This document shows positions 1-64,000 of a DNA stretch of 64,000 bases, piece after piece. Within the stretch, counting starts at the first letter, position 1. Each line of letters starts with the position of its first letter. Source of the DNA: Bdellovibrionota bacterium (GTDB lineage Bacteria; Bdellovibrionota; UBA1018; CAIPTA01; JAALKR01). The translations under genes were made by a program, and so were the position numbers. The notes beneath the pieces are model-generated. The model was not told the DNA's origin. It saw nothing but the letters and a program-made list of their open reading frames with translations, and made no database searches. The DNA is taken from positions 64,001 through 128,000 of the forward strand of contig CBDBMJ010000003.1 of NCBI GenBank assembly GCA_965207455.1. The letters run 5' to 3'.

Positions 1-361
1 AACGCAAAGCTCCCTGAGCATTGGCCATTCGATCAGCACCCAAGATAGCAGGGTTGGGTAATTGTATTTCAAAGGACCATGGACTGCTTTCTTTGGCTAT
101 CACTAGGGGAATACTCAGTTCATGGAACAGTTGGCTCCAAGTGGACTCCAGCGCTGGAACCACGGAAGCAAGGACTGCTTTTTCAAGCTGCTTCTCTAGA
201 GAGTGTTTCCTACGGGAAAGGTTTGTTTCCAAGTAGGTGAAAAGCTCATCAGCATAGGCATGGCGATTGCTTTGTATGTGGAAAGTATGAAGCTTTCCAT
301 CGGACTCGAATAAGCCAAATGTTGTGCGTGAGTTGCCGATGTCAATAATGAGTTTAGCCAT
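1..361 (-). CDS. coaX: Type III pantothenate kinase (partial, runs off window start)
   Basis: Not in ORF track; manual translation from ATG at 361 gives MAKLIIDIGNSRTTFGLF and later PAILGADRMANA (DxGN and GADR motifs); start overlaps the upstream gene's stop. Confidence 0.9.
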   Translation of the reverse strand, partial: MAKLIIDIGNSRTTFGLFESDGKLHTFHIQSNRHAYADELFTYLETNLSRRKHSLEKQLEKAVLASVVPALESTWSQLFHELSIPLVIAKESSPWSFEIQLPNPAILGADRMANAQGALR

Positions 362-966
362 TATTTTTTACCTCTATTTTCATTTCTACTTTCATATTTG
401 GCTTCATTTTTCTTGCTATTCTTTTTTTTCTTTTCAACTTTGACTTCGGGCTTGGGTTTTGGTTTCTTATCTGGATAGTTAATTTTGTAGATAACGGGAA
501 CGCCCAGTACTTTATTTCTTATGGGTAGGAGTACAACGCTAATGCCTTGATTTATTTTTTTTAAAGAGGGGGGGGAGCTCTTTTTTCGAAGTATGGATCT
601 TACCATGGGTTTAAGCTCTGTGGGCCAATGGGCCACGAATTTCTTCTCAGAGAGATTTACCCAAAATTTAACATTATATTCTTTTTTATTGACATAGACT
701 TGTCCCTCTATGCTGGATTTTTTTACGGTGGGGAACTTTTTATTATTGTCAAGTAAGAAAACACTCATTCCACTTCCTCTAATGAGTAACTCGGTTAGGA
801 AGGTGCCTGCGGATCGAAGTTGACCACCCCTGGGGCCTACGTTTCTCCCTTTACTTTTTTGGGTATTGGAGGCTTTGGAGGTTTTTTGAGCCAACGATGG
901 GGGAGCTATGAGGAGAATCGCCAAGGAAAGGAACAGAAGAGAACTTTTTTTAATTTGTTTTTTCAT
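361..966 (-). CDS. Hypothetical exported, Lys-rich protein
   Basis: Signal peptide (PSLA-Q), GPRGGQLR motif, abuts panB and coaX. Confidence 0.7.
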   Translation of the reverse strand: MKKQIKKSSLLFLSLAILLIAPPSLAQKTSKASNTQKSKGRNVGPRGGQLRSAGTFLTELLIRGSGMSVFLLDNNKKFPTVKKSSIEGQVYVNKKEYNVKFWVNLSEKKFVAHWPTELKPMVRSILRKKSSPPSLKKINQGISVVLLPIRNKVLGVPVIYKINYPDKKPKPKPEVKVEKKKKNSKKNEAKYESRNENRGKK

Positions 967-967
967 C

Positions 968-1768
968 CTATCCCTTGACTTGTTTTACATAATCCGAGGC
1001 AGCTCCACTGACTATTTTTTTCAAATTGCAGTAGGGCGTAGCAAACTTTGGCGTGGGACCAAAGGTATAGCCTAAGATATCATTTACCACGAGCACCTCT
1101 CCATCACAAACAGTTCCTGCTCCGATCCCAATGGTCGGAATTTTTAATTCTTGGGTAATTTGTTCCGCTGCTGTGGGATGTAGGCACTCCAGTACCAAAG
1201 AAAAACATCCAGCTTTTTCTAAAGCTAGGGCTGATTGCACCAAGAGGTCCACATCTTTTTCCGTTTTTCCGTGGATATAAAACCCTCCCATTTGGTGTAT
1301 GGACTGAGGAGTGAGACCAATGTGACCCATCACTGGGATCCCTGTCTCCACACAGCGACGGGTGAGTTCTAGAATATGGGGGGAGGCGCCCTCCATTTTT
1401 ACGGCCTGTACTCCACCCTCGCCCAAACAACGACCACTACTGATCAGACCCGTCTCCACAGAACTTTGATAGCTCATAAAAGGAAGGTCTGCGATAACAA
1501 ACGCTCGCTCACTTCCTCGAACCACGGCTGCTGAGTGTTCTATAATAGTATCCAAACGAACCTGAAGGGTATTTTCTTGACCGTAGACCACGTTGCCGAT
1601 GGAGTCGCCCACGAGGAGAATATCCACACCTGCATCGTCTAGGCATTGGGCTGTCATCACATCGTAGGCTGTTAGGGCAGCTAGGCGTTCCTTGCCCTTC
1701 ATGGCTTGGAGGGAGTGGAGTGTGTGTCGTTTTGTTTTGTTTTGTACGCTACTCATATTTTGTTCCAT
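968..1768 (-). CDS. panB: 3-methyl-2-oxobutanoate hydroxymethyltransferase
   Basis: LTAYD, LVGDSIG, ADLPFMSY, VKMEG, GHIGLTPQS, TIGIGAG motifs. Confidence 0.97.
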   Translation of the reverse strand: MEQNMSSVQNKTKRHTLHSLQAMKGKERLAALTAYDVMTAQCLDDAGVDILLVGDSIGNVVYGQENTLQVRLDTIIEHSAAVVRGSERAFVIADLPFMSYQSSVETGLISSGRCLGEGGVQAVKMEGASPHILELTRRCVETGIPVMGHIGLTPQSIHQMGGFYIHGKTEKDVDLLVQSALALEKAGCFSLVLECLHPTAAEQITQELKIPTIGIGAGTVCDGEVLVVNDILGYTFGPTPKFATPYCNLKKIVSGAASDYVKQVKG

Positions 1769-2675
1769 TGGTAGTTGGGTTCCTATAGCGTTCCGTTCCT
1801 TTCTTGCTAATCGGTGATCCCGATTCTATTTCTTTAGAAAACTCTTGGGCAAAAACTCCAGACTCAATATCTTCCCAAAGTTTTTCCATTCGGGGTTGAA
1901 GTTCCTTTTGGGGAAGTAAATATTCTGAAGCTCGTATGCCGCCGAACCTAGCGGTGCTACTTACTTTTTCTAACATTCCAGCCACACCCCATTCTACCAT
2001 CATATCCACGATGAGTTTGGTTTCATGCAAGCACTCATAGGTGGCTAGTGTCGGATTGATTCCTTTTTTCACAAGGTGGCGTATGCTGGCATCCAGTAGG
2101 TGGGGGATTCCCCCGCATAATAGGATTTGTTCGCTGAAAAGATCGGCGTTGGTTTCCTCGGAAAAGGTGCTTTCCAGCAAGCCCACTCGATGGCAGCCCA
2201 GTCCTGTGGCAATTGCGCGGGCAAGTTCCCAAGAATTACCCGAGGCATCCTGAGATACAGCAAGCACGCCCATCACTCCTGAACCAGCCACATAGTTTTC
2301 TCGGAGTTTTTTACCGATACCTTTCGGGGCAACGAGAATGGAGTTGTCTTGGGGAGAGAGGGGAAGTTTCCCGTACGTTACGGCAAAGCCGTGGGCAAAA
2401 ACAAAGGTTCGGGGTGAGCCATCTTTGCAGTGGGTTTGGAAAAAAAGTGGAATCTTTTCATCTGGAATTAAAATGGCTATGGGGTGGAGCGCTCGATTTT
2501 CCAGTGCCTCCTCTAGGGAGCAGGTGGCAAAGCCATCTTTTTGAGCTCGCTCAATGGAGGTTCCCTTGTTTAATGCATTGCGCCCAGAGACAGTCACGTC
2601 CCATCCTGAGTCTTTTAGGTTTTTTGCCCATGCTTGCCCTTGATTTCCGTAGCCAATAAGTGTAATTTGTGCCAT
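1749..2675 (-). CDS. ilvC: Ketol-acid reductoisomerase (short form)
   Basis: IGYGNQG, FAHGF, VAPKG, EETNADLFSEQ.LCGG, YECLHE, VSSTARFG. Confidence 0.93.
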   Translation of the reverse strand: MAQITLIGYGNQGQAWAKNLKDSGWDVTVSGRNALNKGTSIERAQKDGFATCSLEEALENRALHPIAILIPDEKIPLFFQTHCKDGSPRTFVFAHGFAVTYGKLPLSPQDNSILVAPKGIGKKLRENYVAGSGVMGVLAVSQDASGNSWELARAIATGLGCHRVGLLESTFSEETNADLFSEQILLCGGIPHLLDASIRHLVKKGINPTLATYECLHETKLIVDMMVEWGVAGMLEKVSSTARFGGIRASEYLLPQKELQPRMEKLWEDIESGVFAQEFSKEIESGSPISKKGTERYRNPTTNGTKYE

Positions 2676-2701
2676 GTGACTAATTACTAGCAGGATTTTC
2701 C

Positions 2702-3109
2702 ATGTTACTCAACTTTATGAAAGCAAAAATTCACCGACTTCGGGTTACTCAAGCCAATCATGAGTATGAGGGGAGTGTGACCATTGATGAGCTCCTGATG
2801 AAGGAGGCAGGCATATTGCCTTATGAGCAGGTGCAGGTCTATGACGTGACCTCTGGGAGTCGTTTTGTGACGTATGCGATGGAGGGCCCTCCTGGAAAAG
2901 GGGATTGCTGTGTGAATGGAGCAGCCGCACGTTTGGTGGCTCTAGGGGATGAGGTAATTATCATGAGTTATTGCTTATTAACCCAAGAGGAGGCTTTGGA
3001 TTACCAGCCCAAGGTGGTGCTTATGAATAAAGACAATTCTATTAAAGACAGTTTTACGGTTCGAGGGGGACATAAGGAAGTGGGCGCACCGTTGGTGGAA
3101 AGAAAGTAA
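2702..3109 (+). CDS. panD: Aspartate 1-decarboxylase
   Basis: KAKIHR, YEGSVTID cleavage site, RFVTY, NGAAAR. Confidence 0.97.
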   Translation: MLLNFMKAKIHRLRVTQANHEYEGSVTIDELLMKEAGILPYEQVQVYDVTSGSRFVTYAMEGPPGKGDCCVNGAAARLVALGDEVIIMSYCLLTQEEALDYQPKVVLMNKDNSIKDSFTVRGGHKEVGAPLVERK

Positions 3110-3113
3110 GCCT

Positions 3114-4235
3114 ATGGAGTGGGTGGTATTTCTTGTTCTTGCTGCTCTAACTGTTCTAGTAGCTGCTCTTGTATTTATTTTTCGTTCTAACAGTAGGGAT
3201 AGGGATTTAGCCCTGATCGCGCTTCAGCAAAACATGATGAAGCAAATGCAAGAGGATGGTGTGAGTTTGCGAAAAGAGTTTAGCCAGTCTTTGCACGAGT
3301 CCATGCAAAATATTTCCACAGTGCTGGGTGGGGTGAGTACTCAGCTCAATAAGCGTATGGAGGAGACAAACACTACTTTGGGTCGCACTCAAAATAATGT
3401 GGGAGATCGGCTCGACAATGCGGCCAAAGTTATCCACAACCTACAAAATCAATTGGGAACTTTGGAGGAGTCCAGCCGACGTATGTTGGATATAGGTCAG
3501 GGGCTTAAAAATTTAGAGAATGTGTTGAGAAATCCAAAAATTCGAGGAAACATGGGCGAGTTTTTTCTAGAGGATCTTCTCAGACAAGTTTTGCCCACGG
3601 GTAGCTACGGCATACAACATTCCTTTCGATCAGGTGTTACCGTAGATGCTGTGGTGTATGTGGGTGATAATCTGCTACCCATCGACTCCAAGTTTCCTGT
3701 GGAGAGTTTTGTGCGTTTTTTGACTATTCCCGATGATGAACCCGACAAAAAGAAAAAAGAATACCGGGCTTTTATTGCCACCATCAAACACCACGCCAAT
3801 GACATTGCTAAAAAATATATTTGTCCCGATGAAAACACCTTTGATTTTGCTTTTATGTATATTCCTGCGGAGAATGTATACTACGAGACTATTATTCGTA
3901 ACGACGGTACAATCAATTCAGACTCCCTATACTCCTGGTTACTACAAAAGAAAGTAATTCCCGTATCTCCTAACTCTCTATATGCTTACCTGCAAGTAAT
4001 ACTGTTGGGTTTAAAGGGCATGAAGATTCAAGAAAGTGCAAAAGAGATTCTCCAGGGCTTAGACCAGCTCTCCGGCGATCTCCGCCGCTTCCAAAGCGAC
4101 TACTCCGTATTGGGAAAGCACATAAAAAATGCAGGCAATACTTTCGAGGGTGGAAATAAATATTTGGAAAAATTTCAAGGTCGTTATGACCAGCTTCTAC
4201 AAACGAAGGAGTATCGTGGAATTACCAAAGAATAA
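3114..4235 (+). CDS. rmuC: DNA recombination protein RmuC family
   Basis: N-terminal TM, coiled coil, RGNMGE, IDSKFP, DFAFMYIPAE. Confidence 0.92.
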   Translation: MEWVVFLVLAALTVLVAALVFIFRSNSRDRDLALIALQQNMMKQMQEDGVSLRKEFSQSLHESMQNISTVLGGVSTQLNKRMEETNTTLGRTQNNVGDRLDNAAKVIHNLQNQLGTLEESSRRMLDIGQGLKNLENVLRNPKIRGNMGEFFLEDLLRQVLPTGSYGIQHSFRSGVTVDAVVYVGDNLLPIDSKFPVESFVRFLTIPDDEPDKKKKEYRAFIATIKHHANDIAKKYICPDENTFDFAFMYIPAENVYYETIIRNDGTINSDSLYSWLLQKKVIPVSPNSLYAYLQVILLGLKGMKIQESAKEILQGLDQLSGDLRRFQSDYSVLGKHIKNAGNTFEGGNKYLEKFQGRYDQLLQTKEYRGITKE

Positions 4236-4587
4236 ATCCTCCATACGTTCCTGGTCCTACTTTATTCTCTACTGTGTGATGATTGTGTTTTTCACTCATA
4301 AGAAACCACTGGATCCCAGTTCCTACCCTTTTCCAAAGTATGGGGAATTGGTCCATTGTGTGGAATACTTTTTCTTTGCCATACTATTGCAGAAAGCCCT
4401 GCTTCGCAGTGAGGTGCCCAGGAGTTTTTGGTATGCCTTTGGGGGCACGTCCATCTTTGCTGTGGGAAACGCCCTGTATCTCTCCTTTTTCTCCAACGGT
4501 GGCGCTTGGAGCACTACGGATTATATGGCCGTTGGGCTGGGAATAGGGCTTGCCATGTTTCTCTTAAATAGTATTTATCGCACCTAG
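4216..4587 (+). CDS. VanZ-like membrane protein
   Basis: Hydrophobic segments, VHCVEY motif; probable GTG start at 4216 within ORF 4129..4587. Confidence 0.55.
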   Translation: MELPKNKSSIRSWSYFILYCVMIVFFTHKKPLDPSSYPFPKYGELVHCVEYFFFAILLQKALLRSEVPRSFWYAFGGTSIFAVGNALYLSFFSNGGAWSTTDYMAVGLGIGLAMFLLNSIYRT

Positions 4588-4793
4588 GGTCCCAGGTCCG
4601 TGAGCATTTCCACCCCACCCACATCCGTTAGGTACACATGACCCGCGGGGCACACATGCTGTTCCACTTTTCTGGAAACATCATCGGGACGAATCCCACG
4701 AATCACAGGTATTGAGGAAAAATTGGTCTTACAGATGGGACAATCCAATGCTCGTTCCAAGGGATGCTTGGGTAGGGAATGTGCTTTTGTCAT
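4584..4793 (-). CDS. Small putative zinc-ribbon protein
   Basis: 69 aa with CPIC and CPAGH. Confidence 0.55.
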   Translation of the reverse strand: MTKAHSLPKHPLERALDCPICKTNFSSIPVIRGIRPDDVSRKVEQHVCPAGHVYLTDVGGVEMLTDLGP

Positions 4794-4856
4794 GCCATTA
4801 CCATAACATTAATTATATATATTTAAAAGCATCACTTATTTAAATATTTGAGAAAC

Positions 4857-4890
4857 AAAAAAGCCCTCTCTATTTCTAAAGAAGGCTTTT
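4857..4890 (-). terminator. Intrinsic terminator after the secreted paralog pair
   Basis: Minus strand AAAAGCCTTCTTTA-GAAA-TAGAGAGGGCTTTTTT. Confidence 0.7.
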
Positions 4891-4903
4891 CTATTAAGAA
4901 GAT

Positions 4904-5000
4904 TTTGTAATAAATTAAAATTTATGTATTTAAATTTTTTGGTTAGCTGCCGGTTGCATTTTTTGATGAGCAATCATCAGCATCAGTTGATGCGAAAGGC
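4904..5000. repeat. 97-bp direct repeat, copy 1
   Basis: Identical to 5720-5816; covers 3' end of CDS plus downstream DNA. Confidence 0.95.
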
Positions 5001-5698
5001 TCTTTATAGCTCATGCCTCGTTCTTTGAGGCTGGTGTAGTCGTCATTTCTTTTCAATTCAGTACAGAGGTTATTTAACTTCTGTACTTGTTTCGCTAACC
5101 TTTTAGCTTCTGCTTCCGCTTCTTGAGCTTCAGTTATTGCTTCTTCAACTTCTTTTTCTCCAATCAAATTTTTAAATCTTTTTTCCTTGATTACAAGCGC
5201 CAGCTCAGACTCTACTCTTGTACTTACTTGAGAACCTATTTCATCTTCTATATTCGTCTTATATCTATCAAGCAGATCAGCGCCAAAACCCTTAGTATAT
5301 CCAGAAAAAATACAAGTAAATATACCTTCTTTAAGTAATTTATAATTAGTCAAGAGAACATCTGATCTAGTCGAGACTCCACGGAGTATAAATCTTGAAA
5401 TTATACTTGGCTCTTCTGTTGCCTCACATCTAGAATAATTTTCAGAGATATAAGTTGCGATATGAGACTTTAGCTTTTCCCTGATCACAGTATCTGTGGA
5501 AGAAATAGTTTTTTGATATTCCGCTGTCTTACTTTCCGCATCTCTAACTCTCTCTTTTGCACGTATGAATTTCTCCTCAGCAGAAACAGGTTTCACCGAT
5601 GAATCATCACTCTCAGGATTCAGCGCATGTCCAATTGTTGGTGATGCTATGGAAAGCGCTATTGCTGTTATCATTACTATATTTTTTGTTTTTATCAT
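4943..5698 (-). CDS. Hypothetical secreted helical protein, paralog A
   Basis: Signal peptide, AT-rich, homologous blocks shared with 5759..6436. Confidence 0.85.
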   Translation of the reverse strand: MIKTKNIVMITAIALSIASPTIGHALNPESDDSSVKPVSAEEKFIRAKERVRDAESKTAEYQKTISSTDTVIREKLKSHIATYISENYSRCEATEEPSIISRFILRGVSTRSDVLLTNYKLLKEGIFTCIFSGYTKGFGADLLDRYKTNIEDEIGSQVSTRVESELALVIKEKRFKNLIGEKEVEEAITEAQEAEAEAKRLAKQVQKLNNLCTELKRNDDYTSLKERGMSYKEPFASTDADDCSSKNATGS

Positions 5699-5719
5699 TT
5701 TTTTATCCTCAGGGAGTAG

Positions 5720-5816
5720 TTTGTAATAAATTAAAATTTATGTATTTAAATTTTTTGGTTAGCTGCCGGTTGCATTTTTTGATGAGCAATCATCAGCATC
5801 AGTTGATGCGAAAGGC
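5720..5816. repeat. 97-bp direct repeat, copy 2
   Basis: Identical to 4904-5000. Confidence 0.95.
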
Positions 5817-6436
5817 ACTTTATAGTCTAGACGTTGATCTAGGATAATAGCGATGTCATCTCTTATTGCTCTATCAAGGAGGTTCTCTAATTTTAGAAGT
5901 TGCATAGCCAATTGAATAGCTTTTTCTTCTGCATATGCAAATTTTCTTTCTGCATCTAGATCTTCTTCCGCACTTATAGCATCGTTTATATCCTTTTTTT
6001 CAGCTTCTACTTTTGTACTTACTTGAAGCTCTATTTCATCACCCAGCATTTCAAAATACGTTTTATTTATACTACCTTTAGTAAATCCATGAAAAATGCA
6101 TCTCGATATTCCTATTTCGATTCCTTCATTACGATCAACTGGTATGCTTCTATTGTTCAAATAACGATAGTCCGCACCCATTATCCGAATATCGTTTATT
6201 TCTTCTTCCTTGCACCTAGTATAATTTTTAGAAATATAAGATGAGAGATGAGACTTTATTTCTTTATTTTTAGAATCAAGTTCCACTTGATATTCCACAA
6301 TCACTTCATTTAAAACCGCGGTCCTCTGCTTAGAGTTCTTTGACAAATCATCATCAGAATATCCAATTGTTGGTAAGGCTATGGCAAGTACCATTGCTGT
6401 TATCGCTATTATATTTTTATTGCTTGTTTTCATCAT
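5759..6436 (-). CDS. Hypothetical secreted helical protein, paralog B
   Basis: Signal peptide, AAGGAG RBS, same C-terminal PFASTDADDCSSKNATGS as paralog A. Confidence 0.85.
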   Translation of the reverse strand: MMKTSNKNIIAITAMVLAIALPTIGYSDDDLSKNSKQRTAVLNEVIVEYQVELDSKNKEIKSHLSSYISKNYTRCKEEEINDIRIMGADYRYLNNRSIPVDRNEGIEIGISRCIFHGFTKGSINKTYFEMLGDEIELQVSTKVEAEKKDINDAISAEEDLDAERKFAYAEEKAIQLAMQLLKLENLLDRAIRDDIAIILDQRLDYKVPFASTDADDCSSKNATGS

Positions 6437-6476
6437 TATTCTTATCTCCTTTATTCATGTTAGTTATATTTGTTAA

Positions 6477-6492
6477 TGCAAGGGACGTGCCA
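6477..6492 (-). promoter_or_regulatory. Sigma54 -24/-12 promoter
   Basis: TGGCACGTCCCTTGCA matches TGGCACG-N4-TTGCW, 40 bp upstream of the start codon. Confidence 0.8.
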
Positions 6493-6645
6493 GAATAGCT
6501 TTAAAAGGGTATAATTTAAAAAAGCTTTATTTTCAGTCGCTTAGCCGTTAATCTTATGCCTGCTGATACAAAGGCTACAAGAAATCAAGCCCTGGATTGA
6601 CTAAAAAATAAACAATGTCGAGGAATTTTACAGTAACCAGTAAAT

Positions 6646-7749
6646 TTATGTGTTTGGTTGAAGAGTGAGTACTTCTGCTTCTATCCAGGAGCCTGCCCCT
6701 GTTTGGGTTATGAGTCGGGGGTTGTGGAGTTGAAACATGGTGGGTTCTTCGGCAAAGGCAAGAGGGTATTCCGTTATGGTCACTAGGGCTTTGGTGAGTT
6801 TATAGGAAGGAGGCAAAAATCCTCCGATGGTGTCCACCAATCGGGACTGCACACAACGCTTCCAAAGGGCAGGGCCTCTGTGAATAGCTGTTAAATAAAA
6901 TCCAAAATTTCGCAGTTGACGAAGAATGGGTGCTACATCCATATAATTCTCTTTGATTGGGATTTGAACCACATGTATGCCAGCATTGATCATTTGCTTG
7001 CGCTTTTCTTCTTGGGCGGGAGCGTCCCCGATAAATACAATGGTTTTTTCCTCTCTATTTTGCACCAAGTGGGATTCCATCGGTATGGCCCCAAAGGGGT
7101 CCAGCACACATACCCAGTCTTGGAGGGAAACAATACTATCTTCCCGATAGGCTGCTTCCACGTCGAAAAGAAGAATGTCGTAGAAAAATGGAGTGCTCTT
7201 ATTGTGCACACTCACCCGTACTATCTTTTTCTCATCGTCTATCTTTAAATCCCAAATTAGTTTTATTTGTGGGAGAAAGCGGTTGATGGATTTTTTGTAA
7301 TCTTCATACAAGAGTTGGCAAAGGTGAGCTTCCTCTCCGTCGGCAATAATTACCTCTAAACCGTATTGCTCTAAACTTTGTATACCCTTGCCGCTAATAC
7401 TTTGTGTGGGATGGAGAGTACCAATTAACACTCTGGGAATGCCCATGTTTCGTATGCTTTCCGTTACTGGAGGAATGCGCTGGTAGGTGGGGTTGGGCTC
7501 CAAACTTAAGTATAGGGAAAGCTCCTCTGGCCTGGAGTGATCGTCGATGGTGTTCCACGCTTGGACCACACCATCTTCCTTGTCGCCCGGTTGAAAAACC
7601 GCTTTAGCCAGCACAGTACTTCCTCTGGCAATAATTGCGGACCAGGTGCTCTCCAAGGGTTGACCTATTTTTACTGGCGGTCGTCGACCCTCCAAAACCA
7701 ACTTATGGGTTTGGAGTAACATCTTTCTATCTAAATTCTCAAAGGTCAT
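6646..7749 (-). CDS. RibD-like deaminase/reductase-fold protein, catalytically degenerate
   Basis: LYLSLEPN..IPPV..GIPRVLIGTLHP..G.GI..L...G.EV aligns to RibD deaminase; Zn ligands missing. Confidence 0.7.
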   Translation of the reverse strand: MTFENLDRKMLLQTHKLVLEGRRPPVKIGQPLESTWSAIIARGSTVLAKAVFQPGDKEDGVVQAWNTIDDHSRPEELSLYLSLEPNPTYQRIPPVTESIRNMGIPRVLIGTLHPTQSISGKGIQSLEQYGLEVIIADGEEAHLCQLLYEDYKKSINRFLPQIKLIWDLKIDDEKKIVRVSVHNKSTPFFYDILLFDVEAAYREDSIVSLQDWVCVLDPFGAIPMESHLVQNREEKTIVFIGDAPAQEEKRKQMINAGIHVVQIPIKENYMDVAPILRQLRNFGFYLTAIHRGPALWKRCVQSRLVDTIGGFLPPSYKLTKALVTITEYPLAFAEEPTMFQLHNPRLITQTGAGSWIEAEVLTLQPNT

Positions 7750-7768
7750 GGGATTAGGAAATCATTCC

Positions 7769-8833
7769 TTAAGCAGGCTCTTCCACAAGAGCGCGCATTT
7801 CCTGTTCCACATGGTATGTCTGTGGTTGGGTGGCATCCTCTAAAATCGGAGATATGCCAACTCCCGGAATATGCTTTCCTGCAATCATGCGAGGGCGCAC
7901 TTGAAGAGAATAAAAAAGTTCGTCACATACCCTGCGAATAAGATGCTCAGAAAAATTGCACACCTCAGTGTCCTCGTTGATACAAATAAAGCGCCCTGTT
8001 TTTTTTACGGATTTGCGAATCGACTCCCAGTCGTAGGGATAAATAGTTCGTAGATCAATAACCTCGTAATGAATACCCTCTTGAGCCAATTTTTTTGCTA
8101 TCCCCTCCACTATGGGCATGAGCCTTCCCCAAGCCACCACTGTGGCCCTGTCTCCCTCTTGGCAGGTTCGTGCCTTACCAATGGAAATATTGGGATCCGA
8201 AAGCCCTTGGGGCCAACGGGGCTTCCAATTCATTTTCTTTTTTTCGTTCACAGGCATATCGATCATGTCGCGAAGTTGCTTTTCATCATCAGGCTCACCC
8301 GGTATTTTCTTCTCCCCCTTACTCCGCAAAAGCGCCTTGGGCTTTAAGTACATAACAGGGTTGGGATCTTTAATGGCCGCTAACATTAAGCCGTAAGCAT
8401 CGTAAGCGTTGGAGGGCATAACCGTCTTCCAACCAGGGATCTGTACCATTTTAGAATCAAAGGAATGGGAATGATAAATAGAACCGTGAATACCACTTCC
8501 AACGGGAGTCATCACCACAATGGGGCAAGTATAGTCGCCATTACTGGCCCAACAAGCATTGCCCGCAAGTTTTAATAGGTCGATGGTATTAAAAATATAA
8601 TCACAGAACTGAATTTCTGCCACACAACGGCTTCCTGCATAGCCCAGACCAGTGGCCATGCCAATCACACCTCGCTCGTCCAAAGGACTGTTCCAACTTG
8701 TCTCCAACCCTTGGGTGGCTGTAAATACTCCACCTAGTGGAGGACCCACGTCTTCCCCAAAAACGTCCTTTAAATCCAAGTTTTTTTCTCCGTACGCCAA
8801 CGCCATTCGGATTGCCTGTGCAATAGTCGCCAT
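7769..8833 (-). CDS. 2-oxoacid (probably branched-chain) dehydrogenase E1 beta subunit
   Basis: FGEDVG, GGVF, NSPLDE, AEIQFCDY, HSHS, EVIDLRTIYP. Confidence 0.93.
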   Translation of the reverse strand: MATIAQAIRMALAYGEKNLDLKDVFGEDVGPPLGGVFTATQGLETSWNSPLDERGVIGMATGLGYAGSRCVAEIQFCDYIFNTIDLLKLAGNACWASNGDYTCPIVVMTPVGSGIHGSIYHSHSFDSKMVQIPGWKTVMPSNAYDAYGLMLAAIKDPNPVMYLKPKALLRSKGEKKIPGEPDDEKQLRDMIDMPVNEKKKMNWKPRWPQGLSDPNISIGKARTCQEGDRATVVAWGRLMPIVEGIAKKLAQEGIHYEVIDLRTIYPYDWESIRKSVKKTGRFICINEDTEVCNFSEHLIRRVCDELFYSLQVRPRMIAGKHIPGVGISPILEDATQPQTYHVEQEMRALVEEPA

Positions 8834-8836
8834 AAA

Positions 8837-9931
8837 TTAACCCCTTCGTTTATTCTTCCATTGCTCTTTGGCAAGTTTTATAAAGTCCACACCAATGGAC
8901 TCAGCTAAGGTGTCCCTACCTCGATCATTATTCTCTTGAGCATAGACATGATCGAAAATACTCTCAGGTGTGGGATGCGTTTCTTGTCGTACTTTTTTCC
9001 AACTCTCACTAATTTCCTTCGTCCATTTTTCCCAAACCTTTTTCGCGTCCTGAGAGGAAAGTATGCTCTGCTTTTTTAATTCCTTTTCAAACCCCTCAAT
9101 AGGACAAGGGTCTGTGGTTCGGTTAGCACCACTAGCAGACGAATGACCATAAAGACGACTCACACAAAACTCCAAAAGATAGGGCTTGCGCTCCTTGCGC
9201 ACATATTCCATGGCCTGGCTTAAAGCACCCCAAGCCTCCCATACATTGTTTCCGTCGACAGTGAGGGAAGGAATTCCAAAGGCTTTTCCCCGGTCGGAAA
9301 TTTTTCTCTCTCCGTGTTGACCGTCGTAAGTGGTGGAAATACCCCAACGGTTATTATTCACAATTATAAGTAGAGGCAAAGGAGCCGCTGGTCGACTCGC
9401 CCAAATAAGAGCACTGGCAAAATCACCCTCAGCTGTGCCCGCATCTCCCCCATTGGCAATGGTAATACCCCTACTTCCCCTCTGAGCATGAGCCGTTCCA
9501 ATAGCCTGGGTATATTGGGGCTCAATACAAGAAGAGATGGGAGGAATATTCCACTCCCGCTTGCTATAATGATTTACAAAGTTTCGACCCCCAGAATAGG
9601 GATCCGTGGAAACACAGGCCATTTGGCGAATAGTGTCTGCTGGGTCCGCTCCCATTGCCATTAAAATACCGCTGGATCGATAGTGCAGATGAAGGAAATC
9701 ATGATCCAGACCAGAACCCTTATCGAGTAAAAGCCCAAGGGGAATGGAACTTGCCTCTTCTCCCGGCCCCCCAATCCAAAAAAATCCCTCGCCTGATTTC
9801 CCCATAAGAATGATGCGCTCTTCCAATACCCTGGTCTTTACCATGAGGCTGTGAATTTGTAGCAAGGTTTTTGGGGGTATGGCTGACTGAACTGATCGCA
9901 CAGCCGCTGGAGAAAGTACTTTTCTGGTCAT
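8837..9931 (-). CDS. 2-oxoacid dehydrogenase E1 alpha subunit
   Basis: TPP-binding GDAGTAEG...NNNRWGIST, VDGN, RLYGHSS. Confidence 0.92.
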   Translation of the reverse strand: MTRKVLSPAAVRSVQSAIPPKTLLQIHSLMVKTRVLEERIILMGKSGEGFFWIGGPGEEASSIPLGLLLDKGSGLDHDFLHLHYRSSGILMAMGADPADTIRQMACVSTDPYSGGRNFVNHYSKREWNIPPISSCIEPQYTQAIGTAHAQRGSRGITIANGGDAGTAEGDFASALIWASRPAAPLPLLIIVNNNRWGISTTYDGQHGERKISDRGKAFGIPSLTVDGNNVWEAWGALSQAMEYVRKERKPYLLEFCVSRLYGHSSASGANRTTDPCPIEGFEKELKKQSILSSQDAKKVWEKWTKEISESWKKVRQETHPTPESIFDHVYAQENNDRGRDTLAESIGVDFIKLAKEQWKNKRRG

Positions 9932-10056
9932 AGGTTTGCCCTCATAATAACTTTGTTCCCATAATAACTTTGCCCCCTCCAGCTATTGGCAGTAGACTCT
10001 ATTAGATGCACTTCTATGAAGTGTGACTAGTCGAGTCTAGGAGTAAAAAGGATATC

Positions 10057-10992
10057 ATGAAGTGGAAATTTCCTCCAGCTTTAGCGTCGGATCAAGCAAT
10101 CGGGGTGGTGGCACCCTCGAGCTTTGTGGATAATACATTCTTGCAATCAGGGCAAAAAAAATGCAGTCAGCTGGGCTTAAAACTCCACTATGACGAATCC
10201 ATATTGCAGAAAAAATTGTTCTTCGCAGGCGAAGACTCTCAAAGGGCAGAGAATTTTATTGCTGCCCATACTAGCGAGACCAATAATATGCTTTGGTGTG
10301 CACGAGGAGGCTACGGGGCTGCTCGTATTCTTCCCCTATTGGAGGAAAAAAAATTCCATACAACACTCCAAGAAAATCCAAAACTCCTTATTGGTTACTC
10401 GGACTCCACAGCTCTCTTTACCTATTACCTACAAAGGGGAGGAGTTTCCTGTTTACACGCTCCCTTAATGGCAGCTCCCAGTTGGTTAGATACGACAGAA
10501 AAAGATTCTACCGACTTTCTCAATATCCTTCATGGAACCACAGGTCTGGGCAAAGCCTCCCATACCGCAAAATGGAATACCCTTTTTTTAGGAAACCGTG
10601 GGACAGCTGAAGGAATTCTCATGGGAGGAAATATTAGCGTGCTATGTTCTTTAGTGGGTACGCCTTGGCAGCCCAAGTTTCAAGGAGGGATTGTGCTACT
10701 GGAAGATTGTAACGAACCCCCTTACCGGCTTCACCGTATGCTTACCCAATTGGATCAGGCCGGTTGTTTCGACGGAATACGAGGAGTAATTCTCGGCGAC
10801 TGCACCCACGGAGTGCCCAAAGGCACTACCTGGGAAACGGTCTTTTCCGACATACTCGTTCCCAAATGTCTCGTGCTTCATGGTGCTCCCGTGGGACACA
10901 GCAAGCGCAACAGCCCTCTCCCACTAGGGGTGCGAGCTAGAATCAACTCCCAAGGAAAACTGGAGTTATTGGAGCAGGTGGTAGGGCTCTAG
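10057..10992 (+). CDS. ldcA: LD-carboxypeptidase (S66 family)
   Basis: VAPSS, RGGYG, GYSD, GGN, LED, PVGH. Confidence 0.93.
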   Translation: MKWKFPPALASDQAIGVVAPSSFVDNTFLQSGQKKCSQLGLKLHYDESILQKKLFFAGEDSQRAENFIAAHTSETNNMLWCARGGYGAARILPLLEEKKFHTTLQENPKLLIGYSDSTALFTYYLQRGGVSCLHAPLMAAPSWLDTTEKDSTDFLNILHGTTGLGKASHTAKWNTLFLGNRGTAEGILMGGNISVLCSLVGTPWQPKFQGGIVLLEDCNEPPYRLHRMLTQLDQAGCFDGIRGVILGDCTHGVPKGTTWETVFSDILVPKCLVLHGAPVGHSKRNSPLPLGVRARINSQGKLELLEQVVGL

Positions 10993-11000
10993 GATTATTA
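10956..11000. repeat. Left copy of ~45-bp imperfect direct repeat flanking the AbiE module
   Basis: aaaactggagttattgg...gtagggctctaggattatta; right copy 12412-12450. Confidence 0.85.
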
Positions 11001-11757
11001 AGAGACCCAAAATTTCTGTAATTCATCAATAAAGCTCTGGTAAGCCTCTTCAAAGCTAGGTGCTTCTTTGATTCCTGAAACAGCACTTGACCAACCGATC
11101 TTCAGAAGGCTCAAATCTATGGTTTTTAAATGCTGGATAAGATCTTTAGGAATAACTGTTTCTCGATAATTGAAACAAGCTTCAAGAGAACGAAATAAAT
11201 TGTTTTTTTCAGCTCTTGGAAGAAAGTAGGATAAGTCAAATATATCCTTTGAGCGTGAATTGTACTTTCCAAGATCCACTAGTGCATGAATTTTTTCTGC
11301 AATCATTGTTTCTATAGGATAAACAAACCAAGTCAGTTCATTTTCTCCAATCAGCTCTGGTGTTTTAATTTGAAGAGGAGAAGGAACAATAGGATCACCA
11401 ATTCCTAGGTCAAATTGAATAATCTGGAACTTTTTTATATTTTTAGGTATCTCGCCAATCCCAGCACGAAATACTTGTCGAACTCCACCATACTCGCCCT
11501 GAGTTTTAAGATCTATTTCTTTTTCAAACCTAAACCAAACAGCATCATTAAAAGTTTTTTCTACGACTACCTTAACAGCATCAAGATCAATTGTATACCT
11601 GCTGGATTTATAAATACGTAGTCCCACATAGCCACCCTTGAAAACAAGAGATTTGTAGAGTGTTGCATTTGATGTAATTCTGACAACTAAGATTATTTTT
11701 TTTAGCCCAATTTGAAAGCTTCTGTTTTATCGAGATGCTCTGATTCTTTATACTCAT
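10998..11757 (-). pseudogene. abiEii: AbiEii-family nucleotidyltransferase toxin (type IV TA), frameshifted near N-terminus
   Basis: LVFKGG lies in frame upstream of the tracked GTG; SRYTIDLD, IAEKIHA, NSRSKDIFDL; coupled ATG at 11757 is in another frame. Confidence 0.8.
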
Positions 11758-12320
11758 AAAATGATGGCCTCCCAATATTTATCAAAGGTTTTTTTTAGGT
11801 TTAGTGCAGTTGCCATTTTTCCAAGTTTCGTTTCTGTAGTAAGGTCATCTTTAAGAGCACGTCTTGTTGCATTTATCGCAATTCTAAGACCGAGTTTCGT
11901 TGCAAATTTTAGTGATTCAATAAGTGTGCGCTCAATATTTGTGATTTTAAAGCATCCTCGATCTTCGATTCCTTTAGTAAAAGGTGTGCTTGTTCTAAGA
12001 CATTTATATTTTTTGCGTTCATTTTTTTTTGCTTGAGGTACGATAAGCCAAACTTGCTGAGGAGCCTGATCAATGAGTCCGTAATGAAAAAGAGCAGAGA
12101 GCCCACTTACGGCAGCATCTGGTCCAAAATACTTGTATGCCATAGCAAAATCCAGCTCTTCTGGATCAATGGAAGACTTTGGATGCATATAAAGACCACG
12201 ATCAATTCGTAGGAGCTTTTCCTGCTTCACCCACCTTGAAAGCGTGTGTCGCCCAATGCCCGCGCTGCTTTGAGCTTCTTTCGCATTGAATATTCCAAGT
12301 TTTTTTAGTTTGCTAGGCAT
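11754..12320 (-). CDS. abiEi: AbiEi-family antitoxin / transcriptional regulator
   Basis: wHTH with L.RI.RGLY, SGLSALFHYGL, ITNIERTLIE; overlaps toxin start (ATGA). Confidence 0.88.
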   Translation of the reverse strand: MPSKLKKLGIFNAKEAQSSAGIGRHTLSRWVKQEKLLRIDRGLYMHPKSSIDPEELDFAMAYKYFGPDAAVSGLSALFHYGLIDQAPQQVWLIVPQAKKNERKKYKCLRTSTPFTKGIEDRGCFKITNIERTLIESLKFATKLGLRIAINATRRALKDDLTTETKLGKMATALNLKKTFDKYWEAIIL

Positions 12321-12330
12321 CTTATTCTAT

Positions 12331-12380
12331 TATGCACCAAATCCGACATTTTTCAACAAAAATGTCGGATTTGGTGCATA
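12331..12380. promoter_or_regulatory. Perfect 23-bp inverted repeat, putative AbiEi operator
   Basis: TATGCACCAAATCCGACATTTTT-caac-AAAAATGTCGGATTTGGTGCATA, 10 bp upstream of abiEi. Confidence 0.85.
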
Positions 12381-12411
12381 TACGATAGCAGCCATGGAGC
12401 ATAAGTACCTA

Positions 12412-12450
12412 AAAACTGGAGTTATTGGGGGTAGGACTCTAGGATTATTA
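12412..12450. repeat. Right copy of direct repeat flanking the AbiE module
   Basis: Matches 10956-11000 with a 6-bp gap and one mismatch. Confidence 0.85.
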
Positions 12451-13200
12451 GGGTAGGGGCCACAAGCGAAACACGCTTTCTGTTTTCGATATCCACTCCC
12501 CCCGTTCAAAGGGTGTTTTCACGGTATAAGGTGATTTAGCAAAACGGAAAAGCAGGGGCGGGTAGGTTTTATCTTCTTTTTGCCACTGGGGATTTTGTCT
12601 TCCTTTTGCGTGACGAAAGTTTAAGAAGTCGAAGTGTATGTACACCTCCTTTGTGTTTCCAGAGGCAAGAACTCGCCCATCTGGAGTAAGTCGCTTGGAG
12701 TAATCTATTGACGGCAGGCCCATTCGATTCATGGTAATTTCGTCTTTAATCTGAGTATATTCACAGAGATTTATATTTTCTTTTTGGGTAATATGAACAC
12801 GTCCGTGGCTCACGCCCCCATCCTTTCGTCGACCAAATACTTCAAAAGATTTTCTATTACTCAGTTTCTTTCCCTCCTTTCCCCAAAGTTCGTAAAGAAA
12901 AACCATGGACTCTTCTGGAAATAAACCGCAAGAAGGAATTTTATATACTTTCAGAAGTTTCCTGCCACCAAGGAAGCTTACTTCTATTTTCTCTTCTGTA
13001 TGGCGCTCGTCGGTTGCAGCTAGGCTATCGCTTAAGGTATTTAGAGTGCCCTTCCAAGTGCCCTCTAGTTTTTCAAAAGAGAAGCTCTTCCAACTTTGGT
13101 TCATTTTGGTACACTCAAAGCATAAAGAATTTAGTCTTTGCCCCGCACAGCCACTCAAAAATAAACCCAATACGCCAATAGAAAAAAGTAAACGCACCAT
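12448..13200 (-). CDS. Hypothetical lipoprotein
   Basis: Lipobox LSGC, GGAGG RBS. Confidence 0.8.
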   Translation of the reverse strand: MVRLLFSIGVLGLFLSGCAGQRLNSLCFECTKMNQSWKSFSFEKLEGTWKGTLNTLSDSLAATDERHTEEKIEVSFLGGRKLLKVYKIPSCGLFPEESMVFLYELWGKEGKKLSNRKSFEVFGRRKDGGVSHGRVHITQKENINLCEYTQIKDEITMNRMGLPSIDYSKRLTPDGRVLASGNTKEVYIHFDFLNFRHAKGRQNPQWQKEDKTYPPLLFRFAKSPYTVKTPFERGEWISKTESVFRLWPLP

Positions 13201-13224
13201 TTTTTATGCCTCCTTATAGAAGAC

Positions 13225-13251
13225 ATATCGGCAGCAGTTATTTTTACTTGA
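13225..13251 (-). promoter_or_regulatory. Putative sigma28 (FliA) promoter
   Basis: TCAA-N15-GCCGATAT upstream of the lipoprotein gene. Confidence 0.65.
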
Positions 13252-13288
13252 GCACTATTTATCACCGTCAAAGAATTGACAATTTATT

Positions 13289-14509
13289 TCATGAATACAT
13301 TTTTTTTGCTTTTTTTAACTCTGCATGTTCGAACGCTGAGGCCATGCGATCGATTTCTTTTTTACTTAAGCCAAATTGTTGGGCAATATCGCGCCAGCTA
13401 GAAACAGCCGTTGCCACCTGCTTCACAATCTTATACGCTTGATTTTTTTCTAGTCTAAATTCGTCAATAACAGATAGAGCTGTATCAATAGAGGCTGTTG
13501 AGTCATTGAAGCTAATTGAAGTTGAAAGGATACGGTCCTTTATGTCGATGGGATTTGGGTTTATATCGTAAGCAGGTGAGAGGCGCCAGCCTTTATGTCG
13601 TTCATATAAAAAACCATGGTTTCGCAAATGATCGTCGGTATTAGAAATAAGTACGGTGAAGACAATCCTGCGCCAAAGTTCTGCCATATCTTGATCGGGT
13701 TTTTCACCATACTGTATAAGGGCATGGGCGATCTCAAGATAGCTGCGCCTATCATTATCTTTTGCACCAAGCATACTCATGGCAGAGAGGAATGGAATGC
13801 GTTTATTACCTATTCGATCAAAGCGCTGTATAATGAGAACAGGTTTTTTCTGGATATTTTCTAAGCGCACTTCAGGGATCTGTAGACCAGCTTTTTGTGC
13901 CAGTTTAAGAGCCACAGCTTCCCATACAACAACATTATATTCATCATCTTTTTTAGGAAATTTAGCAATAGCGAGACGACCATTTTTATCATACACAGAT
14001 ACCTTTGGTCTTGCACCACCAAGAGAAGAGCCTGGAGCAAGAAGTATTTTTAAATCATCCTCTGTTTCATTATCATTTAAGAAATTCTCGGAGGCAGACA
14101 AAAGCCTTGGTAAATCAATAAGTGGTGGAATGCTTGTTCTGTTTTTTCGAGTTAAGTATGGTCCTTGGGATTGCAGGGAAAAGCGCAGCGCGCCCTGACG
14201 TGATTCATCGTTGACGGCAAGGAGATAATCTATTTCTAAAAGAGGTTTCATGGCTTGCCCTTTCCTTTTTGCACGCATACTTTCAAAGCGCTGAATGAGA
14301 ATATGTCCCCAGCGATCTGGAGCAGAGTCTCCAATTGCGCCAAATAAAGCCTGACCGGGGCATGTATAAAAAGCACCCTCGGTGAGTTGCAAGGCCGGAT
14401 CAATGGCAAATCTTTCGCGATTCTTGCGCTGGTGACACCATAATTTACCCACTTGCTGGCGCTCATCACCAAGTTGGATAGAAACATAAATTTGCTTACT
14501 ATTTGCCAT
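13289..14509 (-). CDS. hipA: HipA-family kinase toxin (type II TA)
   Basis: GDSAPDRWG, SLGGARPK, IAKFP, NTDDHLRNHGF, LSPAYD; likely start MANSK at 14509. Confidence 0.92.
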   Translation of the reverse strand: MANSKQIYVSIQLGDERQQVGKLWCHQRKNRERFAIDPALQLTEGAFYTCPGQALFGAIGDSAPDRWGHILIQRFESMRAKRKGQAMKPLLEIDYLLAVNDESRQGALRFSLQSQGPYLTRKNRTSIPPLIDLPRLLSASENFLNDNETEDDLKILLAPGSSLGGARPKVSVYDKNGRLAIAKFPKKDDEYNVVVWEAVALKLAQKAGLQIPEVRLENIQKKPVLIIQRFDRIGNKRIPFLSAMSMLGAKDNDRRSYLEIAHALIQYGEKPDQDMAELWRRIVFTVLISNTDDHLRNHGFLYERHKGWRLSPAYDINPNPIDIKDRILSTSISFNDSTASIDTALSVIDEFRLEKNQAYKIVKQVATAVSSWRDIAQQFGLSKKEIDRMASAFEHAELKKAKKMYS

Positions 14510-14834
14510 TGTTCTCTCGATTGATCCGAGGAAACCGAATGCGTTTTGGCAGGTTTTCTGTTTCCAGATCCAGTCCAATAATATCGCGGTGTGGGCCGGC
14601 TATATTCTGCAAGTGATCAGTCATGCCTAGTACGAATAGAGCACAGGCATATGATCCCATTGAAACAGAGGGCTCACCTCTTTCAATTTTGCCTAAAGTT
14701 ATAACTGAAAAGCCTGCACGTTCAGCCATAATTTTTGTGGGGATACGCCGTCGTCGTCGAGCGACAGAGATATTTTCACCAAGCTCACGCATGGCTCTTT
14801 TTGCAGGAATGGGTAATCGTGGTTTACGTTTCAT
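14499..14834 (-). CDS. XRE-family HTH antitoxin (HipB-like)
   Basis: LGENISVARRRR..MAERAG.S..TL.KIERG; overlaps hipA start. Confidence 0.88.
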   Translation of the reverse strand: MKRKPRLPIPAKRAMRELGENISVARRRRRIPTKIMAERAGFSVITLGKIERGEPSVSMGSYACALFVLGMTDHLQNIAGPHRDIIGLDLETENLPKRIRFPRINRENNGK

Positions 14835-14844
14835 CTGTTCACCT

Positions 14845-14899
14845 TAATATATCTTATAATATATACTATAGTATTTAAGAATAATTATAAGATATATTA
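14845..14899. promoter_or_regulatory. 16-bp inverted repeat, putative antitoxin operator
   Basis: TAATATATCTTATAAT (14845-60) and ATTATAAGATATATTA (14884-99) directly upstream of the antitoxin. Confidence 0.65.
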
Positions 14900-15092
14900 T
14901 ACTCCCTTGCTGTTCAGAGACTCTTTAAATTATGGTGAAGCCTCCACTGAGCACTTAAGCAATAAAAAATATGCTTAACTGTCAAAACTACTATAAGCAT
15001 ATGTTATTTAAGGCTATTTTTTATGTATTTAAGGGAGCGACCTCAATCCTACTGCCCACATCACTCTGCAAAATAACGAATTCCAGCTAAAT

Positions 15093-15752
15093 CTATTCAG
15101 CAGGTTGGTGTCGAATAATAGTACCGTCGATCATGTAAATTACATCTTCCGCAATATTGACTGCATAATCACCAATATGCTCCAAGTGACGAGAGACGGA
15201 TAAATAATGGATAAGAACCTCCACGTTATTTGGATCCTTGCGAATGCAATCATAGACTTGGCGATAGGTCTGCCTATTGATTGCATCCAGCTCATCATCG
15301 AGACCAACAGTTTCCCGTGCAAGCTCCCCATCCCTATCAATCATAGAGTCCAGTGCTCTTCGGAGGATGGTGCGCGCTTTTTTGGCCATCTCTTCAAAAT
15401 CAAATGGCGCTTCAATGGGATCCATCTTAGAAATAACTGCGGCTCGCCTTGAAATATTAACAGCCAAATCTCCCACTCTCTCTAAATCGTTATTAATTTT
15501 CAAGACACCGATCAAAAAACGCATATCTATGGCAACTGGCTGATGAAGAGCCAGCACTTTTAAGCATTCTTCTTCTAAAGCCACCTCAGCTAAATCCACC
15601 TCATGATCCAGCTCTTTAAGATGCTTAGCTAGTTTTTCATCTCGGTGCTTCAACGCTGTTATAGCTTTCCCTAGATTTCCTTCCACCATGGCACTTAATA
15701 AAAGTAATTTTCGTTTAATTGCATCTAATTCCCATTCTAATCGTTTAACCAT
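15093..15752 (-). CDS. phoU: Phosphate signalling protein PhoU
   Basis: ALHQPVAIDMR, DLERVGDLAVNI, HIGDYAVNIAEDVIY. Confidence 0.96.
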   Translation of the reverse strand: MVKRLEWELDAIKRKLLLLSAMVEGNLGKAITALKHRDEKLAKHLKELDHEVDLAEVALEEECLKVLALHQPVAIDMRFLIGVLKINNDLERVGDLAVNISRRAAVISKMDPIEAPFDFEEMAKKARTILRRALDSMIDRDGELARETVGLDDELDAINRQTYRQVYDCIRKDPNNVEVLIHYLSVSRHLEHIGDYAVNIAEDVIYMIDGTIIRHQPAE

Positions 15753-15785
15753 AATACCATTCCCTCTTTCTTATTATAATCCATA

Positions 15786-16550
15786 TTAGCCAAACCTACC
15801 CGTAATATAATCTTCTGTTTCTTTCTTCTTTGGATTTGTGAATAAATTTTTTGTTTCTCCGAACTCTACTAAAACCCCGTTAACGAGAAAGGCTGTTTCG
15901 TCGGAAATACGAGTTGCTTGCTGCATATTATGGGTCACAACCAGTATTGTGTAATTTTTTTTCAAGGAATGGATTAAGTCTTCCACTCCTGCTGTGGAGC
16001 GGGGGTCTAGGGAGGAGCAAGGCTCATCCATTAAAATTACGTCCGGCTTCATGGCTATGGCACGAGCAATGCAAAGGCGCTGCTGTTGTCCACCGGAAAG
16101 ACTTTGAGCTGGATCGTCTAGACGTTTTTCCACTTCCTTCCATAGAGAAGCCTCTTTCAAAGAATTTTCCACTAGCTCATCGTCGTCCCCTTTATACCCG
16201 TGAAGTTTTGGTCCCCAAATAATATTGTCATAGATGGACTTGGGAAAAGGGTTGGGTCGCTGAAAAACCATACCAATTCTTTTCCGAATCTCCACAGGGT
16301 CCGCTTGTGGTGAATATAAATTATTCCCTCGGTACAGCACTTCTCCTTTTATTACTGCACTGGGAATAAAATCGTTCATTCGATTGAAAACTCGTAAAAG
16401 AGTACTTTTACCACATCCAGATGGCCCAATCACCGCAGTAACCTTGTTCTCCTGAATTTGTAAATCTACTTTTTTTACTGCCTCTTCTTCACCGTAAAAA
16501 CAAGATAGGTTACTTACGGATAAAACAATATTTTTATTTATATTTTCCAT
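15786..16550 (-). CDS. pstB: Phosphate ABC transporter ATPase
   Basis: [35 protein letters not shown]; likely start 16550. Confidence 0.97.
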
Positions 16551-16551
16551 G

Positions 16552-17412
16552 CTAGGTTTGATTCCTTTTTTGTGACCTGTGACGAATCCATAGAGCACCA
16601 CAATTCATTAGAAATAAAGTAGCTAAGAAAACAATAATCGTTGCTGCAGAAAGGCTGTGGAAGTCTGCTTGTGGACGAGAAGCCCAGTTAAATATTTGAA
16701 TAGGAATCGTAGTGAATGGGTCCATTGGGCTGCTAGGAATAAAGGCCACATAGGCATAGGCACCTAGAATAAGTAAGGGAGCAGCCTCGCCAATGGCACG
16801 GGAGAGGGAAAGAATAAGTCCCGTCATAATTCCCGGTGTGGCTGCGGGTAGCACCTGTCCAAAAACTGCTTGCCAGCGCTTGGCTCCAAGGGCGTATGCT
16901 GCGTGACGAATGGAGTCCGGTACTGCTTTAATCGCCTCTTGGGTGGTAATAATAATCATGGGCAATACCAATAGGCTTAACATCAAAGCACCAGAAATCA
17001 AACTTCTTCCTAAATCCATAAATCGTACAAATATGATCAATCCAAGCAGACCATAAATTACAGAGGGCACTCCAGCCAAATTCGATAGGTTTAAATGTAT
17101 GAAATTAGTAAAGCGGTTCTTTTCCATATATTCTTCCAAATAAATAGCAACACAAACACCCATGGGAATAGAAAATATCCCCGTTAATAGCATCACCCAA
17201 ATGGTTCCTCCAATTGCAGCTCTTAATCCAGCTTCCTTAGGCATCCATGACGTCCAGTTGGTAAGCAGGTTCCAACTTAACCAGCCAGCTCCTTTCACAA
17301 TAATGCTCGCAATCAATGTGACTAAAATAAGAGTGGACAACCAAGCAAATCCTAAGCAAGTCCATCGAAACAAGCGCTCCATTCGTTTCCTGCGTTCTAT
17401 ATTTTCCATCAT
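16552..17412 (-). CDS. pstA: Phosphate ABC transporter permease PstA
   Basis: [25 protein letters not shown]. Confidence 0.96.
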
Positions 17413-18326
17413 CTGGAAACCACCTTATGAGCAACGGCATTGAGACCAAAGGTCATAAAAAATAATAACGCCCCAACAGCCATACTACTTTTAAATTCAA
17501 TTCCCTCAGCCGATATATCCCCCAAACTAATTTGCACGATATAGGAAGTCATGGTTTGAATACTTTCCAGTGGGTTAATGGTAAGATTGGGTGTGGCTCC
17601 TGCGGCCAACGTAACTGCCATTGTTTCTCCAATGGCCCGGGAAATAGCAAGAATAAAAGCTGCCAATATCCGAGAAAAAGTGGCAGGAACCACAAGTTGG
17701 GTAACCACCTCATAGGTAGTGGCACCCATGGCATAACCTCCTTGCCTTAAAGCAGGGGGTACGGAACGAAAAGCATCGTCGCATAAAGATGCCACTAGCG
17801 GTAAAATCATAATGGCTACAACAATGGATGCGCTAGCTGCATTAAACACTTGAATATTTGGGAAAAATATTCCCAACAATGGAGTAATAAAGGTAAGAGC
17901 AAAGTATCCATATACAATAGAGGGAATTCCTGCCAATAACTCTAAAATGGGTTTCATGATATCCCGGGTGCTGGGCCTGGAATACTCACTAAGATAAATA
18001 GCCGTAACTAGACCAATGGGAAGGGCCAGCGCACCTGAACACACCACCACCAGCAAAGTGCCACACACAAGAGGGAGCACGCCAAAGGATTTTGGCTCCA
18101 GTAAGGGCTCCCAACGGGTGCCTGTTAAAAAATCCAGTATGGGAACTTCTGCAAAAAACTGGAAGCTCTCGTCCAATAAGCACCATAAAATAACAACTGT
18201 AATTAACAGGGTAAAAAGAGTACAAAGCAATAAAACAAGCTCTATTGCTTTTTCCTGTAGATTAGGCTTAATGTTAAAAAAACTCTTTACCATTATACGC
18301 TTACTGCTTTGCCAACTCTTGCTCAA
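17409..18326 (-). CDS. pstC: Phosphate ABC transporter permease PstC
   Basis: LELLAGIPSIVYG, SRAIGETMAV. Confidence 0.96.
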   Translation of the reverse strand: MSKSWQSSKRIMVKSFFNIKPNLQEKAIELVLLLCTLFTLLITVVILWCLLDESFQFFAEVPILDFLTGTRWEPLLEPKSFGVLPLVCGTLLVVVCSGALALPIGLVTAIYLSEYSRPSTRDIMKPILELLAGIPSIVYGYFALTFITPLLGIFFPNIQVFNAASASIVVAIMILPLVASLCDDAFRSVPPALRQGGYAMGATTYEVVTQLVVPATFSRILAAFILAISRAIGETMAVTLAAGATPNLTINPLESIQTMTSYIVQISLGDISAEGIEFKSSMAVGALLFFMTFGLNAVAHKVVSR

Positions 18327-19260
18327 AAAGTTTTAAAACTGCTCTATATTTCTCACCAGACATGGGTACATAACCTACCTCAGAAGCAATATTTTCCACA
18401 TTCTGCAAATAAAACTGCACGAACTTTCTTAGTCCTGGAATCTTTTTTGCTTCTTTCATATTTACATAAATAAAAATAGGCCGGGATAAGGGCTTGTAAC
18501 TTCCAGTCCTAATACTTTCCATTGCTGGTGCCACAGGTGGAGCTTTTTTATTAGCAATGGGTACCGCACGAATTTTATCTTTATTTTCTTTGTAATAAGC
18601 GTAGCCAAAGAAGCCTAAGGAATATTTACTATTGGCCACACCAATAACAAGAACGTTATCATCTTCACTTTTCGTATAATCCGACCTACATCGTTGGGAT
18701 TTTCCATTAATGTTTTTTGTAAAATAGTCGAAAGTACCAGAGTCTCCCCCTGGACCGTAAAGCTGTAGTGGTTTGTTGGGCCAACTTGGTCGCACATCCC
18801 TCCAAGTTTTCACAGGACTATTTCTATCCCATATTTTTTTCAATTCTTTAACGCTAAGATAATCTGCCCATGTATTATCCTTATGAACCACAATAGATAT
18901 TCCATCGTACGCCACGGGTAACTCCAAGTATGAAATATTATTTTTCTTACTCCTTTCTATCTCGTTTGGTTTAATTTGTCGGGAAGCATTGTTAATATGG
19001 GTTGTTCCTCCAAGAAACTTCTTAAATCCTCCACCAGTTCCTGATATACCAATCACCACATTGATTTTTGGGTGGACTTTGCGCATTTCTTCTGCAACAG
19101 CCTCAGTAACAGGATAGACCGTACTCGAGCCATCAACCTGCAAAACCTTGCTGTTATTTCCACCTTTTGTACAGCTCGCTACCAAAACCAAAGCAAGACA
19201 AGCAAAACAAGCAAAACAAGCAAAACCTATGGATACACCTCTCATGCTATTTTTTTTCAT
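18301..19260 (-). CDS. pstS: Phosphate-binding lipoprotein PstS
   Basis: DGSSTVYP, SGTGGGFKKF, SGTFDYF, Y.PLSRPIFIY; likely start 19260. Confidence 0.96.
   Translation of the reverse strand: MKKNSMRGVSIGFACFACFACLALVLVASCTKGGNNSKVLQVDGSSTVYPVTEAVAEEMRKVHPKINVVIGISGTGGGFKKFLGGTTHINNASRQIKPNEIERSKKNNISYLELPVAYDGISIVVHKDNTWADYLSVKELKKIWDRNSPVKTWRDVRPSWPNKPLQLYGPGGDSGTFDYFTKNINGKSQRCRSDYTKSEDDNVLVIGVANSKYSLGFFGYAYYKENKDKIRAVPIANKKAPPVAPAMESIRTGSYKPLSRPIFIYVNMKEAKKIPGLRKFVQFYLQNVENIASEVGYVPMSGEKYRAVLKLFEQELAKQ
19191..19226. repeat. 9-bp tandem repeat (AAGCAAAAC x~4) in pstS signal peptide
   Basis: Encodes FAC-FAC-FAC-LA. Confidence 0.85.
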
Positions 19261-19331
19261 CCCACTGACCTCCTTTTTGCCCTTTCTATAACTCTCCTTA
19301 TAGGTAAGAAATATTAGCAAAGTGTGAGAAA

Positions 19332-20744
19332 TCAGGGAGATTGTAAAAAAATTGAGAAATTACTACCCTTGCCCTGCTCACTCAGCACTGTGGCTCTCCC
19401 ACCATGTACTGCCGCTATATGCTTTACAATGGCAAGCCCTAAGCCCGTGCCTCCCAGATGGCGACTACGAGACTTATCCACACGATAAAATCGCTCAAAT
19501 AAACGGGGTAAATGGACCTGAGCAATGCCCTCCCCGGAATCCACCACAGAAACCATCACTTCTCCATCCTTGTTGCAAGCATTCAGCTCCACCTCACTTC
19601 CAGCGGGACTGTAGTAAATAGAGTTGTCCAATAAATTTACCAACGCCTGCTCCAACAAAGAGGGGTTGGCTAAAACTTGAAGATCCTTGGGACACTTCAC
19701 TCCAAAGCGGATCCCTTGGGCTTGGGCGTTTTGTGAGCAAGCCTCCAGTGCACTTTCCAGTATGGGCAACAAGGCTTTGGACTCCAGCGAAATACCCCTC
19801 CCTTTTTTTTCTATGCGAGACAGTAGCAGTAAATCTTCCGTAATGGCATGTAGTCGATTGGTGTGCTTGAGAACAATAGTTAAAAAATTTTTCCTTTCTT
19901 CCTCCTTAAGGTTTTTACTCTCTAGGAGCGTTTCCACAAATCCTTTAATAGAGGTAAGGGGGGTGCGCAGTTCATGGGAAATATTTTCCATAAATTCTTT
20001 GCGATGGTTTTCTAGTTGGTGCATACGAGTGGTATCGTAGAATACTAACAAAACACCAATATCCTCCCCACTGGCTCCCAATAAATGACTACTGTTGACA
20101 TACCAAAAAATTTCATCCAATCCCATATTTACTTCCACCCCTGAATTGTGAGAGCTCGTATCCCTAAGTGCCTCTTTGGCAATTTTCAACAACTCAGGTA
20201 TGCGTATAACCTCCTCCACAGCTCTACCACGAGCCTTCTCCCCAGAAACTTGCAGTAGGTTAGCTGCCACTTCGTTGAGCTGAACAATATGCCCCTGCCT
20301 ATCGATAGCAATCACTCCTTCCATCATACTGGAAAGCATGGCCTCCTGTTCCTGCTTTTGTTCAGAAATAGTACGGAGACGATTTTTAAGTTGGTTGCCC
20401 ATTCGATTTAGTGCCACACCCAAACTATGGATTTCCACCGCACTAAAGTGAGATAAATCTACCCTACCCGTAAAATCCCCCTTAGAAATTCGCTTAGCTT
20501 TATTGCGGATGGCTTCCAATGGACGACTTATCCGACGAGAATAAACCAAACTCACCAAAGAAATCAAAATAATAACTACAAGCCCTATCCATATAAACTC
20601 CTTATACAAAGGGGAGAGAAGTTTTATTATATCCGTTTCAGGCATACCAACATATACTGCCAGCCCGATAAAAATAAGAAGCAGTGAAAAGGTAATTACA
20701 AAATAAGATGTGTAGAGTTGCCAAAACAATTTTTTTCGTCGCAT
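19332..20744 (-). CDS. phoR: PhoR-like sensor histidine kinase (HAMP-PAS-HisKA-HATPase)
   Basis: ISHELRTPLTSIKG, RLFERFYRVDKSRSR, GGTGLGLAIVKH; pst context. Confidence 0.92.
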   Translation of the reverse strand: MRRKKLFWQLYTSYFVITFSLLLIFIGLAVYVGMPETDIIKLLSPLYKEFIWIGLVVIILISLVSLVYSRRISRPLEAIRNKAKRISKGDFTGRVDLSHFSAVEIHSLGVALNRMGNQLKNRLRTISEQKQEQEAMLSSMMEGVIAIDRQGHIVQLNEVAANLLQVSGEKARGRAVEEVIRIPELLKIAKEALRDTSSHNSGVEVNMGLDEIFWYVNSSHLLGASGEDIGVLLVFYDTTRMHQLENHRKEFMENISHELRTPLTSIKGFVETLLESKNLKEEERKNFLTIVLKHTNRLHAITEDLLLLSRIEKKGRGISLESKALLPILESALEACSQNAQAQGIRFGVKCPKDLQVLANPSLLEQALVNLLDNSIYYSPAGSEVELNACNKDGEVMVSVVDSGEGIAQVHLPRLFERFYRVDKSRSRHLGGTGLGLAIVKHIAAVHGGRATVLSEQGKGSNFSIFLQSP

Positions 20745-20747
20745 AAT

Positions 20748-21464
20748 TTATTCCTTAAATCGATAGCCTATGCCTCGAATAGTCTCCACCCAATCTCCAT
20801 GTTTACCTAGCTTTTTTCGTAACCCCACAATTTGTACATCCACGGATCGATCCGTAACAGGATAGTTTGGCCCCTGAACCCCTTGAACAATTTGATTTCG
20901 CGTAAACACCCAACCAGGATGGGTGGCCAAGTATGTGAGCAAGCGAAATTCAGTTACACTTAAAGGAAGTGCTTTGCCATGTATGCTCACCTCATGCTTG
21001 CCCACATGAATATAAAGACCATGAATTTTAATTTCTTCCCTCTCCTCCCAACCAGAGCTTGGCTGTTTTTTTGTTCCCTCACTTCTTCTCAATAACGTTT
21101 TCACACGAGCCACAAGCAAACGTAGGCTGAAGGGTTTTGTAATATAGTCATCAGCCCCCATTTCCAGACCAGCGATAATGTTTTCTTCGTTGCCCTTAGC
21201 AGTCACCATAATAATAGGAATGTGGGCTGTACTTGAATCGTTCTTCAATTGTCGACAAACATCCATGCCACTCATGGACGGCAACATTAAGTCAAGAAGG
21301 GTGATATCTATGGGGTCGAGCGAAGAGTTCCGAATCCTTTCCAACCCCTTTTCCCCTGAAAAAGAACCTGATACATTATAACCCTCCTGGATCAAAGTAT
21401 AGCGAAGCAAGTTTAGTATATCTTCCTCGTCTTCGATAATATGTACGTTGGCTTTCATCCCCAC
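20748..21464 (-). CDS. phoB: PhoB/OmpR-family response regulator
   Basis: LLDLMLP, GADDYITKPFS, R.VDV.I..LRKKL, TIRGIGYRF. Confidence 0.9.
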   Translation of the reverse strand: MGMKANVHIIEDEEDILNLLRYTLIQEGYNVSGSFSGEKGLERIRNSSLDPIDITLLDLMLPSMSGMDVCRQLKNDSSTAHIPIIMVTAKGNEENIIAGLEMGADDYITKPFSLRLLVARVKTLLRRSEGTKKQPSSGWEEREEIKIHGLYIHVGKHEVSIHGKALPLSVTEFRLLTYLATHPGWVFTRNQIVQGVQGPNYPVTDRSVDVQIVGLRKKLGKHGDWVETIRGIGYRFKE

Positions 21465-21629
21465 CCTTATATAGCACAGGTACGGAGGATATGGCTTTGG
21501 ATTCTAGTACCGACCCATAGTTAGAGCTGCGCCAAGAGCATTGCTGCAAGCCAAGCAAAAAAATAAAAAACTCATTAAAAACAATAGTTTATGAGCGAAT
21601 AAAAAACCGACTAAATGAGTATATTATTA

Positions 21630-21658
21630 TTGACTTTTATTATAATGCGATGTATAAT
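21630..21658 (+). promoter_or_regulatory. Sigma70 promoter
   Basis: TTGACT-17bp-TATAAT upstream of 21706. Confidence 0.7.
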
Positions 21659-21705
21659 ATTAGCTGAAATAAACGTTAACCTATTTAAAGAAAGGAAGAA
21701 AGAAA

Positions 21706-22056
21706 ATGAAAAAAAGAAAAAACATAATAATACTATTGGCTGGTCTAACTTTGCTTAGTCCTGCTATTGGATCTGCAGAAGGGTGCAAATATGACCAGAG
21801 ATACGATGAGAATGCGAGATTCGAAATTAATCTTCGCGAAAAGCAATTAGACCGGTATCATAGAAGGTTGGATCAAGTGAAGCTTTCAATTTCAATTTTA
21901 GAGGCAGGTAAGATATATGATCAAGACAAGATAGGCGTCGGTGATATAGGCTATAAAATTAAAAAAGTTACTACCTTGATTAATTGTATACGAAAAAAAT
22001 ATAAAAACGGAAATGCGATAGATAACTGTAAAAATTTCGACTTAAAATATGAGTAA
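21706..22056 (+). CDS. Hypothetical small secreted protein
   Basis: Signal peptide, AT-rich, own promoter. Confidence 0.75.
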   Translation: MKKRKNIIILLAGLTLLSPAIGSAEGCKYDQRYDENARFEINLREKQLDRYHRRLDQVKLSISILEAGKIYDQDKIGVGDIGYKIKKVTTLINCIRKKYKNGNAIDNCKNFDLKYE

Positions 22057-22108
22057 ATCAGGACTGAAAACAATATAGCGTAGTCATTCCCGAAAAATCG
22101 AATGCGCT

Positions 22109-23119
22109 TTAGGAGCCCGCTTTCTGGGCTCCCAGCATTTTCTTCAGCAATGTTTTCCAAGCCTCCCATTCTTCCTTTGGTAGTTCAGGGGAGGAGTTGT
22201 TTTTATCTGTAGTTCGTTCTTTTGCCTGTTCCCTCATTTGTTCTTTCATCTGTTCTTTGGCACAAGAGTAGTTCCCTTGGCAGATATTTAATTTTATACG
22301 GGAGAGGGCTGCCTGTGCATTACTTTTCTCTAGTTTCAGTATTTCCGTCATGCGAGTGCTTGCCTGTTCTATTTCTGCATGGGCAAGGCAAAGATTTCTT
22401 GTTGTATTCAAGGGACTTTGTGCCTGCGCTCTAGTCCAATACTCCATGGCAAGTGTTACTTTTCCTTCCTTTTTACAAATGTGGCCCATAAGATCCAGGG
22501 ATTTTAAATGTTCTCCTTTCTTCTCAAAAACTTTTTCCAATAGCTTTTGAGCAAGGTCTAGGTTCTTTTGATTATAGTAGTATCGAGCGGATTCAAAGAG
22601 AACGGTTGTATTGTCGTCGTAGTGAATGAGTAGTTCTTTAAATTGTAAGTCTGAGCCTACATCTCGAGAGTCTTTTTCTGTGGCTAGTGTTTGCATAAGA
22701 TCTCTCTCCCAACGTTCCGGTTCATCTTGTAGTTTTACAAGGGCTTGTCTCATGAGTCCCTTCACCTCGTTCAAGGAAAAAGGATTCTGGATCAGTTGGT
22801 TTATATTCAACTCTCCTGCCAGCACTTTAATATTGTCGTTGATGTTGTCCACGAGGAGTACAAAAAAAGTATAGCTATATAGGCTTAAGCCGCCAATGGA
22901 TCGAATAAATTGCTGGGCGCTAAAGCCAGAAAAGGAGAATGCGCAAATCACTATATTTACTGGGCGCTTTAGAAACACCTCTTTTGCACTTTCGATGGTT
23001 TCGCAAAAGGAAATCTTTGTATTTTCAATAGCGCAAAAATACCGTTCTATGGCAGCCATGCTCGTCATTCTTTCCCCGATAATCAGTACCGTGAATTCTG
23101 TTTTTTTAGAGCTATTCAC
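22109..23119 (-). CDS. Atypical receiver domain + TPR protein
   Basis: CheY-like N-terminus lacking the conserved Asp/Lys; TPR-like helices. Confidence 0.65.
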   Translation of the reverse strand: MNSSKKTEFTVLIIGERMTSMAAIERYFCAIENTKISFCETIESAKEVFLKRPVNIVICAFSFSGFSAQQFIRSIGGLSLYSYTFFVLLVDNINDNIKVLAGELNINQLIQNPFSLNEVKGLMRQALVKLQDEPERWERDLMQTLATEKDSRDVGSDLQFKELLIHYDDNTTVLFESARYYYNQKNLDLAQKLLEKVFEKKGEHLKSLDLMGHICKKEGKVTLAMEYWTRAQAQSPLNTTRNLCLAHAEIEQASTRMTEILKLEKSNAQAALSRIKLNICQGNYSCAKEQMKEQMREQAKERTTDKNNSSPELPKEEWEAWKTLLKKMLGAQKAGS

Positions 23120-23263
23120 TATCCATTAATTATAAGTCACCTTGGGGGTGAGAAAAAATAGAATTGCCACAAAAATGATGCGCACTGTAGCTTGCTTTCG
23201 GCCTCCACACAATAATTAAAAACTGTCTTTACAAGACTTCGGTATCTGCTTAAAATATAACTC

Positions 23264-23782
23264 ATGCCCTTCTCTGAGTATAAAAAATACTACACCCTTT
23301 TCTTCCTATCCCTTGGAATCATTACTCTCGATCAGGTCACAAAATCCCTGATCGTCAAAAAGTTTTATTTAGGGGAGAGTGTGTCTGTTATAAAGAATTT
23401 TTTCGACCTCACCCTTGTACACAATTTCGGTGCGGCCTTTGGCATGTTCTCCAAACTTCCCAGCCATATTCGAGAGCCTTTCTTTATGATTATTCCCATA
23501 ACCATACTTATTGTTATTTTTTTTACCTTCCGAAAATTGACAGACGATAAGGTCTATAGCGTGTTTGGTTTTTCCCTTATTATGAGTGGTGCCGTTGGGA
23601 ATCTCATCGACCGTTTTCGATTTGGTTATGTGGTGGACTTCCTAGACTTCCATTGGTTTAATAAATATCATTTTGCTGCATTCAATGTTGCGGACTCCAG
23701 CATTTGTGTGGGTGTGTTTCTCCTACTGGCTTGTATTGTACTCAAACTGGAATCTTCAGAGGACGAAATCCAAGAAGAATAG
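23264..23782 (+). CDS. lspA: Lipoprotein signal peptidase
   Basis: DQVTK, NFGAAFG, GNLIDR, VVDF, FNVADS. Confidence 0.97.
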   Translation: MPFSEYKKYYTLFFLSLGIITLDQVTKSLIVKKFYLGESVSVIKNFFDLTLVHNFGAAFGMFSKLPSHIREPFFMIIPITILIVIFFTFRKLTDDKVYSVFGFSLIMSGAVGNLIDRFRFGYVVDFLDFHWFNKYHFAAFNVADSSICVGVFLLLACIVLKLESSEDEIQEE

Positions 23783-23802
23783 GGCAGAACAAGCGCCTTC
23801 CC

Positions 23803-24273
23803 CTATGGGTAGAAAACACTCAAGCTTTTCTTAACCTCCACAAAGGTCTTAATATTTCGGGTGTTTGTAATTTTCCACATTTTCGCTTTGTTGCGTATCA
23901 AGTATGCAATTTTTCGTACGGTCATGCGTGCGTTGTCTTTTTTATTTTTCCTGTCGTATATGAGTTCATAGAGGATGCTGACCTTGTCCGTAGATTCTTG
24001 CCTTAAATCCTTGGCTTCAAATCGAACAAATTTATACTTTGGTTCCACCAGTCTCTTGAGGAATTCCTCGTCCGTCATACTTTTTATTTTTTTCAACGCT
24101 TCTCCCGTAAAGTATTCTTCCAGGTCTTTTTTGTCCTGTTCGTTCGTGGATCGAATGGCCACCTTTATATAATTCTCCAAAACTGTTCGAGGATTATCTT
24201 CCTTACCGTGCTTGCTACAAGCAGAAAGTGCAGTCAAGAGGGTGCAAAAAATAAATAATTTAATTGGATACAT
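23803..24273 (-). CDS. Hypothetical lipoprotein
   Basis: Lipobox LSAC. Confidence 0.75.
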   Translation of the reverse strand: MYPIKLFIFCTLLTALSACSKHGKEDNPRTVLENYIKVAIRSTNEQDKKDLEEYFTGEALKKIKSMTDEEFLKRLVEPKYKFVRFEAKDLRQESTDKVSILYELIYDRKNKKDNARMTVRKIAYLIRNKAKMWKITNTRNIKTFVEVKKSLSVFYP

Positions 24274-24985
24274 AACCTGCTCTCCTAATTTCGTTTAAGT
24301 AGTTCTGTAAATCTTTGGCCCAGTCGCCACAATTTTTATTGGTAAACTTTAAACCAATCCCTGCTTTATTCTTTGTTTGCAATCTGGTTTCAACCGTAGC
24401 ATGGAATGTGTGCTGGTCACGAAAACTTAACTCGATATACTGAGGTTTAAACGTCCATGCTTTATTGAGTAAAAAAACAAAACACCCTTGCTCACCTAAG
24501 TTTACCAAGCGAACTTTTTCAAAATTCTCCGACCCCTGCTTATCATACACACATGCAGTGACTCTAGGAATAGCCTTTGGGTACTTCTCCCACCAGGCGC
24601 ATTTGGAGTTGTAGTAGGGCAAGGAAAGGGTTTTTTGTATCCACTCCCCCACCAGAACCAATGCCATGGCCAAAAGAAAAATAACGGCCAAGAGAATATG
24701 CTGGTGTTCGCTCATGGCAAATATGGATGAGCCGGCTGTAACAAGCAGGGTGGTGATGGAATAAAAGGTTTTTCCCAAGGGGTGGAATCGAAAAAGAAAT
24801 ACCCCGCTGATAATCGCCCCCAGGATAGCAAAATTTATATGCCACCAGAACGGCTGGTAACCCACCTCCCAGACCCATGTGATGACTTGAAACCCTTTGC
24901 TATAGAAAATATAGGGAATAACAGCTACCACAGGCAGTAACAGGACAGCCAAAGCCATAGATAGGTGGTAGGATAAATAGCGCAT
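24260..24985 (-). CDS. Membrane protein with C-terminal PilZ-like domain
   Basis: Four TM segments; NLGEQGCF and GIGLKF resemble the PilZ barrel. Confidence 0.6.
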   Translation of the reverse strand: MRYLSYHLSMALAVLLLPVVAVIPYIFYSKGFQVITWVWEVGYQPFWWHINFAILGAIISGVFLFRFHPLGKTFYSITTLLVTAGSSIFAMSEHQHILLAVIFLLAMALVLVGEWIQKTLSLPYYNSKCAWWEKYPKAIPRVTACVYDKQGSENFEKVRLVNLGEQGCFVFLLNKAWTFKPQYIELSFRDQHTFHATVETRLQTKNKAGIGLKFTNKNCGDWAKDLQNYLNEIRRAGYVSN

Positions 24986-25049
24986 ACCTAAAATGTATCA
25001 TTTTCACTACACTCTTTAAAGTTTAAAGTAATGATGCTATGCTGTTGAA

Positions 25050-25658
25050 ATGCCTACTACGGGTCTATTCATTGTTTTCAGTTATCTGGTTGGTTCCATA
25101 CCCTCAGGGGTAATCCTTGCGCGGTTGATGGGCCATGGGGATCCCAGAAAATTCGGTAGTGGCAATACGGGTGCTGCCAATCTCACCCGACTGGGAGGCA
25201 AGCCACTGGGAATGCTTACCTTTCTCTTCGACTTTCTCAAGGGCTTCCTACCCACCCTTGCGGCCCAACTGTATTTACCGCCTCAAGAATGGCTTGTTCC
25301 CACTGTGGCTGCCACCACTGTTGTGGCCCACTGTTATTCCCCGTTCCTGCGTTTTTCTGGTGGAAAGGGCGTGGCCACCAATTTTGGTGCTCTCCTTCCC
25401 TTAGCACCCATTCCTGTGCTAATCGGATCGCTCTCCTGGGGTCTTTGTTACTTTCTGAAAAAAATATCTTCCCTAGCCTCCCTCACCTCGGTGCTAGTAA
25501 TACCCATTGCAATGGCTGTTATGGGCTTGCCCAACTCGGTAATTACCGCTGCATCTTTCCTATGCCTATTAATTTTCTATCGACATAAAAAAAACATCCG
25601 AGACTTGCTGAATAACAAAGAGTGGTCATTCAGTAAAAACCAGAGCAAAAAGCCATAG
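25050..25658 (+). CDS. plsY: Glycerol-3-phosphate acyltransferase
   Basis: YLVGSIP, GSGNTGAAN, GGKGVAT, RHKKNI. Confidence 0.96.
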   Translation: MPTTGLFIVFSYLVGSIPSGVILARLMGHGDPRKFGSGNTGAANLTRLGGKPLGMLTFLFDFLKGFLPTLAAQLYLPPQEWLVPTVAATTVVAHCYSPFLRFSGGKGVATNFGALLPLAPIPVLIGSLSWGLCYFLKKISSLASLTSVLVIPIAMAVMGLPNSVITAASFLCLLIFYRHKKNIRDLLNNKEWSFSKNQSKKP

Positions 25659-25660
25659 CC

Positions 25661-26122
25661 CTACGGAGCCTTCCGCTTCGCCCTCTTATTGTTCTTATTG
25701 GCTTTTGTAGTAGCTAGGCCAAACTTTTTTGCCCCTGCCCTTTTGGCAATATTCATCACCTGCAAGGTCAAGCCCAACATCACTTCCTTATCCCCTGCCA
25801 AGACAACGTTCTTTTGTTTTTGGGTGGCAAGTTTTTCTTTTAAGGCTAGCTCCAGATTGTCCAAGTTAACCCGCTTGTCTCCAAGGTATATATTGTTTTT
25901 ATTGTCGATAGAAATGGTAATACCCTTTGATGGGTTGAGTGAAGAGGCGGCTCCTGCTTTTGGTAAATTCACCTTTACTCCACTTTGGGTGACTGCCGAC
26001 GAGGTAACCATAAAAATAATTAATAAAACAAGGAACACATCTGTGAGAGGAGTGATATTAATCTCCGAAAAAAGGCTCAAGTCCTCGTCCTCTTCCACAA
26101 AAGTATTGTTTAGCATTCCCAC
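25661..26122 (-). CDS. exbD: ExbD/TolR biopolymer transport protein
   Basis: EINITPLTDVFLVLLIIFMVT, VNLP. Confidence 0.9.
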   Translation of the reverse strand: MGMLNNTFVEEDEDLSLFSEINITPLTDVFLVLLIIFMVTSSAVTQSGVKVNLPKAGAASSLNPSKGITISIDNKNNIYLGDKRVNLDNLELALKEKLATQKQKNVVLAGDKEVMLGLTLQVMNIAKRAGAKKFGLATTKANKNNKRAKRKAP

Positions 26123-26130
26123 AAAAATCC

Positions 26131-26748
26131 CTATTGGAGTGTTTTTTCCCAGTCGTCGATAAAACTCTCCAGACCAAGGCGACTTTTCATCACAGCACTT
26201 GCCGCTCGTACCTGAAAAATATTAAAAAATACGGCTGCAATAATGGCCACAATAATTCCAGATGCGGTGGCCACGAGAGCCTCAGAAATACCTTGAGCCA
26301 CTACGGAAAATCCCGTGTTTCCCGTAACTGCAATATCTTTAAAGGCTTGGAGAATTCCCACCACTGTTCCAAAGAGACCTAAAAAGGGTGCTGCATTTCC
26401 TATGGTTCCTAGAATCCACAAGTAGCGTCGGTACTCTTGGGTGAGTTCCAGGCGACTGCGCATATACGTCTTTTGAATGGCTTCAGGACTGTCGCCAGAA
26501 GAACCCATAAGCTTTTTCATAAATCCAGCCTCGGGCGCCCTAGAGTGGGAGCATAGATCCAGTGCTTGGTTCCGTTTATTGCCCTCTATGGCTTGGCTCG
26601 CTCCCTGAAATAGTAGGGTGCTATTTTTATCCGCTTGGTATAAAAACCAACCCCTCTCCAGAACAACGGCCCACGTTATGATGGAACAAATAAGGAGCGG
26701 GTACATAACAAAACCGCCAGCATAAAAAATAGTAAGAATTTCACCCAT
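26131..26748 (-). CDS. exbB: MotA/TolQ/ExbB proton channel protein
   Basis: APFLGLFGTVVGI, GISEALVATASG. Confidence 0.9.
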   Translation of the reverse strand: MGEILTIFYAGGFVMYPLLICSIITWAVVLERGWFLYQADKNSTLLFQGASQAIEGNKRNQALDLCSHSRAPEAGFMKKLMGSSGDSPEAIQKTYMRSRLELTQEYRRYLWILGTIGNAAPFLGLFGTVVGILQAFKDIAVTGNTGFSVVAQGISEALVATASGIIVAIIAAVFFNIFQVRAASAVMKSRLGLESFIDDWEKTLQ

Positions 26749-26813
26749 AAAAAAATGCTAGCCTTTTTTTATTTTTGTGTAAAGTAAAGTGAGAAAGAGA
26801 TTGAGGATATATA

Positions 26814-27818
26814 ATGCTGAAAAGAATAATAGTCAAGAATAAAGCCCTCACTACCATCATCTGCTTCTTGGTTTTTTTTCTAGCCCTGCTCTTGCGACAA
26901 TACATCATACAAAGCAATGACTCCGCTAGCATCTGGGGCCCCCCACCCACCTGCGACAAAAATGATATTACCCATTTCACCCTATCCCAAATAAATGGCG
27001 ACAAAAAAGACTCCAACACCTTTCGACGAACGAATCCCATCAAAAAAAATATTCCCGATTCGGCAAGGGATCTCTCGGCTGCTTGGGAATTTATAGAGCC
27101 GGATCTGGGTGAGGCCGACGCCCAAGTCCTACAGCGACTGGTTGGCTCCATTTGCTCCCTTCCCCTAGGACGTGCCATTCCCTCAAGGGACAAGAAAAAA
27201 CTGGGGCTAGACAATCCAAGGATCAAGGGCAGTCTCCAAAAACCCCAGCCGGACGACCTCCCCCAAGTCTGGCACTTTCAGGTGGGCGGGAAGTATACTA
27301 GCCGTACAGTCGCAATTTTTCTCAAGAAAAACGATGGGTCTTCCGCTGTCTATGAGGCTCCTTTGGGCCTAGAAAAGCTCCTCCAATCCAATACTCAGCG
27401 CTTTCTCAATCGTCGTGTTATGAGAATGCCTCTGGGAAATGTGAACTATGTAAACGTGCAATTTGCGAAACGAAAGGGCTTCACTTTGGAGCGAGGTAGC
27501 TTGGATTGGAAAATGTTAGTGGAAGGGGAGACTGTGGCAGCCCCTAGCGATGAGATCCGTCGTTTTGTTAACAGGCTGGGCACCCTAAGGGCACTAGATA
27601 TTCTAAAAAAATCTGTCACAGAAAAGAAATGTCGCAAACTTGCCGACGCTGCTATCGTGCAAATTGAAGGTATCGGTAACCATAAGGAAACTTTATATTT
27701 TAGCGAACCCCAGGATCTTGCGAATAAGAAAAGAAAACGAATGCTCACCTGTAATAGCCAAAGAAAATCCCTGCTTGGTGTGCATAAAGATATGTGGATG
27801 TATTTAAATACATTATAA
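26814..27818 (+). CDS. Membrane-anchored hypothetical protein (DUF4340-like)
   Basis: N-terminal TM, two internal repeats, LGLDNP motif. Confidence 0.55.
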   Translation: MLKRIIVKNKALTTIICFLVFFLALLLRQYIIQSNDSASIWGPPPTCDKNDITHFTLSQINGDKKDSNTFRRTNPIKKNIPDSARDLSAAWEFIEPDLGEADAQVLQRLVGSICSLPLGRAIPSRDKKKLGLDNPRIKGSLQKPQPDDLPQVWHFQVGGKYTSRTVAIFLKKNDGSSAVYEAPLGLEKLLQSNTQRFLNRRVMRMPLGNVNYVNVQFAKRKGFTLERGSLDWKMLVEGETVAAPSDEIRRFVNRLGTLRALDILKKSVTEKKCRKLADAAIVQIEGIGNHKETLYFSEPQDLANKKRKRMLTCNSQRKSLLGVHKDMWMYLNTL

Positions 27819-27849
27819 ACATAAAATCCCTCTTGACACGATCGACCAT

Positions 27850-28386
27850 ATGCCCTATAAGGAGAGAGAAATGAAAAATATAAAAGTGCCTATTGCAATA
27901 ATTCTACTCCATTCCACCCTTGCCTTCCATTCTGCCTTCGCCTTCACTACAGAAGAACAATGTCCCGACTCTACGTTTAAATTTGCAAAATATGAGTGCA
28001 CCTCAACGACTGGTGAAAAGCATACATACGAAATAAAAAGCCAAGGTTGTGCCACCAAGGAGCTCGATGGAAAGGAGCAATCATACAACTCATTGAAAAT
28101 AACCCAGCAGTCTGATAAAGGTGATGATTCTAAGGAGGAGTTCACTACGTGCATACGTGGGCCCCAATCAGGCAAACATTACTTTCTATGCCATCAACCG
28201 AGCAAGGCTCAGGACATTTGTACAGAAAAAGAGTATTTAGTTTTTAATTTTGGGGAAATGGAAGATAAGTTTGGAGGAGAGAAAAGCTTACTGTTTGCTG
28301 CAAAATATATATGTGGCAAGCTTGAAGAGTACTCCTATTATATCGAGTACAATAAGTGCTCGCAAATCTTCCTAGACACCCCTTAA
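27850..28386 (+). CDS. Hypothetical secreted Cys-rich protein
   Basis: Signal peptide (AFA), 8 Cys; second Met follows an AAGGAG RBS. Confidence 0.75.
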   Translation: MPYKEREMKNIKVPIAIILLHSTLAFHSAFAFTTEEQCPDSTFKFAKYECTSTTGEKHTYEIKSQGCATKELDGKEQSYNSLKITQQSDKGDDSKEEFTTCIRGPQSGKHYFLCHQPSKAQDICTEKEYLVFNFGEMEDKFGGEKSLLFAAKYICGKLEEYSYYIEYNKCSQIFLDTP

Positions 28387-29871
28387 GCATAGAGTATCTA
28401 TGGCTTGTATGTAAAAACGTGTGGCTATATCCAATTGAGAGAGTTCATTATATTCATCGGGGGCGTACGCATTGGGAGCTTCTTTGCCAGGACCAAAGAC
28501 CACGGTGGAGACTCCTTGGTCGGAAAAAATAGATCCTTCGGTGCAGGCCGAACCAGAGGTGATTTTCCCATTCACTCCAACCCTGTGGAGCGCTCCCATC
28601 AATACTCGCACAAAAGTACTTTCCCTATCCGTGTGCATAGCAGGGCTGGAGCTAACCCTCTTAAAGTTGAAACTTATTTTTGGCTCGCCCTGGGCTATCC
28701 TATCCACGGCTTGCTGTAGGGTTTTTTCCAAATCCTCCCTTACTCCTTTGGAGGACATTTCAGGTAATAAAGATATATAAAAATATACAATGATGGTGTC
28801 TGCTTTATGCTCGATGGAATTCATGGATAGAGTGGAAAATGGAGGAGAAAACTCACTTGCGGTTTGCGTTTTTAATTCTTCTCCAACCGTTTCCATCATA
28901 TCTTCCAATTGAAAAAGAATGTCTAAGAGTTTGTCGGGAAAGAGTCGAACAACAGCATCGCTCCCGGAGCGATTAAAGTTGAGCTCAAAAAAATCACTGG
29001 GATTCCCCTGTAAATGTTTTTTAAATTGACGACGGAACATGTCCAACTCCCCATCAGGGAGCATGATAACCGCTGTGGCACTGTCGGCTACTTTATGCAA
29101 CTCTCCCCCACCACTCAAGGATTGCATGCGTATGGGAATATGACTTGCTTTCAATGCACGCAACAGTCGCAGGAGTTTTTCAATGGCACTATCCCCTGTT
29201 TCCGGCATGGCAGCGTACGCACCCGTACCCAAAGCTTTTATTTCCACACGAACATTAAATTCTCTAGCGTCCTTTTGTATCGTCGCAAAAGATAACTGTA
29301 TGGCTGTGCTCATCTGAGATTTATGATGATTCATAATCTGTAGGGACGTGGGGTGACCAATAAGGGCGTACTTGGGATTGAGTGCTTTCGAGTCCATCAA
29401 GTACTTGCTCCCAAAAAAAGAAGACTCTGCCCCACAGGTGGCTGCCAAGTATATGGGCTGAGCTAATTTCTTATCCACAAATTGCTTGCAGGCCTCTAAC
29501 TTACATAAAAAATCTAACTTGGCATTCGCAGCACCCAGTCCGATGATCTTGTCCTTGTCTACCTGAGGACTCCATGGCTCGCTGTTCAAGCGCTTCCAGT
29601 GGGAAAGGTTCCCTGGGTAGGCTGTGTCCAAGTGGGATAGGAGAAGAAGACCTTTAGAGGTTTTGCTTTCCACTAAATCGTCGCCCAAAATTCCAATAAT
29701 ATTAAATTGCCTGCGATTATAGTTTTCGATGGAGTGCTCCACTTTTTGCACAATGATCTTGGCCTGTAGGGACTCAAAAATAGGAATTAAATAATCTACT
29801 ATTTTCTCATTCCCAATACTCGTAACGCTATTGATTCGCAGTAAGTTTAAGGCTTGATCGATAAAATCCAT
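28372..29871 (-). CDS. M20/DapE/ArgE-family hydrolase-like protein, degenerate active site
   Basis: SHLDT, GLGAANAK, VFGPG, APDEY. Confidence 0.8.
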   Translation of the reverse strand: MDFIDQALNLLRINSVTSIGNEKIVDYLIPIFESLQAKIIVQKVEHSIENYNRRQFNIIGILGDDLVESKTSKGLLLLSHLDTAYPGNLSHWKRLNSEPWSPQVDKDKIIGLGAANAKLDFLCKLEACKQFVDKKLAQPIYLAATCGAESSFFGSKYLMDSKALNPKYALIGHPTSLQIMNHHKSQMSTAIQLSFATIQKDAREFNVRVEIKALGTGAYAAMPETGDSAIEKLLRLLRALKASHIPIRMQSLSGGGELHKVADSATAVIMLPDGELDMFRRQFKKHLQGNPSDFFELNFNRSGSDAVVRLFPDKLLDILFQLEDMMETVGEELKTQTASEFSPPFSTLSMNSIEHKADTIIVYFYISLLPEMSSKGVREDLEKTLQQAVDRIAQGEPKISFNFKRVSSSPAMHTDRESTFVRVLMGALHRVGVNGKITSGSACTEGSIFSDQGVSTVVFGPGKEAPNAYAPDEYNELSQLDIATRFYIQAIDTLCLRGV

Positions 29872-29963
29872 TTCCCCCTATAGTAACCTTTTCTTTATAG
29901 GTGAGACAATTTTTCCTGAAAATTCATCTGGACCTAAGTTTATTCACACGTTAAAATCCCCCT

Positions 29964-30725
29964 ATGGGCAACTACTGTACCTTTTTTCTATATCTAATCG
30001 CTATTCCAGTGTACGCACAGGGCACGAACACTACCGTAGAGCTGCAAACTGCGGAGCACGCCTACCAAGAAAAAAACTATGAAAAGGCCCATACCCTATA
30101 CACAAAGCTCCTCAAAAAGTCTCCCAACTCAGCAAACCTTCTCTTTAACCTCGCCTCCGTAGAAATAAAAATAGGAATGTTGGGCAGGGCATACGCCCAT
30201 TTGCTACGCGCCCAAAGAAATAGCCCACTGGACTCGGACATTCGCTACAATACAAAACTACTGTACCAAGCATTGTCGGAGGAAAAAAACTTAGCCACGG
30301 TGCCTTCCCAAACCGTACTGGGCTCCACCTTTCTTGGCAGCATCCCACTAAGTCTTTGGCTATGCCTTATGCTTTTGTTCTCAGCCCTTGGTTTACTCCT
30401 GTTTAAACGGGGCGGCTTTCCCTTAACTGCCTCTTCTTTTTTTGCCCTATTGTTTGCTATCGTCAGTGCCTCAGTTTTTTATAACCATTACCACGAGGCT
30501 GTAGTGGTAGGGGAAGAGCCGGTGGTACGCAGTGGTCCAAACGATGGCTTTCCTGAAGTGCTGCTCCTAGCTCAAGGGAGCCTCGTGGCAGTGGAGGAAA
30601 AAAACAAACAGTGGGCTAAAATTCGCTTTCGCCTCGTCCATGGCTCCAGTGATGAGGACATTATTGGTTGGCTGAAGATAAAAACCCTAGATATCTTGGC
30701 TAACCCTAGGGTAGGCTTCCAATAA
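29964..30725 (+). CDS. BatE-like TPR + SH3 membrane protein
   Basis: TPR (FNLAS, DIRYN), TM hairpin, VRSGP...W.KI...GW. Confidence 0.75.
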   Translation: MGNYCTFFLYLIAIPVYAQGTNTTVELQTAEHAYQEKNYEKAHTLYTKLLKKSPNSANLLFNLASVEIKIGMLGRAYAHLLRAQRNSPLDSDIRYNTKLLYQALSEEKNLATVPSQTVLGSTFLGSIPLSLWLCLMLLFSALGLLLFKRGGFPLTASSFFALLFAIVSASVFYNHYHEAVVVGEEPVVRSGPNDGFPEVLLLAQGSLVAVEEKNKQWAKIRFRLVHGSSDEDIIGWLKIKTLDILANPRVGFQ

Positions 30726-30736
30726 GGTGACATCCC

Positions 30737-31489
30737 GTGTTTATTCGTAAATTTCCATCCTTTCTCCTTCTTTTCGCCCTAGCGCTTTCTGCCTGCTCCA
30801 CTACGCAAAGTAAAAAAAAATCAAGCAACGTCATTACGGCTAAATACCAAGAAGCCCTAGAATTCTTGGAAGATAAACGCTACCTGGAAGCCAATAAAAG
30901 ATTCCAGAGCTTAAAAATCCGTAACCCCTACAGTAGGTACGCTTCCCTATCCTCCCTTCGCATTGGAGATACCTATTTTCAGCAGGGCCTATACCTAGAG
31001 GCTGCCAGTGCATATAAACTGTTCCTAGACCTCTACCCTAAACATAAAGAAGCAAGCTATGCCCTTTTTCGTATTGGAGAAAGCAATATGAAAACCGTTC
31101 CCGATTCCATTTACTTGGATCTGACGGGAGCCACTATTGCGATAAAGAGTTTCCGTCGATTTTTACAAAGGTTTCCCAAGAGTCAGTACCGGAAAAAAGC
31201 GAAAAAATTCATTGCAAGTTTGCGAAAGAAGCTAGGGGAAAAGGAAAACTATGTGGGGAACTTTTACTTTAAACGGGAATTGTGGAAGTCCGCAATTGAA
31301 CGCTATCGTCGAATTTTGAAAGAATACTCGGACCTCAAAATATTCAATGAAAAAGCACTCTATCGCCTAGCCTATTCCTACCGACAAATAAAAGAGCGGC
31401 GAAAGTCCAGAGGCATAGTGGCACGCTTAAAAAAGAGATACCCCAAGGGAGCATTTACAAAAAAAGTACAGTCATGGAAACGACAATAA
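30737..31489 (+). CDS. bamD: Outer membrane assembly lipoprotein BamD
   Basis: Lipobox LSAC, PYSRYA, LYPKH, RFPKSQY, VGNFYFKR. Confidence 0.9.
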   Translation: MFIRKFPSFLLLFALALSACSTTQSKKKSSNVITAKYQEALEFLEDKRYLEANKRFQSLKIRNPYSRYASLSSLRIGDTYFQQGLYLEAASAYKLFLDLYPKHKEASYALFRIGESNMKTVPDSIYLDLTGATIAIKSFRRFLQRFPKSQYRKKAKKFIASLRKKLGEKENYVGNFYFKRELWKSAIERYRRILKEYSDLKIFNEKALYRLAYSYRQIKERRKSRGIVARLKKRYPKGAFTKKVQSWKRQ

Positions 31490-31507
31490 AGGAAAGGCGA
31501 GATTATA

Positions 31508-32209
31508 ATGGATGTAAGCAAAATTCGAAACCTGATCAAAAGCAAAAAGTACCAGCTAGCCCAAGAAGCGCTCCTACGAATGAGTGTAGACGGAAAGTCC
31601 ACGGACGAATCTCAGTATTTAATGGGACTCGTCTGCCAACGACAAAATAATTTGGAGGGAGCAGTCTATGCCTACCAACAAGCCCTTGCCCGTAACCCCG
31701 TCCATACCAATGCCTCCATTGCCCTATCCGTGATTCATAATGATATTGGTCACTACAAAAGCGCAAAGAAAATATTTGAGCAGGCAGAAAAAAATGAAAC
31801 CAAGGGAGGCACACACACTCGAAACAACGCCGTAACCAAAGAACTCTTTCAAAAACACCTAGAAACGGGCAACCTATACCGGAAAATACAACGCTACGAC
31901 GAAGCTACCCATGAGTATATAAAAGCTGGTCGACTAGACCCCAACAACCCTGAAGCTAATATTTGCTTAGCTAAGCTGCTTGCCCAACGGGGACAGGTAA
32001 GTGCCGCTAAAAAAGAACTGGAAAGACTCATCTATGCCTTCCCCAACTACATATCGGCACGAATACAACTCGCTCTCCTACTATACGCCATGGGAAATAC
32101 GGTAGACGCTAGAGGGGAACTCATCAATGCCCTAGCAATAGACCCTGAAAATAAGGAAGCTAAAAAATATTTAACTCTAACGGCAAAAGCTACAGAAAGC
32201 TTATCGTAA
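31508..32209 (+). CDS. TPR-repeat protein
   Basis: Multiple TPR motifs. Confidence 0.85.
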   Translation: MDVSKIRNLIKSKKYQLAQEALLRMSVDGKSTDESQYLMGLVCQRQNNLEGAVYAYQQALARNPVHTNASIALSVIHNDIGHYKSAKKIFEQAEKNETKGGTHTRNNAVTKELFQKHLETGNLYRKIQRYDEATHEYIKAGRLDPNNPEANICLAKLLAQRGQVSAAKKELERLIYAFPNYISARIQLALLLYAMGNTVDARGELINALAIDPENKEAKKYLTLTAKATESLS

Positions 32210-32214
32210 AATCC

Positions 32215-32763
32215 CTATAGGGGACTCACTTGTACGCCGGACTCCACACCTGCCAACGGAACAGCTGTGGCCACATTCGTACGGTGAATCGTTCCCATGG
32301 GAGTTTTTGCCACCGATATCACTAGGGCTGATAACTCATTGTACATGGCACACTTCACGGAATATTCATTTTCCTGAAGCACCACCTGTCGCCCCAAACG
32401 CTCTTTGGTATTGACAACAATGGGTGCTTTTAGGTTCGCCGTCATCTCCCGAACATCCGCAGGAATGGTGAGCACGGAATACACCAAGGTTTTCTCCTTT
32501 TCTAAAGAAGAGAGCTTTAATACACGCAATTCGTTTGCCGATAAACGCACATGATAATCCTTACGAAATACCATTGGTTCCAGTATGGGAAACGCAATCT
32601 CTGAATTTTCCACGGATTGAAACCACAGGATCATGGTCTCGTCCGACGGGTCCACAATAAAATATTGTTTTAGCTTCTCAAAACCCATCATGCCTTCCGA
32701 CAAATGAATAATATGCTCCGAAGCCACATTTAATACACCAAAACGGCTTGTTTTAATCCCCAT
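32215..32763 (-). CDS. fliW: Flagellar assembly factor / CsrA antagonist FliW
   Basis: TSRFG, GFE, WFQS, MTANLKAPIVVN, GRQVVL. Confidence 0.95.
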   Translation of the reverse strand: MGIKTSRFGVLNVASEHIIHLSEGMMGFEKLKQYFIVDPSDETMILWFQSVENSEIAFPILEPMVFRKDYHVRLSANELRVLKLSSLEKEKTLVYSVLTIPADVREMTANLKAPIVVNTKERLGRQVVLQENEYSVKCAMYNELSALVISVAKTPMGTIHRTNVATAVPLAGVESGVQVSPL

Positions 32764-32833
32764 ATTCCCTCCCCACTCTTTATGTTAAAGATCACTCATT
32801 ACTTTGATTTTAACTCCAACGTTTGGGAATTGG

Positions 32834-33085
32834 CTAGGATTCTTTATCTTCTTTTACGCCACTTTTAATAATATCTGCCATATTTGATACAGATTTAGGG
32901 GAAAGTCCCGCTGCTTCCTTGTTAGAATCTTGAATGGAGGTGTAAATTTCCTCCCGGTGGATTTTTGTCTCCTTGGGCGCCTGTATTCCTAGCCGTACCT
33001 GTTTTCCCTTAATTTGCACAACCATTATCTTAATATGGTCGTCTATGGCTATCGACTCTCCAAGCTTTCTTGTTAAAACTAGCAT
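32834..33085 (-). CDS. csrA: Carbon storage regulator CsrA
   Basis: MLVLTRKLGESI, QVRLGIQAP, IHREEIY plus C-terminal extension. Confidence 0.98.
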   Translation of the reverse strand: MLVLTRKLGESIAIDDHIKIMVVQIKGKQVRLGIQAPKETKIHREEIYTSIQDSNKEAAGLSPKSVSNMADIIKSGVKEDKES

Positions 33086-33182
33086 ATCTTAATCCTCATA
33101 CTCCCTGATGATTTTTCTTTTTTTCCTCTAGGTTATTAGGTGCATACCTGATTTTGCTACATTCAGCAATGGAAACCAGCAT

Positions 33183-34103
33183 TTATGTTAAAAAATCTAG
33201 GAGTTTTAGGCTATTAAACTTTTGCGCCGCACCTAAACTAGCCTTTAAGGCCGTTTCTTCCTTAGCTAAATCTGCGACCACACGCACCAAATCTGCATCC
33301 TCCATGGAGCTCCGAACCTCTGCCTGTATGAGGTCGCGCTCCCCAATGCCCCTGATGGAATTTTCAATGGTCGATGCTTTCGTCCCCACATCCGTTCGAG
33401 CCTCGATAAGGCGACTGCGTATACCATCCAGTGAACCCAGCACCGATTGGATCTTCTCATGGTCATTGCTCTTCAAGGCATCGTAGAATGTGTTGAGAAT
33501 AAAAAAAGCATTCTCTGGCTCATCCTGTTCCAAGCCAAACTCTCCTCGATACACAGGAGAACCCGAAAATACATCCTGACCCGGCAGGTTCATGGATACA
33601 AACACATCCTCATCCACCTCCACCATCATATTGCCATCGTCCCCAGAATAGTCCCCTCGCTCACTAAAAGGCTTTGTGCTTGTCTGAAAACCACCAAATA
33701 TATAGCGACCCCCTAAGCGCTTATTGGCTAGGCTCAGTAGTTCCTGGCGTAAGGAGTTTACCTCTTCAGCTACTAGGGACCGGGTTTCTGCACCATTGGC
33801 TGCATTGCTAGCCATTTGAATGGAAAGATCTTTCGTTCGATCCACCACATCCAAGGCAGAAGTCAATACAGTTTCCGTATAATAAAGAAAGTTCTTTGCT
33901 AAAGATGCGTTCCGAACGAATTGCTCATTATTCATTGCACTCTCCTTTATCTGAGTTACATGCTGATAACCTGCCGGATCGTCGGAAGGTTTATTGATGC
34001 GTTTAAGGCCACCTGCCTCTTGCTGGAGCTTTGCCAAATTACTCCGAGGCTTGTTTACTGAATCTTTTATTCCTTTGTATATAGAGTTTTCTGTTATTCT
34101 CAT
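33183..34103 (-). CDS. flgL: Flagellar hook-associated protein 3
   Basis: MRIT, KRINKPSDDP, RYIFGG, LLDFL. Confidence 0.95.
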   Translation of the reverse strand: MRITENSIYKGIKDSVNKPRSNLAKLQQEAGGLKRINKPSDDPAGYQHVTQIKESAMNNEQFVRNASLAKNFLYYTETVLTSALDVVDRTKDLSIQMASNAANGAETRSLVAEEVNSLRQELLSLANKRLGGRYIFGGFQTSTKPFSERGDYSGDDGNMMVEVDEDVFVSMNLPGQDVFSGSPVYRGEFGLEQDEPENAFFILNTFYDALKSNDHEKIQSVLGSLDGIRSRLIEARTDVGTKASTIENSIRGIGERDLIQAEVRSSMEDADLVRVVADLAKEETALKASLGAAQKFNSLKLLDFLT

Positions 34104-34107
34104 AATT

Positions 34108-35538
34108 TTAACCTAATAAACCAATTATTGTTTCTAACATTTCATCAGCCACTTTCATCACTTTTGCATTAGCAGAATAGGCGTGCTGAAAGCGAACAAT
34201 GTCTGCCGTTTCTTCATCTAAACTCACACCACTGATTTGTTCTCGAAAGCCTTCCAACTGATTCATAACATCTACTTTAAATGTCAGTTCTTTATTCGCA
34301 AAAGCAGTACTACTACCTATATCAGCAACAATGGAATTATAATCTTCCACAACGGAATGATCGGGAATTCCAGAGGAGCCTTTCAAGGAAGGCAGCTTAG
34401 ATATCTGTAGAGCAATGCGATTATCTCCAGGTGCCTCAGGCAAGAGACCAGCAGCAATAGCGTCCAAGGAGGAGGTGACTTCATCGGAAAGTCGAAACAA
34501 TTCTATGGCACGCCCCTTACTCTCTTCTTCAATTTTTTGAAAAAAATCTCTCTCGCCCACTCCATCTAAACCGTAACCTGCTTGATGAATGGTGTTCACA
34601 TTATTGACTAGACTAAAGGCAATGGTATCCATTTTCTCCATAGCTCTTCCCACCTCTCCATCTCTTACTCCAAGGAGAGCACCTATTCTACCTTGGGTCA
34701 TATAGGGAGTGAGTTCAAAGGGAGCCACATCATGCAAATAAATACTGTACGTATTTTCCGGTTTTCCATTGCTATTACCCGGAGTTCTTCGCAACTCCAA
34801 CTCGTTGAGCGTATCTCCTGAAAGAACAATACCCTGTCCTGCCACCGTTATACTCATCATACCCGCATCGTTTTCAAAAACTGAGATTTCACTCAATTCG
34901 CCCAAGCGATTTATGGCCAGATCCCTTCTATCATCTAAATCAGGCACTTCTTTTCCTCCCACTCTTCCTGCACTAATTAAGGCATTGAACTCTCGGACTT
35001 CATGCAGAATGGAGTTAAATTCTTTTGTATAGCCTTTGATACGAGCATCGATATTTTTCTGGATTCCCAGCAAACCATTATCGATATTGCCTGCACTTTT
35101 CACTAAACTCTTGGCAGAAGCACGCACAGTGGAACGAAGAGCAATGTTGGAAGGATCTAGGGATAGGTTTTTAAACTCGTTAAAAAATTTGGATAACTGG
35201 TGGTTAAAACCTTCCACATTGGATTCATTAAAAACCTGCTCGGACTGTGAGAGAAAAATCTTTCTCTCCTCTGCATAACCCAAACTCGTGGCTTCCTTTC
35301 CAATACGTTGGCTGAGGTATTCATCGGACGTACGAGACACTCCCGTGTTTCTCACGCCAGAGCCCACATATCCATTTGCTTTAGGAATACTAGGCCCCGT
35401 TACTTGATCCACTTTTTGACGGGAATAGCCCTTCGTATTGGCATTGGCCACATTATGGGAAGCACTTCCTAAAGAACTCCGGGAGGCATTTAATCCTGAG
35501 TTGGCAATATCAAATATTCGTGTTGCGCCACTACTCAT
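34108..35538 (-). CDS. flgK: Flagellar hook-associated protein 1
   Basis: HNVANANTKGYSRQ, SGVSLDEE, FQHAYSANAK. Confidence 0.96.
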   Translation of the reverse strand: MSSGATRIFDIANSGLNASRSSLGSASHNVANANTKGYSRQKVDQVTGPSIPKANGYVGSGVRNTGVSRTSDEYLSQRIGKEATSLGYAEERKIFLSQSEQVFNESNVEGFNHQLSKFFNEFKNLSLDPSNIALRSTVRASAKSLVKSAGNIDNGLLGIQKNIDARIKGYTKEFNSILHEVREFNALISAGRVGGKEVPDLDDRRDLAINRLGELSEISVFENDAGMMSITVAGQGIVLSGDTLNELELRRTPGNSNGKPENTYSIYLHDVAPFELTPYMTQGRIGALLGVRDGEVGRAMEKMDTIAFSLVNNVNTIHQAGYGLDGVGERDFFQKIEEESKGRAIELFRLSDEVTSSLDAIAAGLLPEAPGDNRIALQISKLPSLKGSSGIPDHSVVEDYNSIVADIGSSTAFANKELTFKVDVMNQLEGFREQISGVSLDEETADIVRFQHAYSANAKVMKVADEMLETIIGLLG

Positions 35539-35553
35539 CGCCCATCCCCCTAG

Positions 35554-36063
35554 TTAAACTTTCTCGGATACAATGCGTGCGTTTCTATCTCCACTTTCAT
35601 GCATCTTTCCTCGGGGATTATATGTTGGAGATTTATCTTCCGTAACTGCTAAGGCATTTTTTTTCATTTCCTGGGTTTCTTCCAGGGCATTTTCCACTAA
35701 CCTTCCATTTTCTTGATTAAAGCTATGCACACGAGTGACAATAATCCTCAAGCTGTTGCGTAATTTCATTATCGACGGATACTGAGGATACAGCCTTGCC
35801 ACAGCCTCTAAACTCAGTTTCTCCACATCTTGGTTTGTGGCATTTGCTAGAGATAATAGCCATTTCTGGCGTTCCATTTCTTTCTTGTGCAATTCACCTA
35901 AAAGAACCTCTTTGGCTAACGTAATCTTACGAATTTCTTTTATGTTTGTTTGTACAACATAATCCTTCTCTTCTCGAACGAGAAGCAACAATTCTTTATA
36001 AAGGGTAAGTTGAGACGTTAAATTTTCTTCCAGCAACTCTACTTCTGGTAGCGAATCATCCAT
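35554..36063 (-). CDS. flgN: Flagellar export chaperone FlgN
   Basis: Helical, N..N..L and TY motifs; between flgM and flgK. Confidence 0.82.
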   Translation of the reverse strand: MDDSLPEVELLEENLTSQLTLYKELLLLVREEKDYVVQTNIKEIRKITLAKEVLLGELHKKEMERQKWLLSLANATNQDVEKLSLEAVARLYPQYPSIMKLRNSLRIIVTRVHSFNQENGRLVENALEETQEMKKNALAVTEDKSPTYNPRGKMHESGDRNARIVSEKV

Positions 36064-36115
36064 GAATTTTCCTCCATCCTCCGTGATAGAGATACCGATT
36101 TTCTTCAGCCCCTTC

Positions 36116-36154
36116 AGTTTTGGCCCCTAGTTTTGGCCCCTAGCTTTAGCTCCT
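36116..36154. repeat. 13-bp tandem repeat x3
   Basis: AGTTTTGGCCCCT twice plus a degenerate copy. Confidence 0.8.
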
Positions 36155-36461
36155 AGCTTCGCAGCAACTCCTCAAGCAACATTTTATCGGCAACCTCTCC
36201 GTAATCGGGTTTATACTCATTTGCAGCAATTTGTTTTTTCAGTAACTCTACTTTTTCTTTGTTTGATAGGTCTGTGCCTTTCACTATCTCTATGGCCTTG
36301 GCCACTAGCTTCGCCTTATCGGATAACCTAACCGCTGTGCCATCCATTGTTTTAGGGGCTTGTTCTCCACGCCCCACAGTGGTATTGGGATTCAACATAT
36401 TTTTCTTAGCTTTAGCTAAGTTTGATATTTCCACATTATCCATGGAGCTTGAAACTTTCAT
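36153..36461 (-). CDS. flgM: Anti-sigma28 factor FlgM
   Basis: VRLS, KVELLKKQI...Y.PD..VADKML. Confidence 0.9.
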   Translation of the reverse strand: MKVSSSMDNVEISNLAKAKKNMLNPNTTVGRGEQAPKTMDGTAVRLSDKAKLVAKAIEIVKGTDLSNKEKVELLKKQIAANEYKPDYGEVADKMLLEELLRS

Positions 36462-36516
36462 AACCTATTTCCTTTCTAAAACTCAGTTTTATTGTAACAC
36501 AATAGTTGCTATCAAG

Positions 36517-36834
36517 TCATTCCTTTTTCTGTGTGTGAATGTTGCGAATACCTGTCTGAGCAGGATCCGTTAAGTGGCGAACAATGAGCTCTGCAAGACC
36601 AATCCCCCTACCACTCTCACTTGCTTTCTCTGCATAGGTATCGTCCAACATTCCACGAAATAACTGTAAAGAACGATTATTTTTTGAGTCTGCACTTTCT
36701 GGCACACTACTTCGCATGGCACGAACCAATTGCTTTAAAAAGTTTGCCTCCATGGCACGCGCTGCTTGCACTAACTTTGGGTCCACCCGATCCAGATTTA
36801 CAGGTTGGATAATTTTTGTTGTATTTACCTTCAT
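36517..36834 (-). CDS. flgJ: Rod-binding protein (single-domain FlgJ)
   Basis: AARAMEANFLKQLVRAMR, GMLD, GIGLAELI. Confidence 0.85.
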   Translation of the reverse strand: MKVNTTKIIQPVNLDRVDPKLVQAARAMEANFLKQLVRAMRSSVPESADSKNNRSLQLFRGMLDDTYAEKASESGRGIGLAELIVRHLTDPAQTGIRNIHTQKKE

Positions 36835-36844
36835 AATTACTCAA

Positions 36845-36890
36845 TAAAATAAGGAGATAGGACAGATGAAAAAAACTGCCCTACCCCCCT
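36845..36890 (-). terminator. Terminator-like hairpin just upstream of flgJ
   Basis: GGGGGTAGGGCAG/CTGTCCTATCTCC 13-bp stem (with GU pairs) then TTATTTTATT. Confidence 0.65.
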
Positions 36891-37021
36891 TGTTAGATGC
36901 ACCCAGCATCCATGCCAGCCACTATTATAAAAGAAAAAAAACAATCACCATCCATGGCAGATAATTTTTCTCCATTTCCTGCTTCATATACCAAGACCCC
37001 ATCCTAGAGTCATACATCTAT
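36845..37021 (-). ncRNA. Putative CsrA-binding RNA (CsrB/RsmZ-like sRNA or leader)
   Basis: Three GGA-loop hairpins between a sigma54-like promoter and a terminator-like stem; no ORF. Confidence 0.55.
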
Positions 37022-37031
37022 CAAAAATCTA

Positions 37032-37047
37032 TGCACATTCCTTGCCA
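37032..37047 (-). promoter_or_regulatory. Sigma54-like promoter
   Basis: TGGCAAGGAATGTGCA, GG-N10-GC spacing. Confidence 0.55.
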
Positions 37048-37071
37048 TCTTTTCTACTCTTCGTTTTATTT

Positions 37072-38115
37072 TTAAAATATTTCTAATTCCCCTTCCAAAG
37101 CACCTGATTTTTTCAAGGCTTGAAAAATTGCGGTAAGATCTTTGGGACCAACGCCAATGGTATTTAAAGCTTTTACTAACTCACTCACGCTCGTAGACTC
37201 TTGAATTTCAATTACTTTTTTACCCACACTGCTTAACTGCCTAGTTTTATCTTCTATCTGAATGGATAGGTCTCCGTGTGAAAGCGCAACCGACTTAATC
37301 CGCACTTTTCCTCCTGCTACAATGGTTCCCGTTTTCTCATTGATAACAATTTTAGCTTTTTCGCTAGTATTCACCGTCAAATTTTCCAACACCGCCATTA
37401 ATTCGACAGCATTTCCCTTAAAAGAAAACGGAACAATTAAGTCCACCGTATTACCGTCTACCGTGGTGGCATACTTACCACCCAACTCCATATTAATTCT
37501 ACGAGCCACCCTAGCAATAGTAGTAAAATCATGCTCTTGGGTGTGCAAACGAATAGATTTTTTATTAGAAAAGTTTGCCTTTAGTTCCCGCTCCACAGTT
37601 GCACCACTGGGAAGCCATCCCACTGTACCAAATGTTTCCTTGGTTTCAGACGTGGTCCCAAGACTCACGGAACCTTGTGCAACGGCATAAACTTTTTGAT
37701 CTCCTGCTCGTAACGGCGTTGTCAGCAACGTACCACCACTTAAACTGGCCGCATCTCCCACACTGGAAATAGTTATGTCAATTTTTTGTCCTGCACGCGC
37801 AAAGGGAGGCAACTTTGCTGTTACCACTACAGAAGCCACGTTCTTCGATTCCACATTAGCCCCTGAATCCATTCCCATCTTTTTCAACATGCGACGAAGG
37901 GCTCTTCCCGCTGTTTGACCAGAGGAGTCCCCTGTGCCCCTTAAGCCAACCACAAGCCCATAGCCAATTAAAATGTTTTCCCGTACCCCCTTTACCTTTA
38001 CCACATCTTTTATACGTGCTCCCCAAACCTCCTGAACAGACACTGAAGATAATGTAAACATAATAAAAATAAATATAGAAACTCGCATCGATATCACTCC
38101 CCTCATCTCTCTCAC
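37072..38115 (-). CDS. flgI: Flagellar P-ring protein
   Basis: RIKD, GYGLVVGL.GTGD, SL.GGTLL.TPL, INEKTGTIV, GALEGEL. Confidence 0.97.
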   Translation of the reverse strand: MREMRGVISMRVSIFIFIMFTLSSVSVQEVWGARIKDVVKVKGVRENILIGYGLVVGLRGTGDSSGQTAGRALRRMLKKMGMDSGANVESKNVASVVVTAKLPPFARAGQKIDITISSVGDAASLSGGTLLTTPLRAGDQKVYAVAQGSVSLGTTSETKETFGTVGWLPSGATVERELKANFSNKKSIRLHTQEHDFTTIARVARRINMELGGKYATTVDGNTVDLIVPFSFKGNAVELMAVLENLTVNTSEKAKIVINEKTGTIVAGGKVRIKSVALSHGDLSIQIEDKTRQLSSVGKKVIEIQESTSVSELVKALNTIGVGPKDLTAIFQALKKSGALEGELEIF

Positions 38116-38134
38116 CCCTCTTACTCCTCTTTCT

Positions 38135-38995
38135 CTACCTCAATACCCAAGCTCTAAAATCTAAGAAATCAGTAGAACTTATTTTATTATCCATATCCAA
38201 TTTCTTAATCGGCACTAAAGCAATCACCTCTATCACTTTTCTACGCCCTTGGTAGGTAATGGGTTTTTCACCCACTAGACGGAGAAAGTTGTCGCCAAGA
38301 TTCTCCACTATTTCCATGCGCATAGTCTTTAGTTCAACTTTTGGATCCACACCCTTACCTTCCACAGAAGCAGGATCCACAGAATCAAGCTTCACAGAAT
38401 TAATCTTCACGGAAGCGAGCTCCCTTGAACTCTTTTCCACCTTCTTAACGATTTTATCCACAGGCAAAGAACGGAAAAGCGCACGCCGCATTTCCTTATT
38501 CAATTTCTCCTTTATATTCACAAAAACCACATCACCTAAACTAACTTTTTTGTTTGTATTCTCTGTAAACAGGTAATTGTCCGGATTGTTAGCAAACCAA
38601 AGACTGTTTTCACTTACCTCCGTGTCCCTAAAATCCTCACTCTTAAAGCGATCATTGGGAACAGCAGAAAATTTATCTCGAACGCTAACAAAAAAATCAC
38701 CCCTAGGTTTGTCTCTCAAAGAATCATGCACAGGAACGGTGTTTGCTGTAGGCGGCGGAGGAGGAGGAGGAGGAGGCAGTGGTAGTGCAGGCGGTGGTGG
38801 CAGCGGCCTATCCAGCTCTCTCTTCACCAACACATACTGCCTATCCAAACTTGCAATTCTTCTTTCTATATGAGAATTCTCCCATGCTAAAATTTTCTTT
38901 CTTTCCGATAAAGACCCTTCTTCAATCATAGAGCTAACGGAAGTGCTGCAACCATTGAACAATAACAAAAAAATAATATAGCTGGATTTTCTCAT
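38135..38995 (-). CDS. flgH: Divergent flagellar L-ring lipoprotein
   Basis: Lipobox FNGC, SLW, GDVVFVNIKE, N.ISS; position between flgA and flgI. Confidence 0.7.
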   Translation of the reverse strand: MRKSSYIIFLLLFNGCSTSVSSMIEEGSLSERKKILAWENSHIERRIASLDRQYVLVKRELDRPLPPPPALPLPPPPPPPPPTANTVPVHDSLRDKPRGDFFVSVRDKFSAVPNDRFKSEDFRDTEVSENSLWFANNPDNYLFTENTNKKVSLGDVVFVNIKEKLNKEMRRALFRSLPVDKIVKKVEKSSRELASVKINSVKLDSVDPASVEGKGVDPKVELKTMRMEIVENLGDNFLRLVGEKPITYQGRRKVIEVIALVPIKKLDMDNKISSTDFLDFRAWVLR

Positions 38996-40008
38996 AACCT
39001 AGCCTCCAATACCTTTTCCTCATTCAATCGCCCAGAAATTATTTTTCTTGTTTTTTTAATCCGCACCTGTAACGTGCGACCAATGGTTCCCTTACCCATG
39101 GCCTTGCCTGCCGTAGATATGGTTAAGCCACCCGCTCCAGAAAGAATTACTTTTACACTTTCCCCAGGAAGTACGTCCGGAATGGCGTCCAGAAAACTCA
39201 CTCTTAACACTTGCCCCCTAGAAATATTTCGATTGCTCCGCATACCAACTAAGTGCTTTTTCAATTCCTTCCTATTCTTTGCCAGCACCACAACGGCCCT
39301 ATAAACACGCCGAGTCTCCCCTAGCTTTTTATAAAAATACCGGGGCTGGAGTTTTTCTAAAAACCGAATATTTCTCTTACTTACCCACTGCTGTTCAAAC
39401 CATTTTATGTCTGCACTTACTAGGAAGGTTCTCCCAGCAGAGTAATTCTTCCCTTTTAATATCATGGGGGATTGTATGGAAATCCTAAAAAATATTCGAC
39501 CGTTCCAACTATGATGGTGCTGAGGCTCCACCACACTTAAGCTACTCCCACCTATCCGATTTTTCTTTAAAGCAACCACCGCACTTGTGGGTATCTTGAT
39601 GTCTTTTACGGAAAGAAGAACTCTCTTGGGAAGATCTCCATTCTTATGAACAAAACGCACTAGTAATTTTTTTATATTTTCCCTCAAAGACATAACCTTT
39701 TTCTGGCGCACATGAATCACCTTTGGAGCTTTGAACTCAATGGAATTATTCCCCACAATTTCCTGAATCCTCGATAAGATATAAGAGGAAGGAATACGCA
39801 AACTCTTCTTACCTGCTGGCAATTGTCCTATGGGCATCTCACTCAACAACTTAGCCTTCACCCCGTCGTTCAGTTTTATCTCAGCAATTTGATGAAGAAA
39901 AATACTTCTTCCCTTAATAAAAACAGGTGAACGTAAATGGATCTCTCCCCTAGCCTCCACATCCATGGGCGCGAAAAGAAAAAATAGAGCAATACTACTT
40001 AACCACAT
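38992..40008 (-). CDS. flgA: P-ring formation chaperone FlgA
   Basis: SAF-like C-terminus GE.VKV...GLTI...GKA...G.IG; position. Confidence 0.85.
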   Translation of the reverse strand: MWLSSIALFFLFAPMDVEARGEIHLRSPVFIKGRSIFLHQIAEIKLNDGVKAKLLSEMPIGQLPAGKKSLRIPSSYILSRIQEIVGNNSIEFKAPKVIHVRQKKVMSLRENIKKLLVRFVHKNGDLPKRVLLSVKDIKIPTSAVVALKKNRIGGSSLSVVEPQHHHSWNGRIFFRISIQSPMILKGKNYSAGRTFLVSADIKWFEQQWVSKRNIRFLEKLQPRYFYKKLGETRRVYRAVVVLAKNRKELKKHLVGMRSNRNISRGQVLRVSFLDAIPDVLPGESVKVILSGAGGLTISTAGKAMGKGTIGRTLQVRIKKTRKIISGRLNEEKVLEARL

Positions 40009-40780
40009 TGTTTGTTATTGATAGCATCGCGTCTGCCGCTTGCATCACCTTGGAATTCATTTCATAAGAGCGTTGCACCTTAATCATATTCACCATTTCG
40101 GTTACAATATTCACGTTGGAACCCTCCAAAGCTCCAGATAAAATTCTTCCAAATTTAGACGTTCCAGGAATACCTTGCTCCGGTACCCCCGAGGCCTCAG
40201 AAAATTTATATAAATTCCCTCCAACAGCCTTCAATCCGCTGGGATTAATAAAACGAACTAACTGGATTTGACCTAAATTCAAGCGATCCCCAGCACTGTT
40301 TTGGGCAGTTACAGTTCCATTGCGCTCAATCCCCACACTCAAAACATTGGGAGGAATGGTAATGCCTGGTTGTAGTAGATTCCCACTGGAAGTCATCATT
40401 TTTCCATCAGGCCCAATACGGAAATTTCCGTCCCGGGTATAACGAATCTCTCCAGAGGAATCCTCCACAGAAAAAAATCCATCCCCCTCTATCATAAGAT
40501 CCAAGGGAGCATTGGTCATTCGCGCCGACCCCTGAGTAAATTCTTTATACAGACTGGCCGTCTTTACTCCCGCACCCACCTGCACGCCCGTGGGCGAAAT
40601 GGTATTTCTACCTGTCTGAACACCCGGCTCTAACAACGTTTGGTAGAAAAGATCCTGGAATTTTGCAGTACCTCGCTTGTAACCCGTAGTATTTACGTTG
40701 GCTAAGTTATTGGCAATATTGTCCAAATCCATTTGCATGGCTTCCATACCCGTTGCCGCTGTGTGAATAGCTCTAAACAT
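39995..40780 (-). CDS. flgG: Flagellar distal rod protein
   Basis: IANNLANVNTTGYK, YTRDGNF, LEGSNV, QRSYEMNSK. Confidence 0.97.
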   Translation of the reverse strand: MFRAIHTAATGMEAMQMDLDNIANNLANVNTTGYKRGTAKFQDLFYQTLLEPGVQTGRNTISPTGVQVGAGVKTASLYKEFTQGSARMTNAPLDLMIEGDGFFSVEDSSGEIRYTRDGNFRIGPDGKMMTSSGNLLQPGITIPPNVLSVGIERNGTVTAQNSAGDRLNLGQIQLVRFINPSGLKAVGGNLYKFSEASGVPEQGIPGTSKFGRILSGALEGSNVNIVTEMVNMIKVQRSYEMNSKVMQAADAMLSITNNVVK

Positions 40781-40803
40781 TTTTTCCCCTCCAGTGTTCC
40801 TCT

Positions 40804-41628
40804 TTATTTCGTTATGTCGCTAATAGCTTTTTTCTCTATCTCTCCATAGTTTCTTATAATATTTTGATTCGCTTCAAATAAACGATTGGCTTTTAAAAGC
40901 GCAGTTAATTCTTGAATGGGATTTACATTGGAAGTCTCCAACATACCCTGTAATATCCCAGAGGAACGAGCATCCCTGTTTATGTTGGCGTTATCTTTGT
41001 TAGTAAACAAAGTACCCTCTTCCTTTAATAGCAAACGCTTGTCCACAAAATCCACTACAGAAAGCTCACCCACTTGCTTCTTTCCATAATATACCTCTCC
41101 ATTCCGGTTAATGATGAGAGTGCTCCCAGGAGTTTTGTTGTCTAAATAAATTCCACGATTTAAAAGATTCTGTCCTGCATTTTGAGGATTAAATCGTGTT
41201 TTTGATAGAACTAAATCACCCCTTAATGTAACCAAAGCACCTGCGGGATTGATACGAAAAGAACCACCCCTGCTATAACGAATTCCCTTGGGCGTGAGCA
41301 CCTCTAAAAATCCACTTCCATCTATGGCAACATCCAATGGAGATCCGGTTACTTTTATTTTTCCTGAACTAAAGTCTGTGAACGTTCCCCCCATTACCAC
41401 GTAGGCTTTGTCCTTACCGTCTAAGCGATGCAAATCTTTTTCTGTATATAGTCGGCGAGGAATGCCTTTTCCCTGCTGGGCCAAATCCGAGGAACTTAAA
41501 ATCTGCTGGAATACAATGGAGCTTTTTTTAAACCCATCTGTATTCACATTGGCTAAATTGTTTGCCACCACATCTAAGCGCTGACTTTGCACAATACTAC
41601 CAGAAACTGCAGGCCATATACCCTTCAT
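40804..41628 (-). CDS. flgF: Flagellar proximal rod protein
   Basis: ANNLANVNTDGFK, TGSPLDVAI, QGMLETSNVNP. Confidence 0.9.
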   Translation of the reverse strand: MKGIWPAVSGSIVQSQRLDVVANNLANVNTDGFKKSSIVFQQILSSSDLAQQGKGIPRRLYTEKDLHRLDGKDKAYVVMGGTFTDFSSGKIKVTGSPLDVAIDGSGFLEVLTPKGIRYSRGGSFRINPAGALVTLRGDLVLSKTRFNPQNAGQNLLNRGIYLDNKTPGSTLIINRNGEVYYGKKQVGELSVVDFVDKRLLLKEEGTLFTNKDNANINRDARSSGILQGMLETSNVNPIQELTALLKANRLFEANQNIIRNYGEIEKKAISDITK

Positions 41629-41653
41629 GCTTTACCCCTCTCTTACAAAGCAA

Positions 41654-41669
41654 AGCAATTCCCGTACCA
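41654..41669 (-). promoter_or_regulatory. Sigma54 promoter of the flg operon
   Basis: TGGTACGGGAATTGCT, 25 bp upstream of flgF. Confidence 0.75.
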
Positions 41670-41877
41670 CCTCAACAAGAAAAGAGAGAAATAGAAATTA
41701 GTAAGAAAAATCAAGCATGTAGGCTTGAAAAAAAATATCGCAGCACTGAAGAAATCTTTTATTTTTTTATTTTTTGACAAATACTTCCAAAATACTGACA
41801 GAAAAATGACAGTTAGACTCCCCATAATTTTGATTTTTTCGATTGCGTATATTCAAAATTCTGATTACATTCTCCCT

Positions 41878-42753
41878 ATGGACGCCATATTTCCCTGCAC
41901 CTCTCTAGCAAAAAAAATATTGAACGATTCCCAACAATCTGCCCAAGCCTTCCATGAACAATACAAACAAAAACCAACCCTTTGCGTGGTTTTAGTGGGA
42001 GAAGACCCTGCTAGCCTAGTCTATATAAAGAAAAAAAGTGAGGCCTGCAACACCCACTCTCTTGCAGCCACCGATATTCACCTACCCGAAAGTACTAGCC
42101 AGGCCGAACTCGACGATGTAATAGAAAAACTGAATCAAGACCCCTCCATCCACGGAATCCTTGTCCAATGCCCATTACCCCAGGGACTTTCCCAATCTCG
42201 CATACAGGGCCTAATCGATCCCAAAAAGGACGTGGATTGCTTTCATCCCACCAATACGGGCAAACTCATGAACAATCCCCAACAAGCTTTTCAAGAAGGC
42301 TTAGTTCCCTGTACTCCTGCAGGTATAATGGAAATTTTAAAGGAAAACGATATCTCCATAGACGGAAAAAATGCTGTGGTACTGGGGCGTTCTAACCTCG
42401 TGGGCAAACCCATGGCCCTATTGTTATTAGGCGCCAATGCCACCGTCACCCTTTGCCACTCCCGAACAAGAAATGTAAGCGACGAATGCAAACGCGCAGA
42501 TATTTTAATTGTAGCCGTAGGCAAACCACAACTCGTTACCCAAGAATTTGTGAAACCTGGAGCTGTGGTAATCGACGTGGGAATCAATCGAGTAAACGTC
42601 GACGGAAAAAATCGATTAGTAGGAGACGTGGATCAAACCTCCGTTTCCACACAGGCGAGCCTCCTTACCCCCGTACCCAAAGGAGTGGGAGTGATGACCA
42701 TTGCCATGCTTATTCGGAATACAGTGCGCGCAGCATGGAACCAAAAAAAATGA
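41878..42753 (+). CDS. folD: Bifunctional methylene-THF dehydrogenase/cyclohydrolase
   Basis: VGEDPAS..Y, GILVQ.PLP, KDVD, PCTP, GRSNLVGKP, TPVPKGVG; likely start 41878. Confidence 0.97.
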   Translation: MDAIFPCTSLAKKILNDSQQSAQAFHEQYKQKPTLCVVLVGEDPASLVYIKKKSEACNTHSLAATDIHLPESTSQAELDDVIEKLNQDPSIHGILVQCPLPQGLSQSRIQGLIDPKKDVDCFHPTNTGKLMNNPQQAFQEGLVPCTPAGIMEILKENDISIDGKNAVVLGRSNLVGKPMALLLLGANATVTLCHSRTRNVSDECKRADILIVAVGKPQLVTQEFVKPGAVVIDVGINRVNVDGKNRLVGDVDQTSVSTQASLLTPVPKGVGVMTIAMLIRNTVRAAWNQKK

Positions 42754-43841
42754 AAAAAACACCTCTATACAAACAACATGTACAATTAGGCGCAAACCTA
42801 GTGGACTTTAACGGCTGGCAACTGCCCGTGCAATATTCCAGCATTATGAAGGAGCATGCGGCAGTACGCAACCAAGCAGGTCTATTCGATGTCAGCCACA
42901 TGGGTGAAATCTGGGCGACGGGACCGGACGCACAAGAATTTATCAATAAAGTAATTACCAACGATGTCGGCCCCCTCCAAGAAGGCAAAGCCCTATATAC
43001 CGTACTGTGCCGACATGACGGCGGCATCCTCGATGATTTTATTGTCTATAAATACACACCCCAACGATTTTTAATCTGCGTAAACGCCTCCAACAGAGAA
43101 AAAGATTTTCGCTGGCTTGTGGAACAACTGGACAAAGAACGAGTGAAATTAGAAGACCATTCAGACAACTACTGTCAAATAGCCCTGCAAGGCCCCAAAT
43201 CCCTAGAAATTTTAAAAAAAATCTGCGACCCGGATCTTCCCTACTACCACTTCACAGAAAAAGAAATTTCTTATAACGGTGTAACTGTGCCGACAATGAT
43301 TAGTCGCACAGGATATACAGGAGAATGGGGTTATGAATTATATATGCCCAGCGCATATGGTCCCCACCTATGGCAAGCACTGTTGGAGGCAGGTTCTCCC
43401 CTAGGTTTAATTCCATGCGGCCTAGGCGCGAGAGATATTCTACGAACGGAAGTAAATTTTCCCCTGTACGGTCATGAGCTTACTGAAAATGTTACCCCCT
43501 TTGCAGCAGGTCTAGCCTGGGTAGTAAAAATGGACAAACCCTCTTTTATTGGCAAAGACGCTCTCCTAGAGCTAACAGAAAAAAAGACGTGCCTAAGAAA
43601 TATTGTAATGGAAGGCCGTGCAATCCCCCGCTCTGGCTGCGAAGTCTATGGACCAGAAAAAAAAGAACCCATTGGTTATATTACTAGCGGTACCCTTTCT
43701 CCTATGTTACAAAAACCTATTGCTATTGCTCAGGTCTCTAAGGACTTAACAATAGGAGAAGATATTTTTATAAAGATTCGAAACCGATTTTTTGCCGGAC
43801 AGGTGGTGAAGGCTCCCTTCTATAAAAAAGAGGAAAAGTAA
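42750..43841 (+). CDS. gcvT: Glycine cleavage system T protein
   Basis: KTPLY, GLFDVSHMGE, SRTGYTGE.GYE, CGLGARD.LR.E; start 42750 overlaps folD stop. Confidence 0.97.
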   Translation: MKKTPLYKQHVQLGANLVDFNGWQLPVQYSSIMKEHAAVRNQAGLFDVSHMGEIWATGPDAQEFINKVITNDVGPLQEGKALYTVLCRHDGGILDDFIVYKYTPQRFLICVNASNREKDFRWLVEQLDKERVKLEDHSDNYCQIALQGPKSLEILKKICDPDLPYYHFTEKEISYNGVTVPTMISRTGYTGEWGYELYMPSAYGPHLWQALLEAGSPLGLIPCGLGARDILRTEVNFPLYGHELTENVTPFAAGLAWVVKMDKPSFIGKDALLELTEKKTCLRNIVMEGRAIPRSGCEVYGPEKKEPIGYITSGTLSPMLQKPIAIAQVSKDLTIGEDIFIKIRNRFFAGQVVKAPFYKKEEK

Positions 43842-43845
43842 TTTC

Positions 43846-44235
43846 ATGTCAGAAGAAATTCCAAAGGACTTGCGCTATACTCCAGAACACGAGTGGGTAT
43901 CTGTAAAAGAAAATACTGCACTCGTAGGCATCACCTTCCATGCACAAGATGCGCTGGGTGAAATAGTTTATGTGGAATTACCAGAGGTTGGCACGGAGTT
44001 AAAAAAAGGAGACACTCTTGGCGCAGTGGAAAGTGTAAAGGCCGCTAACGATCTGTACTCCCCTATTTCGGGTAAGGTACTAAAAATAAATACAATGCTA
44101 GCAGACGACCCAGGACAAGTAAACTCCGACCCGTATAATGCAGCATGGATGATCGCACTAGAAATTACCAACCCTCAAGAACTCGACACATTAATCGACG
44201 CTGACGCATACAAGAAGATAATATCTTCCCTATAA
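43846..44235 (+). CDS. gcvH: Glycine cleavage system H protein
   Basis: HEWV, GIT.HAQ..LG, VESVKA, NSDPY. Confidence 0.98.
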   Translation: MSEEIPKDLRYTPEHEWVSVKENTALVGITFHAQDALGEIVYVELPEVGTELKKGDTLGAVESVKAANDLYSPISGKVLKINTMLADDPGQVNSDPYNAAWMIALEITNPQELDTLIDADAYKKIISSL

Positions 44236-44253
44236 TTTTTTTTAAAAGCTCCT

Positions 44254-44703
44254 TTGACAAAGTTTATAAACAACGATATGTTGGTCTCCGATATGCCCAG
44301 TGATACAAATTTTGCAACAGTTGACGTGAAGAAAAAAGAACTCATAACAGAAGAAAGTTCTTTATCTAATTTTGAAACAAGTACTTTTCATAACATTTCT
44401 CCGACGATAAACGAAGACACGAACTCCACCCACGCCAACCGACAAATTTTTTCCAGCATGCTTGTTACCAGCAAAATAGATTCCAATGTGGATTGCTCCG
44501 TAACGGACAGAATATCCCAACTGCTGGAAAGCCCTCAAGTGAATGCCATACTAAGTGCTGCAGAAAAACTATCCCGCGAAAAAGATATACCATTAGCAAA
44601 GTCCATGGAACAAATTATTGGAAGCCTACGGGAACTGGACGAACTATGGACTCAAGTTCTCTTCCGTGAAGGATTAAACCACCTAAGCAAATCTATCCAA
44701 TAA
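44254..44703 (+). CDS. Hypothetical protein (start uncertain)
   Basis: ORF with helical C-terminus; TTGACA-17-TATGTT at its 5' end suggests a later start. Confidence 0.65.
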   Translation: MTKFINNDMLVSDMPSDTNFATVDVKKKELITEESSLSNFETSTFHNISPTINEDTNSTHANRQIFSSMLVTSKIDSNVDCSVTDRISQLLESPQVNAILSAAEKLSREKDIPLAKSMEQIIGSLRELDELWTQVLFREGLNHLSKSIQ

Positions 44704-44713
44704 AACTAGCCGA

Positions 44714-44772
44714 GGTCACACAAGGGGGTCACACAAGGGGGCCGCAAGGGGGCCGCACAAGCGGACCGCACA
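44714..44772. repeat. Degenerate 13-bp tandem repeat (~5 units)
   Basis: GGTCACACAAGGG x2 then decaying copies, between convergent genes. Confidence 0.8.
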
Positions 44773-44773
44773 G

Positions 44774-45574
44774 TTAAGACTGCACCACAAAATCCCAATA
44801 AATTCTAATCAACCCACCTCGTTCAATCAATCCTCGTGGAGGATTGGGGAAAGGCCCCGCCCGATTAAACGCCTCAATAGCCGCCTCATCTAAATCAATA
44901 GCCCCCGACCCCCGTAACAACTTAATGGCCTTAATACGCCCATGACGATCAAGAAAAACAGAAAGGCGAGTAGTATAACTAGCATCCGTAAGAAAACGCC
45001 GCTCACTTTTTATGTAACGAAATATGGCACCACGAAGCTCAGAACTCCAAGAACTCTCCAAGCGCTTACGAATACGATGGTAATAAGTATAGTAAATAAA
45101 TTCTTTTGTATTTAACAAAGTGCTATTACCCTTTTTCACTTTTTTCAAATAATCGTTACTGGCCGATGGCTGAGCTAAACGCTTCCTCTTCTTGACGGAC
45201 ATAAAATTCCCCACTGTGCTGGGAACCAGTTGCTTTAAATCCAGCACCCTCAGCTGAGCTTTTTTTCCTGCACGAAAAGGGCTTATATTTTCAGACTTGG
45301 TCTCCTTTTTCACACTTTGATTACGCTTACCCAAATATTTGGTTTTTTTCGGCACCCTACGATCAAGACTTTCCTCCGTCTCCACAATCTGTCTACGCTC
45401 CACAGGCTCTAACAAATCAAACTCCACTATCTCTTGCACCTCTGCTACCGGTCGACCAAAGAAAAATCCAAAAGTAATAAAATGAATGAGAACGGAAAGC
45501 AACAGTGTCAGTAAAAGACTGGATGCCAACAATCTATTTAGCGGCAGAAAAGCTTTGGATCTCAGTTTATTCAT
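44774..45574 (-). CDS. TonB-family energy transducer
   Basis: N-terminal TM S...H, C-terminal SG...LDEAAI.A...AGPFPNPP. Confidence 0.85.
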   Translation of the reverse strand: MNKLRSKAFLPLNRLLASSLLLTLLLSVLIHFITFGFFFGRPVAEVQEIVEFDLLEPVERRQIVETEESLDRRVPKKTKYLGKRNQSVKKETKSENISPFRAGKKAQLRVLDLKQLVPSTVGNFMSVKKRKRLAQPSASNDYLKKVKKGNSTLLNTKEFIYYTYYHRIRKRLESSWSSELRGAIFRYIKSERRFLTDASYTTRLSVFLDRHGRIKAIKLLRGSGAIDLDEAAIEAFNRAGPFPNPPRGLIERGGLIRIYWDFVVQS

Positions 45575-45637
45575 ACATTCACATACCTAATAAAATATAC
45601 CCCTATACAACAAGGTATCGGCACTTTAATAGAATTT

Positions 45638-48367
45638 CTAAAAGTCTTCGCTAAAAAAATTGCTAGAATCGGGTACCTGCTGCTTATCCCTTGTCCTGAC
45701 TGTGGGTTCTGTGCCCTCTGCAAAAGCCACCTTTACGGAATCCACACTTTTGGAGCTAGCAAAACTACCGTCCTTAGGATTTATACGAACAAAAACAATG
45801 TCTTGGGGCACTTCGTAGGTATTGAGAGGATACACCTCCAAACAACTTTTCATGTAATCCACCCAAGCAGGTAAGGCTGCCCTAGAACCGGTCTCTCCCT
45901 TTCCCAGACTTCTGGGAGCATCGAAACCAGTCCATACTCCCGTTATAATTTCAGGGGAAAAACCCACAAACCAAGCATCCACGAAATCATTGGTAGTACC
46001 TGTTTTTCCACCCAAACTTCTTCCGAGGCGAGAGGCTCTCCAGCCCGTACCACGAGTAACCACGTCACGAAGTATATCTCCTATAATAAAAGCTGTTTTT
46101 GAATTCATTGCGCGCATGGGATCCTCAAACTGAGGTGCCTTGAAGTTGGCAATTTTCTCATCCTTACTCTCATCCTTCTTTTCTCCTGCGGAATCAGCGG
46201 TTTCTGGTATGGGATCAGATTCTTCTGCCAAGGCTTTAGCTGCTGCCTCCTCCTTCATTCTTTCCTCTTCACGATCCTCTAACCATTTTTGAGCTATTTC
46301 TGCCTGCACGTCTTCCTCATCATACTCGAAAAGAATCTCTCCATTTCTATCTTCGATTTTTAAAATATAAATGGGTTCTATTTTCAATCCATTCCTGGGA
46401 AAAAGCGCATAGCTTTTCGTCAAGTCCATCAAGGATATAATATTGGATCCAAGGGCAAGGGAGAGGTCTTCATTCAATCCTTTTCGTATGTCTAGGTTTT
46501 TTAAGTAATTTAACATATAGGGTACTTGTATTTTCTGTAATAGCTTTACCGTGGGCACATTTCGGCTTTTAATTAATGCCATCCGAAGAGTAGTGTCTCC
46601 ATAAAATCGCTCACTATTGTTTTCAGGGATCCATTTAAATTCTTCTTTCCCCTGATTTTCAAAAATCATGGGAGAATCCATAATAATAGACACCGGGTTA
46701 TAACCCCTATCTAAGGCAGCGGCATAGATAAAGGGCTTAAAAGCAGAACCCGGTTGACGCTTGCTCTGGATCACTCGATTATATTCTGAATTTCTAAAAT
46801 CCACACCACCAACCATGGCCACCACATAGCCTGTTTTTGCTTCCATGCTCACCAGCGCACTCTGAGCTGTTGCTTTTTGGGTCAACGCCACCCTCACATA
46901 CGGATCTTCTTTTTCCTCCTCTGGAGTGTTTTCCTCAGTGAGGTTGGATGGCTCTTCCTGAAAAAGTGCTTTAGGAATATCCAAGACCCTCACATCAATC
47001 ACATCACCTAAGCTAAGGGACTCTGAAACTTCTGTAAGCTTCTCACCATTGGAGAACGCATTGGATTCTATTTTTTTAGCCCAACTCATATTATTTATAC
47101 TCAGTTTTGTTTTTATCCCTCCAATCATGGCAACGGCTGCTTTCTTATCCTCATCTATACTAATAACAACGGCATGGTAATCCTCACCCTTGGCAAGTAA
47201 ATCTATTTCCTTCTTATATAAGCCCAACTCCTGAGCCTTATTCATGCTGTATTGGGCCCATTCTTCCTGAGACACTTCCTCATTTTTATCTGTGGGTAAG
47301 AGCAAGAAAGGGAATTTCTTTGTGAAAACCTCCACTTGAATTTTCTTTAACTCCTCCAGTATTTCTTCGTTATCCTCTACATACACTTTTTTTGACGGTC
47401 CCAAATATCCCTGCCTCTTAGAGAGTTTAAGAATATTCCTCACAATTGCTTTGTTTGCGGATAAGGAAAGATTATAGTTAGCGGCAGAATAGATTTTTAA
47501 TCCAGCAGTATAGAGCTGATCTTGGCCGTACTCCTCCAACACTTTCCTACGAATGTGCTCCACATAATAGGGGCTAACCTGGTTATTGACTTCCTTGTAA
47601 TGGTACAAGCGAACATTTTCCTCCATTGCCTGATCGTGCTGTTCTTGGTCGATATGTTTCGTATCCAACATCCTACCCAATACGTATAGTTGTCGCCTGC
47701 GCGCTTGCACGAAATTCGTCATAGGTGAGTACTTAGAGGGAGCTTGTGCAAGACCTGCCAGTAGTGCCATCTCTGCTATGGTTAGGTCTTTGGCATTTTT
47801 CTTAAAATATGTTTTGGCTGCTGCTTCCACACCATAAGCTCCATGCCCAAGATAAATTTGATTTAAATATAAAAATAAAATCTCTCTTTTATTGAGATTA
47901 TTTTCTATTTGACTGGCAAGAATGGCTTCCTTGAACTTCCGAGTAAAGGATCGCTCCGAGGTTAATAGTAAAGATTTCGCTACCTGCTGTGTAATGGTAC
48001 TTCCTCCCTGCACTACTCTACCTGCTTTCAAATTAGCCAAAGTGGCTCGAAGGATTCCTAAAAAATCAATCCCCTTATGATCAAAAAATCGATCATCCTC
48101 TGCACTAATAAAAGCTTCCACAGCGAGTTGGGGAATTTCATCAATACTCAGCACATAACGCCTTTCCTTGTAGAACTCTCCTATTATGCGACCGTCGCGA
48201 GAAAATACTTGGGTAACTAGTGCAGGTGAGTAGTCTCGCAAAGAAGAAATAGCTGGTAGATTTTTTAATACAACAAGGATTGCAATTAAGGCTGCTGTAA
48301 CTCCAATAATACCCAAGATAAAACAGCTAAAAAATATTTTTTTATACGACATTATACTCTCTCCCAA
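45638..48367 (-). CDS. mrcA: Penicillin-binding protein 1A
   Basis: EDDRFF.H.G, GGSTITQQ, RKFKE, RQPGSAFKP, SRN, KTGTTN. Confidence 0.96.
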   Translation of the reverse strand: MGESIMSYKKIFFSCFILGIIGVTAALIAILVVLKNLPAISSLRDYSPALVTQVFSRDGRIIGEFYKERRYVLSIDEIPQLAVEAFISAEDDRFFDHKGIDFLGILRATLANLKAGRVVQGGSTITQQVAKSLLLTSERSFTRKFKEAILASQIENNLNKREILFLYLNQIYLGHGAYGVEAAAKTYFKKNAKDLTIAEMALLAGLAQAPSKYSPMTNFVQARRRQLYVLGRMLDTKHIDQEQHDQAMEENVRLYHYKEVNNQVSPYYVEHIRRKVLEEYGQDQLYTAGLKIYSAANYNLSLSANKAIVRNILKLSKRQGYLGPSKKVYVEDNEEILEELKKIQVEVFTKKFPFLLLPTDKNEEVSQEEWAQYSMNKAQELGLYKKEIDLLAKGEDYHAVVISIDEDKKAAVAMIGGIKTKLSINNMSWAKKIESNAFSNGEKLTEVSESLSLGDVIDVRVLDIPKALFQEEPSNLTEENTPEEEKEDPYVRVALTQKATAQSALVSMEAKTGYVVAMVGGVDFRNSEYNRVIQSKRQPGSAFKPFIYAAALDRGYNPVSIIMDSPMIFENQGKEEFKWIPENNSERFYGDTTLRMALIKSRNVPTVKLLQKIQVPYMLNYLKNLDIRKGLNEDLSLALGSNIISLMDLTKSYALFPRNGLKIEPIYILKIEDRNGEILFEYDEEDVQAEIAQKWLEDREEERMKEEAAAKALAEESDPIPETADSAGEKKDESKDEKIANFKAPQFEDPMRAMNSKTAFIIGDILRDVVTRGTGWRASRLGRSLGGKTGTTNDFVDAWFVGFSPEIITGVWTGFDAPRSLGKGETGSRAALPAWVDYMKSCLEVYPLNTYEVPQDIVFVRINPKDGSFASSKSVDSVKVAFAEGTEPTVRTRDKQQVPDSSNFFSEDF

Positions 48368-48372
48368 TCACC

Positions 48373-49317
48373 CTAATCTAGGGCAAGCTCCTCGGCCATG
48401 GCCTCAATAGTAATAAAAGCTGCTTCTTTGCCTGCTGCCATGATTCCAGCACGTCGCTTGAAATCCATAAAAGAATAATTACTAAGCTCCGGCTTGATGA
48501 GGAATTGAGCTTCTCCTCTTTGGTACTTGGAAATATTTTTTGCTACGAAAAACTGCATGGCTATTTTTTTCCTGTCTTTATCCAGAAAATTCAGTCGAAA
48601 ATCGTCGTTCAATAAATCCACAACAACCACATGGGTGGCACCTTTTTTTTTCGCTAAAGCAATGGGCAAGGGACGAAACAAAGCGCCACTAAAGAGTTCT
48701 TTATTCTCATTGATCTTCCATGGCTCAAATATACCTGGGATGGCAATAGCCACACTCACCGCATCTGCCACCTCTTCATCATCTAAAGTGATAAACCTGC
48801 CGTACTCAGGTTCCATGGCTGGAACAATAAGTTTTATCTTTAAATCACGTTGCTGCTTAAATCCCAAATAGGAACGAAGGAATTTATGTATCTTTTTTCC
48901 ACTGGCTGCTCGGGAAAACAAGGCCGAATCCAAATAGGTATTCTTTTTTAATTTAAACAACTGCCACTGTAAGGCATTAATTTCTCCAGAACTGGCAAAA
49001 AGTCCACCTACCACTGCTCCCATTTCCATACCGACAATACAATGCAAAGGCACGTTTTTTTCCACAAAGGCTTCCAACACGCCCACATGGGCAAAACCCC
49101 TAGCCATGCCCGGACCCAAAACAAGGCAAATGCGAGCCTCCGGATCCCAGGCAATAGCACCAGCCTTGGTGTCTTCTTTTCTTATCTTCTCACGCTCAAT
49201 AACAGGCGCACTAGTGACCTCATCATATAAAGAATACTTCTTCTTGGATCCAGTGGCACAGGCTCCTAGTAGGAGAGAAAGTACACAGCCAGCAATAATC
49301 CTATTTTTTGCTTCCAT
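48373..49317 (-). CDS. Patatin-like lipoprotein lacking the catalytic Ser/Asp
   Basis: Lipobox LGAC; LGPGMARGFAHVGVL; GMEMG in place of GxSxG. Confidence 0.8.
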   Translation of the reverse strand: MEAKNRIIAGCVLSLLLGACATGSKKKYSLYDEVTSAPVIEREKIRKEDTKAGAIAWDPEARICLVLGPGMARGFAHVGVLEAFVEKNVPLHCIVGMEMGAVVGGLFASSGEINALQWQLFKLKKNTYLDSALFSRAASGKKIHKFLRSYLGFKQQRDLKIKLIVPAMEPEYGRFITLDDEEVADAVSVAIAIPGIFEPWKINENKELFSGALFRPLPIALAKKKGATHVVVVDLLNDDFRLNFLDKDRKKIAMQFFVAKNISKYQRGEAQFLIKPELSNYSFMDFKRRAGIMAAGKEAAFITIEAMAEELALD

Positions 49318-50038
49318 AGAGAAAAAACTCCTGATTCCCTTTTTTACCTTTAATTTCTGAGGGCTTTATACCAAGCACTCGAAACGAATAACTCTCCACA
49401 TGCTCCTTAGCGGAACGCAAAACATTCTCAATTAAATCCTCATTCTTTACCACACCACTTTTATTTAAACCCGATGGTCCCACTTCAAACTGAGGTTTTA
49501 CAAGGGCGAGGAGCTTACCTCCTGATGGTAGAAACTTTGTTATGTGTGGAATAATTTTATGGAGCGACACAAAGGAAACATCCACTAAAACAATATCAAT
49601 CACATGAGCAATATTAACTAGAGGAAATTTCTGAATGGAAATGCCTTCCCAAAAATCTACCCGATGATCCATTCGCAGTGTTTTATCCAATTGATCCGTC
49701 CCCACATCCACACAATAAACATGTTGAGCACCTTTTTCTAATACACAACCAGTAAATCCTCCTGTGGAAGCGCCCACATCCAGAACCACCTTGTTACGAA
49801 CAGAAATAGCAAAATCACTAAGTGCTCTATCTAATTTTAAACCACCTCTGGAGATATGGGCACACCATTTTTTAGAAATCTTTACCTTGTGAGCGTGAGA
49901 AACCGTTTGACTCGGCTTCCAGCAGGTACGGTCGTCCACATACACTCCACCCCGGAGAATGAGATCCCGGGCCTGGCTCCTGCTCTTCACCAAACCTTTC
50001 TGAAAAATCCACTGATCTAGGCGAAAATCAGGTGTCAT
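49301..50038 (-). CDS. tlyA: TlyA-family rRNA methyltransferase
   Basis: S4 domain, SRGGLKL, DVGASTGGFT, DVSFVSL, LVKPQFE, GNQEF. Confidence 0.95.
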   Translation of the reverse strand: MTPDFRLDQWIFQKGLVKSRSQARDLILRGGVYVDDRTCWKPSQTVSHAHKVKISKKWCAHISRGGLKLDRALSDFAISVRNKVVLDVGASTGGFTGCVLEKGAQHVYCVDVGTDQLDKTLRMDHRVDFWEGISIQKFPLVNIAHVIDIVLVDVSFVSLHKIIPHITKFLPSGGKLLALVKPQFEVGPSGLNKSGVVKNEDLIENVLRSAKEHVESYSFRVLGIKPSEIKGKKGNQEFFLYGSKK

Positions 50039-50285
50039 CTCTAAACGCTTCAGTGTTAATCATTTCTTTATTCGAGGAAACTAAAAGTTCAATTTTCTGT
50101 TCTGCCTCACTTAGTTTTTCCTGACAACGTTTAGCCAAAACCAAGCCCTTTTCAAATTCCTCCATGGACTTCTCAAGAGGGCTTTCTCCTCTTTCTAAAT
50201 TCCGAACAATTCCCCTAAGCTCCTCTAGTAGAACTTCCAATGTCTCCTGCTTTTTCTTTTTCTCGGTAACTTTTTTCTTTTTCAT
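50028..50285 (-). CDS. xseB: Exodeoxyribonuclease VII small subunit
   Basis: IV..LE.G..PLEKS...FEKG..L...C...L..AEQKI. Confidence 0.93.
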   Translation of the reverse strand: MKKKKVTEKKKKQETLEVLLEELRGIVRNLERGESPLEKSMEEFEKGLVLAKRCQEKLSEAEQKIELLVSSNKEMINTEAFRDDT

Positions 50286-50382
50286 CCTCCCTTCTTATCA
50301 CTTTACTTACCCCTATTTCTAGCCCGTTTTTCCAACTTTTTGCTTATAAAAGCCCTCCTCTGCTATACTTAGGCTAAGATCT

Positions 50383-50889
50383 ATGAAAATACTGACAAAA
50401 AAACCTCTCTATCAGTTCTTTTGTCCCCTATGTGGACAAGAAAAGAAAACGCCCCACCCCAACCATAAGACTTCCCTTCGAAACCATGTCCAAATTTTCC
50501 TTGCCACCTCTTTCTTTACACTCCTCACTTGGGAGTATTTTCACTGGAAGGGCGTGGTTAGCTACTTTCTTTTCTGGAGCCTTACGGATTTTTTTCTTCG
50601 ATTGAAACGACGACAGCTGCTGATTTGTAAGTCCTGTGGTTTTGACCCCTTTTTATACACTTCGAATCCTGAAAAAATGCGTAGCGTCGTAAGGAGGCAT
50701 ATCCAAAAGCGCATTCATGCTGAGAGCCTGTTCCAGGGGGTTGCCCTAAAAAATTATCACACAGCCCCAGAAGAGTCCTCTCCCTCCCCAAAACCACTGG
50801 AACGCAATGCCCAAGGGCTGGAGGAAAATCTTCCATCTATGCCTCCCCCCGACTTGACTCCCATACCTCCCCTAGATACAAATCAGTAA
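50383..50889 (+). CDS. Hypothetical membrane protein with two CxxC motifs
   Basis: CPLC, two TM segments, CKSCGFDP. Confidence 0.7.
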   Translation: MKILTKKPLYQFFCPLCGQEKKTPHPNHKTSLRNHVQIFLATSFFTLLTWEYFHWKGVVSYFLFWSLTDFFLRLKRRQLLICKSCGFDPFLYTSNPEKMRSVVRRHIQKRIHAESLFQGVALKNYHTAPEESSPSPKPLERNAQGLEENLPSMPPPDLTPIPPLDTNQ

Positions 50890-50919
50890 ACATCAATTTA
50901 TATTCCAAAGGAGATTTTC

Positions 50920-51363
50920 ATGTCAGTAAATAAAGTGATTTTAGTAGGACGACTGGGAGCCGACCCAGAAATACGTTATACGCCATCTGGAGCGGCCGTA
51001 ACAAATTTTAACCTAGCCACCAGCGAGAGTTGGAACGACAAAAGCGGGCAAAAACAGGAGCGTACCGAATGGCACCGAATTGTGGTGTGGGCAAAACTAG
51101 CTGAGCTATGCAATCAATACTTATCGAAAGGACGACAATGCTACCTAGAAGGTCGACTCCAAACAAGACAATGGGACGATAAGGACGGCAATAAACGCTA
51201 CACCACAGAAATCGTTGCCAGCACTGTTCAATTTCTAGGATCCAACGCCCAATCCACTACCAATACAGACGAGACAGCGGCGGATACCAGTACTACTAAT
51301 CAACCACCTCCTAGCACTGGAGCAACGGAAACATCCTTTACTGAAGACGATATACCATTTTAA
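50920..51363 (+). CDS. ssb: Single-stranded DNA-binding protein
   Basis: [26 protein letters not shown] tail. Confidence 0.98.
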
Positions 51364-51410
51364 ACACGCCTAACGGTATTTCGATCCACTGCGAAGTTAA
51401 GAGGTGAACC

Positions 51411-52154
51411 ATGAGATTTCTCGTTGTCATTCCGACCTATAATGAAATAGAAAATCTCCAAGATATCACCTCCTTAATCTTGCAACATGCGGACGAAACC
51501 GCAAAACTAGCTGGTATCCAAGAGTTTCATATTCTCATCGTGGACGATAACTCTCCCGACGGCACCGGCGCTCTTGCAGCGGAGCTATCCAAAAAAGATC
51601 CACGTATCTTTGTGATACACAGACAGCAAAAAGAGGGACTGGGCAGGGCCTGTATTAGTGGCTTTTGTTGGGGCATAGAAAGAAAGTATGATGCCCTTTG
51701 TGAAATGGACGCAGATTTTTCCCACCACCCCAAACACCTCAAGGACTTTTTTCCTCTCCTAAAAAACCACAGCGTGGTTATTGGTTCTCGCTACACTCCC
51801 TCTGGAAATACAAAAAACTGGAGCATCTTTCAAAGAGCTATCAGCAGGGGAGGAAACCTATACGCCCAGACCATGCTGGGACTCCACATTCAGGATCTAA
51901 CAGGAGGCTATAACGTTTGGAAACGTGAAGTCTTGGAAGCCATCGGCCTCTCTTCTATTGAAAGCCAGGGCTATCTCTTTCAAATTGAAATGAAATATCG
52001 GGCATGGATAAAAGGGTTTTCCATGGTGGAAACCCCCATCGTTTTTGAAGAACAAAACCAAGGCCCCTCAAAAATATCCAAAAAAATTCTTTTAGAAGCG
52101 GTTTTCCGTATACCTGTTTTACGAACAAATAAAAACTCCCATGTCTCTCATTAA
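51411..52154 (+). CDS. Polyprenol-monophosphomannose synthase-like GT2
   Basis: IPTYNE, VDDNSPDGT, EMDADFSH, GSRY, DLTGG. Confidence 0.9.
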   Translation: MRFLVVIPTYNEIENLQDITSLILQHADETAKLAGIQEFHILIVDDNSPDGTGALAAELSKKDPRIFVIHRQQKEGLGRACISGFCWGIERKYDALCEMDADFSHHPKHLKDFFPLLKNHSVVIGSRYTPSGNTKNWSIFQRAISRGGNLYAQTMLGLHIQDLTGGYNVWKREVLEAIGLSSIESQGYLFQIEMKYRAWIKGFSMVETPIVFEEQNQGPSKISKKILLEAVFRIPVLRTNKNSHVSH

Positions 52155-52293
52155 AAAACGCCTCCCTTACCTACTCATTGGCCTTCTCATCGGCACGGCC
52201 CTATCCGTCCTGCTCATACAAGCCAAACGGCAGCGATTGCTAAACCAAACTACTCCAGCACCAACCCAATCAGGTGAAAAAAAACAAGATTGA
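52141..52293 (+). CDS. Small single-pass membrane protein (50 aa)
   Basis: Below ORF-track cutoff; MSLIKKRLPYLLIGLLIGTALSVLLIQAKRQR...; fills the gap between two GT2 genes. Confidence 0.55.
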   Translation: MSLIKKRLPYLLIGLLIGTALSVLLIQAKRQRLLNQTTPAPTQSGEKKQD

Positions 52294-52316
52294 GGTTATA
52301 CTGAAGGGGTAGGAAC

Positions 52317-53069
52317 ATGAAATCTCGCCCCAATATTACTGCCACAATTATTACCTTAAATGAGGAAGAGAGCTTACTGCGCACTTTGGAAAGTCTTGCT
52401 TGGGTGGAAGAAATTGTGGTGGTGGACTGTGGTTCCGTGGATAAAACTCAACAGATTGCCCAAGCAGCAGGAGCAAAAGTAATAGAAAACAAATGGCAGG
52501 GCTATGGACAGCAAAAGAATTTTGCCATGGAACAGGCCACCCATGATTGGGTACTCAATCTGGATGCAGATGAAGTAATAAGCCCGGAGCTAAAAAAAGA
52601 AATAGAGCTTTTTTTACAATCCCCGGAGTTAACAAATTATCGAGGAGCAAAGATGCCAAGACGGGCATGGTATTTGGGACGATGGATTCGCCATGGGGGA
52701 TGGTATCCAAATTACACCACACGCTTAAGCCATAAAAAATACAGCCGCTGGACGGAGCCTCCCATCCATGAATCCCTTGGGGTGGACGGCAAGGTATATT
52801 CCTTTTCCCGTGATCTACTCCACTATCCTTTCTCCACCATGGGAGAACAGATAAACGCAAATGTGCGCTACGCTCAATTAGGTGCTGCCACAGCAAAAGC
52901 CCAAGGAGAGAAATCCTCCCTTATGAAGATACTCTCAAGACCCACCGTAAAATTTTTAGAAACCTATATTTGGAAACGGGGATTTTTAGACGGCTTCCCG
53001 GGTTTTGTGATTGCCGTAAATAGTTCCCATTCCATGTTTATGAAGTATGTGGAGATCTACCTTGCCTAA
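52317..53069 (+). CDS. GT2 glycosyltransferase (KdtX/WaaE-like)
   Basis: IITLNEE, W.GYG.QKN, LDADE, GGWYP, GFLDG..G. Confidence 0.9.
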   Translation: MKSRPNITATIITLNEEESLLRTLESLAWVEEIVVVDCGSVDKTQQIAQAAGAKVIENKWQGYGQQKNFAMEQATHDWVLNLDADEVISPELKKEIELFLQSPELTNYRGAKMPRRAWYLGRWIRHGGWYPNYTTRLSHKKYSRWTEPPIHESLGVDGKVYSFSRDLLHYPFSTMGEQINANVRYAQLGAATAKAQGEKSSLMKILSRPTVKFLETYIWKRGFLDGFPGFVIAVNSSHSMFMKYVEIYLA

Positions 53070-53763
53070 TATTCTAATTATCGACAACAATATAATGCAG
53101 CCCCATGGGTGCTTAGACATTACCCGTACCCTACTGGAAAACACAAAAGATGGACTGGATACCACCGTTTGTCGAGGACCAGAGCAACAAATTCCTTTCT
53201 CTTCCAAAGGTTTTGACGGGGTTATTATCTCCGGATCCAAAACCACAATCCTAGACAATGCACCTTGGGTGGGGCAACTCATGGACTTCATTCGTAAACT
53301 ACACCAAGAAAAAATTCCTGCTCTGGGTATCTGTTACGGATCTCAGATTATTATAAAATCCCTGTTTGGAGATAACCATGTTCGCAGGGCTCGTACCCCT
53401 GAGGTGGGCTTAGTAAAAATTAAACTTACCGATGGGGGAAAAAAATCTCCTATTTTTGAGAATCTGCCTCACGAGTTTTATTCCTTTTGTTATCACTTCG
53501 ACGAAATAGCTAAACTACCACAGGAATACGCCATCACAGCCCTATCCCAAAACTGCGCCATCCAAGGCTATGACGTTCCCAACACTCCAATATGGGGCAT
53601 ACAGTTCCATCCGGAAAAGAACCCGAAAGAATGTGCCGCAAATGTGAGGAGTATAAAGGAAGAGATTTCGGGAATATCTATTTTTAATGAAGATGATCTG
53701 GAGAAAATGTTTGACCGCACGGTAGGAGATAAAATCTTTACGAACTTCTTAAAGCAAGTCTAA
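53047..53763 (+). CDS. Class I glutamine amidotransferase
   Basis: GVIISGS, LGICYG.Q, GIQFHPE. Confidence 0.9.
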   Translation: MWRSTLPNILIIDNNIMQPHGCLDITRTLLENTKDGLDTTVCRGPEQQIPFSSKGFDGVIISGSKTTILDNAPWVGQLMDFIRKLHQEKIPALGICYGSQIIIKSLFGDNHVRRARTPEVGLVKIKLTDGGKKSPIFENLPHEFYSFCYHFDEIAKLPQEYAITALSQNCAIQGYDVPNTPIWGIQFHPEKNPKECAANVRSIKEEISGISIFNEDDLEKMFDRTVGDKIFTNFLKQV

Positions 53764-53875
53764 GCCAAGCTTTGGGCATACACTCCCATATTCGGACACC
53801 GGAGCTGGGAGAGTCGCTCCAGAAAGAGATTTTCCGTTACGCTACTAAGGCCTAAATCTTGCATTTTTTCTCTTA

Positions 53876-55189
53876 ATGGGAAAACAGTACTATATCTCCG
53901 CTGCTATCAAAATCCTCAGTAAACATGCTTTTGGTTTTCCAGAAATAAAAAAAGGACAGGAAGAAATTATCCGAGCCCTAGCTCTGGGTCGATCTGTTTT
54001 TGCTATCTTCCCAACAGGCTACGGTAAAACCTTATGCTACCAAATCCCTGTACTCCTATGGAACTGGAAAATATTTATCGTCTCCCCTCTTATTTCCTTG
54101 CTCCTCGATCAACGAGAGAGAATGGAAAAAGCAGGCATACCCACTCTTTGCTTCCACAGCGGGCTTTCCAAGGAGGAAAGAAAAGAAATGAACAAAAAAC
54201 TCTGGGCGGGTAAGTGGAACATTGTACTCCTGTCGCCTGAGCGCCTCTACCTCTGGGAGCAAAAAAAAATATGGTCCAGTCTCCAAAAAAGATTCACTAT
54301 CCAATGTATTGTATTGGACGAAGTTCACTGCTTTATAGAGTGGAAGAATTTCCGTCCCGCTTATGCAAAACTCAGCACATTGCTGGAAAACACTGGACAA
54401 ACACGGGTGCTAGGCCTTAGTGCTACCCTTAGCAATCAAAGTGCAAAAGAGCTTTGCCTCCAATGGAAAAAAAATATCTCCATCGCCAGGCTCCCCATCG
54501 GCAAAGAAAACATACAAATCCAAGTGCTCCCCATGAAAGACGAAGCCCAACGATGGCTCACCCTATGCGCTTCCCTAAAAAATATCCAAGCCCCCAATAT
54601 AACCATCGTGTACTGTACCACTCGCAGGGATTGTGAAGAGATTGCCTGCTTTTTACTCGCTGCTGGCTGGAGTGCTATTGCCTACCACGCCGGCGTGCCT
54701 CCCATAGAAAGAACTCGACGACAAAATGCTTTTATGCGAGGAAACATTTCCGTTATCTGTGCAACCACTGCCTTTGGCCTCGGCGTAGACTACCCATGGG
54801 TAGAGCGCATTATCCACTGGAAAGCTCCCCCAGACTTGGAGACCTACTGGCAGGAAGTGGGCAGGGCAGGAAGGGCCGGTCAACCAGCCCAAGCCATCGT
54901 CCTGTGGAACTGGAGCAACCTGATGGAATCTCGTGCCTTTTGGCAAGGCGCTCCCAAGGAACGAAAGAAGAAAAAAGAAAAGGGACGCCTCCTCTGGGAA
55001 TACCTCTTCTCCACCACCTGTAGAAAAAAATATATTGCCCAATACTTCGGCCTCTCCTCCTCCAACTGCCAAAAATGCGACACCTGCCTGCATCCACTAA
55101 ACCCTAAAGACCCGTGGTGGCGCATCACCGGCAAGCAACATATGCGAGATTTCTTTTCAGAAGAAAAAAAGGATACAGTATTACTGTGA
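53876..55189 (+). CDS. recQ: RecQ-family helicase (short, ends after Zn domain)
   Basis: PTGYGKTLCYQ, SPLISL, DEVHC, QEVGRAGR, CR...C..CD.C. Confidence 0.9.
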   Translation: MGKQYYISAAIKILSKHAFGFPEIKKGQEEIIRALALGRSVFAIFPTGYGKTLCYQIPVLLWNWKIFIVSPLISLLLDQRERMEKAGIPTLCFHSGLSKEERKEMNKKLWAGKWNIVLLSPERLYLWEQKKIWSSLQKRFTIQCIVLDEVHCFIEWKNFRPAYAKLSTLLENTGQTRVLGLSATLSNQSAKELCLQWKKNISIARLPIGKENIQIQVLPMKDEAQRWLTLCASLKNIQAPNITIVYCTTRRDCEEIACFLLAAGWSAIAYHAGVPPIERTRRQNAFMRGNISVICATTAFGLGVDYPWVERIIHWKAPPDLETYWQEVGRAGRAGQPAQAIVLWNWSNLMESRAFWQGAPKERKKKKEKGRLLWEYLFSTTCRKKYIAQYFGLSSSNCQKCDTCLHPLNPKDPWWRITGKQHMRDFFSEEKKDTVLL

Positions 55190-55233
55190 ACTTTTCACTC
55201 AAGGCGTGTACAATAACAAAAGCCTGCCAAAAG

Positions 55234-55322
55234 GCCGGGGTGGTGAAATTGGTAGACACACAGGACTTAAAATCCTGGGGGTGTTAAAACCCGTGCCGGT
55301 TCAAGTCCGGCTCCCGGCACCA
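55234..55322 (+). tRNA. tRNA-Leu(TAA)
   Basis: GCCGGGG acceptor, CAGGA-CTTAAAA-TCCTG anticodon arm, long variable arm, GGTTCAAGTCC, CCA end. Confidence 0.95.
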
Positions 55323-55326
55323 CAAT

Positions 55327-56528
55327 TTAACTATTCCTTTCCTGGTGCTGAGTAAAGACATAAACCCAGGCAGCAAAGGACTTTGACTGCAATCTATATT
55401 CTCCTCTTTTATCCTTACTTGGCAGAATAATATTTTTCTTTTTCATAGAGTTAAGAGCATTACCCACCGTATGCTCAGGAATTCCAGAATTTTTTATTAT
55501 ATCACTACGAGAGATCCAGTTATCTGAAAACTCTGACATATACTTTAAAACTTTCCGATAATCGATCGATTCTATTTCTTCAAAATAAATTCTATTAAAC
55601 AGGCTTTCTCCCAACTGCTTCAAAGCTCCTTTTTTTTCATCAAAAATACCTACATCAATATCATTCCTATCAATATTATTATCTTCATCTGCCTCAAAAC
55701 AACTGTAAGCAAATTGCTGTAAAAAATAGGGATACCCCTGAGATAAATAAGCTATTTCTTGACTTGCTTCTCTTGTAATATCCGTTCTCACATCATTCTT
55801 TTGATTGGCTTCCTTTAGTCCCTTACTTATAACCTTATTCTATCTGCATCTTCTAAAGTTTTTAAATTCAATACATTGAATAACCTTAAAGAAGATTCAT
55901 GACTATCTCTCAATTTTCCCATAATCGCATCTAAACCAAAAAGACCAATACACACTTTATTACAATTTATTTTTGTTAACCTTTCAGTTAATAATTTTAA
56001 AAACGATCCTAAATTGGAATCCTGTCGTGGACGATCAGCCTCATCCATAAGAATTAAAATCCCCTCAACTTTCCCAGAGTCTATAATACCTTTCAGTAAA
56101 TTTGCAATGTCGGCTACAGCACTATAGAGTTCAACCTCCTCTTTTTTTAATCGGAATATATCGCTCTCTATTTGGCTTGCAATTTTCAGAACTGTATTGA
56201 AAAGACCTTTAATTTTATCAACCTGTTTCAATTGTATTTTCACTTCAGCTATCATTTTACTTATAATGTCTAAAAAATTAAAATGGCTCTCTAACTCAAA
56301 ACTAACTACCAGAAAATTATGACTACCGTTGGAGGGGCTAGCTAAATTTTCTGCATAGGAAAGCAGGGAGCTCTTTCCAATCCCTCGTTCCCCCTGAATA
56401 ATAAAATTTTGAGGATTGCCGTTTTTGGTTTGAATCAAAGCTCTCTCTATAGCTCTAATCTCAACCTCCCTTCCGCAAAACATATCTGCGTGAATAATAT
56501 GACCTGGCTTATAGGGGTTGTATTTTAT
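55327..56528 (-). pseudogene. AAA/STAND-like ATPase with C-terminal wHTH, split by a 1-nt frameshift
   Basis: NPYKPG..FCGRE, GERGIGKSS, ILMDEAD, GYPYFLQ; frames join near 55835. Confidence 0.8.
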
Positions 56529-56562
56529 AGATTCTATCGATTTTACTGTACTATAGAAAAGA

Positions 56563-56600
56563 CTACTTTTCGCTACTTTTCGCTACTTTTCACTACTTTT
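56563..56600. repeat. 10-bp tandem repeat x~4
   Basis: CTACTTTTCG units. Confidence 0.85.
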
Positions 56601-56610
56601 TTAGGCCGAC

Positions 56611-56632
56611 GCTGGCTCTAGCCTTTCTCCCT
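56611..56632. repeat. 22-bp exact copy of 58041-58062
   Basis: GCTGGCTCTAGCCTTTCTCCCT at both sites. Confidence 0.9.
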
Positions 56633-56786
56633 CTAACTTGCTCGAAATTGTTAGTTTATTTTTTTTCGAGCAATTTTCAGGTGCTCTCCTAATAAGAAAA
56701 ATTGTAAACAATCGCGAGTGTCCCAATGCCAATCGACACTACGAAAAACGAACGTAAAACGAATAGCGCACAAGATTGAATTTTTT

Positions 56787-57449
56787 TCATTTCTTACTCC
56801 CCCTTTCGTTAACTAGAAATTTGCCTTGAACTAGCTTAAACATATAGCAATATTTAAATACACCTCTCTCATTTGCTATTTTTACAATAAGGTAAGGCTT
56901 TTCTGAACCTGCTATTGCTCCCTTTCTAAACAAATATTCGCTATCAGCAGGACTGTAATGCTTACCTCCATACTGATTGTCCGAATGATAAATTTGCTTA
57001 AGACTTCCATCAGACTGCACTGACAGATTCAGAGAACTACTAAAAGCCCTATCTGTGTGCCTTCTAATTTTTCTTATCCTTCTTGGAGATATGTGATCAA
57101 AATAGGTTGGACCCTTCCCAGGATTAGTCCATATACTAAATTTATACCCAGTAACTAATGTGGGACTAAATCTGTATCGACGTCCCGTTGCAATCAGTAA
57201 TCCGTTTCCAGCAGTAAACTCTGAATAGAAGCATCGCCCACTCATCCAAGCAGTAATTTCACTAGCAAATACTGTTCCCGCATTCTCAAAAGCCTCTTCC
57301 AGTTTTTCGTAGCTAGCATCAGCAATTAATGGAAGTTCACCTAACCCTCCAGAATCTGACGACTGCCCATACGCTGGCATAGTATATCCTGTTAATCCCA
57401 TGGTAAGTACCATCGCTACTACGGTTATTCTATTTTTTTGTTTCTTCAT
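56787..57449 (-). CDS. Hypothetical secreted protein
   Basis: Signal peptide from MKKQKN (57449). Confidence 0.75.
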   Translation of the reverse strand: MKKQKNRITVVAMVLTMGLTGYTMPAYGQSSDSGGLGELPLIADASYEKLEEAFENAGTVFASEITAWMSGRCFYSEFTAGNGLLIATGRRYRFSPTLVTGYKFSIWTNPGKGPTYFDHISPRRIRKIRRHTDRAFSSSLNLSVQSDGSLKQIYHSDNQYGGKHYSPADSEYLFRKGAIAGSEKPYLIVKIANERGVFKYCYMFKLVQGKFLVNERGSKK

Positions 57450-57496
57450 TTTGTTTGCTCTCTTTTTCATTAATGATGCATTGTATTGACCCATAG

Positions 57497-57749
57497 TTAG
57501 CTCGTGATAGTGGTAGATTTATTTCCGACTTCGCTTAAAATAGGCTTAGAAATGTCCTCTTCATTCTTGAGACACACATCCATAATGCGACGAGCCTTAA
57601 TGAATCTACCGTAAAGGAGAGGCTTGTCACCATATACAAAAAATAGTTTCATATTATCTTCCATGGAGAGAGTACCCAAAAAATGATTGGGCGCCTCGTC
57701 GTCCCCTGAGTATCCGTAAGCTTCGTATGTATCGTTGCTTTGATTTCAT
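57497..57749 (-). pseudogene. Probable small gene with +1 frameshift right after the start codon
   Basis: AGGGG RBS then ATGAAATCAA; removing one A opens an 83-aa frame ending at 57497. Confidence 0.4.
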
Positions 57750-57981
57750 TGTATTTAACCCCTGTTTTTAAGTTAATGCAACATACCAAAAAAAATTAAG
57801 TTAATCAAGTACCGTTTTTGTTTTTTCTCAAAAATCGTTAAACGCTTGTATTTTAAACAGGTTACAGCTTGGTGGTATGGTAACTCAGTCGCAAGTAAAT
57901 GAGTGCTCCTAAGACCTGTCAAGGGGTGCACTGGGAGAGCATACTTGACCCCTTCTGGATATCCCCATACACTCAAAACAG

Positions 57982-58626
57982 ATGAAGCTTTTTGCCGCAC
58001 CATACAAAGCATTCCAACTTCTTATAAAAAGTCCAAGCTTGCTGGCTCTAGCCTTTCTCCCTGGTGCTGTCGCCCTGCTGCTCACAGTCCTTTCCTTGCT
58101 CTTTGCTTGGCAGCAGTGGTTAGGTCCCATGGATAACCTTTGGCTTTCCATACCTATCATTCTTGTTCTTTCTCCTATTTTCTGGATTGCTTTCGGCAAC
58201 CTCGCTATTATCCCCATTGAAGACACTATTATCGACAAAGTACAGCTTGCTGTTTGGAATGAAGTGCGTATTCCGTCGACGGAATTTCATATGAAGCGAA
58301 TGTTGACAGAGTCTGTGTATTCCCTGTCTCTTACTCTCTTTTTTCTATTCCTTCTCCTTATTAGCTTCATACCCGGTCTTGTAATTCTCTCCTACCTTGC
58401 TGCCTCCTGGGCGATTGCTTGGAGTTTTCTAGCCGCCTATTACGCCAGAAAAAGCTTCACTCTACGGCAGAAACTAAAAACTTTTTTTTCCAGTCCCTTC
58501 ACTCATTTTCTTTTAGGTGCATTTTTAAATCTTTTGCTGTTTATCCCGATTGTAAATGTGTGGTTGCTAGGCTACGCCCTGATCCTTAGCACATTGGTAG
58601 CGATGGAGCAGGAAACCAGTTCATAG
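57982..58626 (+). CDS. EI24/CysZ-like membrane protein
   Basis: Multi-TM, P..D.I..KV, FIPG, FIPIVN. Confidence 0.7.
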   Translation: MKLFAAPYKAFQLLIKSPSLLALAFLPGAVALLLTVLSLLFAWQQWLGPMDNLWLSIPIILVLSPIFWIAFGNLAIIPIEDTIIDKVQLAVWNEVRIPSTEFHMKRMLTESVYSLSLTLFFLFLLLISFIPGLVILSYLAASWAIAWSFLAAYYARKSFTLRQKLKTFFSSPFTHFLLGAFLNLLLFIPIVNVWLLGYALILSTLVAMEQETSS

Positions 58627-58766
58627 AGGAAAATTGCGACACGGATCAAGATTGTGCCGACAATCTACCAAATATAAGCAAAATAAATCTCATATCAGCG
58701 ATTCCCCTCTTGACTCTTAAGCCACAGATACATAATTTGTAGTTTCATAGAAAGCAGAAATGATAA

Positions 58767-58845
58767 CGGGATGTAGCGCAGCTTGGCTTAGCGCACTTGC
58801 ATGGGGTGCAAGGGGTCGCTGGTTCGAATCCAGTCATCCCGACCA
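58767..58845 (+). tRNA. tRNA-Pro(GGG)
   Basis: CGGGATG/CATCCCG acceptor, CTTGC-ATGGGGT-GCAAG, GGTTCGAATCC, CCA. Confidence 0.96.
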
Positions 58846-59251
58846 AAACAAATCACTACCCACTGGTTGAACCTAACTTGCCCTCTAATGCAAAAAAGCT
58901 AGAGGATTCGAACGCGGAGTAATGACCTGCGCTGGTTCCGAGTAAGCGAGGAACTAGTGTGGGGAAAAAAATCTTTTGATGATTTTTTAAATTACGCAGG
59001 GGAGCCTACGCAATAAAATCCCTGGATGGGATTTTATGTAGTGGGTTGAATCCAGTCATCCCGACCAAAACAAATCACTACCCACTGGTTGAACCTAACT
59101 TGCCCTCTAATGCAAAAAAGCTAGAGGATTCGAACGCGGAGTAATGACCTGCGCTGCGACCAAAACAAATCACTACCCACTGGTTGAACCTAACTTGCCC
59201 TCTAATGCAAAAAAGCTAGAGGATTCGAACGCGGAGTAATGACCTGCGCTG
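58826..59251 (+). repeat. tRNA-linked repeat array: three identical 95-bp units plus duplicated tRNA 3' end
   Basis: Units 58840-58934, 59062-59156, 59157-59251; GAATCCAGTCATCCCGACCA repeated at 59048-59067. Confidence 0.92.
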
Positions 59252-59479
59252 CGAATTGACTCATAAAAAACGGGGTTGTTGCATAAATAGCTCCAAATTG
59301 AGTCTGTGAGAGACCTCTAATGCCCTCTAGGGTTCTTGAGGCGCCTGACTACTCATTTAGGAATGCTCCCTCTCCTCCACTATTACCTAAAAGATATGTG
59401 GATGGGCTCCCTATACCCCAAAATCAATCCTTACAAAATATTATGCAACAACCCACTTTTCAATGTTAATATTTACAAT

Positions 59480-60406
59480 ATGTTGCCTAGACCAATCATA
59501 CCCTCACTGACTCTCACCTTTAGCCTCTTCTTTTTTAGCTTTTTCTTGGCTTCTCCCCTTTCTGCTAAAATTCAGAAAAAACCGTGCAGCCCCTTTGCTC
59601 AAAAAGGTTGCATGCCACCACCATCTCTAAGCGCCTGCCCATCAAAAAAGATTCTAAAAAACATTCAAGACAAGTCCATCCAGTACCAAGTGATAACAGC
59701 AATCCTTGATCATAAGTGTGAGGAGGAAGCAAAAGCAGTGTTCCCTCGCTTGAGCACAGATCCTTATGTGCATACTAGGCGCTTAGTGACCCGTGCATTG
59801 TACCTAGGAAAATTCTGGGATCTGGGAAAGGAGCTCTTTCCCAAACTGGCTCGCGATAAGGATTCAAGCGTACGAAATAATGTGGTAGCTGCTATGGTCA
59901 GGAGTCAAGACAAAGAGCTTGCAGGAACTATTTTTCATCAACTAATAAACGACACCTCCAGTGATATACGAAAGAATATTGCCGATGCCATTGGACAAAA
60001 TAAGTTTAAGGCACTTGCCATAGAGCTTCTACCAAAGCTTATAGAAGACAGTGACGATTCCGTACAACAGATAGCCATCGAGTCCATTGGCAGACTAAAG
60101 CTCTTGGGACTGGCCGAAAAATTTTTTCCAACACAGGCCCAGAGCACGAACCAAATCAATCGCTTTAAAGTGGCATACGCCATTGGATCAGGAGGATTTA
60201 CAAAACTAGCCGAAAGATTTTTTCCAACCTTCGCTAAAGATAAAAAAACAAATGTACGACGAGCCACTGCCTCCTCTATCGGCAAATTACAGAGCATAAA
60301 ACTAAGACCACTCTTAGAGGATTTAAAGAAAGATGAGATCCCAGTTGTGAGAAGAATAGCCACTAAAGCTGCAAAGAAACTAGATGCCACGGCTGAAGAA
60401 GAATGA
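59480..60406 (+). CDS. Secreted HEAT-repeat protein
   Basis: Signal peptide from ~59480; repeated L..D....VR...A.AIG units. Confidence 0.82.
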   Translation: MLPRPIIPSLTLTFSLFFFSFFLASPLSAKIQKKPCSPFAQKGCMPPPSLSACPSKKILKNIQDKSIQYQVITAILDHKCEEEAKAVFPRLSTDPYVHTRRLVTRALYLGKFWDLGKELFPKLARDKDSSVRNNVVAAMVRSQDKELAGTIFHQLINDTSSDIRKNIADAIGQNKFKALAIELLPKLIEDSDDSVQQIAIESIGRLKLLGLAEKFFPTQAQSTNQINRFKVAYAIGSGGFTKLAERFFPTFAKDKKTNVRRATASSIGKLQSIKLRPLLEDLKKDEIPVVRRIATKAAKKLDATAEEE

Positions 60407-60417
60407 GCCATGGACGC
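60297..60417. repeat. 121-bp direct repeat, left copy
   Basis: Identical to 62615-62735; 3' end of the HEAT gene plus the next ATG. Confidence 0.95.
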
Positions 60418-61510
60418 AAATGAAAGAAACAAAAAGGCAAGTGAATATACTTACGAGAAGATAAATAATTGCATCAAACACCCCATTTTATTATTAAAAG
60501 AAGATAATGAATACATGGAGTTGATCGACAGTTTTGTAAAAATTAAACAAAAAGGCTTTCGAGGTATTGTTTTAACCGCAATAGTCGGAAAATATCTCAA
60601 TAAAGACTTTAATCCTACTACTCAGTTTTATAACTGTAATCCAAGATCGATTTTTGAAAAAGGAATTCGCCATGCACTTATAAAACATAAAATTCCGCAT
60701 GGAAAATCTGACCCTTTGAATGTTGCAAAAAATATAGACATCTTAGATGAATCTTGGGCAAAAGGGAAGCGACCTGAGTCTGCAGCACTAGCTGTTGTAA
60801 CATTTCTTAGAAAATTACAGGACACAGAATATGAATCAGAAAAATATAAAAAATTAACAGATTTATTTTTCATGAAACTTGTGGAACTTAAAGACGATAT
60901 CGCAATTATTTCGACCAAGCTTCCAAACGTTGAACAATCAGAGCTTATCTTCGCTGAAAAATTAGCTAAGTTCATACATGAGGCACCCGAGGGAGGGGCT
61001 GTTCCACAGTTCGTTTTTGGCGCATTACTCATGGAACTTCGGGCAAGTCAGAAAACAAAAACAACGGTGCATGGCGCCAATGATAGTGTATTCAGCACAA
61101 ATACCGCATCAAGAAAGCCTGGAGACATATGGGAAGAGACAACACAAGGAGAAGTTATTTTTATATATGAGGTAACTGTAAAGCCCATTGATATAAATAG
61201 GCTTCAAGATTGCGCTGAAAACATTTCCAATTTAAAACTTAATTCAATTCCTGTAAAATTTTTATGCAGAATCCCTGAAGACATTAAATCCCTTCCACTT
61301 AAAAATGATTCCCGTGTTTTTATTTATCAAAATGTTGTATTCGAATTTATCTCTCTATCTAATTGGACTGTTGACATCTACACTTCTATTCCCACTGAAA
61401 GTCAAGAGTCTCTGAAGAGAAGAGTTGCTGAATTCATCGCATCTTACGATAGAGAAATAAACACTAAGAAAAAATGGAATATTTTTTTCAATTCTCATCG
61501 CTTATCTTAA
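60410..61510 (+). CDS. Putative type II restriction endonuclease
   Basis: Convergent with a C5 MTase inside the same duplication; PGD...YEVTVK resembles a PD-(D/E)xK core. Confidence 0.65.
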   Translation: MDANERNKKASEYTYEKINNCIKHPILLLKEDNEYMELIDSFVKIKQKGFRGIVLTAIVGKYLNKDFNPTTQFYNCNPRSIFEKGIRHALIKHKIPHGKSDPLNVAKNIDILDESWAKGKRPESAALAVVTFLRKLQDTEYESEKYKKLTDLFFMKLVELKDDIAIISTKLPNVEQSELIFAEKLAKFIHEAPEGGAVPQFVFGALLMELRASQKTKTTVHGANDSVFSTNTASRKPGDIWEETTQGEVIFIYEVTVKPIDINRLQDCAENISNLKLNSIPVKFLCRIPEDIKSLPLKNDSRVFIYQNVVFEFISLSNWTVDIYTSIPTESQESLKRRVAEFIASYDREINTKKKWNIFFNSHRLS

Positions 61511-62547
61511 GCGATATTTTTAATAATTTTTTTACTAATCTCTTGAGCAAGCTTTGGTGGAACAGCATTTCCAATTTGTTTATACTTACTACATTGAGAA
61601 CCTACAAATTTATATTCCTTAGGAAAAGATTGGAGTATGGCTGATTCAAAAACAGTTATTCTTCTCAGAAAACTTGGAACTTCTTTGTACGGCTTCCCAC
61701 CATCTTGCAAGTAGCGATGATATTCCTCTATCCAATTCTCTCTTGTTTCATTTTTTAAAAATTTCTCATCAATAAAAGGAGTTTTATTACCACCCATTGA
61801 TGCCGTCATAGTTATAGCAGGCCTGTCTAAGTCAAGTGGCCGTCCTTGACCATTAAAAAGCATACCAGCATAAGGAGATTTTCTCATAATGGGGTTTTTA
61901 GCAGGAACTATTTTTGCATTACATCTTTCAAAATTTTCTTTTCCCCCTAGAGAAGGAATACCTGTAAGAACATCTCTGACGGTTAATTCATAACTTAGAT
62001 TTTCTTTAGGAAAAAGAGAATCTACGTTAATTTTTAGTTTCTTTTGAACGCCTATGAAAATCGTCCTTTCTCTAGCTTGAGGAACTCCAAAATGTTTGCT
62101 ATTTAATATTTTTATTTCTGTGCAGTATCCTACTTTCTCAGCAGCACTCACCAAGCCTCTCCTTATATCTTCAAATCTGTCATTAATGGCTAAGTTCTTT
62201 ACATTTTCCATTACAAAAACTTTTGGCTTTTTCTCTTTAACGATCCGCATAAATTCCCATACAAGCTGACTCCTTGGGTCTTGTAAGCACATTTTGCCAG
62301 CTACTGAAAATCCCTGGCACGGTGGACCTCCAAAAATAATATCGCAATCTGGTATTTTAGAGGAAGAAATTTCTCTTATGTCACCTATAGTAATATGGTT
62401 TTCAAAATTCTTTCTATATGTGGCTACTGCTGATGGATCTATTTCATTTGCCCAAATAATACTAATACCAGCATTTTTGAATCCCAGATCCATTCCACCA
62501 GCACCAGAAAATAGAGAAACACCCCTAAGTTTTTTTCTTCTGCCCAT
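61507..62547 (-). CDS. DNA (cytosine-5)-methyltransferase
   Basis: SLFSGAGG, GGPPCQGFS, ENV, Q.RER, YKQIGNAVPP. Confidence 0.96.
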   Translation of the reverse strand: MGRRKKLRGVSLFSGAGGMDLGFKNAGISIIWANEIDPSAVATYRKNFENHITIGDIREISSSKIPDCDIIFGGPPCQGFSVAGKMCLQDPRSQLVWEFMRIVKEKKPKVFVMENVKNLAINDRFEDIRRGLVSAAEKVGYCTEIKILNSKHFGVPQARERTIFIGVQKKLKINVDSLFPKENLSYELTVRDVLTGIPSLGGKENFERCNAKIVPAKNPIMRKSPYAGMLFNGQGRPLDLDRPAITMTASMGGNKTPFIDEKFLKNETRENWIEEYHRYLQDGGKPYKEVPSFLRRITVFESAILQSFPKEYKFVGSQCSKYKQIGNAVPPKLAQEISKKIIKNIA

Positions 62548-62614
62548 ATATCTTTTCCCTCAACTGTCACTATGATAATTAATAAATAGAGTTAGTACAA
62601 TAGAAATATAGAGC

Positions 62615-62735
62615 TAAAACTAAGACCACTCTTAGAGGATTTAAAGAAAGATGAGATCCCAGTTGTGAGAAGAATAGCCACTAAAGCTGCAAAGAAACTA
62701 GATGCCACGGCTGAAGAAGAATGAGCCATGGACGC
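62615..62735. repeat. 121-bp direct repeat, right copy
   Basis: Identical to 60297-60417. Confidence 0.95.
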
Positions 62736-63027
62736 CTTGAGCTTAGGTGAAAATTCACTATCAAAATGGAAGGACAAGCACTCCACAGGCTCATAAATAC
62801 TGGAAACCACCCGTGATTTATCCTGCAACCCATATTAACGCAATGCATAAATTAAGATGACTTAGGGGAAAGCCTCCTCAATAAATCTCGAACTCATGGC
62901 CTAGATAGAGGCTAAAAATAGAAAAAACACTTTCCAATCCAAGGAATATACTGTAGGAAAATAGATTAAGTTATATGCTATAGTTTTACTGTAGCTGTTG
63001 TGAGAAAAACGTGGAGACCTTGTGAGA

Positions 63028-64000
63028 ATGGATCTATTTGATAAATGCACATCTTATACGGACGCAAAGATTGCTCTAAAAAATAATTGTTATCCCTATT
63101 TTCGAGCCATTGAGAGCAGCACTGGCACTCAGGTTTTCTGTGACGGCAGGGAACGCATTATGATTGGCTCTAACAACTATTTAGGGCTAACCCAGCACCC
63201 CCGGGTAATGCAGGCATCGATATCTGCCATTGAAAAGTACGGAACGGGCTGTACAGGATCTCGCTTCTTAAACGGCAATATGGACATCCACGAAGAGTTG
63301 GAAGAGAGATTAGCCAAGTATCTGAATCGGGATGCAGCCCTTGTCTATGCCTCTGGTTTTCTTGCCAATTTGGGGACCATTTCCTGCCTAGCTGGCAGAA
63401 AAGACGTTATTTTCTCGGACCGGGAGAACCATGCTTCCATTGTGGAGGCCCAAAATATTGCCCCAGCACAGGTGGTTCGCTATCGCCACAACGATATGGA
63501 GGAGTTGGAGCGCTTATTGAAAGTGCATGAGGACGCCCCCGGCAAGCTCATTGTTTTCGATGGTGTCTTTTCCATGACTGGAGATATTGTTCCTTTACCT
63601 CGAATTGTGGAGTTAGCGGAAAAATACGGAGCGCGCCTGTATTGCGACTGCGCCCATGCCCTTGGCGTAATTGGAAAAGAGGGGCGAGGAACTGCCCACC
63701 ACTTTGGTCTAAACGACAAGGTGGATATCACCATGGGAACATTCTCCAAAAGTTTTGCTTCACTGGGTGGCTTTGTGGCTGCCTCAGACGATGTCATTCA
63801 TTTCATAAAACACAAGAGTAGGAGCTTTATGTTTTCTGCGGCCCTATCTCCAGCCAGTGTGGCTACTGCTCTGGAGTCTCTTAAGGTGGTTCAAGAGGAA
63901 CCTGAGCACTTGGCGTCCCTTTGGAAAAATACTCGCTACATGAAAAGCAATCTAGATAATATGGGATACAATACCTTGGATTCAGAAACGCCTGTGATTC
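63028..64000 (+). CDS. PLP-dependent alpha-oxoamine synthase, serine palmitoyltransferase-like (partial)
   Basis: Not in ORF track; MDLFDKC..YPYFRAIE..GSNNYLGL..GTGCTGSRFLNG..NHASI..GTFSKSFASLGG. Confidence 0.88.
   Translation, partial: MDLFDKCTSYTDAKIALKNNCYPYFRAIESSTGTQVFCDGRERIMIGSNNYLGLTQHPRVMQASISAIEKYGTGCTGSRFLNGNMDIHEELEERLAKYLNRDAALVYASGFLANLGTISCLAGRKDVIFSDRENHASIVEAQNIAPAQVVRYRHNDMEELERLLKVHEDAPGKLIVFDGVFSMTGDIVPLPRIVELAEKYGARLYCDCAHALGVIGKEGRGTAHHFGLNDKVDITMGTFSKSFASLGGFVAASDDVIHFIKHKSRSFMFSAALSPASVATALESLKVVQEEPEHLASLWKNTRYMKSNLDNMGYNTLDSETPVI

Follow-up and report, generated by a model that had tools for sequence, protein, structure and literature searches.

What is encoded in the 237 bp that separate flgI from flgJ in a flagellar gene cluster of a member of the Bdellovibrionota? 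The cluster lies on the minus strand of a 64,000-nucleotide stretch of DNA, here called the window, in the order flgF-G-A-H-I-J-M-N-K-L-csrA-fliW. The gap (36835-37071) is preceded by flgI, the P-ring protein gene (37072..38115; Pfam FlgI, E 8e-108), and followed by flgJ, which encodes the short rod-binding form (36517..36834; Pfam Rod-binding). The csrA gene (32834..33085; Pfam CsrA) is found 3.8 kb downstream of the gap in the same cluster, its translation has a C-terminal extension and an asparagine at residue 55. The last gene is fliW (32215..32763; Pfam FliW, E 1e-36), which encodes a protein antagonist of CsrA. The ORF list of the window has no frame of at least 55 amino acids in the gap; a 30-codon frame is present at 37017-36925, this frame is not conserved among relatives. 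The gap contains a conserved and structured element in which three hairpins carry GGA in the loop. We give a probability of about 0.6 to the reading that this element is a stand-alone RNA which sequesters CsrA beside FliW.

All parts of the element are on the minus strand. A sigma54-like -24/-12 promoter with GG-N10-GC spacing (37032..37047), whose activity is predicted, would place the RNA start at about 37021. The predicted small RNA is 179 nt long (36843..37021) and occurs once in the genome. Its predicted fold consists of a basal stem around three GGA hairpins, then a 15-bp hairpin and a U-rich tail. The basal stem (36894..37020) recurs in the folds and pairs 37020-37012 with 36901-36894, three of its six pairs have changed on both sides among relatives. 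In the loop of hairpin 1 (36995..37011) the GG is unpaired with probability 0.99, and four of the seven stem pairs covary. Hairpins 2 (36946..36959) and 3 (36903..36918) each carry a CANGGANG loop, with unpaired probabilities of 0.96 and 0.97. The CAGGAA core (36970..36981), which is conserved in three lineages, contains two additional GGAs (36979 and 36973). These are mostly paired globally (unpaired 0.42 and 0.01, compared with 0.96-0.99 for the three loops), and the core is predicted to be part-paired to a U-rich strand at 36945-36927. The 3' part (36843..36890) resembles an intrinsic terminator (-22 kcal/mol, probability 0.98, 10 of 14 pairs covarying). Its stem of 13-15 bp spans 36890-36851 and its U-rich tail ends at 36843, 8 nt before the flgJ ATG (36834). 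This hairpin is absent from the output of a simple terminator scan with a loop limit of 8 nt. A preliminary description of the locus had listed the sigma54-like site, the three hairpins, the two further GGAs, the stem and the U-rich tail, and all of their coordinates match the sequence.

The sigma54-like site was also considered as a fourth GGA hairpin and rejected, the GGA is absent in three of nine sequences and the spacing is fixed. All nine sequences of the taxonomic order, including the window, have GG at -24 and GC at -12, always at the same distance, and rpoN is present in the genome. The genome has many similar intergenic sites. Contigs C1 and C3 of G000 have about 29 such intergenic sites, many of them 45-80 nt upstream of signal-peptide-like gene starts; we read these as an extensive sigma54 regulon for secreted proteins, in a genome of 2.4 Mb.

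The predicted RNA, taken from its start to the U-rich tail, has a folding energy of -57.6 kcal/mol (z -4.27), and none of 200 shuffles is as stable; for the whole gap z is -2.06. The raw number of GGAs is unremarkable: at least six occur in about 12% of 175-nt windows on this contig strand, and at least five in 1,173 of 2,000 shuffles. It is the placement of GGA in loops that is unusual. By criteria fixed after the sequence had been viewed, here and in the next two comparisons, the gap has four local GGA hairpins, a number reached by none of 500 shuffles, and none of 1,500 random genome windows has three or more. Two stem-closed CANGGANG loops within 80 nt occur at only three places in the genome, two of them in one repeat region and the third in the flgI-flgJ gap. 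By GGA-hairpin count the gap ranks second of 1,358 ORF-free region-strands. The sole region above it (G000:C1:676260-676416, L249:1761-1917) is ORF-free and lies downstream of a 374-aa gene; it is a cluster of overlapping GGA sites with a different layout and was rejected as a similar element. The top raw GGA density of the genome is found near 3870-4040 of the 5.6-kb contig G000:C2, in a tandem 13-nt GGA unit. A covariance model built from the order finds no second copy of the element in the genome. Two other models gave additional hits; those inspected, the second-ranked one of the class model and four weak ones of the Bdellovibrio-type model, were rejected because they lie in coding DNA or are without GGA loops.

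Relatives were compared using 38 stretches from 40 genomes, in 33 of which both flgI and flgJ were located. A search of named genomes with CsrA gave best matches nearly all labelled as Bdellovibrionota groups, and a search of named genomes with FlgI gave no match. The gap is present and GGA-rich in 30 of the 33; in the other three flgJ begins on the flgI stop. All eight gaps from the same order align with the window over their full length. The sigma54-like site with its fixed spacing is present in these eight and in none of the 25 others, and in the same-order alignment the predicted start and the 5' end of the basal stem lie no more than a few bases apart. The preliminary description had proposed a search for covariation across flgI-flgJ gaps. 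Of the 55 pairs in the nine-sequence alignment, 28 have changed on both sides, and 87% of the cells are paired, compared with 39-54% when the alignment is slid as a control; since the structure was derived from the same alignment and the sequences are related by descent, this counts as support and not as a probability. The stems covary while the loop GGAs remain fixed. The GGA is invariant in 9/9 sequences in hairpins 1 and 3, and in hairpin 2 it is missing from one relative (L038); the GGA loops, whose absence from relatives the preliminary description would have held against its proposal, are thus conserved. Across 32 relatives a 230-nt gap has on average 2.75 GGA hairpins, compared with 0.125 for the flgI control and 0.125 for the antisense strand. 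At least three are found in 18 of the 32 gaps and in none of the 32 controls.

GGA-loop elements are found in the same gap across much of the phylum Bdellovibrionota. A further 80 stretches were searched with element patterns tuned on these same sequences, and FlgJ was located in 78. An element with a U-tract is present in family f14 (8/8), f18 (13/16) and f21 (10/10) and in three single-genome families. In family f19, 12 of 13 gaps consist of a short leader instead; as a rule it has an extended -10 box, and one or two GGA hairpins are placed at the ribosome site of flgJ. The csrA gene was found in 79 of the 80 genomes. It is present in families f16, f20 and f24, where the flgI-flgJ gap is absent in 26/26; the element is therefore dispensable and is not required by CsrA. 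No co-loss of the element and csrA was seen in the 80 genomes.

Run on 91 sources, the own-order model gives ten hits beyond its training set, all in sense-strand flgI-flgJ gaps (E 4e-5 to 0.7), and it hits four Bdellovibrio-type gaps weakly (E 0.008-0.6). A model trained on the other orders of the class, with sequences of the own order left out, places the gap of this genome first genome-wide (E 0.001, with 150 of 251 candidates scored). A Bdellovibrio-type model hits seven of the eight relatives from the order (its top hit among them is out of register) and does not find the gap of this genome.

An RNA from this position has already been published. Karunker et al. 2013 report APsRNA1 of Bdellovibrio bacteriovorus HD100 at 499,375-499,581 on the plus strand, 207 nt, with the start taken from start-site mapping and the end from coverage, and with no FliA promoter (PMC3627812, available in part, as for all statements here from that paper). 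In its Table S1 flgI ends at 499,332 and flgJ starts at 499,642 (PMC3627812), the RNA therefore fills gap positions 43-249. The RPKM of APsRNA1 is 50,451 for the attack phase and 3,181 for the growth phase. Table S1 gives 15 and 9 for flgI, 8 and 41 for flgJ and 92 and 1,344 for flgM (PMC3627812); we take the column order to be growth, then attack. On these values APsRNA1 is about 1,000-fold above flgI or flgJ, and 400- to 1,200-fold above flgJ. The authors discarded signals joined to a downstream gene, and they suggested that their RNAs base-pair with mRNAs (PMC3627812). The available part of the paper does not mention csrA or CsrA, gives neither a function for APsRNA1 nor a CsrA link, and reports that no homologues were found outside the species (PMC3627812). 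Our literature search found the term APsRNA1 in one paper only.

APsRNA1, compared here by its coordinates and not by its sequence, resembles the window element in lying in the flgI-flgJ gap, in strand and in size (207 compared with about 179 nt). Nine gaps from genus g74 fit its two ends, with a -10 box at position 32 in eight of nine and a U-tract at 243-255 in all nine; the element of this genus closely resembles the one in a named Bdellovibrio sp. record (L120). In Bdellovibrio-type gaps the parts follow one common order: hairpin, CAGGAAAC, hairpin, hairpin and U-tract. APsRNA1 has a sigma70-like promoter, whereas that of the window element is sigma54-like, and the Bdellovibrio-type RNA is closed by a long-range stem, whereas the window has a local terminator hairpin. 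Because the Bdellovibrio-type model misses the gap of this genome, the tie to APsRNA1 runs through synteny and the relatives. From these sequence comparisons homology of the element to the Bdellovibrio form is likely, by an indirect route. This indirectness, and the different closure of the two RNAs, count against the reading as a CsrA-sequestering RNA.

Two features of the Bdellovibrio-type gaps can be added. In L075, L101, L120 and L197-L209 the stem that precedes the U-tract is formed at long range and encloses about 160 nt and several GGA hairpins, which is unusual for an intrinsic terminator. In L197, L201, L202 and L204, of genus g74, insertions of 300-450 nt with similar, repeat-like ends lie between the U-tract and flgJ and lengthen the gap.

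CsrA is the candidate partner for such loops. The loops of the gap match CANGGANG and the SELEX consensus quoted in the available text of PMC4894983 and PMC7652899. Asn55 of CsrA has been tied to FliW binding (PMC13407953, available in part), so from its sequence the local CsrA can probably bind FliW. The csrA gene of B. bacteriovorus is implicated in predation, and its CsrA represses a hag reporter of Bacillus subtilis and also the mutant reporter (PMC13443453, available in part). The dependence of this CsrA on such sites may therefore be loose, a point against the sequestering reading. In this genome GGA sites are present in three of four flagellin leaders, and in relatives they are found in the flgM and csrA leaders.

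We propose that transcription of an RNA of about 180 nt would begin at the predicted sigma54 promoter and end at the terminator-like hairpin. The exposed GGA loops of this RNA would capture CsrA dimers and free CsrA would fall, which would lift repression from mRNAs bearing GGA sites, for example those of the flagellins and flgM. The RNA would give the system an input set by transcription, next to the protein switch FliW. Production of FlgJ would rely on those transcripts that pass the terminator, in this genome by leaky termination. The preliminary description had put forward a sponge RNA of about 175 nt acting alongside FliW, this proposal gains from the conservation, the covariation and the published discrete transcript of B. 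bacteriovorus in the same gap.

Among the closest known parallels are CsrB/CsrC and RsmX/Y/Z of the Gammaproteobacteria. These also have several GGA motifs in loops and a terminator-like end, and like the element in this genome they are non-coding. Unlike them, the window element has fewer sites and a nested multi-branch fold, lies among flagellar genes in a cluster that also holds csrA and fliW, and has no match to Csr/Rsm or any other relevant Rfam family at gathering score or at E up to 10. Its clearly exposed loops number only three, compared with 22 GGAs reported for CsrB in a partly available source, which counts against the sequestering reading. There is no GacA/UvrY box near the gap; a consensus for this box has one match in the window, 14 kb away, where 2.7 are expected. 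The element would work like CsrB/RsmZ by analogy, which is not a claim of membership. A second parallel is the flaA mRNA leader of Campylobacter jejuni, in which RNA titrates CsrA beside FliW through CANGGANG loops (PMC4894983, available in part). That leader belongs to a coding mRNA, has two sites and is itself a repressed target, whereas the window element is a predicted dedicated small RNA. Our literature search found no other case of RNA titration of CsrA beside FliW.

FliW and BarA-UvrY are strongly anti-correlated (PMC4682653, PMC7652899), and hardly any species, if any, is believed to combine FliW with sponge RNAs driven by BarA-UvrY (PMC4682653; both papers available in part). For Geobacter, the available parts of PMC13407953 and PMC11934962 describe no characterised CsrB/C-type RNA and three predicted ones at other loci. 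A dedicated decoy beside FliW would, if true, break this split. The literature covered by our search, which leaves out most subscription papers, holds no link between the flgI-flgJ gap and CsrA, nor do the available parts of PMC2277423 and of preprint 10.64898/2026.09.22.753630. The view of the preliminary description that this arrangement had not been reported therefore holds for the CsrA link, it does not hold for the RNA, which appeared in 2013 as APsRNA1.

The best supported alternative is that the element acts mainly in cis, CsrA would bind the loops in the operon mRNA and set transcription or translation of flgJ, and the short RNA would be a by-product of termination. In this genome flgJ can be reached only by read-through of the terminator, since its ATG lies 8 nt past the U-rich tail, and the position of the element before flgJ is constant across the phylum. 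The short leaders of f19 place GGA hairpins at the flgJ ribosome site itself. Similar evidence comes from class relatives outside this order, 27 of which were examined (the 33 such relatives without L042, L054, L062, L063, L072 and L079). In 24 of the 27 the flgJ ribosome site is paired within the 3' hairpin, and in two a U-tract comes after this hairpin. In this group a frame opening at the flgI stop runs through the loops in 29 of 33 relatives (5.6 expected from shuffles), its stop usually overlapping the flgJ start. The frame mostly ends at a flgJ start that is sequestered by a hairpin, usually with no U-tract behind it, and a cis role is probably real in this group. Against a general cis switch, forcing the GGA sites to be unpaired leaves the terminator probability unchanged (0.92-0.98) and shifts the cost of freeing its 5' arm by less than 1 kcal/mol in eight of nine sequences (in L032 the wrong hairpin was picked). 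Equilibrium folding found no antiterminator fold that CsrA could switch. Furthermore, flgM has its own extended -10 promoter-like site (36491..36520), with a similar site in six of the seven same-order relatives shown, and in B. bacteriovorus it is expressed far above flgJ. flgJ alone therefore sits behind the terminator, and the leader gating flgJ-flgM that the preliminary description offered as its second option is not borne out for this genome. The excess of APsRNA1 over flgJ in the published data is also large for a by-product. We consider a mainly cis role unlikely, although the two roles can coexist; a cis switch could gate no gene but flgJ here, yet it fits the class group and f19.

It is also conceivable, and in our view rather improbable, that the RNA is real and structured and that its partner is another RNA-binding protein, or an mRNA with which it pairs, the GGA loops serving that partner or stability. 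The most conserved word, CAGGAAAC, is predicted to be paired in two lineages, and the lack of an Rfam Csr/Rsm match points the same way. TwoAYGGAY (Rfam RF01731) is a family with similar loops, having two AUGGAU loops above a basal stem, and the available part of a 2026 preprint on it is silent on CsrA. RF01731 is multi-copy and repeat-linked, whereas the window element is a single copy at a fixed locus; its loops, unlike those of TwoAYGGAY, vary to AAGGAU and AAGGAC in relatives, and the RF01731 covariance model has no match to the gap. The agreement of the loops with the binding consensus of CsrA and the position of csrA in the same cluster argue instead for CsrA as the partner.

In many relatives a start codon overlaps or just follows the flgI stop, and a frame is open through the element; this frame is absent in the window. 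Besides the class group it is found in eight of 16 named loci of the Bdellovibrio type (1.5 expected), in seven of eight in f14 and in 10 of 13 in f18. In this order it is at chance level, two of nine (1.25 expected), and in f21 it is present in one of ten. The frames are 60-185 codons long, and seven of ten tested are present in a protein collection, some as 'hypothetical protein'. Pfam gives no match above cut-off for ten spacer peptides, and the sub-cut-off hits were taken as chance. The arginine codon over hairpin 2 is AGG in 32/32, and adjacent codons change the amino acid while the stem is kept, so the core has been selected as RNA. In genus g74 the APsRNA1 start falls downstream of where the frame begins. 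That the gap is chiefly a small protein-coding gene, decayed in this genome and with GGA words as codons, is therefore very improbable despite the long frames, their entries in the protein collection and a conserved N-terminal W-x-D-F motif with synonymous variation in part of the class, as the RNA features persist where the frame does not.

Where the frame exists, ribosomes leaving flgI would mask the terminator of the long mRNA or make its flgJ start accessible, and an internal promoter downstream of the start codon would yield an untranslated RNA. Our literature search on an open frame after flgI found no paper. In f14 (L154-L161) the frame is in frame with flgJ in seven of eight, so that translation of the RNA element, its long-range stem and its U-tract would add an N-terminal extension to FlgJ. 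In L039, L040, L041, L045, L046, L061, L081 and others the first 20 codons after the flgI stop contain a conserved W-x-D-F-x-L-D-D-x-x-G-P. Its W-to-GP spacing is reminiscent of that in the SecM arrest peptide, and this spacer frame may be a ribosome-sensing leader.

The CsrA-sequestering reading can be extended, at somewhat less than even odds, to the phylum. On this tentative account predators with both RNA and protein antagonists would have independently evolved a CsrA decoy RNA in the csrA-fliW flagellar cluster, derived from a CsrA-controlled flgJ leader. In several lineages it would also be translated from the flgI stop, with ribosomes carrying the mRNA through the terminator or opening the flgJ start and an internal promoter making the untranslated decoy. 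APsRNA1 would be a member and a regulator of the attack-to-growth switch. If true, this would give a function to an abundant, unexplained RNA of B. bacteriovorus. As that predator is genetically tractable and its csrA is implicated in predation, the decoy reading is testable at once.

Two further observations concern neighbouring gaps of the cluster. At 33086-33182 in the window and in the flgL-csrA gaps of L039-L064, a promoter-like site and a GGA hairpin lie just before csrA in many class relatives, which suggests autoregulation. The flgM-flgN gap contains two or three copies of a 14-nt repeat (36114-36152), contigs from a sequencing run that cover this stretch have a 2-nt deletion at 36114.
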